Assembly: GCA_036339735.1 (NCBI GenBank) | Contig: JAYZAL010000036.1 | Coordinates: forward strand, 96,001-160,000 | Direction: 5' to 3' | DNA length: 64,000 nt | Source: Candidatus Poribacteria bacterium | Lineage (GTDB): Bacteria; Poribacteria; WGA-4E; UBA9662 | Shown here: in pieces, positions 1 to 64,000 of the stretch | Layout of the letters: each line of letters starts with the position of its first letter | Position numbering within the stretch: position 1 is the first letter of the stretch | Made by a program: the position numbers and the translations under genes | Notes under the pieces: model-generated | Seen by the model: only the letters and a program-made list of their open reading frames with translations | The model's database searches: none | What the model was told of the DNA's origin: nothing

Positions 1-800
1 TGGGTTTGAAATTAGTTCTCACACGAACTGATATGTCAACTGCATTAGACGGTTTAACAGAAGTTGACGTAATTTTAAATACCAAAATCTTATCAACTGG
101 TTTTTACCCTCTGGCCAATTCAAAAAAAATGTCAGCCAAAATTTCACTTCCTAACTCGAAAGAAGCGATCCTCACCAATCAGCGCCAGAGGTTAGTCTCC
201 CTAGGTAATCCTGGAATATATCAACTCGACGTTAGCACCCTTGAAGTACTACCAACAGTCACTCGAACAGAATTGGCAAAGAAAGTTCAGGGCGACCATA
301 ATTTGACAAAATTTCTCTCATCCAGTGTCTATGTACAATCAGATCACCCATCAATAATCCACGTAGCCAATACTGTAGTAAGAAATGAACCTATGGCTCA
401 TAAAGCTGCAAGTCAATTAAGTAGTTGGGTCTATGAAATCATAAAAAATAAAAATCTGCAGGTCGGTTTTGCTTCAGCTCTCCAAACCTTAGAATCAAAG
501 ACTGGTGATTGCACAGAACACACCGTGCTATATGTGGCATTGGCTAGAGCTATCGGATTGCCGGCGAGAGTATGTGCCGGACTTGTTTTTCAAAGTGATG
601 CATTCTATTACCATTTTTGGCCAGAGGTCTATATAGGTGAATGGTTTGCTACCGACCCGACCCTGGGCCAATGGCAAGCAGATGCATCTCACATCCAACT
701 AGCTGGTAGTATAATGGAGTCTGACTCAATGATCGAAATGGGTGAAGGTGTAATGCGAACGTTGAACCAACTAGAAATTGAAATTTTAAAAACAGAGTAA
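1..800 (+). CDS. Transglutaminase-like domain protein, probably 5'-truncated by the window edge
   Basis: GDCTEH, YHFWPEVY and DPT motifs (Cys-His-Asp triad); reading frame open to the window start. Confidence 0.85.
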   Translation, partial: GLKLVLTRTDMSTALDGLTEVDVILNTKILSTGFYPLANSKKMSAKISLPNSKEAILTNQRQRLVSLGNPGIYQLDVSTLEVLPTVTRTELAKKVQGDHNLTKFLSSSVYVQSDHPSIIHVANTVVRNEPMAHKAASQLSSWVYEIIKNKNLQVGFASALQTLESKTGDCTEHTVLYVALARAIGLPARVCAGLVFQSDAFYYHFWPEVYIGEWFATDPTLGQWQADASHIQLAGSIMESDSMIEMGEGVMRTLNQLEIEILKTE

Positions 801-818
801 GAAAAATGCCTAACTAAT

Positions 819-1616
819 ATGAAACGTGCAGCATTAGTTTTATCTGGTGGAGGTGCTCTTGGGGCTGCGCATCTTGGTGTTTTACAATCACTGACTCGCC
901 AGTATAAGTTCGATTTCCTCGCTGGTGTATCAGCTGGCGCGATAGTTACTGGTTTTTTTGCTTCGGGTTTCACGCCAAACCAAGTTTGGGATATTCTCCG
1001 ACAAACTCGCATTTTTTCAAATATGCTAGATCTAGCCAAAAATAATTTTGGACTAGTTGCAGGTAAGCGTTTCACCCAGCTGTTGAAAGAATATCTAGGT
1101 GACGTGGAGATCGATCAACTTCAATATCCACTTTATATTGGTGCCACTGATTTTAAAACCGGAAAAAATCTAGCAATGAATCGAGGGAAATTAATAGATG
1201 CTATTCGTGCGTCGATCTCAGTACCTGTTCTGTTCTCACCACATTATCACCCCTTCTATAAACTGTGGCTAGTTGATGGTGGATTAACGCAGAATTTCCC
1301 TTTGGATGTAGCTATTAATCATTATGAAGGCGACCACATTATAGGCATTGACGTCATTGGCCAGATCAATACGGAGATCAACTTTGGTCAGTCAAGGAAA
1401 TTTCCAATGGAACAGATTAGCAATATCCAGCTTGTTTTAGATCGATCTTTACGAATTATGCTTATGAATCAACAAGCTCAATCTGATGAAGATGCGCGAG
1501 TTCAGGTGATTAGGCCTCCTTTATTCTCCTACACAAGTCGTGATATTAACAAAATGGCCGAAATTTACCAAATTGGACTACAAGTGGGAGAAGAGTTTAT
1601 TCGTGATAACACTTGA
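819..1616 (+). CDS. Patatin-like phospholipase (RssA-like)
   Basis: GGGALG oxyanion loop, GVSAG nucleophile elbow, DGG motif. Confidence 0.9.
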   Translation: MKRAALVLSGGGALGAAHLGVLQSLTRQYKFDFLAGVSAGAIVTGFFASGFTPNQVWDILRQTRIFSNMLDLAKNNFGLVAGKRFTQLLKEYLGDVEIDQLQYPLYIGATDFKTGKNLAMNRGKLIDAIRASISVPVLFSPHYHPFYKLWLVDGGLTQNFPLDVAINHYEGDHIIGIDVIGQINTEINFGQSRKFPMEQISNIQLVLDRSLRIMLMNQQAQSDEDARVQVIRPPLFSYTSRDINKMAEIYQIGLQVGEEFIRDNT

Positions 1617-2394
1617 AAGTAAAAATATCATCATTGTAGGCGGAACATCTGGGTTAGGATTATCCGCAGCTAAGGCTTGTCTGAATGCCGGAGCCAGAAT
1701 ATTTACCTTTAGCCGAAATTCAGAAAAAGTCAATCGAGCACAAGAAGAATTGGGGAAAAATGCAAAAGTGATCAAAGGATCCGCTACAGACCCTGACTTT
1801 GTTGACTCAGCCATCGAGATTGCGAGCCAAGAGTTAGGCGAAATTCATGCTCTATACCATGTAGCAGGTGGTAGTGGGAGAGCTAAAGGGGACGGACCAT
1901 TACATAAAATCACTAATCAAGGTTGGCAATACACGATTGATTTAAATCTTTCGTCAGTCTTTTATTCCAACAGAGCTGTTGTTCGGCAATTTCTCAAACA
2001 AGGCCGCGGAGGTAGTATCCTTAATATGGGATCGGTCCTTGCCTTTTCGCCTTCTCCAAAATATTTCAGTACGCACACCTACAGTACTACAAAATCTGCA
2101 TTAATTGGTCTGACGACTTCCATGGCAGCATATTACGCATCAGAACAAATCCGGTTTAATCTAATTGCTCCAGCCTTGACGGAAACACCTATGTCGCAAC
2201 GGGCGACTACAAGTACCGAGATCATGACCTTTATAAAGCGAAAACAACCTCTAGATGGTGGTCGAATTGGGCATCCATCAGACCTGGATTCAGCGGTAGT
2301 TTTTTTCTTGTCTGATCAATCTCGGTTCGTAACCGGCCAAGTTTTGGCAGTAGATGGTGGCTGGACGGTTTCAGATGGACATGAAACACGATGA
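1603..2394 (+). CDS. SDR family oxidoreductase
   Basis: GGTSGLG Rossmann motif, YSTTK catalytic motif, VTGQVLAVDGG. In-frame GTG at 1603 preferred over the track start at 1540. Confidence 0.9.
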   Translation: MITLESKNIIIVGGTSGLGLSAAKACLNAGARIFTFSRNSEKVNRAQEELGKNAKVIKGSATDPDFVDSAIEIASQELGEIHALYHVAGGSGRAKGDGPLHKITNQGWQYTIDLNLSSVFYSNRAVVRQFLKQGRGGSILNMGSVLAFSPSPKYFSTHTYSTTKSALIGLTTSMAAYYASEQIRFNLIAPALTETPMSQRATTSTEIMTFIKRKQPLDGGRIGHPSDLDSAVVFFLSDQSRFVTGQVLAVDGGWTVSDGHETR

Positions 2395-2588
2395 TTATAC
2401 GCTGCTAATTTCATAAATCTTCAAAGAAATAAAAATTTCAACTCACACGTCATCAATATAAAGTTCAAGATAGTATGCAGTTCCTTTAGATTAGCCCATT
2501 GAATAGGCTATACATTAGGTTTTTCATCAATTATAACTGACAAAGAATAAAGTAGGGTGCCGTATCGGCATTATAGCTACAAACTCTT

Positions 2589-3434
2589 ATGATTTCTAAC
2601 TCTGCTAATCCTGAACATGTTACTGTTGATTGCCCGATATGCAAAATTAATGAAACTAAATTCCTATTTCGAAAGGATGATTTGAACGTGGTTTCATGTT
2701 GCCGGTGTCAATTGACCTATGTTAACCCACGTCTATCAGATAGGATACTCGCCGGGGGCTATAGCTTAGATTACTATCCCATAGAAAAACAAACGAAATT
2801 GACCGCTGATCCAATGGAATGGGCACAAATGAGAGAACGTTTAGCAGAAGTCACTACAAAAGTGGAGGGGCGCAAACTACTCGACTTAGGTTGCGGAATG
2901 GGGACCTTTTTGCATCTGGCTCAATCCGAAAATTGGCAATCTATTGGTGTGGACCTTTCTAAGGAGGGTTGTCAATTTGCCAGAGAACACTACGGACTTG
3001 ATGTATTGTGTAGCGATTTATTTGAAGCTAATTTTCCATCTAACTATTTCGACGTAGTAACGTTGTTTCATGTCCTAGAGCATGTACCAGATCCTAATTC
3101 ACTGCTCATAGAAATCAATCGTATATTAAAACCGGGTGTTGGACGTCTCGTGATCGAAGTACCTAATGGTGGTAGTATTCATATGAGGTTTCAAAAGGAA
3201 AGATGGCCTTATGTACATCCCAAAGATCACCTCTATTATTTTACTAATCACACTTTGAAACTGTTGCTACAAAAGAATGGTTTCAACCAAATCGAAACAG
3301 GGCGACCACGTCGAGTTAGTGCTAGTAGAAATGTAAAACAGACAATCAAATTTTCTATTCAAAAACCAGTCAGTGATTTGCTAGTTCGTTTAAATTTATC
3401 GACAGTGATTCGTTTGTATGCGAGTTATCATTAG
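2589..3434 (+). CDS. Class I SAM-dependent methyltransferase with N-terminal Zn ribbon
   Basis: CPIC...CCRC, LLDLGCGMG, FHVLEHVPDP. Confidence 0.88.
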   Translation: MISNSANPEHVTVDCPICKINETKFLFRKDDLNVVSCCRCQLTYVNPRLSDRILAGGYSLDYYPIEKQTKLTADPMEWAQMRERLAEVTTKVEGRKLLDLGCGMGTFLHLAQSENWQSIGVDLSKEGCQFAREHYGLDVLCSDLFEANFPSNYFDVVTLFHVLEHVPDPNSLLIEINRILKPGVGRLVIEVPNGGSIHMRFQKERWPYVHPKDHLYYFTNHTLKLLLQKNGFNQIETGRPRRVSASRNVKQTIKFSIQKPVSDLLVRLNLSTVIRLYASYH

Positions 3435-3620
3435 CTCAGAACCTTCAACTTGTTAGGCCAAAAAAAGCTATGCTATAATAGCCGGCCGGTTTCCGACAAT
3501 TCTGTTCATTATTAATACCCTAGCTCACTTCCTGTCCAATCCAGTCTTTTTCATTATAATGTTGAGTCAGGAGTCTTAATAATATTGGTCATTGGCCTGT
3601 TCTGTGGATAAAATAAAACA

Positions 3621-4733
3621 GTGAACCTAGATTTGCACTTTATGCAAAAAGCTTTAGATTTAGCTGAGAAGGGACGAGGTCGAACTAGCCCTAACCCGAT
3701 GGTGGGAGCTGTGATCGTCCAAAATGGTAGGGTTGTCGGGCAGGGGTTTCATGAAAGAGCAGGTACTCCTCATGCCGAGATTCATGCTTTGAAAGATGCT
3801 GGAAACAAAGCAATGGGTGCCGACTTGTACGTCACTTTGGAACCATGCTGTCATTTTGGCCGAACAGCCCCTTGCACATCGGCCGTTATAGAAGCTGGTA
3901 TTCGGCGAGTGGTAGTAGCCATGGTAGACCCAAACCCAAAAGTGGCAGGAAAAGGTCTGGATCAACTTCGTCGAGCGGATATCGAGACATCGGTTGGTCT
4001 AATGGCGGATGAGGCTCACAAGCTCAATAGTAGTTTTATCAAACATATAACCACCGGTTTGCCATTGGTAATTTTGAAAGCAGCTAGTAGCCTAGATGGC
4101 AAAATTGCTACCGCGACTGGCGAGTCCAAATGGATTACAAGTCCGTTATCGAGGCTTAAGGTCCACGAAATTCGGAATCACGTTGATGCAATACTCGTAG
4201 GTGTGGGAACCGTATTAGCTGATGATCCAGAGCTAACGGTACGATTATCTGACCAAGATAAAACTAAAGATCCTGTTCGAGTAATTGTTGACTCAAAAGG
4301 CAGAACTCCGCCCTCAGCTAAGGTTTTTGCACCTAACAGCTCGACTAAAGTTATTATTGCTACAACGAATCAGATTAAATTGGAACAGCAGCAAATATAT
4401 GAGAAATTGGGAGTGGAGGTCTTGTTGATTCCATCTAGATCAAACGGTCGTGTAGATCTGAAGCAGCTTATTTCGAAGTTGGGGCAGCGACAAATCACAA
4501 GCTTATTGATCGAAGGTGGGGGTGAAATTCATGCTTCTGCTATTGGTTCAGGTATTGTTGACGAAGTGTTTTTCTTCTTGGCCCCAATCCTGATTGGTGG
4601 TCGAGAAGCCCCCAGCCCAATTCAAGGTAATGGTATCAAACATTTACACGAAGCTGTACAACTCAAAAAAATGACCTGTACAACTATCGGTCAAGATTTA
4701 ATGGTTCACGCACAGATTGAAACTAAAAAATAA
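3621..4733 (+). CDS. ribD: Bifunctional riboflavin deaminase/reductase RibD
   Basis: TSPNPMVGAV, HAE, LEPCCHFGRTAPC, SLDGKIA, LLIEGGG. Confidence 0.97.
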   Translation: MNLDLHFMQKALDLAEKGRGRTSPNPMVGAVIVQNGRVVGQGFHERAGTPHAEIHALKDAGNKAMGADLYVTLEPCCHFGRTAPCTSAVIEAGIRRVVVAMVDPNPKVAGKGLDQLRRADIETSVGLMADEAHKLNSSFIKHITTGLPLVILKAASSLDGKIATATGESKWITSPLSRLKVHEIRNHVDAILVGVGTVLADDPELTVRLSDQDKTKDPVRVIVDSKGRTPPSAKVFAPNSSTKVIIATTNQIKLEQQQIYEKLGVEVLLIPSRSNGRVDLKQLISKLGQRQITSLLIEGGGEIHASAIGSGIVDEVFFFLAPILIGGREAPSPIQGNGIKHLHEAVQLKKMTCTTIGQDLMVHAQIETKK

Positions 4734-4747
4734 TACGATCAAAATCT

Positions 4748-5395
4748 ATGTTTACCGGAATTGTTGAAGAAATAGGAAAAATTAATCAAGTTTTAAGCCG
4801 ACCCGGTCAAGCAGTTCAATTGGAATTGGCTGCAAAAAAAGTAATCCAAGATGCGAAAATAGGCGATAGCATAGCTGTTAATGGCGTTTGCTTGACCATC
4901 ACGGATTTGAATCTCAAGAGTTTTCGAGCTGATGTGTCTCCGGAAACATTGCGCTTAACAAACTTGGCAAGCTTATCGGTTGGAGGGCAAGTCAATTTGG
5001 AGCGTCCTCTTCGTCTCAGTGATCGGTTAGGAGGTCATTTGGTACAAGGGCATATTGATGACACAGGAATAGTTACCGGATGGAAGGATGAAAGCTCAGC
5101 TTCTGTTATGAAGGTCAGTGTGTCGTCTGAAATCAGCCGTTACTTAGTCTATAAAGGGTCCGTAACACTTGATGGAGTTAGCTTAACTATATCTGAGTGG
5201 GAAGAAAAATCTTTTGAAGTCACCCTAATACCACATACGAAAGAGGTGACAACCTTAGGCCAAATACGAGTAGGCGATAGAATCAATATTGAAGTGGATT
5301 TGATAGGTCGTTATGTCGAACGATTTTTCAGTTCTGCAAAAGATACAAGTGAAATTACACTCGAGCTTCTCAGAAAAAGTGGATATGTTAACTAA
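4748..5395 (+). CDS. ribE: Riboflavin synthase (alpha type)
   Basis: MFTGIVEE start, GDSIAVNGVCLT, GGHLVQGHID. Confidence 0.97.
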   Translation: MFTGIVEEIGKINQVLSRPGQAVQLELAAKKVIQDAKIGDSIAVNGVCLTITDLNLKSFRADVSPETLRLTNLASLSVGGQVNLERPLRLSDRLGGHLVQGHIDDTGIVTGWKDESSASVMKVSVSSEISRYLVYKGSVTLDGVSLTISEWEEKSFEVTLIPHTKEVTTLGQIRVGDRINIEVDLIGRYVERFFSSAKDTSEITLELLRKSGYVN

Positions 5396-5451
5396 GTCTA
5401 TTGGCTTTGGAACTACAAAAACACAAAAAATAATAACAGGAATATAAAAAC

Positions 5452-6660
5452 GTGTTGTTCAATACCATCCCAGAAGGAATTGATGCCATCCGTCAAGGTG
5501 AAATTTTGGTTGTGGTCGATGACCCTGATCGAGAAAATGAGGGTGATCTGGTCATGGCAGCGGAAAAAGCAACACCAGAAGCAATAAATTTTATGGCCAA
5601 GTACGGTCGTGGTATGATCTGCCTGCCAGCTACCTCCCAGAGACTCAAGGAACTTGAACTGTTTGAAATGGTGTCCGATAATACTTCCAAAATGAGTACG
5701 GCTTTCACCGTCACAATTGATGCTAAAGAAGTCAAAACTGGAATTTCAGCTCAAGAACGTTCAATGACTATCCAACAATTCATCAATCCAGAAGCATCAG
5801 CTGATGATTTTCTGCGTCCGGGGCATATCTTCCCACTCAAGGCAACGGAAGGTGGAGTACTGCGTCGGGCAGGTCATACTGAAGCCGCTATTGATTTGTG
5901 TAAACTAGCTGGCCTGCAGCCTGCGGGTGTAATATGCGAAATTTTGAGCGAAGATGGTACCATGGCGCGAGCACCTGAATTGATTACTTTTGCAAAACAA
6001 CACAAACTCAAAATTATTACCATTGAGGACCTAATCGCTTATCGATTGCAAACGGAGACATTAATTCGCCGTACAGCAGAAGCTGCTTTACCTACAATGC
6101 ATGGTCAATTCCAGCTGATATCCTACGAAAGTACAACAGATGGGGAAACACATACTGCACTCCAGAAAGGCGAAATTTCATCCTGTCGTCCAACTCTGGT
6201 TCGGGTACACTCTCAATGTTTGACTGGAGATGTTTTTGGGTCTCTACGTTGTGATTGTGGTGAACAACTGGATCGAGCTTTAGCTATGATTAACCAGGAG
6301 GATGAGGGTATTCTCCTCTATATGAGACAAGAAGGTCGGGGGATGGGGCTAGATAACAAAATTCGGGCTTACCAATTGCAAGATCAAGAAGGTCTCGACA
6401 CTGTTGAAGCAAACGAAAAATTGGGTTTCCCTGCTGATCTACGAGACTATGGAATCGGGGCACAAATTTTGAGAGATTTGGGGGTAAGCCAGATGAAACT
6501 CTTGACCAATAATCCTAGGAAAATTAGTGGTTTACATGGCCACGGGTTAGAAGTTATTGAGCGAATACCCCTGCAAATAAAACCGCAAAAATTCAACCAG
6601 AATTATTTAAATACTAAACGTTCAAAACTTGGCCATTTGGTTTTAGAAGAACCAAATTAG
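5452..6660 (+). CDS. ribBA: Bifunctional DHBP synthase / GTP cyclohydrolase II
   Basis: [39 protein letters not shown]. Confidence 0.97.
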
Positions 6661-6692
6661 ATTAAACAAACAAAAAATAATTAAAAAGCTAA

Positions 6693-7184
6693 ATGAAAAA
6701 AATATACGAAGGCAATCTGGTTGGGACCGACATCAAATTTGCTATAGTTGCGAGTCGTTTCAACAATTTTATCACCGATAGTCTACTGAAGGGAGCTGAA
6801 GATGCTCTCAAGCGACATGGTGTTGATTTAAATAGTATAGACCTGTTTTGGGTTCCGGGAGCCTTTGAAATCCCGCTCACAGCCAAACTCGTAGCCGAAA
6901 CTAATCAATATGATGCTGTTATTTGTCTAGGTGCAGTAATTCGTGGCTCGACCGTTCACTTTGATTACGTTGCGGGTGAAAGTGCTAAAGGCATTACCCA
7001 AGTTGCGCTGTCTACCGGTATACCTTTAGTTTTTGGATTAGTCACTACTGACACCATTGAGCAAGCAATCGAACGAGCAGGTACAAAAGCTGGTAACAAA
7101 GGTGCGGAAGCTAGTGTTACTGCAATTGAGTTAGTCAACCTGCACCGACAGATTCGTCAGATCAAAAAATCACTACCAGAATGA
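6693..7184 (+). CDS. ribH: Lumazine synthase
   Basis: [34 protein letters not shown]. Confidence 0.97.
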
Positions 7185-7792
7185 TAGCTATTGTCGACTA
7201 CAATGCTGGAAATGTGACCAGTGTACTTCGCGCTGTTCAACATCTTGGGTTTGAAGCTGAGATTACAAGCAATTTAGAACGTATTCAATCAGCTCAAAAA
7301 ATCATTTTCCCAGGTGTTGGAGCAGCTAAAGCCACTATGGCGGAGTTACAGAAAAGGGGATTAGACTTACTTTTGAAGGAATCTTTTGAGTCTGGAACAC
7401 CAATGCTAGGCATCTGTATCGGGATCCAAATACTATTTGAACATAGCTCGGAAGAAGATACAAATTGTCTCGGTCTCCTACCAGGTCGGGTTGAACAGTT
7501 TTCAGCTAGTCATGGCTACAAAGTTCCACAAATCGGATGGAATACTGTGAGTCAAGCAGAATCTCACTGGATTTTTTCAGGCATACCCGATTGCTCTTAC
7601 TTCTACTTCGTTAACTCATATTATCCAATACCATCTAATGATGAAATCCAGATTGGTTGTACACACTACAAAGTTGATTTTTGTAGCGTAGTTGCAAAAG
7701 AGAACTTAGTAGCCACACAATTTCACTTAGAAAAGAGTGGCACAGTCGGATTAAAAATGTTAGACAATTTTCTCAATTATTGTCCATATTAG
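7181..7792 (+). CDS. hisH: Imidazole glycerol phosphate synthase glutaminase subunit
   Basis: [41 protein letters not shown] overlap with ribH. Confidence 0.93.
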
Positions 7793-7816
7793 GAATAATA
7801 TAGTCATTTGTAGATA

Positions 7817-9406
7817 ATGTCGTCAGTACTCTTAGTAGGACTGATTCTTTTGATTAACCTTTTCCTCTATGGAGCTGAAGGCCCCCTAGTCGGATTTCGG
7901 AATGCTTATATCGCCACTCATTTGTATTATGGAGTGATGATCCTAGCTGGCCGTTTTTCGACGAGGGTCGGTCAATACTCTGTTTTTGCTTTAACTACGA
8001 TAGCGAACCTAGTTTACGTAGTCCTCAACCCTAACCAGTTTGAATTTGTAATCGTTGCTTTGGTCTACCCTTTCGTAGCACTCTCCATAGTACGGACGAT
8101 CTGGCGATTAAAAATAGAGAAGCAGAAAACTAACGATCAACTGGCTAATATTGATTCTGTAAATACAAATTTGGCTAAACAAATTCATAGTTTGTCCACC
8201 CTATTCGATATTAGTCAAACCACCAGTATGCAAAGTAAGCCATCAACTGGAAATCTGAAGATTTTGCTGGGCGAAATCACTCAGATACTAGCAGATAAAG
8301 TTGGTATTCATCGTTTGACTCTTCGGATTTGGACTGATAATCAGCTATCGGAACAAGTTTTAACAACTGTAGGCTTAACTACATCCGAAATTCGACGAGG
8401 TGAGGTCAATAATATTGAACAAATCTGCCAACACGTGTTAGATAACAACGAACCTGTTGCTATTTTACATAAAGCAGGGGAGATATGTCCTCTTCCAGAC
8501 TCTTGGCAATCAGAAGTTGCTGCTGCGTTAAATAAAGATCAAGTGGCTGCATGGTGTTTACCTATAAGAATTAATCAAAATCCCATTGGGACGTTAACTC
8601 TTGACAAAGCAGCAGAACAATTTTCGGTCGAAGAAGATTTGAGGATTTTAACGATCGTATCATCTATAGTGGCACAAAGAGTTGAGATTCAACAAATGTT
8701 TAATTCAGTAGTTGAAGCTGAAAGAATGGCTGCTCTGGGTAAAATGGCAACCACTATCGCTCACGAAGTCCGAAACCCTTTAGGTGGTATCCGTGGGGCT
8801 GCACAGCTGTTGGAATTGGAATTAACTCACTCTTCGGAGACCCAGTCTTATCTCAATATAATCCTCAAGGAAGTCGATCGGTTAAATCGGGTTGTAGGAG
8901 AGTTACTTGTTTTTGGTCGTCCTTACGAGTCCAATTTTCAGCAGGTTGATTTAAGACAAACGATAATAAAGACTGTGGAATTGTGCAAAACAGATTTGGA
9001 GAAGTATAGCATTGAAGTTGTCGAACTATTTCAACCTAATCTACCTCTGGTAGAGCTCGATCAGGATCGAATACAACAGGTGATTTTGAATCTTTGTCGA
9101 AATGCCATTGAATCAATGAGCGGGGAAGGACAACTAATTTTTCATTTAAATTCAGCAGATAGTAGAGAACAAATAGAACTTTGTATTGAAGACACAGGAA
9201 AAGGCATAGACGAAGACATCATACCGTACTTGTTCGACCCATTTTTTACCACCAAACCAAAAGGGACAGGAATTGGCTTAGCACTTAGTCATCAGATTAT
9301 GACCGAACACAGTGGGAAAATTAGAGTTGATGTAACAAAGACAAATGGTGCAGCGTTTATTATGACGCTGCCGATTAAACAAAATCAGACAAGTGGAGTT
9401 CAGTAA
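7817..9406 (+). CDS. Membrane-anchored GAF-containing sensor histidine kinase, NtrB-like transmitter
   Basis: Hydrophobic N-terminus; GAF-like region; H-box AHEVRNPLGGIRGAAQLL; N/G boxes NLCRNA, DTGKG, FFTTKPKGTGIGL. Confidence 0.9.
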   Translation: MSSVLLVGLILLINLFLYGAEGPLVGFRNAYIATHLYYGVMILAGRFSTRVGQYSVFALTTIANLVYVVLNPNQFEFVIVALVYPFVALSIVRTIWRLKIEKQKTNDQLANIDSVNTNLAKQIHSLSTLFDISQTTSMQSKPSTGNLKILLGEITQILADKVGIHRLTLRIWTDNQLSEQVLTTVGLTTSEIRRGEVNNIEQICQHVLDNNEPVAILHKAGEICPLPDSWQSEVAAALNKDQVAAWCLPIRINQNPIGTLTLDKAAEQFSVEEDLRILTIVSSIVAQRVEIQQMFNSVVEAERMAALGKMATTIAHEVRNPLGGIRGAAQLLELELTHSSETQSYLNIILKEVDRLNRVVGELLVFGRPYESNFQQVDLRQTIIKTVELCKTDLEKYSIEVVELFQPNLPLVELDQDRIQQVILNLCRNAIESMSGEGQLIFHLNSADSREQIELCIEDTGKGIDEDIIPYLFDPFFTTKPKGTGIGLALSHQIMTEHSGKIRVDVTKTNGAAFIMTLPIKQNQTSGVQ

Positions 9407-9416
9407 AAAAACTCAA

Positions 9417-10862
9417 ATGGAAGATATTAGAATTTTAATCGCAGATGACGATGATAGCATTCGGTTCGTGTTACAGAAATTGCTCGAAAAAGATGGCTTT
9501 TCCGTTGACACCGCTAAGAATGGTAGAGAAACCCTAGAGTGTTATCAGGCTCAGACGTACACAGTTGTTTTTTTGGATATTATCATGCCAGATGCCAATG
9601 GACTAGATCTGATTAACGAATTGAAGGATATAGACCCGAATAGTTCAATTATTATTATAACAGCGCATGGAGATACACAAACAGCTATTGAGGCTGCTAA
9701 GCGAAATTCCTACGATTATGTCACTAAACCATTTGATCGACAAGAGATAATTGATATAACCAATCGAGCAGTAGAAGCTTCTACTCAAGCTCGGTCGACC
9801 GTTCGGGACCAAAAGACGACAGGAACTCAACAATCCTCCGATAAAAGTAGAATTGTTGGACAAAGTGTTGCTATGCGCAAAGTTTTCCAAACCGTTGGCC
9901 GTGCTGCAGTTAGTGACGAAACTGTTTTAATTATTGGTGAAAGTGGAACAGGAAAAGAACTGGTAGCTAAGGCAATCCATGAAAACAGTAACCGTGATGG
10001 TTCCGATTTTATCGTTGTAGATTGTAGTGCTATTCCACCAAATCTTATAGAAAGTGCCTTATTTGGACATGTAAAAGGAGCTTTTACAGGGGCTGACCAA
10101 ACACATAAAGGAAAGTTTGAGCAAGCTGATCAAGGTACTATCTTTTTGGATGAGGTAGGTGAATTACCACACGAGGTACAGATGAAACTCTTGAGAGTTT
10201 TACAAGAACGAGAAATTGAGCCCATTGGATCGGGCCGTCGGCAAAAGGTAGATGTACGAGTCGTTTCCGCAACCAATCGACATTTGGATCAGGAAGTACG
10301 GAAGGGTGGTTTTCGCCAAGACTTATTCTATCGTCTCAATGTGATTCCTATATATCTTCCACCTTTGCGTGAACGTTTGGAAGATATACCTGCATTGGTT
10401 GATTTGTTCGTTTCTCGGTTTGCTGAAAACTATGGACATCCCAAAGTCCCAATCTCAGATAAGGTCATGGAAATGTTAGTCCAACACAGTTGGAGTGGGA
10501 ATGTACGTGAGTTAGAAAACTCTATTAAACGAGCTTTAGTCATGGGCTCTGGTAATGCCCTTTTACCGGAACATTTTTCTGACTTTGGAACCTCTGTTAC
10601 ATTTGATTCCAAGATAGATTTTGATTTACAAAATGCAGTTCAACAATTAGTATCTCATCAGGTCGAACAGTACTTAGATAAAAAAGAGACTGACCTTGAG
10701 TTGGGTAATCTATACTCTGAAATTCGCCGTGCGTATGAAAAACCACTATTTGAAGCAGTTCTGGATTATACTGACGGTAATCGCAGTCGGGCAGCTCAGG
10801 TATTAGGAATTAATCGTAATACACTACACTCACGTATTCAAGAATTATCGATCCATAAGTAA
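9417..10862 (+). CDS. Sigma54-dependent response regulator, NtrC/GlnG-like (REC-AAA+-Fis HTH)
   Basis: REC DDD/D/K, GESGTGKE, GAFTGA, FLDEVGE, WSGNVRELEN, GNRSRAAQVLGINRNTL. ATG 9417 chosen. Confidence 0.92.
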   Translation: MEDIRILIADDDDSIRFVLQKLLEKDGFSVDTAKNGRETLECYQAQTYTVVFLDIIMPDANGLDLINELKDIDPNSSIIIITAHGDTQTAIEAAKRNSYDYVTKPFDRQEIIDITNRAVEASTQARSTVRDQKTTGTQQSSDKSRIVGQSVAMRKVFQTVGRAAVSDETVLIIGESGTGKELVAKAIHENSNRDGSDFIVVDCSAIPPNLIESALFGHVKGAFTGADQTHKGKFEQADQGTIFLDEVGELPHEVQMKLLRVLQEREIEPIGSGRRQKVDVRVVSATNRHLDQEVRKGGFRQDLFYRLNVIPIYLPPLRERLEDIPALVDLFVSRFAENYGHPKVPISDKVMEMLVQHSWSGNVRELENSIKRALVMGSGNALLPEHFSDFGTSVTFDSKIDFDLQNAVQQLVSHQVEQYLDKKETDLELGNLYSEIRRAYEKPLFEAVLDYTDGNRSRAAQVLGINRNTLHSRIQELSIHK

Positions 10863-10879
10863 GCATAGGTGAAAAGACT

Positions 10880-11161
10880 ATGGACATGGGAAAAGTTATT
10901 GGAACAGTGGTAGCCACACAAAAAGACCCGACACTGGTTGGTATGCGTCTTCTAGTTGTGCAACCAATCACCGCAACAGGAAAAGCAACTGGAACTGCTC
11001 AGGTCGCCGTTGATACGGAAGGCCTAGCCGGAGTTGGTGATTTGGTTTATACGGTCACTGGTGGAGACGCGAGTTTTTCTCACCCGGAACGAGAAATGCC
11101 TACTGACGCAGCCATCGTAGGTCTGGTTAATACTATTTGTGTGACAGATTTGAACACTTAA
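10880..11161 (+). CDS. EutN/CcmL family microcompartment vertex (BMC-P) protein
   Basis: GKVIGTVVATQKD, LLVVQP, VAVD..GLAGVGDLV, DAAIVGLV. Confidence 0.92.
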   Translation: MDMGKVIGTVVATQKDPTLVGMRLLVVQPITATGKATGTAQVAVDTEGLAGVGDLVYTVTGGDASFSHPEREMPTDAAIVGLVNTICVTDLNT

Positions 11162-11169
11162 TAGCCAAA

Positions 11170-11478
11170 ATGTATATCGCCAAAGTCATCGGCAAAATTG
11201 TCTCGCTAACGAAACATCCAGCATATCGCGGGCGGACACTTCTACTCGTTCAGCCTCTAAATCTCCTAGACGAGGTGGTCCGCAACCCAACAATTGCCGT
11301 TGACTACGTCGGTGCTGGCGAAGGAGACACAGTAATAATTGGGGCTGGACCAGGCGTAGCTCAGGAAGTTTTTGGTCTAGATAATGCTCCTATTAGAGAG
11401 CTCGTAATGGGCATTGTTGATCATTTTGATGTTGAAAGCGAAGTTTTGGATCAATATGAAGATCTTCCTCTGGCCTGA
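11170..11478 (+). CDS. EutN/CcmL family microcompartment vertex (BMC-P) protein
   Basis: MYIAKVIGKIVSLTKH, LLLVQP, AVDYVGAGEGDTV, MGIVD; acidic C-terminal tail. Confidence 0.92.
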   Translation: MYIAKVIGKIVSLTKHPAYRGRTLLLVQPLNLLDEVVRNPTIAVDYVGAGEGDTVIIGAGPGVAQEVFGLDNAPIRELVMGIVDHFDVESEVLDQYEDLPLA

Positions 11479-11490
11479 TAGCAAAACGTT

Positions 11491-12360
11491 ATGTTGATAC
11501 CTCTGAGGCATACTGATCTAGTATCGACCACTAAAACTTTGACTTCTTCTAGCCAAAGTTTTAGTGTATATTTTTTGATCGTAGTTAACCTGACCATTTT
11601 TGGTTGGCAGTTGCTAGCCCAACATATCTACGATTTTAGCCTAATCGAATTGGGAGCCGTAGTTCCCTTCGATTTCTTGGTATCCATCTCCGGTTTAAAA
11701 GAAAATGCCCCACGGTTAATATACGCTTTGTTTCTCCACGATATTCGTTTAGAAGGTAGATTCCTTCATCTGATTGGTAATATGTCGTATCTGCTGGCAT
11801 TTGGTCCTGATCTAGAGTTACGAGTTGGTCGGCTGAAATTTGTATTATTTTATTTATTGTCTGGCATTCTCTCAACAGTAGTGCACATCTGCTTCTACCC
11901 AGATTCCACTACTTACCTGATTGGTGCCAGTGGGGCTGTAGCAGGTATTATGGGCGCACACTTGGCAGTTTGCCGCGGCACAAAAATCCGAATTTTTCTG
12001 CTTGTAAAAGTTATTCCTATCCCAGCAGCAGCAATACTAATATCATGGATTGGCCTACAAATTGTAAATGCTTATCTGTCTCCAATACAATCGTCAACCG
12101 CTTGGGGAGTTCACGTCTCAGGTTTTGTTGTTGGCCTATTAATGGTTCAACTTTCTAGAACAAATCAAGCATCACATAAAACTAAAGAAGATAAGGAGTA
12201 TATTACTAACAACTATTCTTCATCGCCTTTTTCATCATCAAATACCAAATTCATTGAAGATGAAGCATCAGCAGTATTTCCACTATACCCTTTAGCACAA
12301 CCGTTGCGATCTATCACTACTAAAAAACAAAAGCGACAAAAAAGGAATAAAAAATGTTAG
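11491..12360 (+). CDS. Rhomboid family intramembrane serine protease
   Basis: HLIGNM, GASGA (catalytic Ser), AWGVHVSG (catalytic His). Confidence 0.9.
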   Translation: MLIPLRHTDLVSTTKTLTSSSQSFSVYFLIVVNLTIFGWQLLAQHIYDFSLIELGAVVPFDFLVSISGLKENAPRLIYALFLHDIRLEGRFLHLIGNMSYLLAFGPDLELRVGRLKFVLFYLLSGILSTVVHICFYPDSTTYLIGASGAVAGIMGAHLAVCRGTKIRIFLLVKVIPIPAAAILISWIGLQIVNAYLSPIQSSTAWGVHVSGFVVGLLMVQLSRTNQASHKTKEDKEYITNNYSSSPFSSSNTKFIEDEASAVFPLYPLAQPLRSITTKKQKRQKRNKKC

Positions 12361-12983
12361 ACCGAATTTTGCGTTATTTATCTTCGATGATTTTTGGATG
12401 GTTAACGCTCCTCGTTTTTACGACAACTGGTTGTGTAATTTCGCTATCAAGCCTCAGTACTCAATGGAGCAACAACCTTTTGGCAGACCCGGAATTAGAA
12501 ATTACTGATCCGAACTTAACTGATGGCAACCTAGAAACCGTAGCTTTATCAGTATCACGGCAAAAAAAAGATAAATCTCGATATTTTGTCATTAAATTTC
12601 CACGAACCCAATCCGTACATAAAATTGTCATTCACAATCAAAATTTACTGTTGTTTAAGGTCGAATATTTAGATCCAAAAAGTGAAAAATGGAAGGTAGC
12701 TCACTCGGTACGTACACGAAACTTCGATCGTGATGGTCGTCTGCAAACTAAATTTGTTATCGATCGACTCCGCTTAAACACAAAAATGATTCGTATTAAT
12801 GTCAACCGTACTATTGACGACCGTATTATTTCTAAAGTGGTTGTTGACCCTGATGACCATGTAGTTAACGTGATTCAGCGTAGTTTCGCTGGAAGATACG
12901 CCAAATTTTTTCGCGTATTAGATCCATCTCCGGCTGCCATTCGGGAAATTGAAGCCTATCAACTTCTCGAAAAATCCAGTTAG
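12354..12983 (+). CDS. Hypothetical exported/lipoprotein with discoidin-like features
   Basis: Signal peptide ending TTTGC; LTDGNLET and IREIEAY motifs typical of the ends of F5/8-like beta-sandwiches. Confidence 0.55.
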   Translation: MLDRILRYLSSMIFGWLTLLVFTTTGCVISLSSLSTQWSNNLLADPELEITDPNLTDGNLETVALSVSRQKKDKSRYFVIKFPRTQSVHKIVIHNQNLLLFKVEYLDPKSEKWKVAHSVRTRNFDRDGRLQTKFVIDRLRLNTKMIRINVNRTIDDRIISKVVVDPDDHVVNVIQRSFAGRYAKFFRVLDPSPAAIREIEAYQLLEKSS

Positions 12984-12985
12984 AG

Positions 12986-13015
12986 AAAGTTGCAATTTTT
13001 TCTAGTTGCAACTTT
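12986..13015. terminator. Inverted repeat between convergent transcription units
   Basis: AAAGTTGCAA-N10-TTGCAACTTT, 2 bp after the stop at 12983. Confidence 0.5.
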
Positions 13016-13373
13016 ACACGAAGCAAACAAATTCATTTGTCGGGGTTGCCAGCATTTTTACTTAATCTTATCTATTTCTTGACGTTACACGATAATTTTC
13101 TCTTTTTGTTCGGGACTACCAATCATGGTTGTATGACTTGTTCAGGTTATAGATTTTTCCATTACGAAGACTCATGCTTTAGGATTTATTTGTTTATTAC
13201 CAACTTTGAAAATTCTCTTTCTTCCAGTGGCTATCAACTATTCAAAATTCTTGCTCTTGATTCAGTCTGGAAGAGCCAAAATCACAGGATGTATTAACTG
13301 TTTACTGCACAAAAAAAGAGAACACGGCAGGTTTTTATAATCGACTACAGTCAATCTTGGGTTATAGATACAT

Positions 13374-13901
13374 TTAGGATTTGCTCAAATCCAAAACACA
13401 AATATCGGGTAAATTTCGATAAAGTTGATCATAGTCCAGACCGTAACCAACTACAAACTGATTTTCAATACTAAAACCAACATAATTGATTGATATAGGC
13501 TGTTGGCGACGGGACGGTTTGTCTAATAAGGAACAAAGTTTGATTCTGAAAGGAGAAAAACTCAAAAGGTAATCATACAAAACAGTGATTGATAATCCTG
13601 TATCGACAATGTCTTCAATCACTAAGATATCAGAGTTCCCAATATTATCCAACGAACTCGATATAATTTTCACACTACCACTTGAGTTCCTCCTAGATCC
13701 ATAACTCTCCAACTGAATAAACTCGCAGCTAAAAGGCAATGAAATTTGTCTAATTAGATCAGCAAAAAATACAAAGCTACCCCTCAGGATACAAACCAGT
13801 ACCAAATTTTGACATTCTGCATAATCAGCACTGATTTCCAAGCCAAGTTCCTCAACCCGTTGCTGAATTCTTCGATGGTCAATAAGCGGAGTCAACTTCA
13901 T
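13374..13901 (-). CDS. hpt: Hypoxanthine phosphoribosyltransferase
   Basis: ILRGS, VIEDIVDTG PRPP motif, FVVGYGLDY; overlaps the end of tilS. Confidence 0.96.
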   Translation of the reverse strand: MKLTPLIDHRRIQQRVEELGLEISADYAECQNLVLVCILRGSFVFFADLIRQISLPFSCEFIQLESYGSRRNSSGSVKIISSSLDNIGNSDILVIEDIVDTGLSITVLYDYLLSFSPFRIKLCSLLDKPSRRQQPISINYVGFSIENQFVVGYGLDYDQLYRNLPDICVLDLSKS

Positions 13902-15264
13902 AGTCAATTTTTAGCATACGTTCAGTAGATTCAGTTACACAGCCAATTTGGCTGGTACGGTAACCAATGATCCATAGGATTTTGTGTTTTTTGTCCACTA
14001 GAATTGGAATTTGATCTCTTAGATATTTCGGAACTTTTTGATCAATCAAAAAATCTTTTACTTTTTTCGAACCATTCAGTCCAAAAGGATGGAATCGGTC
14101 TCCCTCCTTACGATTTCGAATGAATAACGGAAGGTCAAGTTGATCCATGTCAAATACTGCCGAGAATCGTCCATCAGGTATAGATCGAATTCGGTCTTCT
14201 GAGAGCTGACTTACTAGGGTGCCTGTTGGTATATGGTTGTTATCATTTAACTGTAATTGTTTTTCAAACCATTGACTCTTGGGGGCTAAACGCTTCAAGC
14301 TAAATTCGTCGTAGCTGCGACGAAATAAAATCTGAGATGGCAAATAAATTTCAACATTCGGTCGATCGGCACTTAACAAATCGATCATTGAATGAACATG
14401 GGTAAAGTATAAATCTTTTTTATGACCAACTATTTGAAAGTAGATCAACCTGATCAGTCTTCTCTGTAAAGCAAGATGTAATCTGATAAAAGATAAGCGG
14501 TCGAACTTATACTGACCGATCTGACATTTTAAAAGAGCATCCTGGGTTTGACGATGTAAAAAATCTTCATCAGTCTGAATCAGGTTAGCTGTGTTTGATA
14601 GTATGTTGGGAATATTTGGGTTGTAATCACGAGACAAAATTGGTAGAAGTTCATGTCGAATGCGATTACGTAGAAACCGATAATCCTCATTGGATTCATC
14701 TTGACAGGCCTCAATTTTTTTCTTTCTCAGATATTTTTTGATTTCGGGACGCCGAAGACATAAAAGAGGACGTACATAGCGTCCATCTCGGACGGGTAAC
14801 ATTCCACCCAAACCTGTTCCACCAGCGCCACGTAACAACTTTAATAACACTGTCTCAGCCTGATCATCAATGTGATGGCCTAAAGCAATTTTTTCGGCTT
14901 TCAGTCTATCAGCTACTCGATCCAAAAATTGGTAACGCCAATATCGTAAATTGGCTTCCACGGACGTGGATTCAGTTGTTAAAGAATCTATAGGTGGTAA
15001 ATTTTCTACTGTATAGGGGAGACCAAGAGAGCTAGCCTGCTGTGCGACGTAATCAGCTTCATTGATCGAACTAGTTCTTAGGCCATGATTAAAATGAGCA
15101 ACGTGAAGATCAAAAGCTAGAATCCGATGAAGATCAAATAAAAGATGTAGGAGAGCTAAAGAGTCAGCCCCACCAGAAACAGCAACAACAACTGTCTCAT
15201 GAGCGTGAATTATATCGTGGGAACCAATGAAGCGACGAACGGTTCTCAGGGTCGGGTTTGTCAT
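13879..15264 (-). CDS. tilS: tRNA(Ile)-lysidine synthetase
   Basis: SGGADS PP-loop, GHHIDDQAET, RPLL, DESN, RNRIRH, C-terminal domain with KKVKDFLID. Confidence 0.96.
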   Translation of the reverse strand: MTNPTLRTVRRFIGSHDIIHAHETVVVAVSGGADSLALLHLLFDLHRILAFDLHVAHFNHGLRTSSINEADYVAQQASSLGLPYTVENLPPIDSLTTESTSVEANLRYWRYQFLDRVADRLKAEKIALGHHIDDQAETVLLKLLRGAGGTGLGGMLPVRDGRYVRPLLCLRRPEIKKYLRKKKIEACQDESNEDYRFLRNRIRHELLPILSRDYNPNIPNILSNTANLIQTDEDFLHRQTQDALLKCQIGQYKFDRLSFIRLHLALQRRLIRLIYFQIVGHKKDLYFTHVHSMIDLLSADRPNVEIYLPSQILFRRSYDEFSLKRLAPKSQWFEKQLQLNDNNHIPTGTLVSQLSEDRIRSIPDGRFSAVFDMDQLDLPLFIRNRKEGDRFHPFGLNGSKKVKDFLIDQKVPKYLRDQIPILVDKKHKILWIIGYRTSQIGCVTESTERMLKIDYEVDSAY

Positions 15265-15275
15265 TGGGAACTAAA

Positions 15276-15349
15276 TGCCGGTGTCGAGACTTGAACTCGA
15301 AACCTTACGATTATGAGTCGTACGCTCTAACCAGTTGAGCTACACCGGC
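15276..15349 (-). tRNA. tRNA with CAT anticodon (elongator Met, or Ile2)
   Basis: GCCGGTGTAGCTCAACTGGTTAGAGCGTACGACTCATAATCGTAAGGTTTCGAGTTCAAGTCTCGACACCGGCA forms a cloverleaf; no encoded CCA. Confidence 0.93.
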
Positions 15350-15381
15350 AAAATAAAAGGGAGTTACTAATGAACTCCCTT
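15350..15381 (-). terminator. Intrinsic-terminator-like hairpin between the two CAT tRNAs
   Basis: Minus strand AAGGGAGTT-CATTAGT-AACTCCCTT followed by TTATTTT. Confidence 0.55.
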
Positions 15382-15388
15382 AATATAA

Positions 15389-15461
<73 letters not shown>

Positions 15462-15485
15462 ACAAGACCAATCTGATTTAGATGA

Positions 15486-15572
15486 TGGGCGAGAAGGGAC
15501 TTGAACCCTTACGATCGTTAAATGATCGACGGATTTTAAGTCCGTTGTGTCTACCAATTCCACCACTCGCCC
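15486..15572 (-). tRNA. tRNA-Leu(TAA)
   Basis: GGGCGAGTGGTGGAATTGGTAGACACAACGGACTTAAAATCCGT...GGGTTCAAGTCCCTTCTCGCCCA; long variable arm. Confidence 0.95.
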
Positions 15573-15625
15573 AGCAGGCTGGAACTCAGACTCTGTCTAA
15601 TTCCACCGGGGAATTGACAGGTCGA

Positions 15626-15655
15626 ATTTTAAATTATTGACACCGACGATGTCAA
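15626..15655 (-). promoter_or_regulatory. Candidate sigma70 promoter of the tRNA-tilS-hpt unit
   Basis: TTGACA-N18-TAAAAT on the minus strand; the -35 is part of the palindrome TTGACA-N7-TGTCAA (15637-15655). Confidence 0.55.
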
Positions 15656-15705
15656 GTATTTTTTCTTTTCCTAAATTTATAGAGTTATTATTTCTGTGCC
15701 TACAG

Positions 15706-16836
15706 TCATTCAACCAAGTCATCAAGATAGAGTCGTTTGCCTCCTTGAAGATGAGATTGGTTCGCCCCCAAAACGGTGGCTAAGCTATTCATACTATCAG
15801 AAAAGCTACTTTTTAGTATCTTTTGATCATTTTTCTGTATGGCATAAATAAAAGCTCGGTTGATAAGTTCATCGGGACTAACTCCCGTTTTAGTAGGTAA
15901 AACATGTCGAGGGTTTTGTGGATCGCCATGATATACTACGGCGTCTCGCCCTTCGAATTTCATGTGGCCATTAGTCCATAAAATACTATTATAGCTATCA
16001 GAATAGGAAACTTGTCTTAGTCTAGACATTAACAGATTTCCTACAGCACCTGATTTAAACCCAAAGGTTACCTGGTATGCATAAGGATTATCCCCCCCAT
16101 TCAGAATATCCACCGAATCTCGCTCCACATAATTAGCAGAAACCCAGTCAATATCCCCACCCCAATAACGCATCAGGTCTACCTGGTGAATACCAGCTTC
16201 AACTATCGTAGAGCCAGACCACTCAAAATTGGCGGCCCAGACCCGGTTGCTTGGCCCTCCAAGATTTTCAGTAGGTGTATGCTTGACGGAATGACCTTCT
16301 AGAGTGCTATTGTGAATCATCGTCATCATCACCAATTTTTTATTTTGAAGAAAAATTTGGGCGGCTTGATATCGTGGGTCATAACGTTGCTGAAAACCAA
16401 CAGTTGAAATTACACCACTTTCCCTGATAGCCTTTTCCATCTGAATAGCCTGATCTAGAGATAGACTCATTGGTTTTTCAGTAAAAATATGCAATCCAGA
16501 AGTAGCAGCCGCCACAATTTCACCTTGATGTACCCCTGGTGGTAAAGCAAAATAGATGGCGTCTACCTGATTTTCTGTTGACATTAGTTCCAAAACAGAT
16601 AAGAAATCAGTTGAAACATGAATATCATCAAGTGAAAAATTATCTACATATTGACAAATTTTTTGAGCAGTTAAATTTTTTTGATGAGCATCAACTAAAG
16701 CTGTGATTTGAACAAGGCTTTCAGATTGAAGTTTCCACAATAAGCTAAGATGTTGTAAGCCGCGCTGTCCCAATCCCACTATGGCTATTCGGACGGGAGT
16801 CGTTTGAATAGCCATAGTTGATTTTTCTGAAGCCAT
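15706..16836 (-). CDS. Gfo/Idh/MocA family oxidoreductase
   Basis: IVGLGQRG, IFTEKP, VGFQQRY, EAGIHQVD. Confidence 0.9.
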   Translation of the reverse strand: MASEKSTMAIQTTPVRIAIVGLGQRGLQHLSLLWKLQSESLVQITALVDAHQKNLTAQKICQYVDNFSLDDIHVSTDFLSVLELMSTENQVDAIYFALPPGVHQGEIVAAATSGLHIFTEKPMSLSLDQAIQMEKAIRESGVISTVGFQQRYDPRYQAAQIFLQNKKLVMMTMIHNSTLEGHSVKHTPTENLGGPSNRVWAANFEWSGSTIVEAGIHQVDLMRYWGGDIDWVSANYVERDSVDILNGGDNPYAYQVTFGFKSGAVGNLLMSRLRQVSYSDSYNSILWTNGHMKFEGRDAVVYHGDPQNPRHVLPTKTGVSPDELINRAFIYAIQKNDQKILKSSFSDSMNSLATVLGANQSHLQGGKRLYLDDLVE

Positions 16837-16955
16837 TTTCTCATTATAGTTAGATTATGGTTTTTTGACAAATCATATTGAAATATAAGGGAGAGAAACC
16901 TAGAACATATTATCATCGTTCCTTGATTGACAATTATAAACAGGAGAAATAATCG

Positions 16956-17807
16956 ATGCAAGATCAGATAGAAATTTTGCTGTGGCCTACAGGCTTACCA
17001 ACCGGTGCGCGAACTATCCCTACCAGACAAATTGAAAAACTGAGAGACGAAGAAACCGATGAACACTTGACATTCGTTGACGAACCAACACTGACAGTAT
17101 ATTTCGCTCCTGAGGAGAAAAACAATGGTTGTTGCGTAATTATTTGTCCCGGTGGTGGCTATAATATTTTAGCTTGGCCGAAAGAAGGTATCGAATTGGC
17201 TGAATGGTTTAACAATTTTGGAGTCACTGCTGTAGTATTAAAATACCGTGTACCCCGCCGAAATCCTGACAAACCACACTGGGAACCGTTGCAAGATGGG
17301 CAAAGAGCGATGCGCATAGTGCGGCAAAACGCGAGTCAGTGGAATATTGATATCAGTCGAATTGGCCTACTCGGTTTTTCTGCTGGAGGCCATCTTGCTT
17401 TGATGGTTGGAACTCAACATGGTATGGATAGCTATAACCAAGTTGATTCTGCAGATATTCTTAGTTCGCGCCCTGATTTTCTATGTCCTATCTATGCAGC
17501 CTATCTAGGTCCCAATTACCGAGATGATATACCAGAGCTCGGTGATTTAGTCAAAATTGACAGCGATACGCCACCCACATTTATGTCTGTTACTTTGGAT
17601 GACGACTATCGAGGAGTACAAGCCGGATTGCTAATGGGTGAATTCAAACGTGCAGATGTTGCAGCAGAAGCTCATATTTACGCAATTGGTGGTCATGGAT
17701 ACGGAATTCGCCCTTCTGTTAACCCAGTTTCAAATTGGCACTGGCGTCTGAAGGAATGGATGAAAGCACAAGGATTTCTGCAGGCATCTGCCATTAGCTC
17801 AAAATAA
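16956..17807 (+). CDS. Alpha/beta hydrolase (carbohydrate esterase-like)
   Basis: CPGGGY, GFSAGGHL, GGHGYG; AGGAG RBS. Confidence 0.88.
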   Translation: MQDQIEILLWPTGLPTGARTIPTRQIEKLRDEETDEHLTFVDEPTLTVYFAPEEKNNGCCVIICPGGGYNILAWPKEGIELAEWFNNFGVTAVVLKYRVPRRNPDKPHWEPLQDGQRAMRIVRQNASQWNIDISRIGLLGFSAGGHLALMVGTQHGMDSYNQVDSADILSSRPDFLCPIYAAYLGPNYRDDIPELGDLVKIDSDTPPTFMSVTLDDDYRGVQAGLLMGEFKRADVAAEAHIYAIGGHGYGIRPSVNPVSNWHWRLKEWMKAQGFLQASAISSK

Positions 17808-17809
17808 AG

Positions 17810-19696
17810 ATGTCGTCCCGTATTCGTTGGCTTACAGTCATTCTGATTGTTATTGCAGTACCAGTCAACTGCTGGTGGGTAACCGCTTCACTCGTTTATG
17901 GTGGATCTAGTCCCACACAGATTTCGCTTTATTTTAATGCTATATTCTCGCTGTTAGTCTTAATTACAATCAATGGCTTAGTCAATTGGTTCCGACCAGA
18001 CCAACGAATTTTTAATCGAGCTGAACTCCTAACGATTTACACCTGTATTTCAGTTAGTTCTGGTTTAGCTGGTGTCGACCGAATGATGGTTTTAGCCCCA
18101 TTAATTGGGCACGCTCATTGGTTTGCAAGTCCTGAAAACGACTGGGCTAGTTTGTTTCATCATTATATTCCCTCTTGGCTTTCGATTAGCAACAAACATA
18201 TTCTGGAAGGTTACTACAAAGGGTTCTCTGATTTTTACATCTGGCCTAATTTGGTGGCTTGGTTCCCAATAGTATTCTGGTGGAGTTTGTTTCTACTAGT
18301 ACTACATCTGGTTATGTTGTGTATCAATGTTATCCTTCGCAAGCAGTGGGTCGAATCGGAAAAACTCAGCTATCCTATCATACAATTGCCAATAGAAATG
18401 AGTAACCGTAGATTTTTCAAGTTGGGCTGGATGTGGATTGGTTTGGTTTTTGGTTTGACTATCAATTTGATTAATGGTCTTAATTTTTTGTTTCCTCATG
18501 TTCCAAGTTTAGGTGGTAAGCTTTATGATTTGGGACAGGTGTTTACAGAAAGACCCTGGAATGCTATTGGTTGGAGTCCAATTGCAGTGTTTCCTTTTGG
18601 TGTGGGGTTATCATTTTTTATTCCTCTGGATTTGTCATTTTCATGTTGGGTTTTTTGGCTGATTTGGCGACTCGAGCGTGTTACAGGAGCGATGATGGGC
18701 TGGAAGAGTCTACCTCGTTTCCCATATGAACCTGAACAGTCACACGGAGCATATATCGGTTTGTGTGTTTTTGCCATCTGGATGAGCAGACACCATTTGA
18801 AAAGAGTCCTTCTGTCCTGCTTTAAACCAGATAATGTTTTAGTGAGGCACCAAAACATACCAGTCAACTCATATAAAATAGCTCTCAGTGGATTAATATT
18901 TGGTGGCGTTTTCATTGTCATATTTTGTCTAAAAATGCAGATGTCGATTGGTATTATCCTCTTTTTCTTTGCCATTTGGTTTTCTATTGGAGTTGCCATT
19001 ACCCGACTGAGGGCAGAATTAGGTTCTCCTGTTCATGATTTACATTTTATTGGTCCAGACGAAATTTTGCCTAGTCTGATTGGGACTCGTCGCATTGGAG
19101 CCAGTAATTTAGTGAGTTTTTCATACCTATACGTTTTGAACCGAGCACACCGTTCTCATGCCATGCCACATCAATTGGAGGGGTTCAAAATCGCCGAGAT
19201 TGTACGTACTCCCCTAATCCATTTAGTAATATTAATGTCCTTAGCTTCGTTACTAGGTGTAGTAGCTTCTTTTGTGTTTTTTCTTACTTCTTCTTATAAA
19301 ATTGGAGCTAAGATTTGGTTTGCTAACGAATCTTTCCGAAGATTGGAAGGATGGCTAACGACTATGCCTTCGGCCGACTTTCCTGCTATTGTCTTCGTCT
19401 CTTTTGGTTTTATTGGAACAATTTTATTGTCACTACTAAGAATGAGATTTTTATGGTGGAATTTACATCCTGTCGGATACGCTATATCCGGTAGTTGGGC
19501 AATAAATCCAATGATCGGGTCTATTTTCGTAGGTTGGTTATTCAAATGGATTGTATTGAAGTATGGAGGAAAACGCTGGCATTCTGCAGCCGTTCCTCTT
19601 TTTCTAGGTGTTATCTTAGGTGAATTTTTAGGTGGTACTCTATGGAGTATATTAGGAATTGCTAAACAAAAGCCAATGTACCGATTCCAATTCTAA
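17810..19696 (+). CDS. Polytopic membrane protein, DUF6785/DUF6784-like
   Basis: Many TM helices; RAELLTIY, RKQWVESEKLSYP, LHPVGY, KYGG...PLFLGVILGE. Confidence 0.7.
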   Translation: MSSRIRWLTVILIVIAVPVNCWWVTASLVYGGSSPTQISLYFNAIFSLLVLITINGLVNWFRPDQRIFNRAELLTIYTCISVSSGLAGVDRMMVLAPLIGHAHWFASPENDWASLFHHYIPSWLSISNKHILEGYYKGFSDFYIWPNLVAWFPIVFWWSLFLLVLHLVMLCINVILRKQWVESEKLSYPIIQLPIEMSNRRFFKLGWMWIGLVFGLTINLINGLNFLFPHVPSLGGKLYDLGQVFTERPWNAIGWSPIAVFPFGVGLSFFIPLDLSFSCWVFWLIWRLERVTGAMMGWKSLPRFPYEPEQSHGAYIGLCVFAIWMSRHHLKRVLLSCFKPDNVLVRHQNIPVNSYKIALSGLIFGGVFIVIFCLKMQMSIGIILFFFAIWFSIGVAITRLRAELGSPVHDLHFIGPDEILPSLIGTRRIGASNLVSFSYLYVLNRAHRSHAMPHQLEGFKIAEIVRTPLIHLVILMSLASLLGVVASFVFFLTSSYKIGAKIWFANESFRRLEGWLTTMPSADFPAIVFVSFGFIGTILLSLLRMRFLWWNLHPVGYAISGSWAINPMIGSIFVGWLFKWIVLKYGGKRWHSAAVPLFLGVILGEFLGGTLWSILGIAKQKPMYRFQF

Positions 19697-19697
19697 T

Positions 19698-21353
19698 GTG
19701 AAATACCTTTTTCATGTAATGGCGATTTCTGGTTTATTAATATGCTTTATTAGTACTGGCCTATGCGAAATAGAAAAATCAACGGTCATTTTTACTGATG
19801 TCACCCAAACAGCAGGTTTGGAGTTCAAACATCATAATGCCAAGAGTACAAATAGGCATATTTTTGAAACGATGGGATCTGGTGCTTGTTTTCTAGACTA
19901 CAATAATGATGGGTTTTTGGACATATACTTGATCCAAAGTGGTAAGCCAAATACTCTTGACCAAAATTTGGCCAATCAACTGTACCAAAATAATACTGAT
20001 GGAACATTTACTAATGTTACGAGTCAATCAGGCATTGGAGACAGAAGTTGTGGAATGGGAGTGGCCGTAGGAGACTTTGATAATGATGGGTGGAGTGATA
20101 TTTATGTTTCAAACTTCGGAGCTAATATACTATACCGAAATCAAGGGGATGGGACTTTTAAAGATGTAACTAAATCTGCACAAGTTGGCAATAATGATTG
20201 GAGTTGTAGTTGTGCTTTTTTTGATTACGACTTAGATGGTGATCTTGATCTATACGTGGTTAATTACATTATCTATGACACATCATTGGAAACGTGTACT
20301 AATCGTAAAACAGGTGAAATCGAATATTGCCACCCTCGTAATTTTCGGCCGGCCAAAGACATACTTTATAGAAATAATGGAGACAGCACCTTTACCGACG
20401 TCAGTAAAGCTGCTGGCGCTTATGCTTCAATACCTTGCCGAGGTTTAGGAATAGCAGTTGCCGATATTGATCATAACGGTTATCCTGATCTTTACATAGC
20501 TAATGATACAGACCAAAATTTTTTATATCTCAATCGAAAAGGCGAATTTCGCGATATTGCCTTCGTATCTGGAACGGCTCTAAATAAAGAGGGAGTACGT
20601 GAAGGAGGAATGGGAGTCGACATTGCTGATTATAATGGAGATGGGTGGCCTGATATATTTGTAACCAACACTGAGACGAATACCCTGTACCGTAGCCATG
20701 GAGATGGTACGTTTACTGATGTCAGCGATGACAGTGGTTTGGGTGGTATTACAGCTGACTTAGTCGGTTTTGGCACGCAATTCCTGGATTATGACAATGA
20801 CGGTGATCTAGACATTTTTGTTGCCAATGGTGAAGTGCAAGACAAAATAGATCGCGAGTCTGGTCGATCAATCTATCCACAAAGAGACCAGCTTTATCGA
20901 AAAAATGCAGATAACACCTATACAGAGGTTTCAACTGGTTCTGGAGATTACTTTTCACGTCAGTATGTTGGTCGAGGTGTAGCATTTGGTGATTACGATA
21001 ATGATGGGGACACAGACCTTCTGGTAACAAATTGCAATCAAAAACCGGTTTTGCTAAGAAATGATGGTGGTAACCGAAAGAACTGGTTGTCGATCAAACT
21101 AGTTGGTCAAAAAAGTAACCGATCTGCTATTGGAGCACGTGTTCTGTTGACGTGCAAAAATCGTGTTCAGTTGGCTGAGGTAAGAAGTACGGCCAGCTAC
21201 TTATCATCTCATGACCGACGAATCATATTCGGTTTAGACCAAAATTATCGCGTTCACAAACTCGACATTTTTTGGCCTAGTGGTATTCAACAAACAAGAC
21301 GGAACCTGTCGGTTAATCAATTACTCAAAATTGTGGAACCTCTGGAGGAGTGA
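19698..21353 (+). CDS. CRTAC1-family FG-GAP repeat protein with C-terminal ASPIC/UnbV domain
   Basis: Repeated DYxNDGxxD and LYRNxGDGTFTDV; SNRSAIGARV, SYLSSHD, FGL, WPSG; start uncertain. Confidence 0.9.
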   Translation: MKYLFHVMAISGLLICFISTGLCEIEKSTVIFTDVTQTAGLEFKHHNAKSTNRHIFETMGSGACFLDYNNDGFLDIYLIQSGKPNTLDQNLANQLYQNNTDGTFTNVTSQSGIGDRSCGMGVAVGDFDNDGWSDIYVSNFGANILYRNQGDGTFKDVTKSAQVGNNDWSCSCAFFDYDLDGDLDLYVVNYIIYDTSLETCTNRKTGEIEYCHPRNFRPAKDILYRNNGDSTFTDVSKAAGAYASIPCRGLGIAVADIDHNGYPDLYIANDTDQNFLYLNRKGEFRDIAFVSGTALNKEGVREGGMGVDIADYNGDGWPDIFVTNTETNTLYRSHGDGTFTDVSDDSGLGGITADLVGFGTQFLDYDNDGDLDIFVANGEVQDKIDRESGRSIYPQRDQLYRKNADNTYTEVSTGSGDYFSRQYVGRGVAFGDYDNDGDTDLLVTNCNQKPVLLRNDGGNRKNWLSIKLVGQKSNRSAIGARVLLTCKNRVQLAEVRSTASYLSSHDRRIIFGLDQNYRVHKLDIFWPSGIQQTRRNLSVNQLLKIVEPLEE

Positions 21354-21354
21354 G

Positions 21355-22452
21355 ATGGTCGATGTCAGAAAAGTAGTGTGTTTTCTATTGTTTTTTCAGC
21401 TCTTACCAGTTATCGCAACCCAGTCAACAGTTGAACAAGTCAACCTTCTAATTAAACAATTATCGAGTAAAAAACCTTCAATCCGTAGTCAAGCAGCCAA
21501 ACAACTGGCCGAATTTGGTTCGCAAGCTCAACCTGCAGTATACCCATTGATTGAAGCCTTACAAGATTCATCAATTATCGTACGACGAAATGTCGCCTTG
21601 GCATTGGGAAAAATTGGTATCGGAGCTGGTGAATCAATACCTACGTTGGTGCAACTTTTGGATGACCGAGACTGGACGGTTAGAGCAAACGTGGCTTTTG
21701 CTCTGGGCAATATGGGTGAGGCTTCGGTGTCAGCTATACCTAAATTAATTCAACTAATTGAAGATGTTAATTGGGAAGTTTGCGCTAATGCTATAAAATC
21801 ACTAGGCCAAATAGGTCCAATCGCTCATTCGGCTGTTCCAGTCTTAAGAACTTCTTTACGTAGTGAAAATGAAATAGTACGTAACAATTCGATTCTGGCC
21901 TTGGCTGAAATTGGCTTAGCTTCTGTACCTGTTCTAATAGAGGCATTAAGTGATAAAGACAGATTAGTACGTCGTGCTGCAGCATTTTCTTTGAGTCGTA
22001 TTAGTCAACTCCCACCAACTGCTATCGAAGCTTTAAAAGAAAAACTGAGAGACCCGGAGGATAGTGTCAAGTTATCAGTAGCTGTAGTTTTAGCTGTGAT
22101 TGATCCTATTAACCAAGAATTAACACTTCCTATTATTGAAAAATCCTGTTTCAGCAAAGATAAATTCACTAGCGATTTTGCCATATATAGTCTAAAACGA
22201 ATACAGCAACAAAACCATCTGATTGAAGAGCAAGTTGATATGTTGATCCAAAAATTACAACACCAACAAGCATCTCAACGTTATAAGGCTGTTATCACCC
22301 TAATACAAATGGGGCCAAAAATTGGGGTCGAGACTGATCGTGTAGTAAACATACTATCCACTAAAATTGATGATGAAGACCAAAAGGTACGTACAGCAAT
22401 CATAACAGCATTAGAAATTTTAGGTTCAGGATTCCAAGCGCCAGATAAATAA
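21355..22452 (+). CDS. HEAT (PBS-lyase-like) repeat protein with signal peptide
   Basis: Tandem VRxNxAxALGxIG..AIPxLI repeats; GGAGGAG RBS before ATG 21355. Confidence 0.9.
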   Translation: MVDVRKVVCFLLFFQLLPVIATQSTVEQVNLLIKQLSSKKPSIRSQAAKQLAEFGSQAQPAVYPLIEALQDSSIIVRRNVALALGKIGIGAGESIPTLVQLLDDRDWTVRANVAFALGNMGEASVSAIPKLIQLIEDVNWEVCANAIKSLGQIGPIAHSAVPVLRTSLRSENEIVRNNSILALAEIGLASVPVLIEALSDKDRLVRRAAAFSLSRISQLPPTAIEALKEKLRDPEDSVKLSVAVVLAVIDPINQELTLPIIEKSCFSKDKFTSDFAIYSLKRIQQQNHLIEEQVDMLIQKLQHQQASQRYKAVITLIQMGPKIGVETDRVVNILSTKIDDEDQKVRTAIITALEILGSGFQAPDK

Positions 22453-22485
22453 AACAGATTTGTGCCCAATTTTCCGCCTTCGACC

Positions 22486-22502
22486 TGCTTAAAATTAAGG
22501 CA
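22486..22502. promoter_or_regulatory. NtrC-type upstream activator site
   Basis: TGCTTAAAATTAAGGCA fits TGC-N11-GCA; weaker second site at 22463-22479; about 60 bp upstream of the -24 box. Confidence 0.65.
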
Positions 22503-22562
22503 GCTTGAATGGTTTTAACCCAAACTCCTGATTCCAATCAGGAGTCTAACACAATTTGATAT

Positions 22563-22578
22563 TGGCATTTGTCTTGCT
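22563..22578 (+). promoter_or_regulatory. Sigma54 (-24/-12) promoter of the urt/amt/ure operon
   Basis: TGGCAT-TTGTC-TTGCT matches TGGCAY-N5-TTGCW with exact GG-GC spacing. Confidence 0.85.
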
Positions 22579-22650
22579 CCTTCGAACCTTGCAGAATTGG
22601 TTTTCTGTGAGATTGACCGAACTATATTTGATTTGAAGGAGCATGTATCA

Positions 22651-24018
22651 ATGATTTCGTTCTTACAAAGAATAGCTAATTTACGAATACTTCCCTTAAC
22701 ACTCTTCTTATTTTTCATGGTGTTTTTTTCATCCACCTTGTCAGTTTCTTATGCCGGTGGGCATGAATCAGTTAAAGTTGGTGTTCTCCATTCGCTAAGC
22801 GGAACCATGGCAATTTCTGAGACCTCTCTCAAGGACGTCGTACTGATGGCAGTAGAAGAGATTAACGAAGCAGGTGGAGTCTTAGGGAAAAAAATAGAAC
22901 CTGTCGTCGTAGATCCAGCTTCTGACTGGCCCTTATTTGCTGAAAAGGCCAAGCAATTGTTAACCGAGGATAAGGTGGCCGTAACTTTTGGCTGCTGGAC
23001 TTCTGTTAGCCGAAAGTCTTGTTTGCCTGTCTTTGAAGAGCATAATGGTTTGTTATTTTACCCAGTTCAATACGAAGGTGAAGAGCAATCTTTGAATGTT
23101 TTTTATACTGCAGCTTCACCTAATCAGCAACTTGTTCCAGCTGCTGAATACATGATCAAAGAAATGGAAATGGAAAAATTCTATCTCCTTGGTACTGATT
23201 ACGTATTTCCGCGAACCGCTAATAAAGTACTGAAGGCTTATCTAAAAGCACAAGGTGTACCTGATGAAAATATTCGTGAAGAGTACACACCATTCCACCA
23301 TCAAGACTATCAAACCATCGTATCCAAAGTTAAAGAGTTCGCTGCAGATGGAAACGCCTGCATTTTGTCGACCATCAATGGTGATAGTAATGTTCCTTTC
23401 TACAAAGAATTTGCAAATCAAGGCTTAACCTCAGACGATTGTCCAATCATGGCTTTCTCGGTAGCTGAAGACGAACTACGGGCAATGGATGTTCCTCCTC
23501 TCGTCGGTCACTTGGCTGCGTGGAATTACTTCCAGAGTATCGATACCCCTGAAAACAAAGCCTTTGTTGATGATTTCAAATCCTATTGTGAAAAAACAGG
23601 TTTGCCTGGGGGAAAAAGTCGTGTCACCGACGACCCAATAGAAGCTGCATATTTCGGCGTTTATGTGTGGAAAGCCGCGGTCGAAAAAGCTGGATCCTTC
23701 GAAGTTGATAAAGTTCGGAATGCTGTTTATGGTTTAGAGTTCGATGCTCCGGGTGGCAAAAAGAAAATGCATGAATCGAATCAGCACACTTTAAAGCCAG
23801 TATATATTGGTGAAATTTTGACCGATGGACAGTTTGATATCGTAGCTGAATTTAATGACGGTGATTTGGTGGTTCCAGACTCCTACAGTAGTTATCTCTG
23901 GCCAGACGGTAATTACCCAAAGCCAACCCCGGAAGCAAAATACAAAGAGCTTCAATCTACATGTTGTAATTGGCCAACCTGCTGCAAAAGTGGCAAGCAT
24001 GACCATGACCACCATTAA
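22651..24018 (+). CDS. urtA: Urea ABC transporter substrate-binding protein
   Basis: [60 protein letters not shown] before ATG 22651. Confidence 0.95.
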
Positions 24019-24037
24019 ACTTTAGAAAATATATGTG

Positions 24038-24124
24038 ATAGAGGGGTAGATAAAGAAATACTCTCCCTCTATTCATTTTGTTTTGACGAGGTTACGATAC
24101 CTAGCCGATTGGGTATCGTAACTT
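24038..24124 (+). terminator. Two tandem hairpins between urtA and amt
   Basis: ATAGAGGG/CCCTCTAT (24038-24072) and GTTACGATACC/GGTATCGTAAC (24091-24122), each followed by T-rich runs. Confidence 0.6.
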
Positions 24125-24235
24125 TCTGCGTTTTGTTTTCCTTTCTTCTAATGTAGTCCAGGGAGAGGTCCTACATTATGACTATTAACCTTTATTTTAT
24201 TTGTGATTTTTTCACTGTCCCTAGGAGTAACAAAA

Positions 24236-25576
24236 ATGAAAAATCTAAGAATAACCAGTATTAATTTGCTAGTTATCTGTCTGATCTTTTTCTCGACAGT
24301 TTCATTATCGTTTGCCGAAGAATCGAAATTAGATTCAGGCGACACTGCATGGATGTTGGTGTCAGTTGCTTTAGTTTTATTCATGACAATACCTGGGTTA
24401 GCACTATTCTATGGTGGATTAGTCCGGAGTAAAAACGTTTTGTCCGTTTTGATGCAATGTTTTGCTTTAACCGCCTTAATCACAATATTATGGGTTTTCT
24501 TCGGATATAGTCTGGCATTCGACACGACCGGTATGGTCGCAGGAACAACCAATCTTAATTCCTTCGTTGGTGGTCTTAGCAAGGCTTTTTTGAAAGGAAT
24601 TGACTCGGAGACCTTGAGTGGATCCATCCCAGAAATAGTGTTTGTAATGTTTCAACTCACTTTTGCTATTATTACCCCGGCATTGATTGCAGGTGCTTTT
24701 GCAGAGAGAATGAAATTTTCGGCTATGTTACTCTTTTCAGCCATTTGGTCATTAATTGTTTACGCACCTCTGTGTCATATGGCTTGGTCCGGGGAAGGAT
24801 CATTTTTCTATGGCATTTTAGGAGCACATGATTTCGCAGGTGGAACGGTCGTCCACGTCAATGCTGGAATTGCCGCATTGGTTGCAACCCTTCTCGTTGG
24901 TAACAGACATGGGTATCCTAAAACACATATGCCACCACATAGCTTAACCTTGACAGTGGTAGGGGCGTCGATGTTGTGGGTCGGGTGGTTCGGTTTTAAT
25001 GCTGGTAGTGCTTTGGCCGCCGATGGTGCCGCTGGTATGGCCATGCTGGTAACACAAATTTCAACAGCTACTGCAGCTCTAACTTGGATTACTATCGAAT
25101 GGGTTAAGCATGGGAAACCGAGTGTCTTGGGTATCGTAACAGGCGCAGTTGCAGGGTTAGTTGCAATCACTCCAGCTTCTGGATTTGTCGGCCCGATGGC
25201 GGCGGTTGCAATTGGCTTAGTTTCAGGTGTAGTCTGCTTTTGGGGCGCAACTAGCCTTAAACAGAGTCTTGGCTATGACGATTCTTTAGATGCTTTTGGT
25301 GTCCATGGCATCGGAGGTATAGTAGGCTGTCTTTTGACCGGAATTTTTGCCGCTCCAGAATTGGGTGGTACAGGCTTTGGTGAAGGAATTGATACGATTG
25401 GTCAACAGGTTTGGGCTCAATTCCTGAGTCTAGTAGTGACTGTTGTCTTTTCAGGTGTCCTTTCCTTCATAATTCTGAAAATTGTTGATGCTATTGTTGG
25501 CCTTCGAGTAGAGGAAGACGAAGAACTAGAGGGGCTAGATCTAGCTCTTCATGGCGAACGTGGGTACGACCTGTAA
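24236..25576 (+). CDS. amtB: Ammonium transporter
   Basis: DTAWML, PGLALFYGG, FQLTFAIIT, DFAGGTVVH, WFGFNAGS, DDSLDAFGVHG, GLDLALHGE; AGGAG RBS. Confidence 0.96.
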   Translation: MKNLRITSINLLVICLIFFSTVSLSFAEESKLDSGDTAWMLVSVALVLFMTIPGLALFYGGLVRSKNVLSVLMQCFALTALITILWVFFGYSLAFDTTGMVAGTTNLNSFVGGLSKAFLKGIDSETLSGSIPEIVFVMFQLTFAIITPALIAGAFAERMKFSAMLLFSAIWSLIVYAPLCHMAWSGEGSFFYGILGAHDFAGGTVVHVNAGIAALVATLLVGNRHGYPKTHMPPHSLTLTVVGASMLWVGWFGFNAGSALAADGAAGMAMLVTQISTATAALTWITIEWVKHGKPSVLGIVTGAVAGLVAITPASGFVGPMAAVAIGLVSGVVCFWGATSLKQSLGYDDSLDAFGVHGIGGIVGCLLTGIFAAPELGGTGFGEGIDTIGQQVWAQFLSLVVTVVFSGVLSFIILKIVDAIVGLRVEEDEELEGLDLALHGERGYDL

Positions 25577-25582
25577 AACGTA

Positions 25583-25656
25583 AAAATGAGATTTGACTAC
25601 TAGAGAGATTATCATGTCATTCTCAGAATATTCCTTCTAGTAGTCAAATTCATTTT
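25583..25656. repeat. Long inverted repeat between amt and urtB
   Basis: Perfect 14-bp arms ATTTGACTACTAGA (25591-25604) / TCTAGTAGTCAAAT (25636-25649), extended by AAAATGA/TCATTTT. Confidence 0.75.
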
Positions 25657-27409
25657 GTCCTTTATGATAATTCACAACAAACAACATCGTAGCCCCATTT
25701 ATCAGTTATGTATTGGACCTGCGCTTATCTTATTATTGCTTGTTTTCAATCAACAAATAAGTGCCGAATCCATTTCCTCGGATTTAAAGAATGTTTTACT
25801 TAAACTCGGTGATAAAAAAGCTATAGTTCGGAAATCAGCAATCATCGACCTAGCTTCCTACGATCATCTTGGTCTGACAGACCTAATGGAGGCTTTCAAA
25901 CGACGACAACTATATATTTGGACGAAGTCTGATACTAGTTCCCAGTTGGTTTTCTGCGATAGCATCGGAGGTGCTAGAGTTTATCCGAAAAATCCGTTAA
26001 CACAAGAAAGACTCAAAAATTCCGGTGGCCAAGAATTCCAAGTTTCACCAAACGTCTTGAGGCAAATTCGGCCGGCCCGGGCAGAGCGAGGATTAGCTGA
26101 GAACGTCAGGTCGCTTCTTAAATTGTCATCCCCTGACCAAGACAAGCAATTATCAGGTATTAAAAAATGTGGAGAAGCCAGAACAATTAAAGGACTAGGG
26201 CAATTAACTGACCTTGCCTTAACCAAATTAGACCAAATTTCTCACGGGAAATCTGTCAATCTGTCAAAAAAAGCCCGCCGACTGGCTCACGAAAGCGCCT
26301 TACTGATTCGAATTACTAAAACACCAGCTCGAACGGGGGCAGCCCATATTCAGCTGGTGGTGGACCTTGGTAAAACCAAGAGCCAACGCTCGTTGAAATT
26401 CTTGGAGAAGGCTTTAGCTACATTAGAACAAGACCCTGAATTAGATGAAGAAATTCGTCGTGTTTACCAAGCCGCAATAGCAAAAATTAATACCTACCAA
26501 AATTTTATTTCCTTGACTAGTAATTTATTCCAAGGCATTTCCTTGGGTTCAGTCTTGATTTTAATGGCTCTCGGTTTAGCGATAACCTTCGGCTTGATGG
26601 GGGTGATTAACATGGCACACGGTGAGTTGATGATGATTGGTGCTTATACTACTTATCTGACGCAACAGGTTTTTAGTCATTCTCCAGAAATGCCTAATGA
26701 CGTATATTTTATATTTGCACTACCTGCTTCGTTTTTAATGGCTGCTACTGTAGGTTTTTTAATGGAGTTTCTTGTTGTTCGACATTTGTATAAACGACCT
26801 CTGGAGTCATTATTAGCGACATGGGGAATTGGTCTAATTCTGATTCAACTAGTCCGATTGCGATTTGGAGATAATATTGGAGTTAACGCTCCTAGTTGGG
26901 GGCGCGGCGGTATTGAAATCGTACAAGACTTGATTTTCCCCTACGGTCGCTGTTTTATCATTGCTATCTGTATTTTTTCTGTTACAAGCATATACTATTT
27001 AATGCGTTCTACCCAAGTAGGCTTGATGATGAGAGCTACGATGCAAAATCGCGAAATGGCTAGTGGTCTAGGTGTAAATACAGATTTTGTTGACCGTTGT
27101 ACATTTGCTTTTGGGTCTGGTATTGCGGGTGTAGCTGGATATGCGTGGACTTTAATTGGTGGTGTAACACCAAACATGGGCCAAACTAATTTCATCGTAG
27201 ATTCATTTTTAGTTGTTGTAACTGGTGGTGTCGGTGAGATTATAGGCGTTATTTGTGCTGGGATTGGTATCGGAAGCTTAACCAAAACTATTGAGCCTAG
27301 TATTGGTACTATTTGGGCCAAGATTCTACTTTTGGTAGCGGTAGTTATTTTTATTCAGTTCAAACCATCCGGCTTATTCGCGCCCAAAGGACGATTGGCT
27401 GATGATTAA
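25655..27409 (+). CDS. urtB: Urea ABC transporter permease with long N-terminal domain
   Basis: GLAITFGLMGVINMAHGE, RPLESLLATWG, IVDSFLVVVTGGVG, FIQFKPSGLF; start uncertain. Confidence 0.93.
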   Translation: MSFMIIHNKQHRSPIYQLCIGPALILLLLVFNQQISAESISSDLKNVLLKLGDKKAIVRKSAIIDLASYDHLGLTDLMEAFKRRQLYIWTKSDTSSQLVFCDSIGGARVYPKNPLTQERLKNSGGQEFQVSPNVLRQIRPARAERGLAENVRSLLKLSSPDQDKQLSGIKKCGEARTIKGLGQLTDLALTKLDQISHGKSVNLSKKARRLAHESALLIRITKTPARTGAAHIQLVVDLGKTKSQRSLKFLEKALATLEQDPELDEEIRRVYQAAIAKINTYQNFISLTSNLFQGISLGSVLILMALGLAITFGLMGVINMAHGELMMIGAYTTYLTQQVFSHSPEMPNDVYFIFALPASFLMAATVGFLMEFLVVRHLYKRPLESLLATWGIGLILIQLVRLRFGDNIGVNAPSWGRGGIEIVQDLIFPYGRCFIIAICIFSVTSIYYLMRSTQVGLMMRATMQNREMASGLGVNTDFVDRCTFAFGSGIAGVAGYAWTLIGGVTPNMGQTNFIVDSFLVVVTGGVGEIIGVICAGIGIGSLTKTIEPSIGTIWAKILLLVAVVIFIQFKPSGLFAPKGRLADD

Positions 27410-28634
27410 CCAAGATCGACTAAAACGAAATTTACCACTGATTTCTTGGTTGTTTGTAGGGATAGTCATTATCCCTATTTTATATCTACTCGGAATAATA
27501 CCAATTGGTACTGTAAATAAGCTCGGCCGATACTTGACATTCGCTTTAGTTGCTATTGGATTAGACCTAATTTGGGGTTATGCTGGTATTTTAAGCTTAT
27601 GTCAAGCTCTGTTTTTTTGTTTGGGCGGATATGCTATCGGGATGTATTTAGCTCACCATGGTGGGCCAGAAGGTATCATCGATAAAACAGGATGGAAATT
27701 ACCAGCTTGTCTATTTGTTGTTTATCCTTATAAAGTAGGTGAAGCACCTGGAGATGCAATGGTTCCTTGGTTTTGGAAACCGTTTTGGTCTTTACCGGCC
27801 ACTGTATTTCTGGGGTTATTTATACCAGGTTTGGTGGCCTTCATCATCGGCTACTTTGGCTTTCGTAGCCGGGTTCGAGGTGTTTATTTTGCTATTCTAA
27901 CCCAGGCAATTACTGTAGCGGCCCAAAATTTCTTTACCATGAATAATATGAAATTTTGTGGAACCAATGGCTTAACCCGGTTTGATCGGATTTGCTTGGT
28001 AGGACATGAACATGGTGTTGATGTTTGTCAAAAAGTCAACTTAAGTTTTCAATTATCATCTGACTCTCTTCAATTTAGTCTATACTTATTAACAACAATA
28101 TCCATCTTCGGTACATATGTTTTGTATCGCTACGTCATCAGTAGTCGGTTAGGAAGAATTCTCGTGGCAATTCGGGATGCTGAAAGTACACTTCGCTTTT
28201 CTGGTTATAAGCCCTATAAATATAAATTATTCGCTTTTGTCTTAGCTGCAATGACAGCTGCGTTAGGCGGGCTGTTGTATGTCCCACAAATGAAGATTAT
28301 TACACCCTACAATATGGGTGCGGAACGCTCCATTTTGATTGTCATTTTTGTGGCTGTTGGTGGACGAAATACTTTGTCAGGAGCCTTAGTTGGGGCGCTA
28401 ACCGTCAACTTACTCTACGATTTTTTAACTTCTTTCAACCAACCTATTCCTTTAACAGATCTAATATTTCCAGGTGGGCTAACATTTGCAAAAACTTGGC
28501 CGATTGTACTGGGTTTAATGTTTTTAACGGTAGTTTTGGGCTATCCCGATGGACTAGTCAAATTGCCCAGTCACTTCTGGTCGAATATTAAAAATAAATC
28601 AGATTTAACTGACAAACAAAAAACCATCGGTTAA
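27402..28634 (+). CDS. urtC: Urea ABC transporter permease
   Basis: GLDLIWGYAGILSL, FRSRVRGVYFAILTQA, AIRDAE..RFSGY, VAVGGR. Confidence 0.93.
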   Translation: MINQDRLKRNLPLISWLFVGIVIIPILYLLGIIPIGTVNKLGRYLTFALVAIGLDLIWGYAGILSLCQALFFCLGGYAIGMYLAHHGGPEGIIDKTGWKLPACLFVVYPYKVGEAPGDAMVPWFWKPFWSLPATVFLGLFIPGLVAFIIGYFGFRSRVRGVYFAILTQAITVAAQNFFTMNNMKFCGTNGLTRFDRICLVGHEHGVDVCQKVNLSFQLSSDSLQFSLYLLTTISIFGTYVLYRYVISSRLGRILVAIRDAESTLRFSGYKPYKYKLFAFVLAAMTAALGGLLYVPQMKIITPYNMGAERSILIVIFVAVGGRNTLSGALVGALTVNLLYDFLTSFNQPIPLTDLIFPGGLTFAKTWPIVLGLMFLTVVLGYPDGLVKLPSHFWSNIKNKSDLTDKQKTIG

Positions 28635-28669
28635 ACTGAAGAGCACAAGTGTAACCATTTTTTCTAAAC

Positions 28670-29476
28670 ATGCCAAACAAAGACGGTACGCGTTTATCTG
28701 AGTACTTAGAACACAACCCCATAGATAGCCGGTTTTCAGCCGAAAAGTACATATTATTTCTCCATCAACTCACTGCAGTTTTCGACGGTTTCAAAGCCGT
28801 TGACATTATGGCTTTAGGTATCGAACATAACGAGCTACGGGTTGTCATAGGTCCTAATGGGGCTGGTAAAACGACTATGTGTGACTTGATAAGTGGAAAG
28901 ACTCGAGCTAGTAGTGGTACAGTTCACTTTGAAGGTGAAAATATTACTGATACCAGCGAAACAGAAATTGCACTGATGGGTATCGGTCGTAAATTCCAAA
29001 CACCAACTGTATTTGATAGTCTGACTACGTATCAGAACATGGAGCTTGCTCTGCCAGGCAATCAAAACTGGTTTACTAACCTGTATAAACAAATTACCTC
29101 CGAAGAACATGATCAGATCTCCTCAATTTTGGAGAGAGTTGGATTACAAAATGAACTACAGACCGAGGCTAAATACTTAAGCCATGGACAAAGGCAATGG
29201 TTGGCCATAAGTACACTGGTGTTATCTAGTCCTAAGCTGTTATTAGTTGATGAGCCGGCAGCAGGATTAACTGACGCAGAGACTGAGCTGACGGCAGAGT
29301 TACTATTAGAATTGAAAGGAGACCACACATTGATAGTTATAGAACATGACATGGATTTTGTGCGGCAGCTCAATTCTCCAGTTACTATGCTTCACGAGGG
29401 AAAAATTATGGCTGAAGGTACGTTAGCCGAACTCCAACAAAATGATGCTGTAATTGAAGCTTATCTGGGTCGATAA
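28670..29476 (+). CDS. urtD: Urea ABC transporter ATP-binding protein
   Basis: GPNGAGKTT, GIGRKFQTP, LSHGQRQW, DEPAAG, IEHDM. Confidence 0.93.
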   Translation: MPNKDGTRLSEYLEHNPIDSRFSAEKYILFLHQLTAVFDGFKAVDIMALGIEHNELRVVIGPNGAGKTTMCDLISGKTRASSGTVHFEGENITDTSETEIALMGIGRKFQTPTVFDSLTTYQNMELALPGNQNWFTNLYKQITSEEHDQISSILERVGLQNELQTEAKYLSHGQRQWLAISTLVLSSPKLLLVDEPAAGLTDAETELTAELLLELKGDHTLIVIEHDMDFVRQLNSPVTMLHEGKIMAEGTLAELQQNDAVIEAYLGR

Positions 29477-29485
29477 TAAGTTATT

Positions 29486-30175
29486 ATGCTTTTGGTTGAA
29501 AACTTGTCTTTTTCTTATGGCGAAGTTCAAGCTCTACGGAATGTATCCTTGAAAGTTCCGGTAGCTACTATTGTCAGTGTTATGGGGCGAAATGGTGTCG
29601 GGAAAACCACACTAATGAAAAATATAGTTGGCACACTCAAATCAAATAATGGATCGGTGTATCTAGATAATCAGCCAATTCACAATTTAATGGCTCACCA
29701 ACGAGTGTCAGCCGGAATTGGCTATGTCCCACAAGGTAGAATGATTTTTCCTAAACTAACCGTAAGTGAGAATTTACAGATTGGTCTTGCTGGAAGCCAG
29801 AACAAAATCATCCCGAATCAGATTTTTGACCTGTTTCCAATATTGAAAGACATGGAAAGCCGAATGGGAGGAGACTTGTCTGGTGGACAACAACAGCAAT
29901 TAGCGATTGGCCGTGCTTTGGTTACTGATCCCAAAATTTTGATTCTAGATGAACCAACTGAAGGTATTCAGCCCAATATCATTCAACAAATTGGGCAAGT
30001 CTTATTACAATTAGTCCAAGAAAAGGGGTTGACTGTGTTAATCGTGGAGCAGTATCTAGACTTTGTTCGTGAATTTTGCCAAAGTTTTTACATCATGAAC
30101 CGAGGTGAAATGGTAGTCAATGGAATTACTGAAGATCTTAATCAACAAATCATCCGCGAGTACTTAAGCGTTTAA
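29486..30175 (+). CDS. urtE: Urea ABC transporter ATP-binding protein
   Basis: GRNGVGKTT, YVPQGR, LSGGQQQQLAI, DEPTEGIQPNI, VEQYLDF. Confidence 0.95.
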   Translation: MLLVENLSFSYGEVQALRNVSLKVPVATIVSVMGRNGVGKTTLMKNIVGTLKSNNGSVYLDNQPIHNLMAHQRVSAGIGYVPQGRMIFPKLTVSENLQIGLAGSQNKIIPNQIFDLFPILKDMESRMGGDLSGGQQQQLAIGRALVTDPKILILDEPTEGIQPNIIQQIGQVLLQLVQEKGLTVLIVEQYLDFVREFCQSFYIMNRGEMVVNGITEDLNQQIIREYLSV

Positions 30176-30193
30176 GAAAAACTCAGTACGACA

Positions 30194-31111
30194 ATGGAAT
30201 CGACGGTAGGCCGAAATGGACGTCTTGACTATGCCTTTGGTGAAAAAACCAAATCAGGTCAAAGAAAAACTGTTATTCAGCGACGATTCTCTTGTGTTCC
30301 TCTCCAAATTCTTAAACCACAATATACTACACACGGTGAAGTTCTTCTCTATTTGCTGAGCCCAACTGGCGGTGTCGTACAAGGCGACCAGTATGACCTC
30401 AAACTAGATTTATCAACAAATGCGCAAGTGATTTTCACCACGCAAGCGGCAACTAAAGTCTATGCAATGCCGAATGATACTGCCAATCAAGCCGTGTTTT
30501 TAAAAGTCGGGAGGAATGCTCGCTTAGAGTATTTACCGGATCCACTGATCCTCTTTCGTTCTTCTAGATTTAGTCAAGTTATTGAGGTCGAAATTTCTCC
30601 TGGAGGTATCTTTGTCTTTCAGGATATCATTTTACCTGGACGAGTTTCACGCCAAGAGGATTTTGTTTTTACCAATTTTTCTTCTAGCTTAAGAGTAAAT
30701 GACCAACATGGGCTCTTATTATACGACCCAGTCAAAATATCGCTTAATCCGGCCAGTAATCACTCAAATCCCGATTTTCATCAACTAGGCTTACTAGAGG
30801 AATTTAAGTGCTGGGGGAGTTTTTATGTTTTTGGAGAACTTTCCCCCAATGGTCTGACAGTTGAATCAATTGACAGGTACAGCCCGATTCTCGAGATCAT
30901 TCAATCAAGGCTTGAGTTAGTTAACAACCTTAATTGCAATAAAGGGCAACGTTTGGCTATTGGCGGCTTCACATGTTTAAAGAGAAATGGTGTAGTTATA
31001 CGTATGATGGCCCAAAATACCCAATTGATACAAAACACATTTAGCCAAATTTGGGCAGAATTAAAACAAAAACTGCTGAAAATCCCCCCCATAGATTTAC
31101 GAAAGTTCTAG
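30194..31111 (+). CDS. ureD: Urease accessory protein UreD
   Basis: [36 protein letters not shown]. Confidence 0.92.
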
Positions 31112-31158
31112 CCACCCCCAAACTAAATGGGCTTTTAATTAGTAGGAAAGGAGAATCA

Positions 31159-31461
31159 ATGAATCTAACCCCTCGTGAACAAGAAAAATTGATGATTTAC
31201 GTGGCTGCCCAATTAGCCAGAGATCGTCAAGAACGTGGTCTCAAGCTAAACTATCCTGAAGCCGTTGCAATCATTACAGCCGAAATTTTAGAAGGCATCC
31301 GAGATGGAAAAAGTGTGGCTGAGCTAATGAGTTTTGGTACCACAATTTTGACCAGTGATGACGTAATGGAAGGTGTGGCTGAAATGATTGATGAAGTCCA
31401 AGTCGAAGGTACATTTCCTGATGGTACTAAGTTGGTCACAGTTCACCATCCGATCACCTGA
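31159..31461 (+). CDS. ureA: Urease gamma subunit
   Basis: [47 protein letters not shown]. Confidence 0.97.
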
Positions 31462-31496
31462 TTGCACAGACAAACGATCAAAAATAAAATATGAAT

Positions 31497-34124
31497 TTAT
31501 CTTTTTGATAATACGACACGCTTTGACTTCTGTCGAGCATCCAGCATCAACTGGAATTTTTGATAATCCTTGGCAGGAATTAGTGTTTCTGTCGCTGTAA
31601 ATGTAGATAACATGGTAATTCGCCGTTTAGAGCTTTTGACATTCAATTCAAAAGAGCCGATCGACGGAAACACTAAGCTCTGAGTTTCTGGAGTCTGGTC
31701 TATTTGAAAAGACTTAGCCAGACTGACTTTGCAGGTGTGCTCGACTGTTATTATTGTCGGTAATGAGACGGGCGAATCTCGTTTTTCGATTCTCAAAAGT
31801 TGATCATATTTGAGTGGTAAAGAAGGGATTTCTAGTAGTAGTTGGTGTCCTAGTCCTATCAGGTGCTTGGAGCGCTTCCAAGCTATAAGCAGTCGACTTT
31901 CGTAAGGACTAATTGACGAAAATCGAAGCTGACTAACCTCTGTATCCTCGTTTAATTCAAGCAGATCTCTGAAAAATGACCTAGCTTTTGGGCTATTCTC
32001 GCTAGAAACATGTTGGCGAATTACGTTATTGAAATAACCAGAAAATCGAATCTCCTGATTGACAATTATTGTTTGGCTTCCTGACACTTGGACCGATGTT
32101 TTGGCAATTTGATGATTGTTAGATTGAGTAGGTGTTTTATCAAATTGATACAGTGGCTGACTCACTGAGCTATTTTTCTCTGCGTCTGGGTTAATTATCA
32201 TTACCCAGCGATTTTGGTCTGAGACTGGTAGCTGATCAAATGGCTGGCCAGTTGCTGTTGGGTCTAAAAATAAAAAATCACTACTTTTTGTTTTGACTGC
32301 TAGAATCATATGGTTGAAATAAGCTAGGGAAGGTACTTGTCGATTGATGTTTCGAGATTTACCTGCTGATATAAGAACCGGATAAGACGAAATTCCTAAC
32401 TCTGATAACATCGTACCAAGTAAGGTCGATTTGTCTTTACAATCGCCGTGCTTTTCCCTAAAAACACGTGGGGATGAATGCGGCTTGATAGCCCATATTC
32501 CCAACTCAATCCCAACGTAATCGATCTCATTAGCAACGAAATTGTATAACTTACGAATCTTTTCTTTTTGACTAAAAACGCCTAAAGTAAGTTCTTTTAC
32601 TTTGTTTTGAATTTGAATGTTGGTCTGAGTTTGATCACGAATCAAAGTAGCGTACCATTCAACTAAAGGTTCCCAAGAGGGAATAGTGGAGACCGCAATA
32701 GAATAAGCCAAATCTTTTTTGTCTGGCATAAATGGCTCATGAATCAAAGGAGGTAAGTCTTTAAATTGGAATTGGTAAGTAGTTGTGTAGCTAGATTTAC
32801 TAATCTCGGGTTGTACTATAAAATTAGGCTTTTTCTCACTACTAGGATGAGATTGATAGCGTAATGTTTTCTCATGGGGTAAAACAATCGTAAGTTCATA
32901 ATAGCTAACTTGGACTGGTTCCTGCACGTAAATTTGTTGCCAAAATTCACCTTCTAACAATTGCCCTTGACTCTTTCTAGTATAACAATAGTCAATAATA
33001 CAACCACTTTGCATCTGTGGCAATTCGAACCTCGTTAGCCTGGCATCCACAAACATTCTAGCCTCAATGGTACCTGGAGGTATCAAGTTTGTTTCTATGT
33101 CTTCGGCGGCTAAGTCAATAATATCGCCACTGGGTAAAATCGTTCTAGCATAACGAACTTCTACACTTCCAGCACCTCTTGTATAAGGAACCGAAACTTG
33201 TCCAAGGTGACGATCGTCCGGATCTATAATTCGAATTGTTCGACAAACTGTATGTGTGTAACTTGAGTCCTCGTTGATATCAAATACATTTTGGCTATTC
33301 ATGATCCGCGACGATATTTCTGACTGTTTAGCTAAAGTACGAAGATGATTTTCATCAAAAGGTGAAACCTCTATATCTTGTTGTATTTCACCTTTCAAAT
33401 CGATAACAGGTATACCTAAATAGGTTTGATTCAGCTCAGTTCCCTTAATTTGTGGGTGTTCTACCTGAACTAAGCCCTCATTTGTATACCATTGACTAAT
33501 ATCAATTTGAGTCTGCTCCATAATTTTCAACAAAGATTGACTAGGGTTCTGACGAAATCGGTTGAGCAAAGTTAGACCAAAACTACACAGAGCATATCCT
33601 TCTTTGTTGGAACAAGAAGTTATAACAACAGTATCTGGATGAGGTAACAGTGAGATCATTTTTCCGCTATAAGGAAAATCAAAGAATACCATTTTGGTTT
33701 TGCTCTGAATTCGGCGGATCATATTAGCATATTCTTGAGCAAATAGATCTCGACCAGGAAGGTTAAATTTAAGATGTTTGCCTGATTGATTCGCGTGGCC
33801 TGACATCAATAAGATAAATCGGTCATCGGAAGTAGCCGAGGCGTAAATAGTATGGAAAGCCGAAATGACATTCTCTGCAGTTGATTGATCCGTTACTATT
33901 TTCCCAAGAGGCTGTTCAAAGAGGAAGGTGACTTGATTTGGGTTAAGACCATAGGTATCAATCAAAAGATTATAAAATTGAAGACCAGTTTGCCAAAAAC
34001 GATCGTAATACGATTTTTCACCCGCGATTCCACCGATAATCAGCACGTAGTCTTTGGCTTTGACTCCTTGCTGGAAACTACAGGTGAAAATTATACTAGC
34101 AACAATTGAAAACCAGTATCGCAA
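31497..34124 (-). CDS. Exported fusion: caspase-fold-like N-domain + DUF3857 + transglutaminase-like domain
   Basis: Signal peptide; ILLMSGH...FFDFPYSG; YARTILPSG, GCIIDY; GDCKDKS, FNHMI, FLDPT. Confidence 0.8.
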   Translation of the reverse strand: MRYWFSIVASIIFTCSFQQGVKAKDYVLIIGGIAGEKSYYDRFWQTGLQFYNLLIDTYGLNPNQVTFLFEQPLGKIVTDQSTAENVISAFHTIYASATSDDRFILLMSGHANQSGKHLKFNLPGRDLFAQEYANMIRRIQSKTKMVFFDFPYSGKMISLLPHPDTVVITSCSNKEGYALCSFGLTLLNRFRQNPSQSLLKIMEQTQIDISQWYTNEGLVQVEHPQIKGTELNQTYLGIPVIDLKGEIQQDIEVSPFDENHLRTLAKQSEISSRIMNSQNVFDINEDSSYTHTVCRTIRIIDPDDRHLGQVSVPYTRGAGSVEVRYARTILPSGDIIDLAAEDIETNLIPPGTIEARMFVDARLTRFELPQMQSGCIIDYCYTRKSQGQLLEGEFWQQIYVQEPVQVSYYELTIVLPHEKTLRYQSHPSSEKKPNFIVQPEISKSSYTTTYQFQFKDLPPLIHEPFMPDKKDLAYSIAVSTIPSWEPLVEWYATLIRDQTQTNIQIQNKVKELTLGVFSQKEKIRKLYNFVANEIDYVGIELGIWAIKPHSSPRVFREKHGDCKDKSTLLGTMLSELGISSYPVLISAGKSRNINRQVPSLAYFNHMILAVKTKSSDFLFLDPTATGQPFDQLPVSDQNRWVMIINPDAEKNSSVSQPLYQFDKTPTQSNNHQIAKTSVQVSGSQTIIVNQEIRFSGYFNNVIRQHVSSENSPKARSFFRDLLELNEDTEVSQLRFSSISPYESRLLIAWKRSKHLIGLGHQLLLEIPSLPLKYDQLLRIEKRDSPVSLPTIITVEHTCKVSLAKSFQIDQTPETQSLVFPSIGSFELNVKSSKRRITMLSTFTATETLIPAKDYQKFQLMLDARQKSKRVVLSKR

Positions 34125-34148
34125 ATAATTAGGCCTTAATTAATCAGA

Positions 34149-35552
34149 TCAAGTTTCTCGGTTATGGCCAAGTCCATTTTCCGTTAAAATATGAGTTCCA
34201 ACGGTTCCGTTTGTGATATGGAAAATCGAAGGATACTGGTCTGCCCACTCATAATTAGCTGCGGGGCAAAACTGACGAGAATTACCTTCAATTGCTGTGA
34301 CTCCTTTGACACGAGCGGCAATGCCAGCCGAGTGGAGAAATGAGGCGCCTGGACACGTCAAGTCCTGAACCGCCAAGAACATATTGTAATCTTGAGCAGC
34401 TGCTCCCATCAACAAAGCTTGCGACTGTCCTTTACAAGCTTTCAGGGCTACACCAGAATAACCTTGTTCTCTTGCTAGTAGAAAAGTTTCAAGGTCAGTC
34501 AATGATTCATCGATAACGACAGGTTTGATCGCTGAGGCCTTATGCATTTTATTCTCAGGATGAGATTTTAGATCACGGTCCGTTGGTTGTTCTATGTAAG
34601 CTAATCGTTCAAAGGCAAGACCTTTTCCTTCCTGAATTCTTTGCAAAAACTCCAAGAGATATTCTACATCGGCACAAGTTTCATTGAAGTCAGCAGAATA
34701 ATACCAACTAGTAACTCCCCGCTTCGACTGGGTTTCAGATGCTACTTGCTCAATAGATAATAAGCGGTCAACGTCCCAATCTAGGTCTTTTCCATTAAGT
34801 TTAACCTTCAAATGAGTAAGTCCATCGGCCTCAATCCATTCTGGAAGAGTTAACGGTAAGCCATCATCTATTGGATCGCTAATATCATCACTTGTCAAAG
34901 GGTCTAATGCTCCGATTAGATGGTAGAGAGGCATATAATTTTTGGGAGAATTTGATAAATATTGATCTAAATATTTACCTTGGAACCTCTTTGGATGAAG
35001 TTGTTCACTTGCAACACCAGCTTTCTGAGTATTAAGATAATGGGATAAATCGTAACTCACAAACGCCGACGATAGTCCATTATAGCTGTTGATACCGTTG
35101 GCTCTACCAAATGCGTCGTGGATTGCCGCATCAATAGGGCTGGTCGTTACGGCAGTACACAGCTTTGGAATAGGTATTGAAAGCCCCATTTGATCTGAAA
35201 TCTGTGTGGATAATTCAATGAAAATAGGTTCCAGAATCTCTGAGTGGTCTAATGGATGAGCTATTAGTTGATGGTCACGAGTTTTGACAATGGACTGTTC
35301 AGCCAATTGTTTCATCGCATTCAAACTTTGCTCAAATGGTACATAACGTGGTGGGAATGCCCATACATTGCCTAGTGGCATTGAGCCAAAACCATGGCCG
35401 ATTTTGTGGTCTCTAGTTTCAACAACCATCCTGACATTGAATAAAATACAATGATCGGTTGGCACACCGCCAAACTTGAGTGGTGTGCGATACTGATGTT
35501 GTTCAAAATCGAAGCTAACTTCTCGAATACGAATGTCCGTTCCTTTCCCCAT
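34149..35552 (-). CDS. Enolase-superfamily (mandelate racemase-like) protein
   Basis: LKVKL, DFNE, YIEQP, VIDES, ALKACKG, VQDL; AGGAGAG RBS before ATG 35552. Confidence 0.8.
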   Translation of the reverse strand: MGKGTDIRIREVSFDFEQHQYRTPLKFGGVPTDHCILFNVRMVVETRDHKIGHGFGSMPLGNVWAFPPRYVPFEQSLNAMKQLAEQSIVKTRDHQLIAHPLDHSEILEPIFIELSTQISDQMGLSIPIPKLCTAVTTSPIDAAIHDAFGRANGINSYNGLSSAFVSYDLSHYLNTQKAGVASEQLHPKRFQGKYLDQYLSNSPKNYMPLYHLIGALDPLTSDDISDPIDDGLPLTLPEWIEADGLTHLKVKLNGKDLDWDVDRLLSIEQVASETQSKRGVTSWYYSADFNETCADVEYLLEFLQRIQEGKGLAFERLAYIEQPTDRDLKSHPENKMHKASAIKPVVIDESLTDLETFLLAREQGYSGVALKACKGQSQALLMGAAAQDYNMFLAVQDLTCPGASFLHSAGIAARVKGVTAIEGNSRQFCPAANYEWADQYPSIFHITNGTVGTHILTENGLGHNRET

Positions 35553-35637
35553 AAACGCTCTCCTGATAGGTTGATTGGTTAACGAAGCCAACGACTAAAT
35601 TATAAGGCCAATATCAAAAAAATCAAGATATAGCTTG

Positions 35638-36369
35638 TTACCAAAATAGAAGCTTCAGTCCAGTTAAGATAACAATCAGCAAAATTATCATAGAGAAAAT
35701 GGAATTGGAAACTCTGCGGTTGAGGTAAACTCCAAGTCCTGTTCCAAAAAATAACATCGGCAATAAGGGGAATATACGGTTAAACATTGATAGGTTCAAC
35801 ACATTCAGCTCTAGATAAACCGGAATTTTACAAAAATTAATCAAAAAGTAGAAAGCTGTAGTAGTAGCGACAAAAGTACGGTTCGGAAGGTTTTGTGGCA
35901 AAAGATACATAGTGGTTACCGTTCCACCGATATGTGCCAGTGTGGAAATAAAACCAGTGGCCAAACCAGCAATAGTTCCATGCCAGACTCTAGGTTGAAA
36001 CAGCCTATTCTGTTGTCTGAATTGACGGCGATAAACTTGAAATAATGCGAAACCAAGAGCCGCAATTCCGATAATAGTCTTAAGATGATCGTCCGATACA
36101 CTATCCAACAGAAAATAGCCACTACCGATTCCGACAAACGCACCAGGAACAAGAACAACTAGATTACCCCAATCCCATTTTTTCCAGTAAAAATAAAGAG
36201 AAACAATATCACAAGCAAACAATAGTGGAAGCATGAGGCCAATTGTTTCTTTAGCTGGCAAAATCAGTAGTAGGATTGGCCCAACAACAATACCAGTTCC
36301 ACCCCCAAAACCAGCTTTAGATAGGCCAATTAGGAGGGCTGATAAATTAAGTAATACTAGTTCAGTCAT
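35638..36369 (-). CDS. TauE/SafE (TSUP) family membrane transporter
   Basis: GLSKAGFGGG, MLPLL..CD, GFISTLAHIGG, INFCKIP. Confidence 0.88.
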   Translation of the reverse strand: MTELVLLNLSALLIGLSKAGFGGGTGIVVGPILLLILPAKETIGLMLPLLFACDIVSLYFYWKKWDWGNLVVLVPGAFVGIGSGYFLLDSVSDDHLKTIIGIAALGFALFQVYRRQFRQQNRLFQPRVWHGTIAGLATGFISTLAHIGGTVTTMYLLPQNLPNRTFVATTTAFYFLINFCKIPVYLELNVLNLSMFNRIFPLLPMLFFGTGLGVYLNRRVSNSIFSMIILLIVILTGLKLLFW

Positions 36370-36371
36370 CT

Positions 36372-37511
36372 TTATTTACTAAATGCTTTCAAGACTTCCG
36401 CCTTAATTTGACACTCGCGGTATTCGTCCCAGCTATTCGAATCCCACACTATACCACTACCAATACCATATTCCGCTTGTTCCTCCCAAACAACTGCTGT
36501 ACGAATCGCGACATTAAAATCCGCTCGTAATCCAATACTATCATCAGGTTGAATAATGCCTACAGCTCCAGTATAAATGCCTCGTGGTATAGGCTCGATC
36601 ATATTGATAATTCTAGTTGTTCTCGGTTTTGGGGCGCCAGTAACTGAAGCACAAGGAAAAAGGGCCGTAATAATTTCAGTAATGCTGACATTTGTTCGGG
36701 CGGTTACAGTCGAAGTCATTTGCCAGACGGTAGGGTATTCCTCAATTTCAAAAAGATTCTTGGTTGTTACACTACCAAAGTTTGATATTTGACCCAAATC
36801 GTTACGTACCATATCGACAATCATTACATTTTCGGCTTGATCTTTTATGGAATATCGGAGAGCTTCAGCTAATTTTAAATCGATTTCAGGTTCTATGTGC
36901 CTTTGTCGTGTCCCCTTCATTGGTCGCATAGTAATCAAACCATTCACGTAGGAAAAAAAAAGTTCTGGGGATACTGAACAAATAGCATATTTGTCAGACT
37001 GAATAAAGACGCAGCATTCAACTAATTGAGTCTGTATTAACTGGTGAAATAGAGACAAAGGTGCACCAGTAAATGGTGTTTGTAACCGATGAGTATAGTT
37101 AACTTGGTAAGTATCGCCTTTAACAATCCAATCTTTTATTTGCTGTATCCGATACTGATATTCACCAAAGTTGACAGTCGGCCGCCAAGTCAGCCTTCTC
37201 AAATCATCATCCCAATTCTTTGGTGGTACGGGAGGATCTGTAGATCGCATCATTGAATCAAACAAACCAAAAGATATCAGCGGAATCGGCGATTGGTATA
37301 GGGTGGAATCATGAGCAGTCAAAGCAGGATCAAAACCAGAAGCAGATTCATATGCGATGAAACCAATCGCATAGTAACGATTAGTCAAAACTCTTTGTTC
37401 TACTTGGTTTAGTGTATTGACAACTTGGTCTAATTGCGAAGTTTGAATAACTTCGACTGGTTGGGAAAAATTAAGCCAATGACCTTTAGAGTGAAGAATT
37501 ACTTGGTTCAT
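36372..37511 (-). CDS. pabB: Aminodeoxychorismate synthase component I
   Basis: GDTYQVNYT, SPELFF, RPMKGTR, AENVMIVDMVRNDLG, FPCASVTGAPK, FNVAIRT. Confidence 0.9.
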   Translation of the reverse strand: MNQVILHSKGHWLNFSQPVEVIQTSQLDQVVNTLNQVEQRVLTNRYYAIGFIAYESASGFDPALTAHDSTLYQSPIPLISFGLFDSMMRSTDPPVPPKNWDDDLRRLTWRPTVNFGEYQYRIQQIKDWIVKGDTYQVNYTHRLQTPFTGAPLSLFHQLIQTQLVECCVFIQSDKYAICSVSPELFFSYVNGLITMRPMKGTRQRHIEPEIDLKLAEALRYSIKDQAENVMIVDMVRNDLGQISNFGSVTTKNLFEIEEYPTVWQMTSTVTARTNVSITEIITALFPCASVTGAPKPRTTRIINMIEPIPRGIYTGAVGIIQPDDSIGLRADFNVAIRTAVVWEEQAEYGIGSGIVWDSNSWDEYRECQIKAEVLKAFSK

Positions 37512-38331
37512 GGTTAGTTGGAAGTTTGTGCGTTTTTAAAAAAAAATCCACTTCCGACCATGAACGAAGGCCGATAACAGAACCCGAGTGAATATCAGGA
37601 AAATAATCACTACCCAATTGTATATCGACAAACGGTATTTCGAAATACCTTAGTGCTTGACGAGCCAATTGATTTTGACCAATTAGTATGCCTATATCTG
37701 CATGACAAATTGCTAATATATCGTTAATTGAGTCGCCAATGAAGGCCGTCTTCCCATAAGTATTCATCACTTGCTCGATTCGACTTAGCTTGTGTTGAGC
37801 TGAGGTTATTTTAAATTTAATCTCGCCAGTCGTAGTGATGGGATCTTCATTAGTAAATAATAGGTCGTTAGCTGTTATCAAGTCGCAATACTCACCCACG
37901 GCCCCAATAATCAGATCGGTAGACCAGTTAGCAGATAAGATTTCGACTCTCACTGATTTTCTTCTTAGCCTAGTCAGGACTCGTTCAACAAGTCGTCTTT
38001 TCTTTGTTTTTTGCCCTAATCGGAGAAGTTGTTCTTTTTTCAGTCCCATCAAGAATTTTTGTAAAACCACTTGCTCTAGCGCAGGCTTTTCAACGGTATT
38101 ATGAAAATTAGCGACAAAAGCTTCTAGGGACGAAAAATCAGAAAAAAACGAACTGTCTGCTACGGCAGATTGAGATTGATAATGCTGAGATAAGGACAAC
38201 CAATTCTCCAGCTGATCATCTGGTTGCTCTAACTGGCCAATTGCCAACCGAGCCAGAGAATCGATGGTGTCCCGTTTTGTGACGGTTCCATCAAAGTCAG
38301 CCACAAGTACCGAAACCACGTATTTAGACAA
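37486..38331 (-). CDS. HAD-superfamily phosphatase
   Basis: DFDGT (motif I), ILSANW (II), K (III), GDSINDI (IV). Confidence 0.88.
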   Translation of the reverse strand: MSKYVVSVLVADFDGTVTKRDTIDSLARLAIGQLEQPDDQLENWLSLSQHYQSQSAVADSSFFSDFSSLEAFVANFHNTVEKPALEQVVLQKFLMGLKKEQLLRLGQKTKKRRLVERVLTRLRRKSVRVEILSANWSTDLIIGAVGEYCDLITANDLLFTNEDPITTTGEIKFKITSAQHKLSRIEQVMNTYGKTAFIGDSINDILAICHADIGILIGQNQLARQALRYFEIPFVDIQLGSDYFPDIHSGSVIGLRSWSEVDFFLKTHKLPTNHEPSNSSL

Positions 38332-38350
38332 TCCGAGGTCCTATGTAGAT

Positions 38351-39757
38351 TCAATTTGAGATGTTAGGCCGAGTCATATCGGCAGGAACAACTGCTTGGT
38401 CAAATTCTTGCTCCGTCAACAGCTGTCTGGATATTACAATTTCTTTCAATGTTTTTCCTGTTTCGTGTGCTTTTTTAGCTACTTCTGCAGCTTGGTCATA
38501 ACCAATGTGGGGGGCCAATGCGGTTACTAACATTAAGGAATCGTGTAAGTACTGATTGATTTGATGCAAATTCGGCTTTATGCCAATAACACAATGTTGA
38601 TCAAACGAGTCACAGGCATCTCCAAGTAAACGGATCGATTGCAAAATATTGAAAGCCATGACTGGCATGTAAACATTTAACTCAAAATTACCTGACGCCC
38701 CTGCAACAGTAATTGTCGTATCATTACCTATGACTTGGGAGCAGACCATAGTAAGAGCTTCGCATTGCGTTGGATTGACTTTTCCTGGCATAATAGATGA
38801 TCCTGGCTCGTTTTCTGGCAAAATGATCTCACCAATACCGCAACGAGGGCCCGACCCCAGCCAACGAATATCATTGGCAATTTTATTCAGAGCACAAGCC
38901 AATGTTTTCAGTGCACCACTGGCTTCTACTAACGCATCACGTGCGCCTAGAGCAGCAAATTTATTCGGTGCAGAAACGAAGTTTTGCCCGGTTTTCTGTG
39001 CCATTTTTTTTGCTGCTAATTCTGCATATTCAGGATGAGTGTTCAAACCAGTTCCGACAGCAGTACCACCAATCGGTAATTCAAATAGATGGGGGAAAGT
39101 GTGGTTAATTGCTCGAAGAGCATTGTCTAATTGTTGGACATAGCCTGAGAATTCTTGACCCAGTGTCAATGGAGTAGCATCTTGCAAATGAGTTCGACCG
39201 ATTTTGACAATCTCAGCAAATTCATCGGACTTATCAGAAAGGGACTCTCTCAAACTTGCTACCATCGGTTTCAGATGATGCTCAATTCGATCTACCACAG
39301 CTAGATGAATAGCTGTTGGAAAGGAGTCATTAGTAGATTGGGATTTATTGACATGATCGTTGGGATGAATGGGCTTTTTGCTTCCCAAGACTCCACCTAA
39401 GATCTCAATAGCTCGGTTTGCAACAACTTCATTGACATTCATGTTAGTTTGTGTTCCACTCCCCGTTTGCCAAACTACTAATGGGAAATGATCATCCAAT
39501 TTACCATCAATGACTTCTTGAGTGGCTTTCCGAATAACTTCAGCTTCATCAGGTGTCAATAACCCTAAATCTCGATTAACTTCAGCCACCGATTGTTTCA
39601 CAATACCCAAAGCCCAAATCATCTCCCGAGGAAACCGCTCGCTACCGATTTTGAAATTTTGCACAGACCTTTGGGTTTGTGCCCCCCAGTAACGATCAGA
39701 TGGAACTTCAATCTGCCCCATACTATCTTGTTCAACTCTAAATTCGGTTTCCATCAC
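38351..39757 (-). CDS. fumC: Class II fumarate hydratase
   Basis: [38 protein letters not shown]. Confidence 0.98.
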
Positions 39758-39850
39758 ACAACTCCTGATCTTTTATAAGATTGATCTCCATGTTTTGTTA
39801 GTCTAATCAGCAAATAATTTTCTACCATAGGGACCGAGAAAAACTCAAAG

Positions 39851-39879
39851 ATTATATCACTTGAGTGACAACCTCACAA
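39851..39879 (-). promoter_or_regulatory. Candidate sigma70 promoter for fumC
   Basis: TTGTGA-N17-TATAAT with extended -10 TG on the minus strand. Confidence 0.45.
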
Positions 39880-40237
39880 GGTTAGCTGAAAGGTTGACAA
39901 ATGATATGTATTGTTTTCTAAGTAAATAAATTTCACAAGAATAGAAAGACTGTATCAACAAACATAACCAAGTAGTGAATAGCTGGATTTATAGCGAGAA
40001 GTGAAGTAAAAGATGGCAGGTGGAACCATACATTAGCAACTAAATCTATCTCCAGGTTGTTACACGCTCATGTATTCGCTATCTCGAAAAAAGTTATGGG
40101 CCTGATAGGATGTTCCTCACCTTTTATAATTGAATGGTTAAAAGTATGACCCAAAAGTACCAAGTTCAATACCTCTGACGAGCCTTGCCTGATATACACG
40201 ACCTTTTAAGTAGAAGACAGCTGTTCAATCCGTCTCT

Positions 40238-40933
40238 TTAGAACAGTTCGTCATCAGCATTTGACTGACTTTCTTGCTCTGGAGAAGTTAGAATTTCTAA
40301 CTTACGTTGGGCTAATCGACCAGCTTGAGAATCAGGAGAAAGTTGAAGGACTTTCTGATAGTCGGCTACAGCCGCATCGTTTTTTCGAATTCGGTGATAG
40401 AGCATGGCTCGAAAGTAATAGGCATTGGTATAACTGTTATCCAATTCAATAGCCTTGCTAAAATCTGCAATGGCTTTATCGTAGCTATTAAGCTCGAGGT
40501 AAGCATTTCCTCTCAGCACATGGGATTGTGATTGGCTTGGGTCTAATCTAATAGATTCAGTGGCATCCTGTACTGCTTCTTTTAGCTGACCCTCAATTTT
40601 ATAGATGTTACCACGTAATAAATAGGCGTTAGCATCAGCAGGATTAAGATAAATAGCAGTATGAAAATCTTGTAACGCTCTACGATTTTGCTTCAGTTGT
40701 CGATGAATTCCAGCTCGTAAGATATAGGCTTTTGGGTCGTCCGATTTTAGATCGATAACCCTAGTCAAATCACCTAACGCCAAATCCAAATTTCCCAGCT
40801 CTTTATATGCCTGTGCACGTTTGTAGTAGCGTAAGGGATTATTTGGTAGCTCAGCAATTTCTCGGCTACATTCGTCAACGATTCGTTCCCAATAATTTTG
40901 TACACCTTGTGCAGTTGCTCGAGTTCCTATCAC
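40238..40933 (-). CDS. TPR repeat protein
   Basis: About five 34-aa AYxxRG...AxxDxxxAIxLxP repeats. Confidence 0.92.
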   Translation of the reverse strand: MIGTRATAQGVQNYWERIVDECSREIAELPNNPLRYYKRAQAYKELGNLDLALGDLTRVIDLKSDDPKAYILRAGIHRQLKQNRRALQDFHTAIYLNPADANAYLLRGNIYKIEGQLKEAVQDATESIRLDPSQSQSHVLRGNAYLELNSYDKAIADFSKAIELDNSYTNAYYFRAMLYHRIRKNDAAVADYQKVLQLSPDSQAGRLAQRKLEILTSPEQESQSNADDELF

Positions 40934-40946
40934 GGAGCCTCCTTTG

Positions 40947-42437
40947 TTATTTTACAAAGAAATCGAAGTATTGCAAACAAGCATAGTCAGGTTGATCTAA
41001 ACCGTATGCTTTTGCCGTAATACATAGTTTAACGTTTGGGTGTCGTTGACGGATATACACAGAAAAGTCGAACAACCAATTGTAAGTCAAAAATGTTGAC
41101 TCCACAGGCCCTCCGTGATTATGCGTAATGTTAGCACAACCCTGTAACCCATTGTTATCCTTTTCAAGTAGTGGTCCAGACAATATAACCAGATTCACCG
41201 GAGAATGTACCAAAAGATCATCTACGGCATCTCGTAAAAAAAAACCATAGTCACTCAATAAGCAATAAATGGGCTGATCTGATTCAGCAGGTCTAGATTG
41301 GAGCCAATTCGGTTGATTTAGTATGTTTTTACCAACAGTAGCTACAGGCAATCGAATAGCTTTCGGTTGAGACACGAGGGATGATGACAGTTGGTCCTGG
41401 AATGTAGCAATTGTCTCATTTTCAAAATTAAATACATGATAGGAAGCTAAATCTTCAGTTTCCAAGTATGGGGACGGTAAGTGGGTTCCTATATTTTCAG
41501 TAAACCGACCAAAGTAAAGTGATATGGTAGGTATAACAACTGATTGACTCGGCCAAGCAGTAATAATCTCTGACATTTGCACGTCAAAGGATGTAAGGCC
41601 AACAGAAACATAATCGTATTTCTTGTATAAGTCAGTTGTCTTGAAAGGTCCAGGAGTGTGATTAACAATTGACACTAACCTATTTATTGAACCAATTGTC
41701 GGTGATATTTCTAGGTACTGACCATAAATTTTACTAAATAAGCTTCTGTTTACCAAAGCCGACCGGGAATTGTAAAAAAGGGGTAATGATTCAGTGTAAA
41801 CCTCTTCTATATTAAGCGGAATATTACCTTGATTTTTGAAGACTAACCATTTGTCAATTCGAGCTTGATGTGGATAGATACGATAACAAATTTGAATAGA
41901 AAAGCGTAGATTGGTATGACTACTAGTATCTGGGAATGGATTGGTAAATTCAGCCAAGAGGCCATCAGCCGGCGAACCAATTATAGGATTTTGATAATTC
42001 ATCCAGAAGCGCAATATACGAGACCCATCATAGCCAGGTTCGATTTTATACCTCTGATATAAAAACTGGCTATCAAGGCCAGAAAAACGATAACCTGAGA
42101 CTTGGAAACAAAATTCTTGACTCGGTTGTTCAAGATAATATTCACCACTCAATTTATCAACAATAGAGACTGTATGTAACCGCCTGTCGCTAGCTGACAA
42201 TTGAAATCTTCGTTCAATCAAACCATTCCCTATGTAAAACTGTTTCTTTTGTCCGTCAAAACCTGCATAGGCTGTTCTATCAGTAACCGAGCGCACAGCC
42301 TGTCTCAAGTCAGCAACAGTAACCTTAGGGCCTTTGGGTGAATAGGTACAACCACTGATAACCAGCAAAAAAATAGTTAAAAGATAATTTATTTGGACAA
42401 ATTGATGGTGGATCATTTTTAAAATTGATTGGAACAA
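40947..42437 (-). CDS. Putative lipoprotein with remote GH36 alpha-galactosidase-like architecture
   Basis: Lipobox LVISGC; IGNGLIERRF, SQEFCF, IDKWLVFKN in the N-domain; RQRHPNV near the C-terminus. Confidence 0.5.
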   Translation of the reverse strand: MFQSILKMIHHQFVQINYLLTIFLLVISGCTYSPKGPKVTVADLRQAVRSVTDRTAYAGFDGQKKQFYIGNGLIERRFQLSASDRRLHTVSIVDKLSGEYYLEQPSQEFCFQVSGYRFSGLDSQFLYQRYKIEPGYDGSRILRFWMNYQNPIIGSPADGLLAEFTNPFPDTSSHTNLRFSIQICYRIYPHQARIDKWLVFKNQGNIPLNIEEVYTESLPLFYNSRSALVNRSLFSKIYGQYLEISPTIGSINRLVSIVNHTPGPFKTTDLYKKYDYVSVGLTSFDVQMSEIITAWPSQSVVIPTISLYFGRFTENIGTHLPSPYLETEDLASYHVFNFENETIATFQDQLSSSLVSQPKAIRLPVATVGKNILNQPNWLQSRPAESDQPIYCLLSDYGFFLRDAVDDLLVHSPVNLVILSGPLLEKDNNGLQGCANITHNHGGPVESTFLTYNWLFDFSVYIRQRHPNVKLCITAKAYGLDQPDYACLQYFDFFVK

Positions 42438-42489
42438 TAATATACTAAATTAATTATGAAATTCTATTATATCCCTTAGAATCCGGTAT

Positions 42490-42518
42490 TTGACACATAC
42501 ATGCCAATGTTCTATAAT
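42490..42518 (+). promoter_or_regulatory. Consensus sigma70 promoter upstream of the sulfite reductase-like operon
   Basis: TTGACA-N17-TATAAT, exact consensus. Confidence 0.8.
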
Positions 42519-42684
42519 CAGCCGATAATTACTGATTAGTATACTAGAGTAGGGTGTAAATTCATCTTATCAGGTTAATTCCACTTTTGTGGCCTTGTTG
42601 ATGTAACCTTTATTTGTTAAAATAATTTTACGCTTTTTTGTGTATTTGTGGGACACTTATATTTCGTCAAAAAACCAAGGAGAA

Positions 42685-45126
42685 ATGGATATGCCAGAAC
42701 TCATATCGTACAGTGCTAAATCAATTCCGGAGGAGGAAGCTCGATCAATAGATATCTATGAAATTCAGCTTGGTCGTGTTCAATCTGGACAAGTGGCTGA
42801 GGAGGTATTTACGGAGTTTAGGTTGCGTCATGGTGTGTATGGCCAGAGGGATGAAGGCTCGCAAATGATCAGAGTTAAAATTCCGTATGGCGGTCTAGAC
42901 GCTAAACAGTTGGAAATGCTGGCAGATGTTGGTGAAGAGTTCTCTGACAACATCATTCATATAACCACTCGACAAGATGTTCAGTACCACTACGTCGATA
43001 TAAATAATACTCCTGAGCTAATGCGACGATTAGCATCAGTTGGAATCACGACGAAAGAGGCCTGTGGCAACGTAGTTCGAAATGTCACAGCTTGTCCTCT
43101 ATCTGGTGTGTGTAATGAGGAAAGTTTTGACGTTACGCCCTATGCTCAGGCTCTTTCAGCTTTCTTACTAGGTCATCCTGATGGGCAAGATTTTGGCCGA
43201 AAGTTCAAAATCTCTTTTTCTGGTTGTCACGATCACGCTTGTGGTTTTGGCCAAATGCATGATATTGGAGCAGTTGCAGTTACTAAGAAAAAGAATGGTC
43301 AATTAGAGCGTGGTTTCAAGATGTACGTAGGTGGAGGGCTCGGTGCTGTTCCACACAGAGCAAAAGTCTTAGAAGAGTTTCTGCCGGTGGAGGAGTTGTT
43401 GCCAATTTCCCAAGCCATGGCTAAAGTTTTTTCACGACTTGGAGAAAGAAAAAACCGTAACAAGGCGCGTATGAAGTTTGTGGTAGCAAAATTGGGCATC
43501 GAGGAATTCCGCCGACAGGTTTATGCTGAAAGAGAAAAACTACGTTATGATCCGGCTTGGACTGCATATTTAGATGATCTAGAAAGATTCAACGAGACTC
43601 CACTGAAGCCACCGACTCAACTTGAGATAGCTAAAAAGCCAGATGGGTTTGAGCGTTGGTATGCTAGTAACGTGAAGCCACAGGCCCAACCCGGTTATGC
43701 TGTTGTCCAAATTAGCCTACCGATCGGGGATATCACCTCAGACCAGCTACGTGGTGTGGCTGATATTGCACGTCGTTACGTAAAGGATACGATCCGAGCT
43801 ACAGTTGAACAGAATATCCTCTTGCGCTGGGTTTCTATGAGTGACCTGCCGGCGGTTTACAATGAATTAGCCTCCATTGGGTTAGGTGAAGGTGACGCTG
43901 AAAAATTGATGGATATCACAGCATGTCCTGGAACTGATTCCTGTAAATTAGGCATTGCCTCATCTCGTGGTTTAGCGGTTTCACTACGTGATCACTTTTC
44001 TAGCAGCGAAATGACTGAATCAATTAAGGACCTACGGGTGAAAATCAGTGGCTGTCCTAATTCTTGTGGTACACATCACATAGCCAATATCGGTTTCTTC
44101 GGTTCATCTAGGCGTATGAAAGGGCATATTGCTCCATATTACCAAGTAACATTAGGCGGACACGATATGGAGAATGCTGGATCTTATGGGTTAGCTGCTG
44201 GCAAAATTCACGCCAGACATATTCCACAATTTATTGAAGAATTAACAGGACGCTACCTAGACGAACGAGCGAATGAAGACGACACTTTCACTGATTATAT
44301 AGAACGCTTAGGAAAGCCTGAGATTAAGTCGATTCTAAAACAATACGATCAGATTCCGACTTATGAAGAAGACCCTAGTTACTATATAGATACGGGTGAT
44401 ACCAAAGAATTTAAGTTGCAAAAGGGCGTCGGCGAATGTGCCGGCCAGTTAGTTGAGTTAGTTTCCTTCAAGTTGGAAGAAGGCGATCGGCTTATCTACG
44501 AAGCTGGAGTTCACTTAGAAGAAAAAGATTTTGAGGCTTCAGTAGCCAGAGCTTTTGAAGCAATGATCCGTGCAGCTGACGGGTTACTAACAACCGAAGG
44601 CATTCAATATATCGATGACGAAACCACTGTACGTGAATTTCGTGACCGGTACTACGACACCCAAATCTTCTTTTCAGCTTATGCTGAGCATTTATTCAAG
44701 TCTGTGGAAGAAAGAGGTATTGAATTAAATGAAGAGTTGACTCACCGCCGAGTGGAGGAGGCAACCCTATTTGTCGAGCAAGCACATAATGTCTATGGAA
44801 GAATGCAAATCCGGCAAGAAGAAGAACAGGCAAGAAGTGGTAGACGAAAAAAAGAATCAAGACCAGCTAGAATACCCGAGCCCGTCGTGGAAGCTGAATC
44901 TATTGTCGATAGTATGGATCTGAAAGGTGTTGCTTGTCCTTATAACTATGTACAAACTAAAATTCGATTGGAGCAGATGAGTTTAGGTGAATTATTGGAA
45001 ATAACGATTGATGATGGTGAACCTATCCAGAATGTTCCAGCCAGCTTGATCAATGATGGCCATAAAATCATTGATACCAAAAAAATTGGCCAGTACTACC
45101 GTCTAACTATTAGGAAGGGAGAATAG
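42685..45126 (+). CDS. Siroheme/4Fe-4S sulfite (or nitrite) reductase fused to HEPN-like and TusA domains
   Basis: FRLRHGVYGQR, HITTRQD, RKFK, CPGTDSC...SGCPNSC; C-terminal DLKGVACPYNYV TusA motif; AGGAG RBS before ATG 42685. Confidence 0.9.
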   Translation: MDMPELISYSAKSIPEEEARSIDIYEIQLGRVQSGQVAEEVFTEFRLRHGVYGQRDEGSQMIRVKIPYGGLDAKQLEMLADVGEEFSDNIIHITTRQDVQYHYVDINNTPELMRRLASVGITTKEACGNVVRNVTACPLSGVCNEESFDVTPYAQALSAFLLGHPDGQDFGRKFKISFSGCHDHACGFGQMHDIGAVAVTKKKNGQLERGFKMYVGGGLGAVPHRAKVLEEFLPVEELLPISQAMAKVFSRLGERKNRNKARMKFVVAKLGIEEFRRQVYAEREKLRYDPAWTAYLDDLERFNETPLKPPTQLEIAKKPDGFERWYASNVKPQAQPGYAVVQISLPIGDITSDQLRGVADIARRYVKDTIRATVEQNILLRWVSMSDLPAVYNELASIGLGEGDAEKLMDITACPGTDSCKLGIASSRGLAVSLRDHFSSSEMTESIKDLRVKISGCPNSCGTHHIANIGFFGSSRRMKGHIAPYYQVTLGGHDMENAGSYGLAAGKIHARHIPQFIEELTGRYLDERANEDDTFTDYIERLGKPEIKSILKQYDQIPTYEEDPSYYIDTGDTKEFKLQKGVGECAGQLVELVSFKLEEGDRLIYEAGVHLEEKDFEASVARAFEAMIRAADGLLTTEGIQYIDDETTVREFRDRYYDTQIFFSAYAEHLFKSVEERGIELNEELTHRRVEEATLFVEQAHNVYGRMQIRQEEEQARSGRRKKESRPARIPEPVVEAESIVDSMDLKGVACPYNYVQTKIRLEQMSLGELLEITIDDGEPIQNVPASLINDGHKIIDTKKIGQYYRLTIRKGE

Positions 45127-45240
45127 ACAAAATCAAATTCTCTTTCACTAGAGTTGTTCCCGAAATTACGAAGAGAGGATGTCTTTAGGTATCTTCTCTT
45201 CTTTTTTTAATGGTCGAAACCAAGATTCGTGGTGAATAAT

Positions 45241-45822
45241 ATGGATTTGCAACAAATTAACATTAAAATTTTCGTTTCCGAAGACAGTCAGATCGTGTAT
45301 ACAAACTTCATAAAAGTTTTTAACCGATGGATGGAAGAAGCTGAGCAAGATGACTATCTCAATTACGCGGACTATTCGTTTACGCACGCCGGGCCCGGTG
45401 TGTTGCTGATTTCCAAGCAAGCAAATTATAGTATTGACTATTCTGATTTGCAGCACGGGTTTTTATATAATCAAAAACACAATGTATCTGGGGAAAATCA
45501 AGAGAAAATCCACAACTCATTCATAAAAGCCTTAAGCCTTGCCGAAAAGCTACAGTCTTCAAGCGAATTAGAAGAACAGGTTCGCTTTGACGGTAGTCAG
45601 ACGCTCTTCTTTATCAACAACCGAAATATCGCCACTAATACGGATAAATCGTTTGAATTAGTCCAAAAAGAACTTCGCCCCATTCTAGAACTAATGTACG
45701 GGAATAATGATTTTTTTCTCTCACGTGCATATGAGGATCCACGAAAGCGATTTGGTATTCGAGTTTCCTCTAAAAGTAGTAATGGAGACCTAAGCAATTT
45801 GCTAGGAAATTTGTCTGCCTAA
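45241..45822 (+). CDS. Conserved-looking hypothetical protein in the sulfite reductase operon
   Basis: About 193-aa ORF (KVFNRW, ADYSFTHAGPGVLLI, GFLYNQK); no recognisable family. Confidence 0.7.
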   Translation: MDLQQINIKIFVSEDSQIVYTNFIKVFNRWMEEAEQDDYLNYADYSFTHAGPGVLLISKQANYSIDYSDLQHGFLYNQKHNVSGENQEKIHNSFIKALSLAEKLQSSSELEEQVRFDGSQTLFFINNRNIATNTDKSFELVQKELRPILELMYGNNDFFLSRAYEDPRKRFGIRVSSKSSNGDLSNLLGNLSA

Positions 45823-45858
45823 ATATTTCATGAATCGTTTATTGAGGTCATAAATAGG

Positions 45859-46665
45859 ATGTATAAATTCTCGAATGAGCAGATTGAACGATATAGCCGA
45901 CACATAATTTTGAAAGAGGTTGGCGGTCTTGGGCAGACCAAGCTACTTGAATCAAAAATACTTATGATCGGCGCCGGTGGCTTGGGGTCCCCAGTAGCTC
46001 TTTATCTAGCTGCAGCAGGAATCGGCAAACTGGGTATCATGGATGATGATACAGTAGATGTCAGCAACTTACAGCGTCAGGTTTTGCACAGCACTAAAGA
46101 TGTTGGACAACCTAAGGTCTTTTCTGCCAAATCAACACTTAACGAAATCAATCCTGACGTCCAAGTCGTAACGTACCAAGAACGTCTTTCGTCCTCGAAT
46201 GTACTATCGATTTTTGAACAATATGACCTCATCATTGATGGGTGTGATAACTTTCCTACTCGTTATTTGATTAATGATTCTTGTGTTATGCTAAATAAGC
46301 CCAATGTACACGGGAGTATTTTTCAATTTGAAGGCCAAGTGACAGTCTTTTCACCGAAGGAAGGTCCTTGTTATCGATGCCTATACCCCTCACCACCACC
46401 ACCTGGTATGGCTCCTAGCTGTCAAGAAGCGGGTGTTTTCGGTGTATTACCGGGTATCATCGGTTGTATCCAAGCTGTCGAAAGCATTAAAATGCTACTG
46501 AAGATTGGTGATCCGCTCATCGGTCAGCTTCTATTATTCGATGCATTAGGTATGAATTTCAGGCGAATGAAACTTCGCCGTGATGCAGAATGCCCTATTT
46601 GTGGAGATAATCCAACAATAAAAGAATTGATCGATTATGACGAATTTTGTCAAGTCAGCTGGTGA
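45859..46665 (+). CDS. moeB: MoeB/ThiF family sulfur-carrier adenylyltransferase
   Basis: RYSRHI, GAGGLGSP, SNLQRQ, DGCDNF, PCYRC, CPIC; no rhodanese domain. Confidence 0.9.
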   Translation: MYKFSNEQIERYSRHIILKEVGGLGQTKLLESKILMIGAGGLGSPVALYLAAAGIGKLGIMDDDTVDVSNLQRQVLHSTKDVGQPKVFSAKSTLNEINPDVQVVTYQERLSSSNVLSIFEQYDLIIDGCDNFPTRYLINDSCVMLNKPNVHGSIFQFEGQVTVFSPKEGPCYRCLYPSPPPPGMAPSCQEAGVFGVLPGIIGCIQAVESIKMLLKIGDPLIGQLLLFDALGMNFRRMKLRRDAECPICGDNPTIKELIDYDEFCQVSW

Positions 46666-46677
46666 AAGGCAAAAGGA

Positions 46678-47319
46678 ATGGGAAAAATCCACGTAGCAGT
46701 CGTAACTGGCCATCATAACTTTGACGTTCCGGGTTTTCAAAAACTACTGGATAGCATGCCCCAAGCGACCTTTTATTTGCAAGATCTGCATAACTTTGTG
46801 TCGGATGAAGGAAAGTTTAATGAGACGTATAAAGCTGTTATTTTCTACAATTTTCATCAAGAGTCCCCAGTAACCAGTCAAGCACAAGACGCGAGGTTAG
46901 TTCAGGCTATTGATAAACTGGCGCAAAACGGTCAAGGTTTATTGATCCTGCATCACGCACTGCTAGCATTTCCAGATTGGACCGTCTGGAATCAGATCGT
47001 TGGTATTTCTAATCGGAAGTTTCGGTATGCGACTAATCAAACTGTGGAAACCGAAGTCGTTGCAAAAAATCACCCGATTACTGATGGGCTACAGAGATGG
47101 GAAATGATTGACGAAATTTATGGTATGATCGACGCTAGAAATGATAGCCAATTTATCCTCTCGACTAGACATCCAGATAGTATGAAATATCTAGCATGGA
47201 CGAGAGAATACAAAAACAGTCGCGTATTCTGCTACCAATCAGGTCATGACAATTTAGCCTTCTCCAACCCTAGCTTTCGCCAAGTCATTTCACAAGCTAT
47301 CAATTGGTTAATAGAATAG
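46678..47319 (+). CDS. ThuA-like (class I glutamine amidotransferase fold) protein
   Basis: VTGHHNF, GLLILHH, HPIT, DEIY, LAWTRE...RVFCYQSGHD. Confidence 0.8.
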   Translation: MGKIHVAVVTGHHNFDVPGFQKLLDSMPQATFYLQDLHNFVSDEGKFNETYKAVIFYNFHQESPVTSQAQDARLVQAIDKLAQNGQGLLILHHALLAFPDWTVWNQIVGISNRKFRYATNQTVETEVVAKNHPITDGLQRWEMIDEIYGMIDARNDSQFILSTRHPDSMKYLAWTREYKNSRVFCYQSGHDNLAFSNPSFRQVISQAINWLIE

Positions 47320-47532
47320 TTGGCGCTCGATAATTTTATCAAAAATCTAGTTGCTGAAGTTTGTTTGTCTCTATCTAAGCTGATAGTATAGTTTGTTATT
47401 AGCTACGAATTGTGTGAAAACTAAACCAATATGCAAACTTATTTTGTGGAACCTGCTTAATTTGCCATTTTATAAATTTATACTAGAAACCTAACACTGT
47501 ATACCTCTGTTCATTTTTGCACAATTTACTAG

Positions 47533-48282
47533 ATGAGCCAACAAAATATTATTCAATTAACTGAAGCTGTCACTGAGAAACTACGGGTAGAGACGACAAA
47601 ACTATTTCCAGAACTAATTGCTGAATGTAAGCAAATCGGCTGGGTCTATAATCCACTTGACTATGCCTGGTTATCTCACAGAGAATGGATCCACCGATTT
47701 TCTGGTAACGGTGCAAAAATTCTATTAGTCGGAATGAATCCAGGACACGGAATGGGAAATACAGGCGTACCTTTTGGTTGTCCTGAACAAGTTCGAGATT
47801 TTCTAAACATCAAGAATGTTTCAATCGGTCATCCACCCAAACAACACCCTAAGCGGCCAGTAATAGGTCTAGAGTGTACTAAACCAGAAGTTAGTGGTCG
47901 ACGGATCTGGACATTTTTAGCTCAAAAATATGGGGCAGCGGAAAATGTGAGTCGAAAAGTGTTTGTGGCTAACCATTGTCCATTATGGATGTTTGATAAT
48001 AACGGAAAAAATGTCACACCTGATAAATTGACAGGTTCAGCTGCCAAAAAACTAATGTCTATGTGTGACGATTACCTAAAGACCTTGGTTGAGATAATGA
48101 ATATTAAAAATGTTATTGGCATTGGTCGGTATGCCGAAAGGCAAGCTAAAGTACTTTTTGAAAATACAGAAATTACCGTTGATTGGGTTCCTCACCCAAG
48201 TCCAGCATCTCCTTTTTCTAACCGAAACGGTGGGGCTGATTGGCGTAACGCATTTAGCACAGTACTCGATAATAATTCCTAA
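47533..48282 (+). CDS. SMUG1-type (family 3) uracil-DNA glycosylase
   Basis: YNPLDYAW, GMNPG..GVPFG, EVSGRR, NHCPL, NVTPDKL, HPSPASP. Confidence 0.9.
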   Translation: MSQQNIIQLTEAVTEKLRVETTKLFPELIAECKQIGWVYNPLDYAWLSHREWIHRFSGNGAKILLVGMNPGHGMGNTGVPFGCPEQVRDFLNIKNVSIGHPPKQHPKRPVIGLECTKPEVSGRRIWTFLAQKYGAAENVSRKVFVANHCPLWMFDNNGKNVTPDKLTGSAAKKLMSMCDDYLKTLVEIMNIKNVIGIGRYAERQAKVLFENTEITVDWVPHPSPASPFSNRNGGADWRNAFSTVLDNNS

Positions 48283-48331
48283 AGTGAAATGCGTAGAATT
48301 TGAGTTGACCTACTGATAGGCCAATAGTATA

Positions 48332-49168
48332 ATGTCAATCATGGAAGCCTTAAACGGTCAGCCGGCCCCATCTCTCCGTCAGCAGATGCGGGAGTTTTAC
48401 CAGACATCTGAAACCTACAAAAACCTTTTAAAGTATCACGATACAGCTTATCTAAAAACCTTCGTTGGTTTGGTCAGCGGTCATGCCCGAAGTAATTCAC
48501 AACTGTTGGAAGTTGGTTGTGGTAACGGTATTGCGAGTAGAATGTTGGCTGCACAAGGACATTGTGTGGTTGGGACTGATATTTCTCCCTTGTTTCTACA
48601 AGAAGCCCAAACTTGGCAGGATCAAAAACTCACTTATCAAATAGCCGACGCTATTGAACTTCCTTTTCCAAATCAACATTTTGATTTGGTTTGCTCAAAT
48701 GAGCTAATTGAACATGTTCCGGATGTAGAAGCGACTTTGCAAGAAATGATTCGAGTAACCAAGAATGGAGGTCGAATTATAGTAGCTGGCCCTAACCTTT
48801 GCTCTCCTATTACATCTGTTTTGGATTTACTCCGCTTGATTGTTGGAGGTCGTGGGCGGCCGATTTGGGCCGAAACAAAAAAGCAAGCATTTCAAGGGCT
48901 AATTCGTAATATAGAGTACTACTTTCAGAAACGGTCATCTAAGGAACCAAATTTTATTTTTCGCCAACCTGATTTGGAAAATCAAATTATCGGTGGTGAT
49001 GCGGACAGCGTTTACATTTCGAGTCCAATTGATCTAGAGTGTTTCTTTCAAAATTCTGGTCTGTCAATAGTCAAATTGAGCGTTGGTTTTGGCCTCAAAG
49101 GACGATTAGTTGCAGCTTTTTGCCCTAGACTGAGCCCATACATCAGTATGGTGATTGAAAAGAAATGA
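48332..49168 (+). CDS. Class I SAM-dependent methyltransferase
   Basis: LLEVGCGNG, LPF..FD, IEHVPD, EMIRV. Confidence 0.88.
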   Translation: MSIMEALNGQPAPSLRQQMREFYQTSETYKNLLKYHDTAYLKTFVGLVSGHARSNSQLLEVGCGNGIASRMLAAQGHCVVGTDISPLFLQEAQTWQDQKLTYQIADAIELPFPNQHFDLVCSNELIEHVPDVEATLQEMIRVTKNGGRIIVAGPNLCSPITSVLDLLRLIVGGRGRPIWAETKKQAFQGLIRNIEYYFQKRSSKEPNFIFRQPDLENQIIGGDADSVYISSPIDLECFFQNSGLSIVKLSVGFGLKGRLVAAFCPRLSPYISMVIEKK

Positions 49169-50007
49169 ATGTTCAAGCAAACGATATTGTATTAGAGATT
49201 GGCAGTGGACATAATCCAAGCACTCGGTCCAATGTATTATGCGATAAATTTTTAGTTGATGATACTCAACGTGGTGGGCAAATTGTAGCTGACAGGCCAA
49301 TAGTGGAAGCCGATGGACAATATTTACCTTTTGCTGATAATAGCTTTGATTATGTGATATGCCGACATGTTTTAGAGCATGTTGAAGACCCAGAACTAAT
49401 GATATCTGAACTGGAACGTGTTGCTGATCGTGGATATATCGAGACTCCATCAGAACTCGGTGAGCGTCTATACGGTTGGCCATATCATGATTGGATTTTG
49501 AATCAGGTAAATGATAAATTAATGATTCAAAAGAATCAGCTTGATAATCAATTTGGTCACCTATTTCACATTTTAGCATCTGAGGACCCTAATTTTTCCA
49601 GATTTCATCAGTCATATCACTCGTTATTCCTAATTCAGTACGAATGGAATGAAAAAGTCAAATACGAGTTGGTGAGTTCTGATGAATCCATTCTCAAAAA
49701 GCAATTAGGTGATATAGAGACGCTCCTAGCCAACAAATTGTCTAATCGTTCGTTTGTTCGATGGCACGAAAAAACTCTAAGGAATACCATAGCCAATATC
49801 TTACCAACACAACTTACTAGACGGATAAAGTCTTGGTTCGCTCAACTTCATCAGAGTAATAAGACCCCCGATTTGACCGAAATTATCGTCTGCCCACTAT
49901 GCAAAGTTGATGTAGAATGGGCAAGGGATGTAATCATATGCAAGAACTGTAAAGTAGATTACCCAATAGTTAACCATATTCCACGACTAGTTCCATCAAT
50001 GAACTGA
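49165..50007 (+). CDS. Methyltransferase-domain protein with C-terminal Trm112-like Zn module
   Basis: VLEIGSG, LPFADNSFDY, HVLEH; CPLCK...CKNC..YPIVNHIPRL. Confidence 0.82.
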   Translation: MNVQANDIVLEIGSGHNPSTRSNVLCDKFLVDDTQRGGQIVADRPIVEADGQYLPFADNSFDYVICRHVLEHVEDPELMISELERVADRGYIETPSELGERLYGWPYHDWILNQVNDKLMIQKNQLDNQFGHLFHILASEDPNFSRFHQSYHSLFLIQYEWNEKVKYELVSSDESILKKQLGDIETLLANKLSNRSFVRWHEKTLRNTIANILPTQLTRRIKSWFAQLHQSNKTPDLTEIIVCPLCKVDVEWARDVIICKNCKVDYPIVNHIPRLVPSMN

Positions 50008-50025
50008 GTTTGATTAACCAGAAAA

Positions 50026-50526
50026 ATGTCAGATATAAATCCGAAGCGAGCTTCTACGAACACTTTTGCTGCGCATTTGAGTCGGGCACAAGCAGCAACT
50101 GACGAGTCTGGTAACACACTGACTAAATCTGACCCTATAAAAGCAAGTAGTCTGTCAACTCGGTTAGCCTTAGAAATTGAAGGAACATCACCCCATAGTT
50201 GGGAGGATGCATCTCAAAGAGCATTGGCTAATGCCCACCTGATTGGACCAGCTGAATTTGACATAATATACCAAACGGGAATAGTAGAATATGGTAAGAT
50301 TAAAGAGTACCGAATTGGCCTAAGGGTTTACTCAGACGATCCTACATCACTAACAAATATACATCTGCAAAGACAACAATCGAATATCGTGGGTGAACCG
50401 ACTGATGCTGAAAACTTTGACCCGTTTTTAGAAAGAACGGTTCAATCAGAATCACAAAAACAATTGGCCGAACACTATCAGACGGTTCGAAATCTTGGAG
50501 AGAAAGAAAAAGGAGATAAAGAATAA
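50026..50526 (+). CDS. Dodecin-domain protein with N- and C-terminal extensions
   Basis: LEIEGTSPHSWEDASQRA...QTGIVEYGKIKEYRIGLRV resembles the dodecin core. Confidence 0.7.
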   Translation: MSDINPKRASTNTFAAHLSRAQAATDESGNTLTKSDPIKASSLSTRLALEIEGTSPHSWEDASQRALANAHLIGPAEFDIIYQTGIVEYGKIKEYRIGLRVYSDDPTSLTNIHLQRQQSNIVGEPTDAENFDPFLERTVQSESQKQLAEHYQTVRNLGEKEKGDKE

Positions 50527-50528
50527 CT

Positions 50529-51755
50529 GTGCCTGACGTAAAAATATACACAACTGACTTCTGTTCTTATTGTGAAGTAGCGAAGCGTTTACTAGGAAAA
50601 ATCGGGGTAAGTTATCAGGAGATCAATATCCATGGAGATGCCAAAAAGCGAGATGAAATCGAAGCACTAACCGGACGACGAGATGTGCCACAAATCTTCA
50701 TTGATAATCAACACATTGGAGATGATGATGACCTTGCGGCCCTAGTAAACTCTGGTAAGATTAACGAATTGTTAAATACTGAAGAACCCGAAGAAAAAAC
50801 GGAGACGAAAGCGATCGAAGAACGGAATGTTGTCATAATTGGTGGTGGTACTGCTGGCTTCGCGGCTGGAGTGTACACTTCGCGTGCCATGTTAGAACCA
50901 TTGCTCCTAACTGGTGAAGCACTTGGTGGTCAGCTCTCGTTGACACTAGACCTAGAAAACTATCCTGGCTACTTTGGAAACGAGGCTAATGAGTTCATTA
51001 TGGGCTTGAAAGAACAAGCCGAAAAATTTGGTACTGAGACTCGTTTCGAGACCGTTACAGATATCGATTTGGGTCAACATCCTTTTCTTGTTAATACTCA
51101 CGACCAGAGCTATTTGGCGAAGTCTGTCATCATTTGTACCGGCTCATCTCCTAGAATGCTGAACATCACAGGGGAACATGAGTACGGTGGAAAAGGTGTT
51201 TCTTACTGTGCAACATGTGACGGCTTCTTCTTTCAAGATCAGCGTCTGATTGTCGTTGGCGGGGGAGACGCAGCACTAGAAGAAGGTATATTCTTGACAA
51301 AATATGCTTCTGAAGTCTTCATTGTACACCGTAGAGACCAGCTAAGAGCCAGTCAAATCATGCAAGAGCGAGCATTCAAGAATGATAAAATTAAGTTCAT
51401 TTGGGATACCGTGGTTGAAGAAGTTGTTGGGGACGAGCAAAAGGTAACAGGTGCCAAACTAAAGAATGTAAAAACTGGTAGGACCGAGATTTTTCCCATT
51501 GATGGCGTATTTGTATTCATAGGACATATTCCTAACAATGAGTTATTTAGAGATAAAATTGATCTGGATGATCAAGGATATGTGATTGTTGACCGAAAAC
51601 AACAAACCAGTGTAGCAGGAATTTTTGCCGCCGGGGACATCCATGACCATGTATTTCGACAAGCCATTACGGCTGGAGGGGCAGGTGCAGCAGCTGGCAT
51701 CATGGCTGAAAAATTCATTGCTGATCTGGAAAATCGTTCTTACCCAACTGAATAA
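50529..51755 (+). CDS. trxB: Glutaredoxin - thioredoxin-disulfide reductase fusion
   Basis: N-terminal Grx3-like domain (CSYC, VPQIFI); TrxR motifs IIGGG, GGQL, GVSYCATCDG, GGGDAA, HRRD, FAAGD, RQAITA. Confidence 0.92.
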   Translation: MPDVKIYTTDFCSYCEVAKRLLGKIGVSYQEINIHGDAKKRDEIEALTGRRDVPQIFIDNQHIGDDDDLAALVNSGKINELLNTEEPEEKTETKAIEERNVVIIGGGTAGFAAGVYTSRAMLEPLLLTGEALGGQLSLTLDLENYPGYFGNEANEFIMGLKEQAEKFGTETRFETVTDIDLGQHPFLVNTHDQSYLAKSVIICTGSSPRMLNITGEHEYGGKGVSYCATCDGFFFQDQRLIVVGGGDAALEEGIFLTKYASEVFIVHRRDQLRASQIMQERAFKNDKIKFIWDTVVEEVVGDEQKVTGAKLKNVKTGRTEIFPIDGVFVFIGHIPNNELFRDKIDLDDQGYVIVDRKQQTSVAGIFAAGDIHDHVFRQAITAGGAGAAAGIMAEKFIADLENRSYPTE

Positions 51756-51782
51756 ATAATTAACTTCTATGGAGGATGTAAA

Positions 51783-52037
51783 ATGGGACTGGATTGGAAA
51801 CCACGCCACCGTGATTTGGTGATTGGGAACATTGATTGGCTAGCTCGTATAACAGACAAGGTCAGGGCAAAATTGGCGGGTATATTGGGCGAATATATCT
51901 ATCCTTGACCACAGGATAATAAGTTCCTGGAGGAACAAAGGTTAACTGCAGAGGAATTCGTACAGATAGTAGTCGACAACCCCTCAGATGAAGAAATGAT
52001 TGTTGCCATCAAAAAACTAGAAAACAGTAATTTATGA
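51783..52037 (+). CDS. DUF5069-like small protein with in-frame TGA (probable selenocysteine, codon 42)
   Basis: GGAGG RBS at 51771-51775; MGLDWKPRHRDLVIGNIDWLARITDKVRAKLAGILGEYIYP-TGA(51906-51908)-PQDNKFLEEQRLTAEEFVQIVVDNPSDEEMIVAIKKLENSNL; family-like pattern continues after the TGA. Confidence 0.8.
51909..51933 (+). promoter_or_regulatory. Candidate bacterial SECIS hairpin
   Basis: CCA-CAGGA-TAATAAGT-TCCTG-GAGG immediately 3' of the in-frame TGA. Confidence 0.5.
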
Positions 52038-52103
52038 CGGGGACAAGTTGTTTTTTGGATCAAATACAATAAATTTGAGCATGTATAGCGTGGGGAATCT
52101 TTT

Positions 52104-53195
52104 TTGAAGCTAGAAGACTTTCGGAAACAGTTAGACACAATTGATGACCAAATTTTGGCCTTACTCAACCAGCGGATCGATGTCGTTGAGCAGGTTGGTG
52201 ATCTTAAAAGAGAGCAAAGTCAATCACACAAAAAAGAGTTACAAGTCTATGCTCCACACCGAGAGAAACAAATCTTGGCTCGGTTACATCAAAAAAATCA
52301 CCATTTTCCGATTCAGGCATTAGATAAAATTTATGGAGAAATCATTTCTGCCTGCCGATCAGCAGAAAAATCATTAAAAATTGCATTTCTTGGTCCGGTC
52401 GGAACTTTTGGCCACGCTACTAGTTTAGAGCACTTCGGATCCTCAGTCGAATTCGTGCCGATTACGCCACAAGCAGATATTTTTTCGGAAGTGGAATCAA
52501 AACGAGTCGATTATGGTGTGATTGCTATTGAAAACTCGACTTACGGTAGTGTTCGAGACATTTTAGAGATGTTTCATCATACCTCACTCCAAATTTGCGG
52601 TGAGCGAATGATGAAAATAGATCACAACCTTATGTCAATTTCCCCACTTTCAGACGTGAAGCGAATTTATTCTCACGAGCAAGCATTTGCTCAATGTCGT
52701 TTCTGGTTGAAACAGAATTTGTCTAATGTTGAATTCGTTCGTGTACACAGTACTGCAGAAGCTGCCAGGCTTGCTACCAACGAACTTGGTTCAGCTGCTA
52801 TTGCTAGCCGGTTAGCAAGTCAATATCATCGTATGCCCATTATTGCTAAGTCGATCATGGATAATACCAATAATATGACCAGATTCCTAATTATTGGACA
52901 TCATACGGCAGAACCAACTGGTCAAGATCGAACTTCTATTCTGTTTGGTGTACGTGATAAAGTTGGGTCATTAGCAGATGTGTTAACTATTCTCCGGGAC
53001 CATCGTCTTAACATGAGTAAAATTGAATCACTTCCTTCTCAAAATAAGACTTGGGAATATGTGTTCTTTGCGGACTTCAGTGGCCACCAATTAGACCCAC
53101 AAGTTAGTCTAGCTCTGCCGTCGATTCGAGAAAAATCTGCCTTTGTAAAAGTTCTTGGAAGTTATCCTACAGACAACAGATATATTGAAACGTAA
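52104..53195 (+). CDS. pheA: Chorismate mutase / prephenate dehydratase
   Basis: AroQ-type N-terminus; FLGPVGTF, IENSTYG, NMTRF, ACT domain MSKIES. Confidence 0.95.
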   Translation: MKLEDFRKQLDTIDDQILALLNQRIDVVEQVGDLKREQSQSHKKELQVYAPHREKQILARLHQKNHHFPIQALDKIYGEIISACRSAEKSLKIAFLGPVGTFGHATSLEHFGSSVEFVPITPQADIFSEVESKRVDYGVIAIENSTYGSVRDILEMFHHTSLQICGERMMKIDHNLMSISPLSDVKRIYSHEQAFAQCRFWLKQNLSNVEFVRVHSTAEAARLATNELGSAAIASRLASQYHRMPIIAKSIMDNTNNMTRFLIIGHHTAEPTGQDRTSILFGVRDKVGSLADVLTILRDHRLNMSKIESLPSQNKTWEYVFFADFSGHQLDPQVSLALPSIREKSAFVKVLGSYPTDNRYIET

Positions 53196-53202
53196 TTAGA
53201 GT

Positions 53203-53236
53203 TGTTTCTAGTCTGTTGGCCACCAGATTAGAAACA
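53203..53236 (+). terminator. Hairpin after pheA
   Basis: TGTTTCTAGTCTG-N8-CAGATTAGAAACA; no U-tract. Confidence 0.45.
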
Positions 53237-53256
53237 CTCGAAAGAGGGATTAGTCA

Positions 53257-54501
53257 TTGTCGGATTTAAAAAGCCGGTGTGTTTTAGTTGTTGATGATGA
53301 TCCCATGGTCCGATCGGTCGTCAAGGAAGCATTTCGTCACGATAATTACCAAATCTGTAGTGCTAGTAACGGCGAGGATGCACTTGCATTGCTGCCTAAA
53401 ATTTCTCCTATTCTTGTGTTGTTAGATCTCAGGATGCCAGTGATGAATGGCTTCCAATTTCTTGAACATATAAAAACAATGGGTTTTCCTCCTCAGGGGA
53501 CAAGCTCAGGCGAGGCGGTAGGACATCTTTCGTCCCTTCCTTTTTCTATTGTAGTTATGGCTCAGATTCACCAAGATCACGACTTCGCACGCTGTTACGA
53601 ATTTGGAATTACCGCATTTCTAAAGAAGCCATTCAATGTTCATGAGTTGAAAGGATTAGTCAGTAACTTAGTTTCTTTCAAACAAAATGAGAAAAATCTG
53701 GAAGAATTAGTCATACAAAATGATCAAAAACTCATTACAACCAGTAATCAACTAGAAGAAGAGACTGCAGCTCGATACTTAGCAGAATCCCAACTCAACA
53801 GAGCAAAAATACTAATTGATAAAACATACGATAGTCAGAAAAAGTTGATTATTGATATCAATCAACAGTTTTATTCCACCACTAAGCAAATCCTTGACAA
53901 AATTACTCAACTTACTAATCAACCACTAACTATAGAACAGAGAAAAAATTTAGGTTATATCAAATCATCAGCCTACGAAGCGGTCGATCTATCTCAAAGC
54001 ATGTTAAGTCTTCTTGAAGTGAATGATTCACCTAGCAAAGGTCTCAGTGTTAATTTCGACCTTCGTCATTTAGTAATAGAAATGCTAGAAGAGCAAGAAC
54101 GGAGGGTTGGCTCTCATATTTTCGCATTTTCCACCATAATTGCTCCAGAAGTACCAACATTAGTGGTTGGAAATCGGACAATTATTAGGCAACTGATTTG
54201 TAGTATGATTCGGAACGTATTTATTTCTACTAATTCACCAGATGGGTCCAAAAAAACTGGAATTGAATTTCGAATAGAGATTGAAACATTAACAGAAACC
54301 TCAGCTCAATTTCAGTTGACTGCCAGTAATCAAATGACCGCAGATAATACAATTAGCGAAAAAACAAGAAATGTAATAAATTTGAAATTGTCAATTGACA
54401 AAAGGGTTGCAGACCTTATACAAGGCAAGGTCAAATTTGAGGAAAAACAGGGTGAAATATTTTATCAGTTAAGTGTTCCATTAGGTTGGGTCATAGAATG
54501 A
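53257..54501 (+). CDS. Response regulator with degenerate histidine-kinase-like C-terminus
   Basis: REC (VVDDD, LLDLRMP, KP), coiled coil, then HisKA/HATPase-like sequence without the H-box His or G boxes. Confidence 0.75.
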   Translation: MSDLKSRCVLVVDDDPMVRSVVKEAFRHDNYQICSASNGEDALALLPKISPILVLLDLRMPVMNGFQFLEHIKTMGFPPQGTSSGEAVGHLSSLPFSIVVMAQIHQDHDFARCYEFGITAFLKKPFNVHELKGLVSNLVSFKQNEKNLEELVIQNDQKLITTSNQLEEETAARYLAESQLNRAKILIDKTYDSQKKLIIDINQQFYSTTKQILDKITQLTNQPLTIEQRKNLGYIKSSAYEAVDLSQSMLSLLEVNDSPSKGLSVNFDLRHLVIEMLEEQERRVGSHIFAFSTIIAPEVPTLVVGNRTIIRQLICSMIRNVFISTNSPDGSKKTGIEFRIEIETLTETSAQFQLTASNQMTADNTISEKTRNVINLKLSIDKRVADLIQGKVKFEEKQGEIFYQLSVPLGWVIE

Positions 54502-54535
54502 AATGCTGTCAGTCAGTACACAAATGTTGTGTACC

Positions 54536-55324
54536 TTAAGGCGTACCACGCCTTTGTCCTCCATCCATATAAATTGAACTACCAAAAACATAAGAGCAAG
54601 CCGAAGAAGCTAAAAATACCGCCGCGTTTGCGATTTCTTCTGGCTCAGCCATTCTTCCAGCTGGTAGCCGCCCCGCTAGTTGTAATAATAGATCCTCTAC
54701 GTTTTTCCCTTCTTTTTTGGCTTTTGCTCGTTGCTGGGTTCTGGCTCTGTTGGTATTAGTCAACCCTGGGCAAATGCTATTAACCAAGATACCATCTTTT
54801 GCAACAGCATCGGATAAGGCACGTGTCATATTAAGAATTAAAATATTTGCTGAGCCTGTCGGAATGTTATGTCGCGTCGGGCTCGTACCCGCAGCACCAG
54901 CAATATTAATAATTCGACCCCACCTATTGAGCTTCATATGAGGAATCACCTCTTGCGCCATTTTCAGATAACTAAAGCTTTTTAATCGTAATGCTGATTC
55001 TATTTGTTCTCTAGCTAAATCTAAAATGTCACTGTTCTGAGCAGAACCAACATTGTTGATTAAAATGTCGACTCCACCCAAAAATCGAACAGCTTCTTGT
55101 ACGACTTGCCGACAACCTTCAGCAGTAGCTAGATCCTCGGTAACAGCATACCCACAAACACCAATGGCTTCAATTTCTGAAACGACCTGTTCCAAATCCG
55201 TTTTCGTTCTGGATACGATGCAGACTTCAACTCCTTCTTTGGCTAAACCTAAAGCACAAGCTCGTCCGATACCACGACTAGCACCAGTTACAATAGCTCG
55301 TTTTCCTGCTAAACCTAATTCCAT
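54536..55324 (-). CDS. SDR family oxidoreductase
   Basis: TGASRGIG, LINNVG, NSICPG, GSSIYMDGG; YxxxK absent. Confidence 0.88.
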   Translation of the reverse strand: MELGLAGKRAIVTGASRGIGRACALGLAKEGVEVCIVSRTKTDLEQVVSEIEAIGVCGYAVTEDLATAEGCRQVVQEAVRFLGGVDILINNVGSAQNSDILDLAREQIESALRLKSFSYLKMAQEVIPHMKLNRWGRIINIAGAAGTSPTRHNIPTGSANILILNMTRALSDAVAKDGILVNSICPGLTNTNRARTQQRAKAKKEGKNVEDLLLQLAGRLPAGRMAEPEEIANAAVFLASSACSYVFGSSIYMDGGQRRGTP

Positions 55325-55472
55325 TTTGCCCCTTTTTAGTTTTCGATCTTAATTTTCAAAAATAATGGAAAAAACTTACTTCGAAAGACCCAAGTTGGTT
55401 ACTTGCAAACCTTACGTACTTCTGATATTATTTGACCCCAGGTAGGTCGTAAACCTCGAAGCCTCGTAGTTA

Positions 55473-56051
55473 ATGCGAATTCAGTACAATTCCCCTGTCA
55501 TCTTAACATTCTCTATCGTTGTCGTCTTGATTCACGTTTTTAGTGAGTTTACGTCTATCGATATATCTAAGCATTTTTTCACAATTTATGATCCTATGTC
55601 AATCAAAGATCCTATAGCCTACTTCCGCTTATTCTCACATATACTCGGTCATGCTAGCTGGAGCCACCTAACAGGAAATTTGACTCTTGTTTTATTACTC
55701 GGTCCAATCCTAGAAGAGCGGTACGGTAGTCGAACAGTATTAATCATGATTCTTGCTACTGCTCTGATTACTGGGTTTGTACACATAGCAGTTCCTCTAT
55801 TCGATAATATGGGGCTACGTGGAGCTAGTGGTATTGTTTTTATGCTGATAGTTTTATCATCATTCGTTAATGTTAAACGTGGTACTATTCCTCTGACCTT
55901 CATTTTGATTGCTATTCTCTATTTAGGTAAAGAAGTAGTTAACGTTTTACAACATGATAATATATCTCAAATGGCACATATTGTCGGCGGGGCATTAGGT
56001 TCATTTTTTGGATTTGCACTGCAAGACGATAGTTCACCATCGACCACTTAA
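55473..56051 (+). CDS. Rhomboid family intramembrane serine protease
   Basis: HLTGN, GASG, ISQMAHIVGG. Confidence 0.88.
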   Translation: MRIQYNSPVILTFSIVVVLIHVFSEFTSIDISKHFFTIYDPMSIKDPIAYFRLFSHILGHASWSHLTGNLTLVLLLGPILEERYGSRTVLIMILATALITGFVHIAVPLFDNMGLRGASGIVFMLIVLSSFVNVKRGTIPLTFILIAILYLGKEVVNVLQHDNISQMAHIVGGALGSFFGFALQDDSSPSTT

Positions 56052-56079
56052 ATAATTATTTATTATTTCCGAGTAAGTT

Positions 56080-57198
56080 ATGCACGATCCAAGATTCGAT
56101 CAACTAGCAAGCCTATTGGTTAATCATTCCACCAAAATTCAATTCGATGAGCGTGTACTTATCGAGGCTACTGATGTCCCAGCGGAGATGATAATTGCAG
56201 TTATAAGAGCTGTTCGACAAGCAGGAGGCATTCCACTAGTAGAACTAAAACAAAATCGTATTCAGCGAGAATTATTGAAAGCCAGCCGCGTGGAAGGGCT
56301 TCAAGAAATCGCTGATTATGAAACTTATCGGATGAGTAAAGTACAAGCATACATAGGAATTCGTGGAGGTGATAATACTGCAGAGCTATCCGATGTGCCG
56401 AGCTTGGCCATGAAAAATTATCAAGAATATTGGCTAAAACCTGTCCACTTTGACATGCGGGTGCCCAAAACTAAGTGGGTGGTTTTACGTTGGCCAACAT
56501 CTTCTATGGCCCAACAAGCCAAGATGAGCACAGAAGCCTTCGAAGATTTTTACTTTCGAGTTTGTACCTTCGATTACGATCGAATGGCTAAAGCAATTCA
56601 ACCATTACAGAAAATAATGGAGCGAGCTGAACAAATTCGCATTTTGGGTCCAGAAACCGATCTGAAGTTTAGCATCAAAAATATTTCTGCCATCCCTTGT
56701 AGTGGTGAGTGTAATATTCCTGACGGAGAATGTTTCACGGCACCAGTTCGAGAATCAGTTAATGGACACATCAGTTTTAATGTGCCTAGCCTTTATCAAG
56801 GTACAACTTTTAACGATATCTATCTAAAGTTTGAAAACGGAAAAATCGTCGAGGCATCGGCGAACAATACTACACGACTCAACGAAATTTTGAATACTGA
56901 CAATGGATCTAGATATATAGGAGAATTTTCTATTGCATTCAATCCACATATTCAGCGTCCAATGTTGGATATTTTATTTGACGAAAAAATTTCTGGTTCC
57001 TTCCATCTCACACCAGGTCAAGCATATGAAGAAGCCGACAATGGAGTTCGTTCTAGTATTCATTGGGATATGGTTATGATCCAAAGACCAGAATTTGGTG
57101 GTGGAGAAATATACTTCGACCAGCAATTAGTAAGGAAAGATGGGATTTTTGTACTACCTGAGCTGGAAGGGTTAAATCCTAAACAACTATCTAGTTGA
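56080..57198 (+). CDS. M29 (AmpS/PepS-type) aminopeptidase
   Basis: NIPDGECFTAP, IGEFS, ILFDEKISGSFH, SIHWDMV. Confidence 0.92.
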   Translation: MHDPRFDQLASLLVNHSTKIQFDERVLIEATDVPAEMIIAVIRAVRQAGGIPLVELKQNRIQRELLKASRVEGLQEIADYETYRMSKVQAYIGIRGGDNTAELSDVPSLAMKNYQEYWLKPVHFDMRVPKTKWVVLRWPTSSMAQQAKMSTEAFEDFYFRVCTFDYDRMAKAIQPLQKIMERAEQIRILGPETDLKFSIKNISAIPCSGECNIPDGECFTAPVRESVNGHISFNVPSLYQGTTFNDIYLKFENGKIVEASANNTTRLNEILNTDNGSRYIGEFSIAFNPHIQRPMLDILFDEKISGSFHLTPGQAYEEADNGVRSSIHWDMVMIQRPEFGGGEIYFDQQLVRKDGIFVLPELEGLNPKQLSS

Positions 57199-57393
57199 AT
57201 AACAAAGAAAACAGTTTGGTAACAGCCCAGTGCTATCCCAAAATTGTAGCTAACGAGATTGTTATCGTTTAAGTATCAAATTTTGCACGCAAGAGTTTTT
57301 TGTACAAAGGGTGTCTGTATCTGTAAAAGAGGGAAAATTTCAATAAGGGATAGAATACAAAAAATGAGGGGATAACCTGAAGGATTGAAACAA

Positions 57394-58467
57394 CTAAAAA
57401 TTTCCAGAAATAGAAATCCGTTGCGAAGGCCCGAGTTCATGAGGGGTAAATGCGTAATCAGTTAACAATGTCGCTTCTCCTAAGCGAAGTTGAAAACCTG
57501 CACCGGCTGAAAAATTGCGGCCATCTTGCCCCACTCGAACAGCCAAGATATCGAACAACCAAAGTTCGCTACCATACCGAGGTGTCCATTGTCTTTGTTG
57601 TTCATCAAGGTCTTGGTCTACGGTATCTTGCAAACCTGTTTGTAAATCAAGGCCAAGGCGTAATCGCCCAAATTGAGCCAAATTCAAGTTGTAAGATATA
57701 CCAAACCGAAGGGTAGATCGACGAGTAAAAGTCGGAGATGATTCAGTTTTTGACCACTTGATTTGTGTTCCGGTTGCATCCAACAATAATGCCCCTAAAT
57801 GTAGGTTTTTAACCGGTTGGTACATCAGTCCAAGATCGAGACCTAGGCCATTGCCCGAACTTTGAAAGACTGTTTGTCTAATAATTTTTAGGTTGCCACC
57901 AACCGATAGGATGGGACTGATTTCTCGTGCAAGGGATAACAGCAAAGCATTATCTGCATTGCTAAAATATTCTGCGACCACTGGTCGATCGATGTAGAGT
58001 TCCCCCTCTTCCTTAATTCCATTTCCATTTTTATCTTGAAAGTCTCCTAATTTACCATTGCTATTAATGTCGATGAACGTAGTACGGGGAATTTGATCAA
58101 TGCCCAATCGAATCCAACTGACACCCAGTACACCAATATCCACTACCCGCTGTATGTAATTGACAAAACTATATTGTACTAAGCCTTTACGCAAAAAAGC
58201 ACCCTGACCGGAACCAAATGTGTCGGAATACATCATTGAAAAGGCGTGCTTGCTAACTTGGGTTAAACCTGCTGGATTCCAATAGGCTGCCGTAGCATCA
58301 TCGGCGATAGAGACAAAGACACTTCCCATACCTAGAGCCCTGGCACCGACACCATGATTCAGAAATTCAGCCACATAATTTCCTTTTTCTGCAGATTGAG
58401 TCACTGATGCACTTACGGAAAAAAAAATCAGGTAAAGAATTAAAAGGATACGATTTTGGGTCAGCAT
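57394..58467 (-). CDS. PorV/PorQ-family outer-membrane beta-barrel
   Basis: GARALGMG, ADDATAAYWNPAGL, GLDLG, DYAF, terminal Phe. Confidence 0.85.
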   Translation of the reverse strand: MLTQNRILLILYLIFFSVSASVTQSAEKGNYVAEFLNHGVGARALGMGSVFVSIADDATAAYWNPAGLTQVSKHAFSMMYSDTFGSGQGAFLRKGLVQYSFVNYIQRVVDIGVLGVSWIRLGIDQIPRTTFIDINSNGKLGDFQDKNGNGIKEEGELYIDRPVVAEYFSNADNALLLSLAREISPILSVGGNLKIIRQTVFQSSGNGLGLDLGLMYQPVKNLHLGALLLDATGTQIKWSKTESSPTFTRRSTLRFGISYNLNLAQFGRLRLGLDLQTGLQDTVDQDLDEQQRQWTPRYGSELWLFDILAVRVGQDGRNFSAGAGFQLRLGEATLLTDYAFTPHELGPSQRISISGNF

Positions 58468-58573
58468 AATTGGTATTGTAACATATTCAGACTAATCGTC
58501 CCCCAAATTTTCAGCTGGATATTATTCTTAATTTTCTGCATAATGTTAGGTGTGATTTTGGAGCGAATTGTGT

Positions 58574-59977
58574 ATGCGACCTCATATTGTCTATATTTTA
58601 TCTGATGAACACTCGGGAATGGCCATGAGCCATGCAGGAGATCCAAATGTTAGTACGCCTAATATGGATCGAATGGCTAACCAAGGAGTCAGTTTTACTA
58701 ATGCCTACGCTAATTGTCCGATTTGCACCCCATCGAGGGGAATGATTTTCTCCGGACGTTATGCTCATTCAGGTCCTGTACAGTATTTTTTCGATGTTTA
58801 TAAAGCGACAGCACCAAGCACAGCTACCATCCTACGTGATGTGGGTTATCACACGGCCTATTTCGGCAAGTGGCACTGCGGTGTCGTTCAAGATCAATTG
58901 CCAGAAACGGTTCGAAATGATAGGGAAAACTACACGCGTTGGCCTCACCGGACCCCCGAATATCATCGAGCAGGTTTTCAAGATTGGCATGGTTTTGAAA
59001 TCAATAATGCCCCTTTTAAGGGATTTTACTATCATCAGGATGAAACTGACCCCCGCTGGCTAGAAAAGTACCAAACCGACGCTCTGACGGATATGACTTT
59101 ATCTTACTTAGATTCGTATGAACAAGAAGAACCATTATTTTTAGTACTTAGTGTCGAACCACCTCACTTTCCCTTAGAGGCGCCAGAAGAGTTTATGCGC
59201 TTTAATCCCAATAGTCTACAAATACGTCCTAACTTTGCTGATTCGCCTCGAATGCGGGAACAATTAGCAACATACTATGCGATGATTGAAAATCTGGATT
59301 GGAATATAGGCCGGGTTTTAGATAAGCTTAATTGTTTGCCGAAATTCCAAAATAATACATTGACGGTCTACTTCTCGGATCATGGAGACTTTATGGGTAG
59401 CCACGGTGCAATCAATCGTAAAGAATATCCACATCAGGAATCAGTTCGGATTCCTACAATTTTTCATTTTCCGACTCAATTACCAGCTCAGCCCAACCGA
59501 AACGACTTATTCAGTTTAGTAGATCTTCTACCAACCACATTGGGTCTCGTTGATGTCACTCAGCCTGCCTATCTCCAAGGTACAGATTTCTCTCCAGCAG
59601 TACGTAATGAGGATTTCACTGGTCCCAGCAGTATTCTTCTTGAAATGTGTGGTAATCCTAGGTGGAGCCTAGACTTTTTGGACTGGCGAGCACTTGTAAC
59701 CAGCGAGTGGAAGTATGCTTATTTTGAGACCGGCCATGAATTACTATTTGATTTGTCCAAAGATCCTTATGAGCAGAACAATCTAGCATCAAGTGAACCA
59801 AAGCAAAAGCAATATTTCCGTCAGGAGCTACTGAATGTTCTATCACATACAAGAGAACCATATTTTGATATTCTAATGGAAAATGGAACCTCGATCGAGG
59901 GACCGGTGAAGGATGTTTCAGGAGCAAAACGAGGTGGGCTGGCACCAACCTGGGATGATCAATCAATTCTATCATGA
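58574..59977 (+). CDS. Sulfatase (formylglycine type)
   Basis: ILSDEH, CTPSRG (CxPSR), GKWH, PPH, SDHGD. Confidence 0.92.
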   Translation: MRPHIVYILSDEHSGMAMSHAGDPNVSTPNMDRMANQGVSFTNAYANCPICTPSRGMIFSGRYAHSGPVQYFFDVYKATAPSTATILRDVGYHTAYFGKWHCGVVQDQLPETVRNDRENYTRWPHRTPEYHRAGFQDWHGFEINNAPFKGFYYHQDETDPRWLEKYQTDALTDMTLSYLDSYEQEEPLFLVLSVEPPHFPLEAPEEFMRFNPNSLQIRPNFADSPRMREQLATYYAMIENLDWNIGRVLDKLNCLPKFQNNTLTVYFSDHGDFMGSHGAINRKEYPHQESVRIPTIFHFPTQLPAQPNRNDLFSLVDLLPTTLGLVDVTQPAYLQGTDFSPAVRNEDFTGPSSILLEMCGNPRWSLDFLDWRALVTSEWKYAYFETGHELLFDLSKDPYEQNNLASSEPKQKQYFRQELLNVLSHTREPYFDILMENGTSIEGPVKDVSGAKRGGLAPTWDDQSILS

Positions 59978-62022
59978 AAAAAACACAGATATTACCTCAT
60001 ACATCGCACCCAGAACTTGAAGAACAAGCTCTGGCCTTACGTAAAAATGGTCGCTTGACAGAAGCCACCAATCTATGTCGGGAAATAATCGACAACAATC
60101 CTGCCAATTTTAAGGCCCTGCATTTATTAGGCATAATAGCAATTGAGACTCAGCAATATGAACAAGGAGTCGAATTTCTAATGCAAGCATTAGAAATTTT
60201 TCCCTTGTATGTGGAGGCCTATATTAATCTTGGAGTAGCTTTGGAAAAATTAGAATTGTTTGAAGACGCGCAGTTTTGCTTCCAAAAATCCATTGAGATC
60301 GAGCCTCTGCAATTTTCCGGCTACCATAACTTAGCATCTTTTTATAAAAAACAGGATAGATGGGCTGATGTTGTGTCTATTCTTGAAGACGGAATTGAAG
60401 CTGGAGAAAAATATCGACTCGAATTGAATACAGATGATAATACCCTGGAACCATCTTTCACTGATCTGTACTTCCGCTTAGGATTAATCCAAAAAGAACA
60501 AAACCAAATCGAATCTGCTATTCGTAACTTTGAAACAGTTCTGCTTTTGGATCCAATTCAAGAGGAGGCTCATTTCCGCCTAGCGGAGCTATTATTTGAA
60601 CGCTTAAAGAACGAGTACCCACAACAGCTTGAGGCAACAGCTCTGATTAACCGCCAACTGCAAGATAAAGTTACTTCCAACCTTGATCTGGATGACATCA
60701 ATCGCATTATCCAACTCTACCAAGAGGGGCTGAGAATTAACCCGAAAGACCATAGAGCTCATCATAATTTGGGGTTTGTACAGATGTTATCAGGTCAACA
60801 TCAAGCTGCCGAAAAGTCATTTAAAAAGGCAATTGATCTCGATTCCAACCATTCCCCTTCTTACTCTAAATTGGGAGATATTTTTAGTGATCGCAATGAT
60901 ATAGAACAGGCAATCCACTACTACCAAGAAGGCTTAAGGGTCCAACCTAATGACTTCATTACCCGAGCCAATCTGGGGATTGCTCTAATGCACAAGGGTG
61001 AAATAGAAGCAGCCATTAGTGAATTGAGAATCGCTATTGCCCTCAACCCTGATTCGGCAGAAGTCCACTTCAACTTGAGTTCCTTATTACTTTTATTGGG
61101 TAAATACGAAGAGGGTTGGTCTGAGTATGAATATCGACTAGATATGAATTTCTTAAGTCGTAACCAAGTCCGATCACGTCAATTTACAAAAACAAAATGG
61201 GCCGGTCAGGATCTAGAAGGGAGTACGATCTTAGTCTATGATGAACAAGGTTTTGGGGACTCGATTCAGTTTATTCGTTTTTTGCACCTCATTGAAGCAA
61301 GAGGTGGGAAAGTAATCCTAGAAACCTCACCTCTACTTTATGATCTGTTTCAACAGTTTAATCAGCTGACTATCGTCGAACAAATCATTAGTAAAGACGA
61401 CTCTGATACTGATTTGGATAGTCTTAACTATGAATATTACGCTTCATTAATCAGCCTGCCTTATCTGTTTGGTATAACCTTGGATAACATCCCAGCAGCT
61501 GATTCATATTTGGCGGGGCGGCCTGATAAAATAGTCAGTGGAATTAGTTCAGATTCTAAGTGCGAACATAAACGAAGAGTCGGTCTGGTCTGGGCTGGCA
61601 GTAAAACTCATAGGAATGATCATAATCGCTCCATAGACTTAAATCAACTAAAGCTACTACTGCCTAGAGAAGATTGCGAATTTTATAGCCTACAAGTAGG
61701 CAGAGAGAACAGTGAGAACGATCAGATTCTAGGAGAGTTCGGTGTCAGCGATCTTAGTTCACAGTTGACGGACTTTTCTATGACAGCCTCGGCCATTTTA
61801 CAACTTGATTTAATTATTACTGTAGATACCGCAGTTGCACATTTAGCAGGTGCGTTGGGCAAACAAGTTTGGACGTTGATTCCATTTATCCCTGATTGGC
61901 GTTGGCTGATGGAAAGGTCGGACTCACCATGGTATTCGTCCATGCAACTATTTCGTCAACCGAAACGTGGTGATTGGGAAAGTGTTTTGATAGAGGTTGA
62001 TCAAACTCTCGATAAACTTTAA
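59974..62022 (+). CDS. TPR-repeat protein with C-terminal glycosyltransferase-like domain
   Basis: Many TPRs; EQGFGDSIQFIR, GLVWAG, DLIITVDTAVAHLAGALG, DWRW, SPWY. Confidence 0.88.
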   Translation: MKKTQILPHTSHPELEEQALALRKNGRLTEATNLCREIIDNNPANFKALHLLGIIAIETQQYEQGVEFLMQALEIFPLYVEAYINLGVALEKLELFEDAQFCFQKSIEIEPLQFSGYHNLASFYKKQDRWADVVSILEDGIEAGEKYRLELNTDDNTLEPSFTDLYFRLGLIQKEQNQIESAIRNFETVLLLDPIQEEAHFRLAELLFERLKNEYPQQLEATALINRQLQDKVTSNLDLDDINRIIQLYQEGLRINPKDHRAHHNLGFVQMLSGQHQAAEKSFKKAIDLDSNHSPSYSKLGDIFSDRNDIEQAIHYYQEGLRVQPNDFITRANLGIALMHKGEIEAAISELRIAIALNPDSAEVHFNLSSLLLLLGKYEEGWSEYEYRLDMNFLSRNQVRSRQFTKTKWAGQDLEGSTILVYDEQGFGDSIQFIRFLHLIEARGGKVILETSPLLYDLFQQFNQLTIVEQIISKDDSDTDLDSLNYEYYASLISLPYLFGITLDNIPAADSYLAGRPDKIVSGISSDSKCEHKRRVGLVWAGSKTHRNDHNRSIDLNQLKLLLPREDCEFYSLQVGRENSENDQILGEFGVSDLSSQLTDFSMTASAILQLDLIITVDTAVAHLAGALGKQVWTLIPFIPDWRWLMERSDSPWYSSMQLFRQPKRGDWESVLIEVDQTLDKL

Positions 62023-62036
62023 CAACAAATATAGTA

Positions 62037-62927
62037 TTAGGATAGCCAACGTCTCAAATCGCAGGTAACAGCCCAATCGCTCAGTACAATTGTACGTAAT
62101 TGATTAAGAGCCTGATAATAGCGATTTTTGAGATTGCCCCACTCATTCATGAGAATCTGAGCAAATCCAGATTCTGGCCTTGCGACAGCCCGTACAATTC
62201 GGTCAAGTATAATCAAATAGAACAACATGACGTGTCCATCGAATTGACGTAGTGTGTTTTTATCGGTTGATTGTGCTAACACCTTTCGGTTTAGTAATGA
62301 GAAAAATTGTCCATTAGAGTTCCCAGATCCAAGAGAAGTTAGGTACTGAACTAGCCGTCGGGTTGGCCAGTCCCAACCCACCGATTCAAAATCGATGAAG
62401 TATGGTTTCAATTGGTCGTTCAATACGATGTTTTTTGTTTGATAGTCGAGAGGGCCAAAGGTCATTGGAGATTGTTTCAGGACGTCTATAAGTTCCTTCC
62501 ACCTACCTGCTAGTACTGAAGGTTGAACACATTTTGTCAATAATAGATTAAAAATCCTGAATCCGGTTTGACTAGTTTTATCAAAATCAAACAAGGCATT
62601 GTTGGCAGTAGCAGCCACATTAATTGAAGAAAAAGCTAGCTCCAACCTCGAATAGGCCGAAAGTACTTCACTGACGATTCGGTTGAATTTGGCTGCTGAT
62701 TGCTGATTTTGGATCAAATCCTCTAGCGTTTGGTCTCCGCACCAACTCATCAGCAATAGGTATTCGTTGTCTGAATACCTTACTAAATCAGGCACAGGAA
62801 GATTGTGATCTATCTGAGATGACAAAGTTGAAAACACTGTTTTCTCAGTTTGATAGGCTAATGTGTGACTAGATGAATATTGTTTAAGTATACTAAACTT
62901 GGATCGGCTAGGGAAACTATCTGCCAA
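62037..62927 (-). CDS. Aminoglycoside/choline phosphotransferase-fold protein
   Basis: LPVPDL, GPLDYQTKNI (Brenner-like), FIDFE; start uncertain. Confidence 0.65.
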   Translation of the reverse strand: MADSFPSRSKFSILKQYSSSHTLAYQTEKTVFSTLSSQIDHNLPVPDLVRYSDNEYLLLMSWCGDQTLEDLIQNQQSAAKFNRIVSEVLSAYSRLELAFSSINVAATANNALFDFDKTSQTGFRIFNLLLTKCVQPSVLAGRWKELIDVLKQSPMTFGPLDYQTKNIVLNDQLKPYFIDFESVGWDWPTRRLVQYLTSLGSGNSNGQFFSLLNRKVLAQSTDKNTLRQFDGHVMLFYLIILDRIVRAVARPESGFAQILMNEWGNLKNRYYQALNQLRTIVLSDWAVTCDLRRWLS

Positions 62928-63003
62928 TTGTACTTTCCATACACGACGATCTAGAGTTTCTTTGATAGAACGTACATGTAAAATCGGTAATTGTACAAAA
63001 ACG

Positions 63004-64000
63004 TTATTCGCCCAAATAAAGATCTCTTCCTTTTACTAAGGCTTCAATTTTACGATCAGCGATTGATCTTTTTAACATCCAAAAACCACAGTCCGGGTGG
63101 ACCCACCCGATTCTGTTGGGCCCCAGTTGTCGTTCAGCGATTTCGATACGACTGGCAACCTCATCTGCGGTCTCGATATGATTGACTTTAACATCAATGA
63201 CCCCAACACCAACTTTAATTCGATGATTAATTTCAGATAGGGCTTGTAAGTCTTCTACAGGACGATGAGCCAGCTCAAGTACTAAGTGATCACAACGAAG
63301 AGCATTTAAAAAGTCAACTAAAGCTCGCCAGCTACCTTTCTGGATCACTTGGCCACCATAATTGCCAAAACAAAAATGAACGGCCTTCTCGCCTGAAATG
63401 GCATCTAAAACAGTATTTATAGCTTCAGCTGCTAGTGGACCGTCAGTGGGGTTACCTGGAATATTGGCCTCATCGACCTGTACACATGCACAATTTAAGT
63501 CTGCTACCTGAGTTGCCAAAATTTCAGCGATTTCCATCAATACACTACCAAAACAGTCATAGTGTTTATCTAATAATGTTCTAGCTAACATGTATGGGCT
63601 TGTAACGGTAAATTTTAGATTTTGTCCAGCAATGGTAGTTGCTCGTTGACATGCTACTGGTAAATTTAACTCTCCCTCGTTTAACTTATCAATAATTACA
63701 CCAGCAGGTTTAGAACGGAATGCCATCGACTGCTTAGCTACAAATTCTTGCCAATCTTGGCGTCCAACTTGCTTTTGAAGGCCTGATAACGGACGAATAA
63801 AAAATTCAATCATCCCATTGGTATCCGGATGATTGACATCAAATCGGTACAGCTCACCATCTGTAGGTAAATCGATCCCCGACTGGCGTTGAATGTCAAT
63901 TACCACACGAGTTGCATCGATTAAAGCCTGCTCGCTTGGCATTGTAGATAGCCAGACCGGTACGGGATAAGAACCGACGGTAGTCGTCAAAATTGATTTA
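63004..64000 (-). CDS. Short cobalamin-independent methionine synthase-like protein (single-barrel MetE fold); start probably beyond the window
   Basis: TTVGSYPVP, TDGE, QVDE, HFC and PDCG Zn ligands; frame open to the window end. Confidence 0.85.
   Translation of the reverse strand, partial: KSILTTTVGSYPVPVWLSTMPSEQALIDATRVVIDIQRQSGIDLPTDGELYRFDVNHPDTNGMIEFFIRPLSGLQKQVGRQDWQEFVAKQSMAFRSKPAGVIIDKLNEGELNLPVACQRATTIAGQNLKFTVTSPYMLARTLLDKHYDCFGSVLMEIAEILATQVADLNCACVQVDEANIPGNPTDGPLAAEAINTVLDAISGEKAVHFCFGNYGGQVIQKGSWRALVDFLNALRCDHLVLELAHRPVEDLQALSEINHRIKVGVGVIDVKVNHIETADEVASRIEIAERQLGPNRIGWVHPDCGFWMLKRSIADRKIEALVKGRDLYLGE

Follow-up and report, generated by a model that had tools for sequence, protein, structure and literature searches.

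Does the short frame that opens directly behind a glutaredoxin-thioredoxin reductase gene of this marine bacterium really end at its first TGA codon, or is that codon read as selenocysteine (Sec)? At this place the window, by which we mean the whole 64,000-nt stretch of Candidatus Poribacteria DNA that was analysed, presents an apparent gap between two longer genes. An earlier note, made from the letters of the window, had proposed that the gap hides an 84-residue selenoprotein in which Sec replaces a conserved Cys. The features of the region, in window coordinates, are as follows.

50529..51755, plus strand: glutaredoxin-thioredoxin reductase fusion (Grx-TrxR), 408 residues (Pfam Glutaredoxin and Pyr_redox_2; TIGR01292, 371.5 bits)
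51771..51775, plus strand: ribosome-binding site GGAGG, 7 nt ahead of the ATG, read from the sequence
51783..52037, plus strand: putative selenoprotein gene, short-form DUF5069, 84 codons, with Sec (U) as codon 42
51906..51908, plus strand: UGA codon 42, Sec candidate in the motif YP-U-P, aligned with Cys
52104..53195, plus strand: pheA (chorismate mutase, prephenate dehydratase and ACT; Pfam CM_2, PDT and ACT)

The frame described in the earlier note can be read directly: behind GGAGG, an ATG at 51783 opens a frame that meets the in-frame TGA at codon 42, remains open for 42 further sense codons and closes with a terminal TGA at 52035-52037. GGAG or AAGGAG lies at comparable spacing in the 20-nt upstream strings of the orthologs. 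The read-through translation begins MGLDWKPRHRD, passes through GEYIYP-U-PQDNKFLEE and continues to SDEEMIVAIKKLENSNL. As the note had also remarked, the mechanical ORF list misses the gene because the TGA splits it, and holds the first half only, as a 41-aa ORF (51783..51908). The host assembly is a marine Poribacteria metagenome-assembled genome (MAG) of 4.32 Mb in 107 contigs, 92% complete, and the public runs containing this stretch are labelled as seawater or marine metagenomes. The candidate phylum Poribacteria comprises bacteria of sponges and of the sea, none of which, to our knowledge, is in culture.

Taken at face value, the TGA at codon 42 would be a true stop, leaving a 41-residue peptide or a pseudogene, and what follows it would be a relic or non-coding sequence, such as a leader of pheA. 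Elsewhere in this genome TGA serves as a stop in the usual way, terminating 369 of the 1661 ORFs of at least 300 aa; the ORF list ends the frame here; and pheA lies downstream in 120 of 139 related loci, those with a Cys form included.

The read-through protein matches the Pfam profile DUF5069 (PF16798) with 56.7 bits (cut-off 27, E 3.7e-15), and the match covers residues 7-78 and hence crosses the TGA, which is the outcome that the family assignment in the earlier note had predicted. The match corresponds to profile positions 4-75 of 133, that is, to less than the full-length domain, hence the name short form; short-form homologues of 80-95 aa are common. The NCBIfam models returned no family for the read-through protein at E <= 0.01. 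The sole solved relative is 3omd, an "uncharacterized protein" of 145 residues from Leptospirillum rubarum (profile E 2.9e-16), and in a pairwise alignment U42 pairs with the Cys of its YNCPLD motif. The same genome also encodes two multi-repeat members of the family:

C38:91771-93057: 441-aa DUF5069 triple repeat
C38:134547-135389: 293-aa DUF5069 double repeat

In both of these paralogs Gly replaces the Sec or Cys, and the order as a whole has similar multi-repeat DUF5069 proteins, 285-460 aa long. Because the multi-repeat paralogs carry Gly, only the short form and proteins of the 3omd type have the reactive residue. The conserved Cys that the earlier note had given for DUF5069 is thus present in the short-form subfamily and in 3omd, but it is not a property of the whole family.

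We then considered whether the TGA and its alignment with Cys hold across relatives. An ortholog at E <= 1e-10 was found in 168 of 176 Poribacteria genomes, with identities of 56-99%. Within the order to which this genome belongs, 61 genomes from 4 families and 11 genera were covered, and the best match of every one has an in-frame TGA. Match rows for 164 of the 168 ortholog-bearing genomes (the rows of G080, G081, G084 and G131 stand outside this count) comprise 156 with an in-frame TGA and 8 without a stop. All eight stop-free orthologs come from one family (f8) of another order in the same class, and a looser pattern finds a Cys codon at codon 42 in each of them (TGC in seven, TGT in one). 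Among the 139 fetched loci, 134 were parsed; since the two sets share genomes, distinct sequences were counted. Of 111 distinct 240-nt sequences, 107 have TGA exactly at codon 42 and 4 have TGC or TGT. The TGA is fixed at codon 42 in 107/107 distinct TGA-type sequences, which is far beyond chance. The alternation of TGA with TGC or TGT at this codon, over a conserved downstream part, is what the earlier note had proposed to look for in related genomes, and the possibility it had raised against itself, a TGA unique to this assembly, is contradicted by the 156 genomes that carry it.

Protein collections gave the same picture. In 120 homologues listed from a collection of 5.8 billion proteins, the residue aligned with U42 is Cys in 103 and W in 17, and never Gly. 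A W at that site is a TGA as written by a gene caller that uses genetic code 4, so that the listed residues reduce to Cys or TGA. By the names given in the sources, the Cys forms belong to Poribacteria, Latescibacterota, Gemmatimonadota and Limnochordia. Codon 42 therefore falls on a Cys column, as had been predicted, in 3omd, in the eight f8 orthologs and in those 103 listed homologues.

An assembly error at the TGA had been named as a further way in which the reading could fail. Contigs that cross 51906-51908, from one independent DNA run and from three metatranscriptome-labelled runs of three studies, list no other letter; because the independent DNA and the RNA-library contigs agree, the TGA is not an error. 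Several of the RNA-library contigs span both the putative selenoprotein gene and pheA, although such contigs cannot prove transcription.

If the frame is translated past codon 42, then the sequence behind the TGA should look like the sequence ahead of it. Across 106 distinct TGA-type sequences, the nucleotide entropy at codon positions 1, 2 and 3 is 0.36, 0.19 and 1.11 bits in codons 2-41, and 0.45, 0.30 and 1.16 bits in codons 53-80; the coding signature therefore runs on past the TGA. The 38 downstream codons keep frame, length and periodicity in these 106 sequences from at least four families, and the downstream residues are equally conserved in Cys forms, whose frame is uninterrupted: D45, L49, F59, N66 and D69 are invariant in Sec and Cys forms alike. 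No conserved start codon follows the TGA in the orthologous sequences, where codon 47 is ATG, AAG, TTG or CTG, and a relic would not be expected to survive in 156 genomes. A true stop at codon 42, whether in a peptide gene, in a pseudogene or ahead of a pheA leader, is therefore hardly credible, even though the TGA is an ordinary stop elsewhere in the genome and pheA usually follows. Separately, we note that the Ala codon 56, GCT (51948-51950), 12 nt past the hairpin described below, is unusually constant (97/107): its third-position entropy is 0.49 bits, whereas other Ala codons have ~1.6. We found nothing that would convincingly pair with it.

A bacterial Sec codon needs a selenocysteine insertion (SECIS) element close behind it, and the earlier note had pointed to a stem-loop formed by CAGGA (51912-51916) and TCCTG (51925-51929). 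This stem exists in the window and is the fold that RNAfold picks here, yet it scores no better than shuffled sequences (z -0.69), and it is not conserved: its middle pair is broken in 40/97 distinct sequences and two further pairs in 9/97 each. We therefore reject it as the SECIS element. What is conserved instead is an adjacent, overlapping hairpin, GUUCC-UGGA-GGAAC:

51923..51936, plus strand: candidate SECIS core GUUCC/GGAAC with loop UGGA, 5-bp stem, 14 nt

The core is the block GTTCCTGGAGGAAC, with its arms at 51923-51927 and 51932-51936, and is encoded by the codons for F-L-E-E; the stem begins 14 nt past the UGA, and the distance from UGA to loop is 19 nt. It is paired in 97/97 distinct sequences and is the consensus helix returned by RNAalifold. 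Three of its pairs never vary, and the only changes in the stem are three, each of which yields a G-U pair. There is no compensatory covariation among the 97 sequences, so that the support for the helix is its invariance. This invariance extends to synonymous positions: third-position entropy in codons 47-52 is 0.27 bits compared with 1.11 and 1.16 bits in the flanks, and the third base of codon 47 is constantly G while the residue varies between M, K and L. At the protein level, FLEE is present in 17/17 listed TGA forms (in one displaced by an inserted codon) compared with 9/100 Cys forms. A 3-bp extension of the core hairpin was tried and rejected, with 41.9% of cells paired, and an Rfam scan of 51700-52150 at E <= 10 gave no match.

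The bacterial SECIS (bSECIS) model, as set out in the available text of a 2026 AEM review (PMC13188914), has a loop of 3-9 nt on a stem of 4-16 bp, places a G within the first two positions of the loop, sets the loop 16-37 nt past the UGA and asks for a minimum free energy of -7.5 kcal/mol or lower. The geometry of the hairpin agrees with this model (a 5-bp stem, a 4-nt loop UGGA whose second and third letters are G, and a spacing of 19 nt). Its energy falls marginally inside the limit, at -8.1 kcal/mol, solely when a 63-nt stretch is folded under the constraint that the hairpin forms; taken by itself, the core is weak (-4.2 kcal/mol; alignment consensus -5.7), and unconstrained RNAfold in this window prefers the CAGGA/TCCTG stem. 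Overall, GUUCC-UGGA-GGAAC fits the published model and is a candidate SECIS element.

The block GTTCCTGGAGGAAC could conversely be a palindromic DNA operator or some other RNA element, acting for example in pheA regulation or as a terminator on the minus strand, with Sec insertion relying on another signal. Consistent with such roles, it is a near-perfect inverted repeat, a simple scan scores it as terminator-like on the minus strand, and it has no compensatory changes. However, no minus-strand gene ends there for it to terminate; the hairpin accompanies every TGA form in the alignment and is lost from all eight Cys orthologs of family f8, which retain pheA downstream; and both its spacing to the UGA and its GG loop are as in the SECIS model and in the organism's own selD and fdhA genes. 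We therefore regard a role other than SECIS as very improbable and retain GUUCC-UGGA-GGAAC as the candidate Sec signal.

Because decoding of UGA as Sec depends on dedicated factors, the presence of the Sec machinery was an obvious point to settle, and the earlier note had called for it. All three of the protein genes it named are in the genome above their curated cut-offs: selA (579 bits), selB (362 bits) and selD (359 bits). Two further genes of the genome have in-frame TGA codons at classical Sec sites:

C70:27545 (TGA): selD, Sec site SCAG-U-ASK
C47:123993 (TGA): fdhA-type molybdopterin oxidoreductase, Sec site CSRA-U-HAP

As in the DUF5069 gene, a loop containing GG comes after each of these Sec codons, 16 nt past the UGA in selD and 18 nt past it in fdhA; this is the resemblance that the earlier note had suggested looking for. 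The organism thus appears to have at least three selenoprotein genes (DUF5069, selD and fdhA-type). Sec use in Poribacteria is in itself already known, since a 2026 paper, in the part available, names Poribacteria among the phyla from which Sec-containing group 4 hydrogenases come; a 2017 paper, likewise in its available part, records SelA and SelB in bins of sponge symbionts from several phyla.

The tRNA for Sec was not found in this 92%-complete, 107-contig assembly with RF01852, ARAGORN or blastn. The best RF01852 match, at 45.2 bits (gathering score 47), is a tRNA-Ser, and blastn with the tRNA-Sec of relatives gave T-arm matches only. By contrast, tRNA-Sec with anticodon TCA is present at 76-78 bits in 5/5 complete genomes of the same order. 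ARAGORN reports 34 tRNA genes in the assembly, with the Glu, Lys, Ile and Cys isoacceptor families among those missing; because several families are missing, tRNA absences in this MAG carry little weight.

The missing tRNA-Sec, together with the W that public gene callers write at this site in 17 listed homologues, could be taken to mean that a standard residue (Trp, Cys, Arg or Gly) enters at the UGA, through near-cognate suppression or a reassigned code. Because TGA is an ordinary stop in this genome, a reassigned genetic code is excluded. Suppression, for its part, has to contend with an aligned residue that in homologues is Cys, never Trp or Gly, with the presence of SelA, SelB and SelD and of selD and fdhA TGA codons at classical Sec sites, and with a SECIS-type hairpin whose presence co-varies with the TGA. 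Insertion of a standard residue is accordingly highly unlikely. The selenoprotein reading, on the other hand, is supported by the joint conservation of the UGA, the frame downstream of it and the hairpin, and by the alternation of this arrangement with Cys codons unaccompanied by the hairpin. With the frame, the Sec/Cys pair and selA, selB and selD in place, the main proposal of the earlier note has held up well, and it is very probable that 51783-52037 encodes an 84-residue short-form DUF5069 selenoprotein whose UGA would be decoded by the ordinary bacterial route.

To follow the distribution of Sec and Cys forms, 211 short-form sequences were placed on a tree built from 83 columns, the Sec/Cys site being masked (a quick search of low resolution, leaving out P0001, P0030, N-containing sequences and duplicate proteins). 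All 104 TGA forms fall within one clade of 131 rows (SH-aLRT 89). The remaining 27 rows of this clade are Cys forms; 24 of these, the f8 orthologs among them, group together in a single sub-clade (SH-aLRT 95). Outside the large clade there are 80 rows, every one of them Cys. The minimum number of Sec/Cys changes is 4, of which well-supported branches force only 1. A single gain of Sec from Cys, with reversions afterwards, would fit this tree, although the branch support does not settle the matter. Loss of the Sec machinery as the origin of the f8 Cys form was considered and rejected: selA and selB are present in 5/5 f8 genomes tested, and because f8 retains them its Cys form is not a result of loss of the Sec trait.

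We next turned to the neighbourhood of the gene. The only neighbour conserved across the phylum is pheA, which does not imply a functional link. The Grx-TrxR fusion, which has its glutaredoxin domain at residues 4-63 and ends 27 nt ahead of the selenoprotein ATG, adjoins the gene in only 10/139 loci, all of them from this genome's own family (f1), and was rejected as a conserved partner. Directly upstream of it, a 166-residue ORF (50026-50526, plus strand) has a weak dodecin match (31.8 bits); a dodecin-like ORF was found in 6/139 related loci. Elsewhere the upstream position belongs to a 969-residue membrane protein, UPF0182 (PF03699; e.g. L079:74-2983), which lies upstream in 117/139 loci, and in 72/77 loci with 3-kb flanks from the main-order families f2-f4. 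It ends ~17 nt before the selenoprotein gene, giving the order UPF0182, DUF5069(Sec), pheA in most Poribacteria. In the present genome UPF0182 is on another contig (C15). Because it is non-adjacent in f1 and in families outside the main order, UPF0182 is a lineage-specific neighbour, and it was rejected as a general partner.

To consider what the protein might do, we examined its predicted structure. The AlphaFold model (18 orthologs, pLDDT 76.4) is all-helical, with helices at residues 20-32, 43-51, 56-65 and 69-82, so that residue 42 directly precedes helix 43-51. It superimposes on 3omd with a Foldseek TM of 0.74 and, by VIA, a Z of 9.3 and an rmsd of 3.3 over 82 residues (2-84). Structure searches for a functional analogue returned 3omd only, all other matches having Z <= 3.7 or Foldseek E > 3. 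No thioredoxin-fold chain is among the listed structure matches, although a missing match does not prove a different fold. An ESM Atlas feature search with a natural Cys homologue returned DUF5069 clusters only, at 0.84-0.87 and thus below the tool's 0.9 level. None of the 18 aligned orthologs has a second Cys, or a UxxC or CxxU motif. The protein is thus predicted to be small, all-helical and not thioredoxin-like, and the modelled fold is not that of a known redox protein.

These observations suggest the following scheme. SelD would make selenophosphate, with which SelA would turn Ser-tRNA(Sec) into Sec-tRNA(Sec); SelB, bound to the in-ORF mRNA hairpin just past the UGA (here GUUCC-UGGA-GGAAC), would deliver Sec-tRNA(Sec) to the ribosome, and Sec would be inserted at UGA codon 42, as judged from the sequence. 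The selenol of U42 may then serve as the reactive nucleophile in a redox or transfer reaction of the single-Cys type and may be regenerated by an outside thiol system, for which the adjacent Grx-TrxR fusion is a possible candidate in this lineage. We infer a single reactive selenol, redox or nucleophilic and recycled by a thiol system, because Sec alternates with Cys, because the residue stands just before a helix and because there is no second Cys. As for the redox-catalytic role that the earlier note had proposed, the Sec/Cys pair on which it was built is borne out, but the Grx-TrxR neighbour, confined to one family, lends it weak support. Sec/Cys alternation is usually a sign of a reactive residue, and it therefore offers a testable handle on DUF5069, a family with a structure (3omd) and no assigned function.

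To determine whether the family had been described before, we searched the literature. DUF5069 is not mentioned in the searchable literature, nor is 3OMD together with Leptospirillum, and the accessible portion of the literature on selenocysteine in Poribacteria contains nothing about a DUF5069 protein. Table 1 of the 2026 AEM review (PMC13188914) gives 119 selenoprotein families and subfamilies, and the available text of that review names neither PF16798 nor DUF5069, its two "5069" strings being parts of accession numbers. Similarly, deep-Sep (2025) and BSepDB (2026) have no mention of DUF5069 in their available text, though the supplementary tables of these three publications might list the family. 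We therefore consider it likely that this is an unlisted selenoprotein family: a short-form DUF5069 with YP-U-P, present in about nine of ten Poribacteria genomes, whose fold is all-helical and not of the thioredoxin type, whose SECIS core, at 14 nt, is very small and invariant in sequence, and whose Sec would be the catalytic residue of a DUF with a crystal structure.

In conclusion, annotation has overlooked what is very probably a true selenoprotein gene; the family is likely to be new, and the decoding mechanism is textbook, which makes the discovery incremental and not conceptual. The prokaryotic selenoproteome would thereby grow by one family, contributed by Poribacteria. The Sec form of the gene is missed or cut short by automated annotation, in keeping with which none of the 17 listed TGA forms comes from an NCBI source. 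Moreover, a hairpin that stays constant over ~100 sequences amid drifting codons is a natural data set on what SelB of this lineage requires.

The protein can be set beside three known systems. Most prokaryotic selenoproteins, according to the available text of the 2026 AEM review, are thioredoxin-fold proteins with UxxC or CxxU. They resemble the DUF5069 protein in the presumed reactive selenol that replaces a Cys thiol and, in this lineage, in the Grx-TrxR neighbour, whereas the DUF5069 model is all-helical and has neither a second Cys nor a UxxC or CxxU motif. A second comparison is with the classical bacterial FdhA and SelD genes with an in-ORF SECIS, this genome's own copies included, which likewise have an in-frame UGA at a Cys-equivalent site and a GG apical loop 16-19 nt on, and whose decoding likewise depends on selA, selB, selC and selD; compared with fdhA, where the 63-nt fold has -24.6 kcal/mol, the DUF5069 hairpin is weaker (5 bp, 4-nt loop). 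The third comparison is with 3omd and the Cys short forms of 80-95 aa, which share with the present protein the Pfam family, the fold and the motif G-[ED]-Y-x-Y-x-C-P-x-D. 3omd has ~60 residues beyond the part that corresponds to profile positions 4-75 of the short form, and the present protein differs from both in having Sec at the Cys site and a SECIS hairpin within its F-L-E-E codons.
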